From: Thermoproteaceae archaeon
GTDB taxonomy: Archaea; Thermoproteota; Thermoprotei; Thermoproteales; Thermoproteaceae
Length of the DNA stretch: 11,085 nucleotides
Direction: 5' to 3'
Assembly: GCA_020833025.1 (NCBI GenBank)
Contig: JAJHRB010000051.1
Span: forward strand, 1-11,085
In this document: piece after piece, positions 1-11,085 of the stretch
Layout of the letters: every line of letters begins with the position of its first letter
Numbering within the stretch: position 1 is the first letter of the stretch
Made by a program: the position numbers and the translations under genes
Notes under the pieces: generated by a model
The model's input: only the letters and a program-made list of their open reading frames with translations
Told to the model about the DNA's origin: nothing
Databases searched by the model: none

Positions 1-2
1 GC

Positions 3-971
3 GTGCGCGCGTTATTTGCCATTGTGGCGCTGGCGGCGCTCGCGCTGGCGCAGTACGTCAGCTGGCACCCTCCCCACGCCTTTCTAGTGCAGGCCTACCC
101 GCTCAACGCGACTCACCTCGCCGCCTACGAGGGCGGCAGGGTGGTGTACATCGCTCAGCAGGGCATTGCCTTCAGCGGCTCGGGCGCCGAGGGGCAGGCA
201 GCGCTGCAGTACCTCAGCGCGCAGTGCAAGTACGTCGCCGTTGACGTGCTGAACGCCTCGGCAGTGGAGGGCGGCGAGCTGTGGCTCTCCGACGTCTACT
301 GCTCGGCGGACGGGAGGCAGTGGCTCTGGCTGAGGTGGCTGCCTCTCAGGTTTGCCGCCTACCGCGGCCGCGTCGAGTTCATCAACGCCACGAACGCCAC
401 TGTGAGCACGCCCGTGGGCCAGTTCGCCGGCTGCGTGCCCGCCGGCTGGTACCTCGACCCGGCCACGAAGGCCGTCTTCGCGCTGCCGCAATTCAACGCG
501 TCACTCCTCGCGGAGGTCCACAGGCTGAGCGCCGCCATTAGGGAGCTGAGGGCCCGGCTGCAGAGGAGCGAGTCTGAGGCCGGCCAGGCTGCCTCGCTCA
601 TCGCCCAGCTGAGGGCGCAGGTAAGCGCTCTCGAGGCCCAGCGGCTCTCGCTGGAGGAGGCCCTGAGGCAGAGAGAGTCCATGATGGCGGCCATGAGCGC
701 GAGCCTGCGCGCGCTAAGCGCGGAGAACGAGGCGCTGAGAGGGCAGGTTGAGAGGCTGAGGAGGGAGGCGGAGGAGCTCAGAGCCGCGCTGGCCGGGCTG
801 AACGCGACGTGCGCTTCCAGGGTCTCGCAGCTGGAGGCAGAGCTCCAGCTCGCCAAGGCGCAGGCCGCCGGGGAGCGGGGAGGCCCCGACGCGCTGCTGC
901 CGCTGCTGGCGGCGCTGGCCAGCATTGCCGTTGCGGCCGCCCTCTACAAGAGGAGAAGGGCGAGAGAGTAA
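3..971 (+). CDS. Cell-surface stalk protein (322 aa): signal peptide, globular head (possibly degenerate SNase-like), ~120-aa coiled coil, C-terminal transmembrane anchor with basic tail
   Basis: N-terminus MRALFAIVALAALALAQ is signal-peptide-like. A heptad-rich Leu/Ala/Glu/Arg segment spans about aa 165-287. The C-terminus is LLPLLAALASIAVAAALY-KRRRARE. Six N-x-S/T sequons and 4 Cys. The GTG start is at the window edge, so upstream context is not visible. Confidence 0.85.
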   Translation: MRALFAIVALAALALAQYVSWHPPHAFLVQAYPLNATHLAAYEGGRVVYIAQQGIAFSGSGAEGQAALQYLSAQCKYVAVDVLNASAVEGGELWLSDVYCSADGRQWLWLRWLPLRFAAYRGRVEFINATNATVSTPVGQFAGCVPAGWYLDPATKAVFALPQFNASLLAEVHRLSAAIRELRARLQRSESEAGQAASLIAQLRAQVSALEAQRLSLEEALRQRESMMAAMSASLRALSAENEALRGQVERLRREAEELRAALAGLNATCASRVSQLEAELQLAKAQAAGERGGPDALLPLLAALASIAVAAALYKRRRARE

Positions 972-972
972 C

Positions 973-985
973 TCACGGTTTTTCC
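973..985 (+). promoter_or_regulatory. Conserved upstream element copy 1 (TCACGGTTTTTCC), candidate non-canonical promoter
   Basis: T-run 979-983 ends 24 nt before ATG 1007. The spacer is C-rich with no Shine-Dalgarno. The same motif and spacing occur in the three other intergenic gaps. Confidence 0.6.
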
Positions 986-1006
986 CCTCCCCTCCCTCCT
1001 CTCTGC

Positions 1007-1453
1007 ATGGAGGACGTGGTGGCGGCCGTCGTTTTCATCGCGGCGCTCTCGGCGCTGCTTGCACTGGCCGCACTGACGCTCGAGCAGTACATGCCGGCGG
1101 GGGTCGTGGAGGCTCCAGTCGCGCCGGCCCACGACGCGCCCGCGAGGCGCATCTATGTCTACAACGACTCGGGAAGGCTTTACGCGGTGGAGTATGCCGG
1201 GAGCGACGCGGAGGCCTTCAGGAGGGCGGCCGGCGTGCCCGGATCCCTCGTTGCGGCCTTTGAGGTGTACCCAGGCGGGTACCGCTGCGCGAGGCGCGCG
1301 GGGGCTCCCGTCAGGATAGGCGACGACCCCTACACCGGCCTGTGGTGCCCGCCGCCGGTCGACGCAAATGCCGGCGCAGGCTGCGCGCCAATCGGGATTA
1401 CGTCGAGGGGCAGGTGGCTGCTGGTGCAGTACCGCTGCCCGGGCCTGCCGTGA
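1007..1453 (+). CDS. Small N-terminally anchored, pilin-like exported protein (148 aa)
   Basis: ATG 1007 is preferred over the ORF-track start at 809, which would overlap the previous gene by 163 nt. N-terminus MEDVVAAVVFIAALSALLALAAL is hydrophobic. Four Cys, one NDS sequon. The stop overlaps the next start (GTGA). Confidence 0.8.
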   Translation: MEDVVAAVVFIAALSALLALAALTLEQYMPAGVVEAPVAPAHDAPARRIYVYNDSGRLYAVEYAGSDAEAFRRAAGVPGSLVAAFEVYPGGYRCARRAGAPVRIGDDPYTGLWCPPPVDANAGAGCAPIGITSRGRWLLVQYRCPGLP

Positions 1454-2451
1454 TCTCCGTACGGGACTTGCTCATACTCGCGGGCCTCACGGCCCTCGCG
1501 GCTGCCGTGATAGCCTCGCTGCTTCCCGCCTACGAGGGCGTGTCAACCGTGCCGGCGTGCTCGGACTGCACCTTCAAGCTGACGGGCGAGTACAGAATCG
1601 TCCAGCACGGCAATTACGCATCTCTATACCTGGGCACGAGAGAGGTGGCGAGGTACGGCTGGGCTTATGCCGGGGGGAGGCCGATGAGAGAGGGCGAGGC
1701 AGTCGCGTGCAGCCCGATGTACGTCAGGGTGGTCGGCGGCCTTGCGTATGTGTCGTGCTCGGGCGCTCCCGCACCGCCGAACGGGACGGCGCCGCGGCTG
1801 CCCCTCAGGGCGTGCAGCCCGTACGCCTACGGCTGGGACGGCGCCTCTAACGCCACGCCCGCCAATTTGCCGCATCGCACGGTAACTCACGGCCCCGAGG
1901 CGTGGGTGTGGGTGGATGCCTCGGCCGGCAACCCGCGCCCCTCCTTAGTACTGCAGGTGGACGGCGCTGCAGGCGACGGCTTCGGCGTGGCCGCGCTGGC
2001 GGTGGGCGTGACCGGGCTAGGCATCAGCACAGGCGCGCGGATCTCAGTGGAGCACGCGTACGGCCGGGATTCGGGCGATGCCGAGAACAACGTAGCTTAC
2101 GTGCAGCTCAAGGTGAGAGCGCCGAACGGCTCCATCGCGTACCTGTATCTTGTCAGAGACGCGGGCGCCGGCATCACGCGCGTGTACAGCGTTGTCGACG
2201 GCGCCGCGCAGTATGTCTGCGACTACGTCATCGGCAGGGGCGCCGACAGCTGCCGGCCCGGCCATGTTGCCGTCAGGCTCGGTGCCCTCTCGGCGGCGTG
2301 GGCCGAGTTCTTCTCGGGCTCCGTGGAGCGGTACATAGGCAGGGGGAGTGTGGAGGCAATCGCGCTCGTGGCTGTCGATCGCGGCGGCTGTCCCGGCAGG
2401 GGCGACTGCGATTTCTGGATTCGCTGGGATAACTTGAGGGTAGACTGCTGA
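1450..2451 (+). CDS. N-terminally anchored exported protein (333 aa): pilin-like N-domain plus C-terminal beta-rich (lectin/CBM-like) domain; candidate adhesin or minor pilin
   Basis: GTG 1450 overlaps the TGA of the previous gene and gives MISVRDLLILAGLTALAAAVIASLL. Ten Cys and 3 sequons. A Pro-rich linker (GAPAPPNGTAPRLP) precedes alternating beta-strand patterns ending FWIRWDNLRVDC. The lectin-like fold is an inference. Confidence 0.8.
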   Translation: MISVRDLLILAGLTALAAAVIASLLPAYEGVSTVPACSDCTFKLTGEYRIVQHGNYASLYLGTREVARYGWAYAGGRPMREGEAVACSPMYVRVVGGLAYVSCSGAPAPPNGTAPRLPLRACSPYAYGWDGASNATPANLPHRTVTHGPEAWVWVDASAGNPRPSLVLQVDGAAGDGFGVAALAVGVTGLGISTGARISVEHAYGRDSGDAENNVAYVQLKVRAPNGSIAYLYLVRDAGAGITRVYSVVDGAAQYVCDYVIGRGADSCRPGHVAVRLGALSAAWAEFFSGSVERYIGRGSVEAIALVAVDRGGCPGRGDCDFWIRWDNLRVDC

Positions 2452-2453
2452 TC

Positions 2454-3095
2454 ATGTGGTCCGCGGCGTACGGCCTGATTGCAGTGGCCGTAGTTGCCTT
2501 CGTGGTTCTCTACGCAGCGGCCCACGCGCCGAGTCTCGCGCCGGCTAACGCCGCGGATGGGGTGTACCGCGCCAAGCTGCAGATAAAGCAGAGCCTGCCA
2601 GGCCTGCCGCGCGTCGAGAGGCCGGAGGACCTCGCGGATAACACGATATACGTCGCGAGGACCTTGCTTAGCGCCGGCAATGCCAGCTTTCCTGTCCACG
2701 TCCCTCTTGCATATGTGCTGGGCGGCGGCTACAGGATTGCCGCGTCCGTGCTAGAGTGCAAGGACTGGATTCTGCCGAGCGGGGAGCCCGCCGCTCTGTA
2801 CAGAATCGCGCTCTACCACCACGTGATCATGCCGTGGCTTGAAGTGCACGCCGCGATTCCGGCGAACGAGACGGACTTCTACATCAAGCTGTACGAGGCA
2901 TACCGCAAAAGCGGCAGGCCTCCCCTGCTCGGGTTCGACCGGGCCGGCTCCGGGCTCGTGCGCGTGAGGGCCGAGCACGCCCTGATCTACAACGCATCCT
3001 CGGGTCTCTACACGCTTTATGTAATCGCGCCGAGAAGGGCCGTGTACATCGTCATCGTCGACTACCCGCTGGAGCTGCCCCTGTCTTGCCCGTAA
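2454..3095 (+). CDS. N-terminally anchored exported protein (213 aa), unknown function
   Basis: ATG lies 2 nt after the previous stop. Hydrophobic helix LIAVAVVAFVVLYAAA, 2 Cys (one penultimate) and 3 sequons (NAS, NET, NAS). Confidence 0.85.
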   Translation: MWSAAYGLIAVAVVAFVVLYAAAHAPSLAPANAADGVYRAKLQIKQSLPGLPRVERPEDLADNTIYVARTLLSAGNASFPVHVPLAYVLGGGYRIAASVLECKDWILPSGEPAALYRIALYHHVIMPWLEVHAAIPANETDFYIKLYEAYRKSGRPPLLGFDRAGSGLVRVRAEHALIYNASSGLYTLYVIAPRRAVYIVIVDYPLELPLSCP

Positions 3096-3098
3096 GCC

Positions 3099-3111
3099 TC
3101 AGGAGTTTTCC
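3099..3111 (+). promoter_or_regulatory. Conserved upstream element copy 2 (TCAGGAGTTTTCC)
   Basis: T-run 3106-3109 ends 23 nt before GTG 3132. Confidence 0.6.
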
Positions 3112-3116
3112 TCCCC

Positions 3117-3132
3117 CGGCGGCCGGCCGCCG
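3117..3132. repeat. Perfect 16-bp all-GC palindrome CGGCGGCCGGCCGCCG abutting the start codon of the 1011-aa gene
   Basis: Read directly; it equals its own reverse complement, and the last G is the first base of GTG 3132. Function unknown. Confidence 0.7.
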
Positions 3133-6100
3133 TGCGCCTCGCGCTGCTCGCCCTCGTGACGCTTGCCGCCGGACTCTATGCAGCGAGCAACTGCAGTTAC
3201 CTCGGCTCCCTTGAGGTGGAAAGAACTGCCGTCGCGCGCGTTACGTTCTCATTCCACGCGCTCGCGCCGCTGGGCACCGGACGCGAGGTCGTAGTGGTGG
3301 CTGAGAATAGCGTTAGGAGTGCCGTCGTGTGGGGCATGGAGTTTCGCAATGCGAGCAGACTAGCCCTAGCCGCCGTGGCGGCTGACGCCAAGTGGGAGGG
3401 AGATCTCAACTACTCGATAACGCTGAATTACTACAGGCCGCGCGAGAGGTGGAGAGTCGGCAGGTACGCGTGCTACGTGAACGGGTCCTTCGCCGGCTAC
3501 TTTTACGTCGTCGAGGCAGAGCCGCCGAGGGAGACCAGAGCAGTCGCCTTCACTGTCGCGAGAGACCGCGCGTCGCATTATGCCAGCGTGACCTTCGAGG
3601 CATCGCTGCCGCCGGATCTCGCGCCCCTGTGCTACAGCCTCTCTGCCAGCGATAGCGGCATCTCGTGCGTGAAGTACGATGGCGCGAATTACATCGAGGG
3701 GGCCTCCTCGCCAGGCGTGTGGAGGGCCGTCGAGGTGAACGGGAGGAGGCCTGGCGGTGCCGTCTCGACAGGCACCGTCACTGCAGCAATTCCCGACCCA
3801 TGGCTCTACACGGACTGCTGCAGCGATCTCGGCGCTGGGACCGCGCTGCTGTCGACGGATCTCTCCAGCGCCGAGCACATGGGCAGCGCCCGCCGCAAGC
3901 CGTTCCTTACGAGAGTCGAGGTCTCGGTGGTCGCGCTGCCAGCGCGGTGGGGCGCCGTGGAGCTCAGGCCTCCGAGGCCTGTGCCTCTGTACGCGTCGCG
4001 CGTGCTCCAGAGGCCCGGCCTCCCGTACTGGAGCCCCCCGGAGTCCTTCAGGGTGAGCGAGGCGGGCAACGCCACGTGGATAGGCAGGGGGTGGAGGTGG
4101 GAGTGGACTCTGGCGTCGGTAGCCGTGAGGACCGGAATCGTGCTCGTGCCGTACGTCGCAGTTGACGCAGGCGGCGTCAGGGCAGTATCGCGGAATGTGA
4201 CGCTGCTGGTGCCGCTGGGCTCCGCCAGCGTCTACAGGGTGGCAGTCGTCTGGCACGCCCCGGCGCTTGGCGTGTGGGTCGGCTCGTACCCCGCGACATA
4301 TCTACGCGCCGTTGATGACCGCGGCAGCGTGCTCGCGCCGCATTACGAGGAGGCGGGGTCTCGGAGGAAGCTGGCGTACGCGGCCGCGAAGCGCGACGGC
4401 GGCATCAAATGGGCCGAGTTCGCAGCGGCAGTTGACGGAACCTTTGCGAGCGCCGTCACGGCCTGGTACGCGCCGCCGGACCCGTGCGCGCAGTGGCCGA
4501 GGCAGCTTTACGTCTGCAGACGCGCGCAGCACGTCTTCACGAAGGTAAACGGCACCTGGACGGGGTACTCAAAAGTCGGCAGGCCGGGAGCCCAGTGGCC
4601 CTGGAGAGTGCTCGCGCTAGTTGACTGGCTGGTTCCCGGCACGCCGGTGAGATGCGGCGCGGACAGCTTCAAGGACTTCGTGCATCTCGTCGCGGGGGAT
4701 CCGGTCCTTCACTACAACTACACCTACGCGCTGAGGAGCTGGCGCTTCAACCCCTCTACCGGCGACTGGGACATTCCAGACGTCTGCGTCCACCCGGCGC
4801 CGCAGGAGGTCTCGTTGCTCTACGCCGTCTACGGGACCCCGGACTACAGAAACACCACCTACGCGCGCGAGCTCTACTTCCAGTCAGCCGAGAGAGGGCC
4901 CTGGTTCTACAACTACGGCTTTCTTGACGCGAATGACAATACGCTCTGGCCGGCCGGCTGGACCGACGCGCTGCCCCTCGGCGTGGCCTCCATGGCCTCC
5001 GACTCTGCGGGCCCGTGGGCCGTGGCGCTGGTGCCCACCACGGCGTGCGAGTCGCTCATCTGCACGAGGCTCAGCGCAACGCTCTGGGGCCCCTCCCCTC
5101 CCGCCGCTCCCGACATTGCGCTTCCTGGCGCTGGCTACTCTCTCCTTATCGTTTACCTCGGCGACACGGCGAGAGAGATCACGCTGAGAGTGCGCGTGGA
5201 GATGGGGTACGTCGTCGAGAGCGTGTACGGCAGGGTCGAGCACAGACGGGTCGGGGACCGCGCACTCGTGGAGATATCGCGCGAGTGGCGCACGCTCGAC
5301 GCCGTGTACGCCGGGCCTGGGTGGCACGTCGACTACCGCCCGCTCCCCCCGTGCGGGCGCCTCGAGCTCGGCGAGAGGGCGGTGTACGTGACGCCTGACG
5401 ACTGGGAGGGGCCCGTCATGGTGACGCTGGAGGAGGTCGAGAGGAGCGCGTCTGGCGAGAGGGAGTTCGTCGTGGCGCGCTACCGCTTCGTCTTCTTTGT
5501 CTCTAGCGACGTGTCATACAGAATCGTGACGGACACCCCGGCGCCCGAGCGCCTCTCGACACCCTCCCTCAACATCACGGCACTGCTGTACGTGGGCGGC
5601 GTGCCGTACTTCCACGGGATCAATGCGTTCGGCGAGGGCGGGAGGCAGGTGCAGTTTGCATGCGTGCCAGCCGTAATGCTGGCCGCCCCGCTCCCGGCGC
5701 TGTCGGCCGCCCCCATCGCGGATCAAACATCGCAGCTCGCAGCGGCGGGGGACTTCTGGGGCGTTATCGAGCTGCTCGGCAGGCTCAGAGTTGAGAGCGC
5801 CTTCGTCAGGCCGCGCTTCGAGCTCCTGGACGCGCAGCGGGGTCTCGTCAGGGTCACGGCAGAAGGCCCAGTGCGCGGCTTTGCATTCTACCTACTGAGA
5901 GACGGGATGTGGGTCAAGGTCGCGGAGGCAGCCGGCAAGTGCGCGCTGGTGAACGCCTCGCGCGTACTTCCGTGGGACCCCCTTCTCGTGCTCCCGCTCG
6001 TTAGGCAGGAGGCGGCTGCCAGGCCCGGAGAGGCTGTCGTGCTGTGGCGCCCGGCGCCCACCTTGCTCTTCAAGGCGTGGGCCGACGCGGCCGGGTACCC

Positions 6101-6167
6101 GGGAGGCGCCGGCAGCGTCCTGAGGGACACCCGGGACGTCCAGGTACCTCGTGAGTGCTCGCGCTAG
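3132..6167 (+). CDS. Large secreted, probably N-glycosylated and disulfide-bonded beta-rich surface protein (1011 aa)
   Basis: Signal peptide MRLALLALVTLAAGLYAA. About 11 N-x-S/T sequons and 16 Cys. Trp/Tyr/Val-rich strand patterns, no clear C-terminal TM anchor, and no recognisable catalytic motif. Confidence 0.9.
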   Translation: MRLALLALVTLAAGLYAASNCSYLGSLEVERTAVARVTFSFHALAPLGTGREVVVVAENSVRSAVVWGMEFRNASRLALAAVAADAKWEGDLNYSITLNYYRPRERWRVGRYACYVNGSFAGYFYVVEAEPPRETRAVAFTVARDRASHYASVTFEASLPPDLAPLCYSLSASDSGISCVKYDGANYIEGASSPGVWRAVEVNGRRPGGAVSTGTVTAAIPDPWLYTDCCSDLGAGTALLSTDLSSAEHMGSARRKPFLTRVEVSVVALPARWGAVELRPPRPVPLYASRVLQRPGLPYWSPPESFRVSEAGNATWIGRGWRWEWTLASVAVRTGIVLVPYVAVDAGGVRAVSRNVTLLVPLGSASVYRVAVVWHAPALGVWVGSYPATYLRAVDDRGSVLAPHYEEAGSRRKLAYAAAKRDGGIKWAEFAAAVDGTFASAVTAWYAPPDPCAQWPRQLYVCRRAQHVFTKVNGTWTGYSKVGRPGAQWPWRVLALVDWLVPGTPVRCGADSFKDFVHLVAGDPVLHYNYTYALRSWRFNPSTGDWDIPDVCVHPAPQEVSLLYAVYGTPDYRNTTYARELYFQSAERGPWFYNYGFLDANDNTLWPAGWTDALPLGVASMASDSAGPWAVALVPTTACESLICTRLSATLWGPSPPAAPDIALPGAGYSLLIVYLGDTAREITLRVRVEMGYVVESVYGRVEHRRVGDRALVEISREWRTLDAVYAGPGWHVDYRPLPPCGRLELGERAVYVTPDDWEGPVMVTLEEVERSASGEREFVVARYRFVFFVSSDVSYRIVTDTPAPERLSTPSLNITALLYVGGVPYFHGINAFGEGGRQVQFACVPAVMLAAPLPALSAAPIADQTSQLAAAGDFWGVIELLGRLRVESAFVRPRFELLDAQRGLVRVTAEGPVRGFAFYLLRDGMWVKVAEAAGKCALVNASRVLPWDPLLVLPLVRQEAAARPGEAVVLWRPAPTLLFKAWADAAGYPGGAGSVLRDTRDVQVPRECSR

Positions 6168-6170
6168 GCC

Positions 6171-6659
6171 GTGTTAACGCTCCGGCACCTCCTAATCCTG
6201 GCAGCTGCTGTTGCCGCGACGGCAGCTGCCGCGGCGGCGATCCTGACAGCGCTACAAGGCGCGAGCCCTGCCGTGAGAGTCGTCGCGGCGTCTATCTTGG
6301 CAGAAAAGCCCGCCAGGGCGGACGCCCCCCTTGCCGTGAGGCAGTATCTTGCATACTACCGGCACGAGGGCAGGTGGGTCCTTGCGGAAGGGCCTGCCGG
6401 GGTGCCCGTGTACGCGCTGGGGCTTGGTGTCTGTCCCGGCGACATACGCCCGCTGCTGAACAGGGCCTACACGAGACAGAGCGCCATAATTCACCTAGCA
6501 GGGTGCTCTCTCGTCATGCCGCGGGCCGAGGACGGCGTGATTGTGCACTACGTCGCCACGTGCACTCTCGGGAGCGACTTCAGGCCGGAGCCGGCTGAGC
6601 TGGAATTGATCTACCAGGGCCGCCCGGTGAGGGTCAGGGTCGTGCTAGTGAACTGCTAG
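6171..6659 (+). CDS. Small N-terminally anchored, pilin-like exported protein (162 aa)
   Basis: GTG lies 3 nt after the previous stop, and an in-frame TAG just upstream fixes the start. N-terminus MLTLRHLLILAAAVAATAAAAAAIL. Four Cys, including the last residue. Confidence 0.85.
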   Translation: MLTLRHLLILAAAVAATAAAAAAILTALQGASPAVRVVAASILAEKPARADAPLAVRQYLAYYRHEGRWVLAEGPAGVPVYALGLGVCPGDIRPLLNRAYTRQSAIIHLAGCSLVMPRAEDGVIVHYVATCTLGSDFRPEPAELELIYQGRPVRVRVVLVNC

Positions 6660-6677
6660 CCCTGCAACCGCAGGCCA

Positions 6678-6690
6678 CTAGCACTTTTCC
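6678..6690 (+). promoter_or_regulatory. Conserved upstream element copy 3 (CTAGCACTTTTCC)
   Basis: T-run 6685-6688 ends 23 nt before ATG 6711. The 5' half diverges from the other three copies. Confidence 0.55.
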
Positions 6691-6710
6691 CGCCTCCTCC
6701 CACCTCCCTT

Positions 6711-6986
6711 ATGCGTGTTGAGCTGGCGCTAATTCCTGTAATACTCGCCCTCGCGGCCGCCGCCCTGACGTTCATGAAGCCGCTGGACGTGCGCAGTACA
6801 GACCTCTCGGCGCTGTTCCTCTACTGGCCGGAGGCGTATGCCTACGCGGAGAGGGGCGATCCCGCCGCGGTGTACAGAATTACTGGGCTCGTTGTCTGCG
6901 CCAATGCCAACGCCTCGGATGCGATAGACGCGCCGCCCGGCATTGCATTCAAGGCGCTGAATATCTACTGCCGCTTCAGGCCGTGA
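6711..6986 (+). CDS. Small N-terminally anchored, pilin-like protein (91 aa)
   Basis: MRVELALIPVILALAAAALTF: Glu4 followed by a hydrophobic helix. Two Cys, one NAS sequon. GTGA overlap with the next gene. Confidence 0.8.
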   Translation: MRVELALIPVILALAAAALTFMKPLDVRSTDLSALFLYWPEAYAYAERGDPAAVYRITGLVVCANANASDAIDAPPGIAFKALNIYCRFRP

Positions 6987-7282
6987 TAGAGGAGTACTTA
7001 GACGTGGTGGCGGTGACGGTGATGGCGGCAGCCGTCCTCGCGGCCCTCTCCGGGCTGGCACACGCCCCGACGCCCGCGGTGTGCAAGGCCGCCGAGATTG
7101 CACTCCAGAGCCCCGGCTCGGAGCTCGTTGTGTACGGCAAGTTCAGCGTGCATTACAACGGGCGCTACGTGTACCTCTCGTGCGGGCTCGCCGTGCCACG
7201 CGAGAGAGTCCTGGCAGTGGAGAGGACTGAGGGCTTGCTGAGAGTCGGGAGCACGCCCGACGGCAGGCTTTACGTGCGCTGA
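6983..7282 (+). CDS. Small N-terminally anchored, pilin-like protein (99 aa)
   Basis: The GTG overlaps the previous TGA. MIEEYLDVVAVTVMAAAVLAALSGL is followed by a short beta-rich domain with 2 Cys. Confidence 0.8.
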   Translation: MIEEYLDVVAVTVMAAAVLAALSGLAHAPTPAVCKAAEIALQSPGSELVVYGKFSVHYNGRYVYLSCGLAVPRERVLAVERTEGLLRVGSTPDGRLYVR

Positions 7283-7306
7283 AAAACAGAATCCCCCTCG
7301 GGGCCG

Positions 7307-7319
7307 TCAAGGGTTTTCC
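7307..7319 (+). promoter_or_regulatory. Conserved upstream element copy 4 (TCAAGGGTTTTCC)
   Basis: T-run 7314-7317 ends 23 nt before GTG 7340. Confidence 0.6.
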
Positions 7320-7339
7320 CTGCCCAGTCCAGAGACCCC

Positions 7340-7636
7340 GTGGTCCTTAAGATCAGGAGGGGGGCCCTAGCGCAAATGCTGGAGGGAGAGGAAGGCGGGC
7401 GGCTTGACGCGCAGCGGGAGATCTTGAGTGCCGGTGACAGGAGGGAAGGCGGAGGGGCAGTAGAGGCGCCGGAGAGCCCTTGGGAGGACCTGCTCGTCAG
7501 ACTGCTAGCGTCGGCGCCAGAGGACGTCGTGCAGAAGCTTGTCAACTGCCTATCTCGCGACGACTTAATTAGAGTGCTCGAGCGCAAGAGCAAGGATCCA
7601 TATCTAAGACTTGCAATAATATTATTGAAAAAATGA
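7340..7636 (+). CDS. Small cytoplasmic protein (98 aa): flexible Gly/Glu-rich N-half and helical C-terminal domain; possible partner of the ParA/MinD ATPase
   Basis: No TM segment. Amphipathic helices WEDLLVRLLA...DDLIRVLERK...YLRLAIILLKK. ATGA overlap with the next gene. The start is supported by the motif spacing. Confidence 0.75.
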   Translation: MVLKIRRGALAQMLEGEEGGRLDAQREILSAGDRREGGGAVEAPESPWEDLLVRLLASAPEDVVQKLVNCLSRDDLIRVLERKSKDPYLRLAIILLKK

Positions 7637-7661
7637 TAAGTATAGGTTTTGCATATATTAA
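7601..7661. other. AT-rich island (12 G+C in 61 nt, ~20%) containing the perfect palindrome CAATAATATTATTG (7614-7627), spanning the junction into the ParA/MinD gene
   Basis: Counted directly from the sequence. It contrasts with the roughly two-thirds GC background. Confidence 0.8.
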
Positions 7662-8229
7662 GGGGGGTACTGGCAAGACCGTGCTCGCGACGTCCGCCGC
7701 GCTGTACTTAAACGCCGTGGGCGCGCCGGCGGCGCTAATTGACGCGTCGCCGGTGCCCATGGCCGCGCTGCTAATGGGCGCGAGCGCCAGCAGAGGGATG
7801 CACGAGGGCAGGCAGGGCGTTCCCGTGTTTAACCTGAGGGGCACCGGGGGGCTGCACGAGGCGCTTAAAGCGCTGGAGGCCGCCAGAGTGTCTGTAGTCG
7901 CGGTCGACCTCCCGCCCGCTCCCAGGACGCCGAGACTGGATATCGTTATCGCCGTGACGGACCCTCCCGGGCTGCACTTCGCGCAAGAGTTCAAGGCCGA
8001 CGCCTCCCTTACTATTCTAGCGCTGAACAAGTCTGACGGCGCGCCGAGCGTGGCAACGTCTATTGCAAATGCCGTGGTCGCGCTGCCGTACAGCCCCGGC
8101 GTTGAGAGGGCTTACCAGAGGCTCCTCCCGCCGATTCTTGTACACTCTGAGAGGGCGCCCTCGCTAGCTAGGTGGAAGCGCGCCTTCCTCGAGCTAATGC
8201 GCATCGTGGCGGAGGAGCTAAGAAGATGA
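7633..8229 (+). CDS. Short ParA/MinD/Soj-family (SIMIBI) P-loop ATPase (198 aa)
   Basis: Deviant Walker A KGGTGKT at the N-terminus, Walker A' ALIDASP, Walker B VAVDLPP, LNK motif and a downstream LPY. Subfamily (ParA vs MinD vs CpaE/TadZ-like) cannot be resolved by eye. Confidence 0.9.
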   Translation: MISIGFAYIKGGTGKTVLATSAALYLNAVGAPAALIDASPVPMAALLMGASASRGMHEGRQGVPVFNLRGTGGLHEALKALEAARVSVVAVDLPPAPRTPRLDIVIAVTDPPGLHFAQEFKADASLTILALNKSDGAPSVATSIANAVVALPYSPGVERAYQRLLPPILVHSERAPSLARWKRAFLELMRIVAEELRR

Positions 8230-8654
8230 CCCCGCGTCACCCGCACATAGAGGTCCTTCACAGGATGAAGCAAGAAGTGGAGGCCATTGAAAGGGAGATC
8301 GCAGAGAGGGAGAGGCAGGCCGCGGGAGGGGCATTAAGGGATGTGGCCAGGTGGGACGCAAAGTACGCCAGAGAGTGGAATTCAGAGTATATCACAACCG
8401 GGCTGGAGGCCTTCCTCTCGTCCTACCGCGCGAGGCCTGTCTTTGAGGAGCTGTGGCGCCTTGCGCTGCAGTGCGCCGACGCGCGCTTTTGCTACCGCGT
8501 GCTAGCGCATGCAAGATTGTCGCGCTCAAGCGAGGCGCTGGCCGCCATTAAAAGAGCCGTGAGGACCGGCGCGAATCTCGAGCGCGTGCTTAAAGCGCTC
8601 TGGGACGGCAGGATCGAGGATGCAGTGAGGCTGGCTGGCCGTGAGGAGGCCTAA
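8226..8654 (+). CDS. Small cytoplasmic all-helical protein (142 aa) with N-terminal coiled coil
   Basis: ATG 8226 overlaps the ParA stop (ATGA) and is preferred over 8172. Coiled-coil-like EVLHRMKQEVEAIEREIAERERQ, no TM segment. Confidence 0.8.
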   Translation: MTPRHPHIEVLHRMKQEVEAIEREIAERERQAAGGALRDVARWDAKYAREWNSEYITTGLEAFLSSYRARPVFEELWRLALQCADARFCYRVLAHARLSRSSEALAAIKRAVRTGANLERVLKALWDGRIEDAVRLAGREEA

Positions 8655-10647
8655 CATTTACGCGTACGCGACTATTGCCGCGCTGGCCTCTGCGTCACTA
8701 GTGCCGGACCCGCTGCTAGCCGCGCTGGCCGCGCTGTCTGCTGCCGTCTGGGGCGAGTGGCTGCTCTTATGGGCCTACCCGCGCCCTCTCGAGCCTTACC
8801 GGGAGAGAGTAGAAATCGGGGGGTTCAAGGCGGCGTACGACCCGAGGCGAGGGCTGTATCACTTCTTTTGGCGCGCAGAGCCCAACAGGAGCGAGCTTGG
8901 CGCCAGCGCAGTGCCAACGCTGCACGAGCTCTACGCCCAGCTGTCGCTGAGGCCCGGCGAGTACATTGCCGTGATCCAGCACGGCGCCGAGCGATACATC
9001 CGCTTCACGACGAGAAATCCCGACGCGCGGAGGCTCGAGGGCCTCGAGGCAGTGCTCGGCCTCTACTTCATCCTGAGGAGGGATGCCCCGTGGCTCCCGC
9101 CGAGGATTAGGCCGTCCCGGGCGCTTTATCTCATTGCCGCGCTTCCCGCGCTTCTCGCGGCGCGCAATCCCGGCATGCTGCTGGCGGCGCTGGCGCTGCT
9201 GTACCGCGCGCACGCCGTCATTAAGTGGTACAGAGAGGCAGTTCCTGACCTGGCCTTCACGACCGTGAGCACCAAGCGCGAGCTTGGCACGTCCCGGCAG
9301 GTTCTCGAGACTCTCGCAGGCGCCGAGGCGGCTGCCGCGGGCAGAATGGATAGGTGGGCTGTCGTGTTAGCGCCTAGGCCCGAGTCCCAGGTCGAGAGGG
9401 AGTTCGGGCGCGCGTACGAGTCGCCGGCCGAGAGAAAGGGAGTCGTGATAAGGCTGCACAGAACCTCCCAGCTTCTCGAGAGGATGATAAAGTATGACGA
9501 GAGGCCGATATACCTGCAGGCATTCGGGGACAGGGAGCTCGCAACACAGCTGGAGATCAAGAGGAGCAGGCTCGCGAACGTGCTGCTCTGGCTGCCGAGC
9601 GAGACATACATGACGAAGGCGCTGTCGTGCGACCTGGCCAGGTTCCCCGTGCTCTACGGCGGCAAGCTAATTGACGTCGGGCGGAAGCTTCTCGTCGGCC
9701 ACGACAGGTTCGGGAGGCCCGTCGAGATAGACCTGGACGCCATGCCGACAGCTCACGCAGTCGTGCTGGGCCCCAGCGGCATGGGCAAGAGCTGGGCCGT
9801 TGCCACTCTCTTGAGGAGAATTGCAGAGCAGCACAAAGACATTAGCGTGGTGGTAATAGACCCGCACGGCGACTACAGCAAGCTCGCCGAGCTCATAGGC
9901 GCGTCCGTCTACGAGGTCCCGAGGCAGCTCCCGCCTCTAGATACCATTAAGGGGAGCCGGTATGCACACGCGCTGCTGGAGGAGTTTGGACTCGCTGGCG
10001 AGGAGCTCGAAGACGCCGCCGCCCTCGTGGCGAGAGACGCGGGCGTTAACGACATTACATTCGTGACGCCGCCGGCAGACTCCCACGTGGTTTACGAGTT
10101 GCGCGTGCTGAGAGGAGACGCGCACGCCCAAGCGTTCTTCGTATCGCTGTTGTTGCTGTGGCACCTATCCGCCTACGGCCGCAGGCCGCCGGCCGAGAGG
10201 CTGGAGCGCATTATTGTTGTCGACGAGGCCGCGCTGCTGGCGCACACGGCCCGCGTGTCTGAGACGGGACTGGTAATAAACGTGCCGCTGAACTTAATAC
10301 GGCAGTACAGCATGGGCGGCAGGAAGTACGGCTTTGCGGTATGGCTCGTGGCGCAGCTCGCCCGGCACGTGCCCGAGGACATAATCGAGAATGCCGGCTT
10401 CGTGCTCCAGCTCGGCGGGACCAGACGGGCGCTGAGAAGGTCAGCGGAGATACTGCTCCTTGACAGGCACGACCTTGAGTACCTCAGAAGCGCCGCGACG
10501 CCTCGCGAGACTGCGAGTAGCCAGCGCGAGGGAGGCCCGCGCCCCTACGCCGCGGGCATTCTCTACATGTCGCCGAGAGACATAGTCTACCACGTGAGGA
10601 TACCCCTCGACCCAGAGCTGAAGGAGGCTCCGGCGGGAGTGCCATGA
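8641..10647 (+). CDS. Membrane-anchored HerA/VirB4 (FtsK-HerA superfamily, DUF87-like) ATPase (668 aa), CedB/TedB-like architecture
   Basis: VG.D..G.PV.IDL...HAVVLG lead-in, Walker A GPSGMGKS (nt 9769-9792), VVVIDPHGDY, Walker B IIVVDEAA (Asp at nt 10222), GRKYG arginine finger, and LVAQ...IIENAG. Two hydrophobic hairpins in the N-terminal third (about aa 7-45 and 160-195). Confidence 0.9.
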   Translation: MRRPNIYAYATIAALASASLVPDPLLAALAALSAAVWGEWLLLWAYPRPLEPYRERVEIGGFKAAYDPRRGLYHFFWRAEPNRSELGASAVPTLHELYAQLSLRPGEYIAVIQHGAERYIRFTTRNPDARRLEGLEAVLGLYFILRRDAPWLPPRIRPSRALYLIAALPALLAARNPGMLLAALALLYRAHAVIKWYREAVPDLAFTTVSTKRELGTSRQVLETLAGAEAAAAGRMDRWAVVLAPRPESQVEREFGRAYESPAERKGVVIRLHRTSQLLERMIKYDERPIYLQAFGDRELATQLEIKRSRLANVLLWLPSETYMTKALSCDLARFPVLYGGKLIDVGRKLLVGHDRFGRPVEIDLDAMPTAHAVVLGPSGMGKSWAVATLLRRIAEQHKDISVVVIDPHGDYSKLAELIGASVYEVPRQLPPLDTIKGSRYAHALLEEFGLAGEELEDAAALVARDAGVNDITFVTPPADSHVVYELRVLRGDAHAQAFFVSLLLLWHLSAYGRRPPAERLERIIVVDEAALLAHTARVSETGLVINVPLNLIRQYSMGGRKYGFAVWLVAQLARHVPEDIIENAGFVLQLGGTRRALRRSAEILLLDRHDLEYLRSAATPRETASSQREGGPRPYAAGILYMSPRDIVYHVRIPLDPELKEAPAGVP

Positions 10648-11085
10648 GCGCCGACTGGAGGGACTGCATCTACAGGCCCCACCTCTGCGGGCAGGGCGAC
10701 GAGCAGAGAGCAGAGGGCTTGAGAGAGCTGCTAGCAGAGCTTCACGGCCGGCCTGCCAGCTCCATGCGGGCGCGCTGGCAGCGCGAGAGGCCCGAGGCCC
10801 TGATACCTGCCGCGCACGGACTGCCTGTCAGACACGGCGGCTTTCTGCTCGCCAGCTACTGGCACGTCGTGAGGGAGCCTCACGCGGCGGCGGGCGATAT
10901 CGTTGTGGTGAGAGGTCCCGGCGAGTACTACATCCTGCGCCGCGCGAAAAGGGCAGACGCGTGGATCGAGGCGCCGCCCGAGCTCATGGTTGCGGGACGC
11001 GTAGATAGGCGCCTGTGCGTCTACGGCTTCGTGCTGCTGCGAGACATTGAGCGCGTGGCAGAGCTCGTCGGGGCGGGCACTCACG
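10644..11085 (+). CDS. Hypothetical protein, 3'-truncated by the window end (>147 aa); absent from the ORF track
   Basis: ATGA overlap with the ATPase stop. The frame stays open to the end of the window: MSADWRDCIYRPHLCGQGDEQRAEGLRELLAELHGRP...LCVYGFVLLRDIERVAELVGAGTH. Codon usage matches the neighbours. Confidence 0.8.
   Translation, partial: MSADWRDCIYRPHLCGQGDEQRAEGLRELLAELHGRPASSMRARWQRERPEALIPAAHGLPVRHGGFLLASYWHVVREPHAAAGDIVVVRGPGEYYILRRAKRADAWIEAPPELMVAGRVDRRLCVYGFVLLRDIERVAELVGAGTH

Follow-up and report, generated by a model that had tools for sequence, protein, structure and literature searches.

Probable junction of a type IV pilus 4G locus and a Ted DNA-exchange locus in a Pyrobaculum-like archaeon

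The window, meaning the whole stretch of DNA analysed here (11,085 nt), is the entire contig C15, one of 126 contigs in the MAG. The source organism is a hot-spring archaeon. The window is filled by 13 open reading frames, all on the + strand, as an earlier note on this DNA had described (Table 1). Each of g01 to g08 has an N-terminal hydrophobic segment by hydropathy, and g01 has an additional C-terminal one. This agrees with the eight exported or anchored proteins of that note. The stop and start codons along g09 to g13 overlap by 4, 4, 14, and 4 nt. These overlapping genes include the P-loop ATPases g10 and g12, so the proposed coupled operon with two ATPases was also recovered.

Table 1. 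Features of the window and of the adjoining contig C66 (positions are those of the window)
Feature	Position	Strand	Description
ParA-type protein (MinD/FleN)	C66, upstream of window		
FlaI/PilB-type ATPase	C66		509 aa; T2SSE match 1.8e-9
TadC-like protein	C66		398 aa; at least 3 predicted TM segments (crude hydropathy scan)
Pilin	C66		163 aa; class III signal peptide ...RG|LTTVEALL...
g01	3..971	+	322 aa; signal peptide, coiled coil, C-terminal membrane anchor; arCOG05613-type
TTTTCC	980..985	+	27 nt before g02 start; same element before g02 orthologues in L002 and G037
g02	1007..1453	+	148 aa; N-terminal helix and beta domain, conserved cysteines; arCOG05614 'predicted pilin family'
g03	1450..2451	+	333 aa; N-terminal helix
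g04	2454..3095	+	213 aa; conserved N-terminus MWSxAYG, then hydrophobic helix
TTTTCC	3106..3111	+	26 nt before g05 start; conserved before g05 in G034 and G039
g05	3132..6167	+	1011 aa, secreted; arCOG05616, adhesin-like 4G component
g06	6171..6659	+	162 aa; N-terminal helix; probably arCOG05617 (gene order only)
TTTTCC	6685..6690	+	26 nt before g07 start; before g07 in 9/10 related loci
g07	6711..6986	+	91 aa; N-terminal helix; arCOG05618 'predicted pilin family'
g08	6983..7282	+	99 aa; N-terminal helix; arCOG05619, final 4G gene
TTTTCC	7314..7319	+	26 nt before g09 start, head of Ted operon
g09	7340..7636	+	98 aa, soluble, no hydrophobic segment; paralogues in Ted and 4G loci
g10	7633..8229	+	198 aa; short ParA/MinD-type ATPase; ParA/VirC1-like gene of Ted loci
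g11	8226..8654	+	142 aa, soluble; conserved between g10 and g12 in Ted loci
g12	8641..10647	+	668 aa; membrane-anchored VirB4-like ATPase, TedB homologue
g13	10644..11085	+	First 147 of 229 codons of conserved Ted-locus gene d13; cut by contig end

The window continues upstream into contig C66. The final 127 nt of C66 are the initial 127 nt of C15. An independent 18-kb contig (L002) is collinear over the junction, with 93% and 88% nucleotide identity. C66 encodes MinD, a FlaI-type ATPase, a TadC-like protein, and a class III pilin 5 to 9 kb upstream. The earlier note had called a VirB4/HerA-like ATPase the only motor in view. That is an effect of the contig edges, and the FlaI/PilB-type ATPase and TadC-like protein on C66 contradict a machine whose pilin-like subunits are driven by it alone.

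On the evidence of orthology and synteny, which were observed directly, g01 to g08 are assigned to the 3' part, about the last two thirds, of a subclade 4G locus for a type IV pilus. They match the published locus gene for gene and are orthologues of arCOG05613 to 05619. The assignments use orthology and exact length matches, with g03, g04, and g06 placed by gene order alone. The P. calidifontis orthologues are 148, 318, 159, 979, 88, and 100 aa long, which are the lengths of consecutive arCOG05612 to 05619 entries in the Makarova 2016 supplement. Among these, 318 aa is the entry length for g01 (arCOG05613), 979 aa for g05 (arCOG05616), 88 aa for g07 (arCOG05618), and 100 aa for g08 (arCOG05619). 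The text of that paper describes the same parts list, and the cluster was already catalogued there in Pyrobaculum (PMC4858521). The system is also named T4F subsystem 4G (PLoS Genet 2026, PMC13705601). It is known from comparative genomics alone, no filament has been assigned to it, and its arCOG05616 component has been called adhesin-like (PMC4858521, PMC13705601).

The locus shares further 4G parts upstream. These are MinD/FleN (arCOG05608), a diverged FlaI-type ATPase (05609), a TadC-like protein (05611), and a PilA-family pilin (05612). Also shared are small soluble proteins, the C-terminally anchored protein, a large adhesin-like protein that is secreted (05616), and several small members of the 'predicted pilin family', in which cysteines are conserved. 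The gene order is the same. Of the 17 genomes of the genus, 15 have the locus, with its genes in collinear order. Eight genomes (seven on single contigs and one of 20 contigs) have the order u01-u02-MinD-ATPase-(g09-like)-u05-TadC-pilin-g01...g08. The present locus differs from this arrangement in three ways. Its pilin gene and g01 are separated by u08, u09, and a 4-TM gene on the reverse strand. It lacks the g09-like gene that is usual between the ATPase and u05. It has a Ted operon directly after g08.

Pfam searches with g01 returned coiled-coil matches only. It has collinear orthologues in other genomes. The AF2 model of g02 (pLDDT 82.7) has a helix at residues 2 to 26, a floppy linker, and then a beta domain. 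A fold search with this model found no match and no solved pilin. Conservation of g03 is confined to the first ~110 aa, and its C-terminal extension is variable (106 to 365 aa in relatives). g05 is present in 15 of the 17 other genomes of the genus and was not found outside the genus among 62 genomes of the order searched. The canonical class III cleavage motif is absent from all of g02 to g08. The label of minor pilins for g02 to g04 and g06 to g08 is unproven because of this absence, the flexible linker of g02, and its lack of a solved-pilin match.

By orthology, synteny, and fold, g09 to g13 are assigned to the 5' part of a Ted locus, where Ted stands for Thermoproteales exchange of DNA. 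The Ted system comprises TedA, TedB, and TedC (Beltran 2023, PMC9905601), and also TedD (PMC11823120). Pfam and NCBIfam searches gave no match for g09, and family searches gave none for g11. g10 has a deviant Walker A motif (KGGTGKT). It matches Pfam CbiA at 2.7e-4 and NCBIfam ParA at 2.5e-6, the latter below the cut-off. In many loci, that of P. calidifontis among them, a gene of this type immediately precedes the TedB homologue. g12 is 37% identical to the sole P. calidifontis homologue, which is itself in the Ted locus. Homologues of d13, d14, u08, the RadA-like gene, d15, and d18 lie after it. Next come an ORF matching PDB 8DFT 'Pilin protein' at 7.5e-64 (TedC) and a polytopic protein (TedA). 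This gene order is as published (Beltran 2023). g10, g12, and g13 onward are collinear with it. In L002 g13 is full length (d13), and most of the Ted loci examined have this gene after the TedB homologue. Five other loci (L028, L030, L032, L038, and L040) have TedC, TedA, and a large membrane protein downstream, and a sixth (L010) has TedC/TedA.

The Ted half also differs from the published system. The g12 lineage is a distinct subgroup, with metagenomic relatives 55 to 65% identical. The Ted locus abuts a pilus locus, and the TedC homologue of the MAG is on a separate contig (C93), not assembled beside the window. TedA, d14, d15, and TedD were not found in the MAG bin. The Ted ATPase is patchy and multi-copy, occurring in 7 of 17 genomes of the genus. 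TedA has a similar distribution, except that searches did not recover it from G045 or the source MAG (G000).

The AF2 model of g12 (pLDDT 84) has its best fold match in TrwK/VirB4 of R388 (E 1.9e-12, TMq 0.51). This alignment runs along the whole length of the protein. Together with the accompanying ParA-type ATPase, it recalls R388 TrwK/VirB4 and Ti-plasmid VirC1. The likeness to bacterial conjugative T4SS has limits: TrwK identity is ~10%, and a relaxase, the VirB7-10 core, and an integrase were not found. g12 also has a DUF87/HerA match (5.7e-17). One alternative would make the ATPase half an anti-phage defence system based on HerA, or would place it in a provirus or plasmid. In favour of this, g12 matches PADLOC HerA models, and g12 and d15 match mad8. 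The ATPase is multi-copy and patchy, and many homologues are on short contigs. However, the PADLOC HerA matches span only ~60 residues around the P-loop, no partner defence genes were matched, and the whole-protein fold match to VirB4 beats that to HerA. The phage collection gave no meaningful match (one record, 13% coverage), and no PHROG match was informative. This type of locus also contains the solved TedC pilin. We give a defence or mobile-element origin almost no weight.

TTTTCC occurs exactly four times in the 11 kb, against 1.03 expected. All copies are on the + strand. The window has four intergenic spacers of at least 35 nt, and each contains one copy. They lie 26 to 27 nt before the start codons of g02, g05, g07, and g09, and the shared upstream motif of the earlier note is real. 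It is not the general promoter word of the genome (0.74x, compared with 3.5x for TTTTTA). It sits at the TATA-box position of leaderless genes but is A-less and atypical. Variants occur before g09 in L002 and L003; in P. calidifontis they precede TedC and the RadA-like gene. Judged from these positions, which were observed directly, the element most likely indicates promoters that would divide the joined C66 and window locus into five transcription units; promoter function is inferred. The candidate units would run from the major pilin gene on C66, from g02 to g04, from g05 to g06, from g07 to g08, and from g09 onward.

Co-orientation, tight spacing, and an upstream element common to both halves are what might be expected if all 13 genes formed one new envelope machine, with pilin-like subunits assembled by the VirB4/HerA-like ATPase. 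The synteny largely refutes this. The eight genomes examined end the pilus locus at g08, with no Ted-like genes after it. In seven of them, a FlaI-type ATPase and a TadC-like protein are encoded with g01 to g08; in the exception (G035), the ATPase and MinD genes are ~22 kb away. Ted loci carry their own VirB2-like pilin and VirB6-like channel. The single-machine reading, which we now consider very unlikely, fails because the halves are unlinked in eight genomes and match described pilus and Ted loci. The findings set beforehand as counting against it were lack of synteny between the halves, or a PilB/TadC pair just outside a cluster that matches a described locus. Both were largely obtained. 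The novelty claimed for the cluster also falls, with g01 to g08 matching published 4G and g10 to g13 published Ted. The kinds of function proposed (pilus or adhesion, DNA transfer, and ParA-type positioning) still stand; a single new machine does not.

We conclude with good confidence that the window is the junction of two described, separable systems, a 4G pilus and Ted, in a Pyrobaculum-like archaeon. The assembly roles that follow are inferred from family membership. The FlaI/PilB-type ATPase on C66 and the TadC-like platform would assemble the class III pilin into a filament. g02 to g04 and g06 to g08 may serve as minor pilins or as accessory parts anchored in the membrane. The secreted g05 would be an adhesin, and g01 would be a coiled-coil protein with C-terminal anchoring. 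In the Ted half, g12 would act as TedB, which in the published model drives both the conjugative-type pilus made of TedC and the passage of DNA through TedA (PMC9905601).

What remains of interest is the link between pilus and Ted, seen in the adjacency, a 45.5-kb insertion, paralogous accessory genes, and an atypical promoter element. At least two lineages have the two loci side by side, and this adjacency, together with the common promoter element, argues for a possible functional link between the systems. One possible extension of the two-system explanation, which it does not exclude, is that 4G and Ted act as a single functional unit that exchanges DNA between cells, and that they move jointly as a genomic island. 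Cell contact would then be the task of the 4G pilus and DNA movement that of Ted, by analogy with Ups and Ced in Sulfolobales. Ups and Ced are co-regulated by TFB3 in Sulfolobus and are not adjacent there. The likeness is one of logic (a type IV pilus for contact and a VirB4/VirB6/VirB2-like DNA importer), and co-regulation here would follow from the shared promoter element only.

We hold this extension tentatively and think it somewhat unlikely. 4G is core to the genus (15/17) and Ted is patchy (7/17), so the pilus can do without Ted. Pilus genes are absent beside most Ted copies. The adjacency is nevertheless found in the source MAG and L002, in G040, and in G046, where g08, a g10-like gene, and g12 are on one contig. 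Within a 45.5-kb segment, G040 has a complete Ted locus and its second 4G copy, which is divergent. The flanks of this segment are 98% identical to G035, where only 18 bp separate them. A search of its bounds found no att repeats or tyrosine integrase, and a deletion in G035 may be an alternative origin of the difference. Ted loci hold paralogues of the 4G-locus genes u01, u02, MinD, g09, and u05. The A-less element is common to 4G genes, g09, TedC, and the RadA-like gene. It persists in P. calidifontis, where 4G and Ted are 400 kb apart.

The window covers the end of a catalogued type IV pilus locus and, after it, the start of a known DNA-exchange locus. Genes g01 to g08 belong to the pilus locus, subclade 4G, and g09 to g13 belong to Ted, the DNA-exchange system of Thermoproteales. 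The 4G locus is already known by catalogue, without experimental characterization, and the Ted locus has been published. C15, complete at 11,085 bp, is a contig of a 1.56-Mb MAG that contained 126 contigs and was 94% complete. The GC content was 66%, compared with 62.6% for the genome. Its + strand is filled by 13 ORFs. Each of g01 to g08 encodes an N-terminal hydrophobic segment by hydropathy, and g01 also encodes a C-terminal one and has a coiled-coil match in Pfam. The stop/start overlaps along g09 to g13 are 4, 4, 14, and 4 nt. An earlier note on this DNA had described 13 co-oriented genes, eight of them for exported or anchored proteins, a coupled operon, and a shared motif. Every one of these observations was confirmed, and the functional categories proposed there were right. 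The single, novel machine built on them is unsupported. That pilin-like subunits stand beside a VirB4-like motor, which had been thought unusual, is a truncation artifact; the mismatch appears because the short contig cuts two known systems.

The final 127 nt of C66, a 25-kb contig of the same MAG, are the initial 127 nt of C15. An independent metagenomic contig of 18.3 kb (L002) is collinear over the C66/C15 junction with 93% and 88% nucleotide identity. The earlier note had proposed looking in the flanks for PilB/FlaI and TadC, and a secretion ATPase and a TadC-like protein were found upstream on C66.

Features flanking the window, upstream on C66 (L004 is a stretch of this contig) and downstream as read on L002
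Feature	Size (aa)	Location	Matches or traits
u01, u02		C66, upstream of window	
ParA/MinD protein	234	C66, upstream of window	
Secretion ATPase	509	C66, L004:11632-13161, ~8 kb upstream of window	Pfam T2SSE, 1.8e-9
Soluble protein	111	C66, upstream of window	
TadC-like membrane protein	398	C66, upstream of window	Several predicted TM segments
Pilin	163	C66, outside window	Class III signal peptide, …RG|LTTVEALL…
u08, u09, reverse-strand 4-TM gene	380 (u08), 114 (u09)	C66:21,558-24,845 (L004:16503-19790), between pilin gene and g01	
g13/d13	229	L002	
d14	260	L002, after g13	
d15, P-loop ATPase	300	L002, other Ted loci	Weak AAA_10 and TrwB matches
Small proteins		L002, after d15	
d18, SWIM-like zinc-finger protein		L002:15086-15676 and homologues	CxC…CxH

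The products of u08 and u09 are secreted proteins, and in other genomes their genes are located within Ted loci. P. calidifontis has them fused as a single 499-aa protein in its Ted locus. On C66 they form an insertion in the pilus locus, along with the reverse-strand 4-TM gene. Three further u08/u09 pairs were retrieved from the MAG, on C37, C82, and C89. Most other 4G loci examined contain a g09-like gene between the ATPase gene and u05. This gene is absent on C66 (18,213-18,245; L004:13161-13190), where the gap is 28 nt, and no match to it was found in the 4G loci of G038 and G039 or in the second copy of G040. The sole g09-family gene detected in the MAG is the head of the Ted operon in the window.

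The motor in the window belongs with Ted. g10 encodes a deviant Walker A motif (KGGTGKT) with a weak ParA/CbiA match in Pfam, and it is kept upstream of TedB homologues. g12 matches DUF87/HerA (5.7e-17) and the FtsK and TraG P-loop families in Pfam. It encodes predicted N-terminal hydrophobic helices at residues 3-45 and 161-196. TrwK/VirB4 from the R388 T4SS aligns with the AF2 model of g12 (pLDDT 84, pTM 0.81) along the entire model (E 1.9e-12, TMq 0.51), and HerA fold matches were weaker (TMq ~0.32). The NCBIfam search returned sub-threshold matches only. A defense system, suggested by HerA and mad8 matches in PADLOC, was rejected, as the HerA matches covered the P-loop only and no partner genes were hit. 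A virus was also rejected; in a tblastn search of 50,697 phage and archaeal-virus records, g12 gave one irrelevant match with 13% coverage, and PHROGs gave coiled-coil and P-loop noise only.

Approximately 95 metagenomic homologues of g12 were found at 55-65% identity, from Pyrobaculum or Thermoproteus where named. Within the genus, 7 of 17 genomes have relatives at 35-44% identity, and several copies per genome are frequent, with three in G037 and five in G043. G036 contains one homologue, at 37% identity. The genes after it are, in order, homologues of d13 and d14, one like u08, one like RadA, d15, and d18. After d18 come a 153-aa ORF, a 310-aa polytopic protein, and a very large membrane protein. 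The 153-aa ORF matches PDB 8DFT, "Pilin protein" (7.5e-64, residues 38-149). It carries the signal-peptide cleavage site AVA|QA, which is given in Beltran 2023 (PMC9905601). This site and the 8DFT match identify G036 as P. calidifontis and its locus as the Ted locus already published. The PDB match anchors TedC and TedA there. TedB, VirB4-like and "a few genes upstream" (PMC9905601), is the g12 homologue, and the g10 homologue is the ParA/VirC1-like gene of the Ted locus. g12 is homologous to, and syntenic with, the P. calidifontis Ted-locus ATPase.

The rest of the Ted locus lies downstream in other genomes. TedC, TedA, and the large protein follow the module at five loci (L028, L030, L032, L038, and L040), and TedC and TedA follow it at L010. 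With the P. calidifontis query, TedA matches were retrieved from most genomes with a g12 homologue, including G040, G037, and G054. TedA was not found in G045 or in the bin containing the window, which is a fragmented MAG, 94% complete; searches of this bin gave no d14 or d15 either. A TedC homologue is present in the MAG (C93, 3524-3799). It ends at the contig edge and matches PDB 8DFT at 6.5e-8. TedC is downstream in the syntenic genome G040. Ted has a second, VirD4-like ATPase, TedD (PMC11823120), for which d15 is a candidate by sequence. There was no match between d15 and PDB sequences. The zinc-finger gene d18 is conserved. In most of the full-length Ted loci examined it ends the d13-d15 block, and the RadA-like gene or TedC comes directly after it. 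Several small ORFs in the first 1.6 kb of C93 (L069:1-1,650) are odd and very hydrophobic, and they do not resemble the rest of the genome. This stretch may be an island that has diverged, or a chimera from assembly or binning.

G037 contains Ted loci at 268 kb, 2.32 Mb, and 2.46 Mb, the last spanning the record start, and G043 contains five. Both genomes have several full Ted-type modules. Every module has ATPases of its own, and TedC and TedA are present in most. In these two genomes Ted looks like an accessory, amplifying module and not a single domesticated locus. The results also suggest that Ted is an accessory, multicopy, possibly mobile module that is not uniformly domesticated.

The other half of the window is subclade 4G of the type IV pili, a locus described in Pyrobaculum and Thermoproteus (Makarova 2016, PMC4858521). 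The described parts are a diverged ATPase (arCOG05609), TadC (arCOG05611), a PilA-family pilin (arCOG05612), a FleN/MinD ATPase (arCOG05608), a C-terminally anchored protein, a large secreted adhesin-like protein, several cysteine-rich small "pilins," and two small helical intracellular proteins (PMC4858521). A 2026 survey names it subsystem 4G and compares arCOG05616 to hook-like adhesins (PMC13705601). The PMC4858521 supplement lists consecutive P. calidifontis entries of 398, 148, 318, 159, 979, 88, and 100 aa, assigned to arCOG05611, 05612, 05613, 05614, 05616, 05618, and 05619, respectively. The P. calidifontis orthologues that we found are 148, 318, 159, 979, 88, and 100 aa, exactly the supplement lengths. 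By orthology and these lengths, g01 would therefore be arCOG05613, g02 05614, g05 05616, g07 05618, and g08 05619. g03, g04, and g06 probably fill the remaining arCOG places, going by gene order.

The upstream genes agree with these places. The FlaI/PilB-type ATPase, in the role of arCOG05609, has orthologues with 71-80% identity at the corresponding position in seven of the eight genomes. The Ted-linked 4G copy of G040 (L037) has such an orthologue as well. The TadC-like protein has a 62% identical P. calidifontis orthologue at the position of the 398-aa arCOG05611 entry, and the 398-aa protein gave no Pfam T2SSF match. The pilin on C66 encodes a conserved [KR]G|[LM]T[TS][VI]E motif and a hydrophobic helix. 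Its P. calidifontis orthologue is 148 aa, the length of the arCOG05612 entry. Identity of the C66 major pilin with the solved P. arsenaticum T4P pilin was rejected, as there was no PDB sequence match.

The small 4G proteins are candidate pilins. Their conserved N termini begin MED…, MxxxRD…, MWSxAYG…, MLTLR…, and MRxE…, and the [KR]G/A cleavage motif, which the major pilin has as [KR]G, is absent from them. In the AF2 model of g02 (pLDDT 82.7), a helix (residues 2-26) is joined to a beta domain by a linker of low confidence. The model matched no solved structure, pilins included (best Foldseek E 0.6, best VIA Z 3.7). A pilin fold for g02 was not recognized by Foldseek or by VIA-align.

Homologues of g05 were retrieved from 15 of the 17 other genomes of the genus and from no other genus among 62 genomes of the order searched. 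Twelve of the 15 hold a single copy. Two loci are present in G040, and a second, partial match turned up in both G041 and G046. The order u01, u02, MinD, ATPase, (g09-like), u05, TadC-like, pilin, and g01 to g08 is kept in eight genomes, seven of them single-contig assemblies. The synteny of the two halves does not extend to these genomes. In all eight, g01 to g08 are collinear and the locus ends at g08, with no Ted-like genes after it. In G035 (C1:1,305,851-1,329,336) the 4G locus is split, with the MinD and ATPase genes ~22 kb from the remainder, which suggests an insertion. A weak P-loop match to g12 lies immediately before the g09-like gene of this genome.

The 4G pilus is core to the genus, without a Ted neighbor in the eight genomes, and the two systems are mostly not linked. 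P. calidifontis has its 4G locus ~400 kb from Ted. Most Ted copies have no adjoining pilus genes. Their order is MinD paralogue, g09, (u05-like), g10, g11, g12, d13, d14, d15, and d18, and Ted loci contain paralogues of u01, u02, MinD, g09, and u05. 4G adjoins Ted in the MAG and L002, in G040, and in G046. One of these, G040, carries pilus and Ted together in a strain-specific 45.5-kb segment (C1, ~486,889-532,343; L073, L037, L038, and L074), in which a second 4G copy and a complete Ted locus lie. G035, a close relative, lacks this segment, and the flanks there, 98% identical, are 18 bp apart. We take G035 to be P. arsenaticum and G040 to be P. oguniense. The G040 MinD genes (237 and 234 aa) have the P. 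oguniense TE7 lengths in the PMC4858521 supplement. At the segment edges are a truncated TFB-like gene (166 aa), a GmrSD-like gene, and a 2,760-aa PaREP2b protein. An element integrated by an integrase, whose traces the earlier note had proposed to look for in the flanks, was rejected. There was no tyrosine integrase (Phage_integrase, PF00589) near any Ted copy in five genomes, there were no tRNA genes in the loci scanned, and there were no direct repeats at the ends of the G040 segment.

Both halves share an upstream element. TTTTCC occurs four times in the window (1.03 expected), always on the + strand. There is one copy per intergenic spacer of at least 35 nt, located 26-27 nt before the starts of g02, g05, g07, and g09. 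Related genomes have the element, in fuller form AARGTTTTTCC(C), 26-30 nt ahead of the pilin gene and of g01, g02, g05, and g07. It is also upstream of g09 and, in P. calidifontis, of TedC and the RadA-like gene, and in the MAG it is upstream of the pilin gene and TedC too. A general promoter word was considered and rejected. TTTTTA, TTTTAA, and TTTAAA are enriched ~3-fold upstream of candidate starts genome-wide, and TTTTCC is not a standard promoter word because it stands at 0.74-fold there. In PMC2151090, Pyrobaculum mRNAs are described as largely leaderless, so the position of the element is that of the TATA box.

The remaining interest lies in the way cells of Thermoproteales come into contact for DNA exchange by Ted. 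Thermoproteales were thought to lack a counterpart of Ups pili. It is conceivable, if rather unlikely, that 4G is this counterpart, the cell-contact arm of Ted. The two would form one regulon under an A-less element at the TATA position (roughly AARGTTTTTCC, 26-30 nt before leaderless starts) and could pass between genomes as one ~45-kb island. That pilus and Ted recur side by side, are apparently linked in regulation, and may be mobile as a pair is offered tentatively as a link between them. A conserved pilus locus that recurs beside Ted, and has accessory paralogues and a distinctive promoter element in common with it, gives a testable hypothesis on archaeal DNA exchange and its regulation.

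Exact GTTTTTCCC sites number 29 in P. calidifontis; very few are promoter positioned, and the TedC site is among them. Three near-identical TAAGTTTTTCCCT(C/T)GT(T/G)(T/A)(T/G)TGTGGG(A/G) copies in the same genome (G036:C1:259,950-278,500; L079, L080, and L081), two of them with no ORF start at promoter distance downstream, resemble a dispersed repeat.

Follow-up and report, generated by a model that had tools for sequence, protein, structure and literature searches.

The window analysed here, an 11,085-nt stretch of DNA from a Pyrobaculum MAG, carries the same short T-rich motif in front of several gene groups. What does this motif do: does it start the downstream transcription unit, end the upstream one, or serve neither process, and if it is a promoter, does it set a small group of genes apart? 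To our knowledge, the regulation of surface filaments and DNA exchange in Thermoproteales is almost uncharted, and no member is genetically tractable. In our literature search, the motif strings did not turn up in any archaeal context, no comparable Pyrobaculum promoter study emerged, and a Yellowstone metatranscriptome paper had nothing on Pyrobaculum pili.

Four TTTTCC sites lie at a fixed distance from start codons

We scanned both strands of the window and found TTTTCC four times, at 980, 3106, 6685 and 7314, always on the + strand and always in intergenic DNA; the initial annotation, which had seen no further copy on the + strand by eye, was correct in this. Shuffled versions of the window held 1.03 copies on average and at least four in 4 of 200 shuffles, so the count by itself is unremarkable and the point of interest is the placement. 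On re-measurement, the next start codon follows the last T by 24, 23, 23 and 23 nt (Table 1), the values first reported, which puts the T-run at -28 to -24 or -26 to -23. The gap between the previous stop and the T-run does vary as claimed, although the values of 8, 11, 26 and 32 nt became 7, 10, 25 and 31 nt under a different counting convention. The description of the spacers as C-rich and devoid of Shine-Dalgarno sequences also held: across the four, 64% of the bases are C and 6% are A, and GGAG, GAGG and GGTG are absent. At the four starts the base at -1 is C, C, T and C, followed by A or G at +1.

Estimated by hand, four randomly placed sites would each lie 22-25 nt ahead of one of the 13 starts, on the correct strand, with a probability of ~3e-11. 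We rejected a chance origin of the window motifs on these placement statistics and on the conservation in relatives described below. A 13-mer, TCAnGnnTTTTCC, matched three window sites only and was not significant by itself; we dropped it and used the genus consensus instead.

Table 1. Candidate promoter elements and gene groups of the window
Feature	Position	Strand	Remarks
Candidate promoter of g02-g03-g04: TCACGG (BRE-like remnant) + T5 + CC	973..985	+	last T 24 nt before ATG 1007
Spacer from T-run-CC to start codon, pyrimidine-rich, no Shine-Dalgarno	986..1006	+	
Candidate promoter of g05-g06: TCAGGAG + TTTT + CC	3099..3111	+	last T 23 nt before GTG 3132
Candidate promoter of g07-g08: CTAGCAC + TTTT + CC	6678..6690	+	last T 23 nt before ATG 6711
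Candidate promoter of g09-g13 (TedB-like module): TCAAGGG + TTTT + CC	7307..7319	+	last T 23 nt before GTG 7340
g01: N-terminal hydrophobic helix, coiled coil, C-terminal TM	3..971	+	5'-truncated at contig end
g02, g03, g04: small proteins, N-terminal hydrophobic helix	1007..3095	+	
g05 (1011 aa, signal-peptide-like N-terminus, genus-specific) and g06	3132..6659	+	
g07 and g08: 91 and 99 aa, N-terminal hydrophobic helices	6711..7282	+	syntenic in 17/17 loci
g09 (small conserved), g10 (ParA-like), g11, g12, g13 (3'-truncated)	7340..11084	+	Pfam and NCBIfam

Genes and starts were called with a home-made caller. Gene g01 continues from a neighboring contig (C66 overlaps at its end with the beginning of C15), and g03 and g04, which adjoin or overlap the preceding gene, have no motif before them. 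The type-IV-pilus-like cluster that makes up the left part of the window is chromosomal and belongs to the genus core. Of 17 other genus genomes, 15 have its g05, as against 0 of 24 genomes from outside Pyrobaculum; searches of Pfam, PHROG and NCBIfam gave no match for g05-g06. The g09-g13 module is patchy and multi-copy within the genus, and its g12 encodes a membrane-anchored HerA/VirB4/FtsK-like ATPase that is TedB-like by Pfam and NCBIfam. We rejected a provirus or plasmid origin, as the g12 ATPase had no tblastn match in phage or plasmid collections; PHROGs, which gave coiled-coil noise and a ParA match only, also disfavored it. No tRNA genes were found near the loci. We did not retain a pilin identity for the prepilin-like 163-aa protein, which has no sequence match to any solved structure, including the P. 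arsenaticum pilus.

The motif is conserved at orthologous junctions across Pyrobaculum

The cluster is syntenic in 17 loci of 16 genus genomes. We found T-A-A-G/A-G-TTTTT-CC at 85 of the 97 junctions in these loci, a count whose sites are not independent because the genomes are kin. The genus form of the motif, TAAGGTTTTTCC, lies 23-24 bases before the start codon, and the window sites are worn copies of it. From the last T to the start the distance is 23 nt at 38 sites, 24 nt at 36, 25 nt at 7, 26 nt at 3 and 20 nt at 1 (n = 85), whereas the T-run begins anywhere from -21 to 341 nt past the previous stop. The initial annotation had described a position lock and had pointed to orthologous loci; both the lock and the motif itself hold up there. 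A logo of 82 sites has AA at 95% and 93% and CC at 91%, with the AA and the second C not imposed by the search pattern. The spacers of these 82 sites are 68% pyrimidine, and the base at -1 is C or T in 81 of them.

At g04/g05 the motif is present in 17 of 17 loci (one a weak variant) and at g06/g07 in 15 of 17. The g01/g02 junction has TAAGGTTTTTCC in L033, L036, L037 and L052 and lacks the motif in seven loci, mostly ones where g01 directly adjoins g02. Homologues of g09 have AAGGTTTTTCC or AAGATTTATCC 22-24 nt upstream in L022, L023, L026, L027, L034 and L035. No locus carries the motif before the operon-internal genes (g03, g04, g06, g08 and the ATPase gene). The exact sequence is retained at 5-7 junctions in 16 genomes, with spacers free to vary.

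The window copies are the most eroded of the set. The AAGG conserved in relatives is reduced to remnants, of which the TCA/G part of the window sites is what is left; at three of the four sites the AA is missing and the A/T tract is just 4 bp. Another junction of the same genome is worn to CTCTTCC. Judged by comparison with the relatives, the motif of this high-GC MAG is worn down to TTTTCC, with TTCC and the spacing retained, and the window copies could be weak or partly decayed.

The T-runs coincide with the BRE/TATA position of leaderless genes

Across ~1,600 predicted genes of this MAG, we observed an A/T peak at -26 to -22. The profile of the 653 TATA-bearing genes has A at -32 to -30, T at -28 to -25, A at -24 to -21, and C at -1 in 61%. 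Taking the start codon as the TSS rests on this genome-wide profile and on the published leaderless transcripts of P. aerophilum, ten of which have been mapped, as cited in PMC2151090. The T-runs of the window and of the orthologous sites coincide with the genome's own BRE/TATA position: the AA of the consensus matches the A-peak of the BRE, and the T-run falls where the TATA box has its T-half, within the ~22-30 nt upstream of the start codon where an A/T-rich box is expected. The window starts also have the pyrimidine at -1 and purine at +1 of an initiator.

This position, and the presence of one element per transcription unit, support the proposal that the T-runs serve as promoter elements where leaderless first genes have their TATA box. 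The exchange of the A-rich TATA half for CC, proposed along with it, is seen in the window and at orthologous sites; at the positions of CC, C makes up 2-6% in this genome's canonical boxes. Because 4-5 A/T bp and then CC replace the 8-bp A/T-rich box with its A-rich 3' half, we call the motif a variant. The label "non-canonical" goes too far: the element is rather a BRE/TATA variant, and the window copies are degenerate TAAGGTTTTTCC.

From its position and sequence, we consider it likely that each TTTT(T)CC forms the core of an archaeal promoter, of the leaderless kind, which opens one transcription unit of the cluster. CC stands in for the A-half of the TATA box and is followed by a pyrimidine-rich spacer of ~20 nt with a pyrimidine at -1; TBP would bind the T-run, TFB would read AA(G/A)G, and transcription would start at or beside the start codon.

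A run of five Ts is also an archaeal termination signal. The commonest layout, at 30 of the 85 junctions, is a TAA stop, 2 nt and T5, which is where archaeal U-tract terminators lie, so the T-runs might be intrinsic oligo-T terminators of the upstream unit, alone or within a terminator/promoter cassette. We regard this as improbable. The T-runs keep a fixed distance to the next start, whereas their distance to the stop varies over the range given above; AA, GG and CC are conserved, though a U-tract has no need of them; and the TTTATCC variants and the T4 runs at three of the four window sites make poor U-tracts. In this genome, T4+ follows convergent genes in 12% of cases and A4+ in 13%, which is no enrichment; intrinsic terminators would be expected to have U-tracts of at least five shortly past the stop, enriched at 3' ends. 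Variable stop distance, conserved flanks, poor U-tracts and absence of enrichment together make a terminator-only reading very unlikely; an additional terminator role alongside the promoter is possible.

ParA/MinD-like genes occur in the pilus-like cluster and the TedB-like modules alike, and the motif could in principle be a site unrelated to initiation, for example a centromere-like one for the ParA-like ATPases of both module types. This we consider highly improbable, as the strict 23-26 nt spacing to start codons, the strict co-orientation with the genes, and the single copy per transcription unit with none at internal genes are features of a promoter and not of a centromere repeat.

The variant is nearly confined to the pilus-like cluster and TedB-like modules

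In its own genome, a T-run followed by CC stands at promoter distance before 14 genes, 7 of which are in the cluster (Fisher p = 4e-11). The other seven are unrelated (thermopsin, L14e, DsrC, HD-CE, a methyltransferase, DUF72 and one orphan); we therefore rejected a wider regulon in this genome, where the class is not strictly exclusive. In genome G002, 9 of 32 genome sites lie in the cluster region, and those within the examined loci are all promoter-positioned; of 20 AGGTTTWTCC sites dispersed over the genome, at most ~3 are followed by a start codon as far away as from a promoter. Of the 103 matches returned by a genus scan for AANNTTTTTCC-N20-23-ATG, we assigned 68 by hand to the cluster and 20 to TedB-like ATPase modules, which left 15 at other loci. 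Scanning with the reversed pattern as a control yielded 40 matches; promoter-positioned copies outside the cluster and modules are thus at or below this level. The control promoter, that of TFB1 across the genus, has AAAAG and then TTTATATA, TTTTTATA or CTTATAAA; this sequence varies, and CC never occurs in it.

Retention of the exact sequence in the cluster, with chance-level occurrence elsewhere, argues that selection acts on the GG/CC flanks and that these flanks set apart a promoter class peculiar to the cluster and the TedB-like modules. Being nearly confined to the pilus-like cluster and some neighboring DNA-transfer-like modules, T5-CC is best described as a locus-specific ordinary archaeal promoter and not as a new mechanism. 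The prediction of a restricted gene set is upheld by the genus scan.

Basal machinery or a dedicated factor

The initial annotation had further suggested an activator or an alternative TFB/TBP, with genes likely silent under standard growth; our results support none of these. Pyrobaculum and sister genera in which the cluster is absent share one TFB complement, made up of TFB1 and two paralogues of ~300 and ~160 aa, and this comparison revealed no genus-specific TFB. The TFB2 and TFB3-like genes lack the motif, with canonical TATA boxes or operon-internal positions. Among the TFBs, then, no paralogue tracks the motif-bearing loci or is itself motif-driven, and we rejected an alternative TFB. 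A 111-aa cluster protein looked HTH-like by sequence and gave a confident all-helical AlphaFold model (pLDDT 91.6), for which Foldseek found no PDB match at E <= 0.001; AlphaFold and Foldseek lent no support to it as a cluster-encoded regulator.

The T-run and CC before seven unrelated genes, including L14e, DsrC and thermopsin, suggest that the basal machinery can use the motif. Their presence before such housekeeping genes, the lack of a genus-specific TFB, the motif-free TFB2 and TFB3-like genes, and the failure to find a cluster-encoded DNA-binding protein would all fit an ordinary weak TATA variant served by basal TBP/TFB alone, its uniformity reflecting expression tuning without a dedicated factor or regulon. 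This is a serious contender, though we stop short of calling it probable: the motif is near-invariant over many junctions and genomes while the control-gene TATA box drifts, promoter-positioned copies elsewhere do not exceed control level, TTCC is retained even at eroded T-runs, and plain TBP binding would not predict selection on non-A/T flanks.

We give nearly an even chance to the class-specific part of the promoter being read by a dedicated factor or through paralogue-specific TFB contacts, and the rest to tuning of basal promoter strength. It seems rather unlikely that T5-CC defines a small dedicated regulon, in which a putative factor (a TFB paralogue in promoter-specific use, or a regulator) reads the GG/CC-flanked T-run and co-expresses the genus-specific type-IV-pilus-like machine and the TedB-like modules, some of them mobile. 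If it does, Thermoproteales would have a regulon equivalent to the UV-induced pairing of Ups and Ced in Sulfolobales, and the mobile modules would have taken over the host pilus promoter so as to fire together with the pilus. A dedicated factor, if one exists, would make this a second, independently evolved pilus-plus-DNA-transfer regulon in Crenarchaea. A 12-nt promoter signature with this distribution is a concrete, testable handle, a natural case of selection on bases beside the archaeal TATA box, and a practical aid to locating loci of this kind, and the start codons within them, in genomes of Pyrobaculum.

Comparison with known systems

The motif resembles the canonical BRE/TATA of Pyrobaculum in its start-codon distance, one element per transcription unit, absence of a Shine-Dalgarno sequence, pyrimidine at -1 with purine at +1 and, in the relatives, an A-rich BRE position two bases upstream of the T-run. 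It differs in having CC(C) for the A-rich 3' half of the 8-bp TATA box, which leaves 5 A/T bp, or 4 in the window, in a GG that separates the BRE-like AA from the T-run, and in a pyrimidine-rich spacer; it is also near-invariant and locus-restricted, whereas canonical boxes drift.

The UV-inducible ups/ced/tfb3 promoters of Sulfolobales carry an A(N)TTTC hexamer at -44 to -39, upstream of a separate BRE/TATA (PMC5817253), and are regulated via Orc1-2 and TFB3 (PMC6061795, PMC6101591). Both elements are short, non-palindromic, T-rich and end in C, and both mark the promoters of a type IV pilus or pilus-like operon and of a DNA-transfer or DNA-transfer-like system and are common to separate transcription units. 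However, T5-CC itself occupies the TATA position, with a C-rich spacer and no TATA after it, and the sequences differ, the TTTATCC variants having no TTTC.

In P. calidifontis, the Ted system for exchange of DNA in Thermoproteales includes TedB, a VirB4-like ATPase, and a VirC1/ParA-like protein (PMC9905601). The ParA-like g10 and the membrane-anchored HerA/VirB4-like ATPase g12 resemble the TedB region. A g12 homologue in G017 is 37% identical and lies where, going by gene numbering, the Ted locus is expected. Whereas our modules carry T5-CC, it is absent from the loci of G017, G019 and of other genera, and we rejected Ted loci elsewhere as motif carriers. The motif-bearing modules, moreover, are patchily distributed and occur in several copies, at six places in G006 and at four in G008, resembling mobile elements; the contig end leaves TedA and TedC out of view.

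A further parallel comes from the Sulfolobus rudiviruses SIRV1/2, in which, as Kessler and colleagues reportedly described in 2004, a GTC trinucleotide directly after the TATA-like box is a virus-specific signature. There too, G/C-containing bases directly downstream of a TATA-like box mark one gene set. The sequence and the host order are different, and the main carrier of T5-CC is a genus-wide chromosomal cluster and not a virus.

TTTTCC sites at the promoter position

We examined the window in the context of its source, a Pyrobaculum metagenome-assembled genome (MAG) of 1.56 Mb in 126 contigs with 63% GC. By ORF map and codon-usage gene caller, the window consists of 13 co-oriented genes (g01-g13) with four real intergenic gaps, and each gap holds one TTTTCC. 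These four are the only copies in the 11,085-bp contig, all on the + strand. Taken alone, this count is not unusual: TTTTCC occurs at 0.23 per kb in the genome, with 41% of copies in non-coding DNA, which makes up 14% of the genome. The probability of the observed placement before starts by chance is ~3e-11 by a simple estimate. The initial annotation had described a motif locked in position before each transcription unit and followed by C-rich spacers without a Shine-Dalgarno sequence. We confirmed both points: all four sites are intergenic with the last T 23 or 24 nt from the start, and the spacers are 64% C with no Shine-Dalgarno-like word found in them.

Upstream of the start codons of ~1,600 predicted genes in this genome, A/T content peaks at -26 to -22. 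The 653 genes with a clear box have A at -32 to -30 (the BRE position), T at -28 to -25 and A at -24 to -21, C at -1 in 61%, and a purine at +1, where the start codon begins; the most frequent box words are TTTTAA, TTTTTA, TTAAAA and GCTTTT. This profile therefore points to an organism dominated by leaderless first genes, which have been published for P. aerophilum, as cited in PMC2151090. The T-runs of the window coincide with the T-half of the genome's box, and CC takes the position of the A-half. By position and mode of working, this T5-CC element (a T-run followed by CC) is very probably a BRE/TATA promoter belonging to a leaderless gene. One defining feature, the 8-bp A/T-rich box, is lacking, and we therefore file the element as a variant. 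The earlier proposal that these sites are promoters at the TATA position with the A-rich part replaced is thus well supported.

Coordinates and composition of the features discussed. L-numbers are loci; G-numbers are genomes.
Feature	Location	Strand	Description
TTTTCC site 1	before ATG 1007	+	last T 24 nt upstream
TTTTCC site 2	before GTG 3132	+	last T 23 nt upstream
TTTTCC site 3	before ATG 6711	+	last T 23 nt upstream
TTTTCC site 4	before GTG 7340	+	last T 23 nt upstream
g09	window 7340-7636		right part of window; homologues in L031-L051
g10			right part of window; ParA-like
g11			right part of window
g12			right part of window; HerA/VirB4/FtsK-like ATPase with N-terminal membrane helix
g13			right part of window
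Contig overlap	window 1-127 = L039:12930-13056		end of C66, start of C15
Upstream gene			MinD/ParA-like ATPase
Upstream gene			PilB/FlaI/VirB11-family ATPase (Pfam T2SSE, 37 bits vs cut-off 24.9)
Upstream gene	L039:6246-6578		111-aa protein
Upstream gene			398-aa polytopic membrane protein
Upstream gene	L039:7870-8358		163-aa protein, prepilin-like N-terminus
Eroded junctions	L039:3950-3990; L039:6590-6625		AAGGGATTTCC; GGGCTCTTCC
Full cluster copies, G002	C1:494-518 kb; 613-628 kb		L028, L031, L032, L049
TedB-like modules, G006/G008	L023-L027, L034, L035		ParA-like 232 aa, g09-like 78 aa, ParA-like 165 aa, ATPase, 154-aa, 310-aa

Gene clusters that carry the motif

The end of another contig of the MAG, C66, overlaps the start of the window contig, C15. 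The two are therefore contiguous and the pilus-like cluster, which includes g01-g08, extends upstream of the window by five genes on C66. All of g01-g08 have a hydrophobic helix at the N-terminus. The N-terminus of the 163-aa protein (RG/LTTVE, then a hydrophobic helix, with Glu at +5) has a prepilin-like signature of the bacterial type; a comparison by sequence with solved structures, the type IV pilus of P. arsenaticum among them, gave no match. We found the 1011-aa g05, with a signal-peptide-like start, in 15 of the genus's 17 other genomes, the two without it being 61% and 74% complete; all 24 genomes from sister genera and families lack it. Synteny extends over the whole cluster in 17 loci of 16 genomes, and we read the cluster as a putative genus-specific type-IV-filament-like machine. 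In the MAG itself, the pilin-like gene and g01 are separated by an insertion of ~4.5 kb that carries a PaREP1-family gene and opposite-strand genes. Of the two full copies of the cluster in the complete genome G002, one adjoins a TedB-like module, an arrangement shared with the window.

Genes g09-g13, which make up the window's right part, are similar to the TedB region described for the Ted system (PMC9905601). Close g12 homologues are patchy and multi-copy, with G006 carrying them at six places and G008 at four, and none were found in phage and plasmid collections. The promoters of the G006/G008 modules are near-identical. These modules look like an uncharacterised family of integrated mobile elements of Pyrobaculum. 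The g09 family of small proteins (72-116 aa; conserved C-terminal part W..LV.AL..MP...DPY.KLALLLL) had no match in a family search. Members occur in TedB-like modules and, in relatives, also in the pilus-like cluster, where they lie between the genes for the ATPase and the 111-aa protein; the MAG has none at this position.

Conservation across the genus

We compared six junction classes of the cluster (111-aa/398-aa, 398-aa/pilin-like, pilin-like/g01, g01/g02, g04/g05 and g06/g07). The initial annotation had looked to orthologous loci for conservation, and this is what we observed: a T-run followed by C stands at a constant spacing from the next start codon at 85 of 97 junctions (17 loci, 16 genomes), with the last T 23 nt (38 sites), 24 (36), 25 (7), 26 (3) or 20 (1) from it. 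A logo of 82 distinct sites reads T (64%), A (95%), A (93%), G/A, G, TTTTT, C, C (91%), c, with A at the fourth position of the T5 in 9%; the AA and the second C lie outside what the search pattern imposed. The full-consensus form is TAAGGTTTTTCC; cultured species that have it include P. aerophilum, P. islandicum, P. calidifontis and P. oguniense. Orthologous spacers are unalignable between species, yet 68% pyrimidine, with C or T at -1 in 81 of 82 and ATG as the start codon in 77 of 82. In every locus, the motif is absent before g03, g04, g06, g08 and the ATPase gene, which abut or overlap their predecessors. One motif per transcription unit is the pattern of a promoter. The TedB-like modules of five genomes (G002, G004, G006, G008 and G011) carry AAGGTTT(T/A)TCC 22-26 nt before g09-, ParA- and other genes.

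T-runs close to stop codons could also be transcription terminators only. From upstream stop to motif, the 85 junctions have a mode of 2 nt, because a TAA stop often provides the motif's AA. The distance is not fixed, however (-21 to 341 nt), the flanks of the motif are conserved, and T4+ runs follow convergent genes in the MAG no more than A4+ runs do (12% vs 13%). The terminator-only explanation therefore fails; beside its promoter role, a T5 directly after TAA may possibly terminate as well.

Erosion in the window's own genome

The MAG has the most eroded motif copies in the genus, with AAGG lost and T5 reduced to T4. Two further junctions of its cluster have decayed to GATTTCC and CTCTTCC, retaining TTCC with the last T exactly 23 nt before the start. 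TTCC stays at an unchanged distance in all eroded copies of this genome, which hints that the part under selection may be TTCC rather than A/T richness. Here g01 no longer has a T5-CC promoter, and TTTTAA lies ~53 nt upstream of its GTG.

Specificity and candidate regulators

At promoter distance, a T-run with CC precedes 14 genes of the MAG, vs ~320 with an A/T dinucleotide there; the C66-C15 cluster holds 7 of the 14 (Fisher p = 4e-11). G002 has 32 copies of AGGTTTWTCC vs 8 of the reversed control; nine of the 32 lie in the 23-kb cluster region, on the strand that carries its genes. Among dispersed copies, at most about 3 of 20 stand at promoter distance from a start codon, with one of these being upstream of another ParA-like gene. 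The initial annotation had proposed a genome-wide scan to define the regulon. We scanned 18 genomes of the genus with AANNTTTTTCC-N20-23-ATG, assigning matches to loci by hand. Of the 103 matches, 68 fall within the pilus-like cluster, another 20 within TedB-like modules and the remaining 15 at other places; the reversed pattern gave 40. The whole excess is therefore confined to these two kinds of locus. The pattern had no match in the MAG. Within the promoter reading, a dedicated read-out of T5-CC would be plausible, if tentatively so, because the flanks are strongly selected and the distribution is locus-restricted.

As a control, the TFB1 promoter (15 genomes) has AAAAG and then TTTATATA, TTTTTATA or CTTATAAA, a canonical form that drifts between genomes, with CC in none. 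Its upstream region has two tandem BRE/TATA copies, GAAAAG then TTTATATA, in 13 of the 14 genus loci compared (L081-L093). The second copy ends only ~7 nt upstream of the ATG, and the arrangement, which may be autoregulatory or provide an alternative start, is kept across the genus.

A TFB paralogue could possibly be used in a promoter-specific way at T5-CC. Pyrobaculum has three TFB-like genes, the same set as sister genera without the cluster; the short paralogue gene has a canonical A/T box, and the ~300-aa paralogue is encoded inside an operon, behind a Shine-Dalgarno sequence. The shared set and these upstream regions therefore give no link between either paralogue and T5-CC. The regulator could instead be encoded by the cluster as the 111-aa protein, which is conserved (51-61% identity in tblastn matches). 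Its confident six-helix AlphaFold model (pLDDT 91.6) had no Foldseek match in the PDB and lends this idea no support; nor did the protein match a Pfam family.

Comparison with known systems

In a literature search, we found no published description of the T5-CC motif. The closest counterpart among regulatory elements is A(N)TTTC, found in Sulfolobus at UV-induced promoters (ups, ced and tfb3) and tied to Orc1-2 and TFB3 (PMC6061795, PMC6101591). A(N)TTTC lies at -44 to -39, with a separate TATA box downstream of it (PMC5817253), and T5-CC differs from it in both position and sequence.
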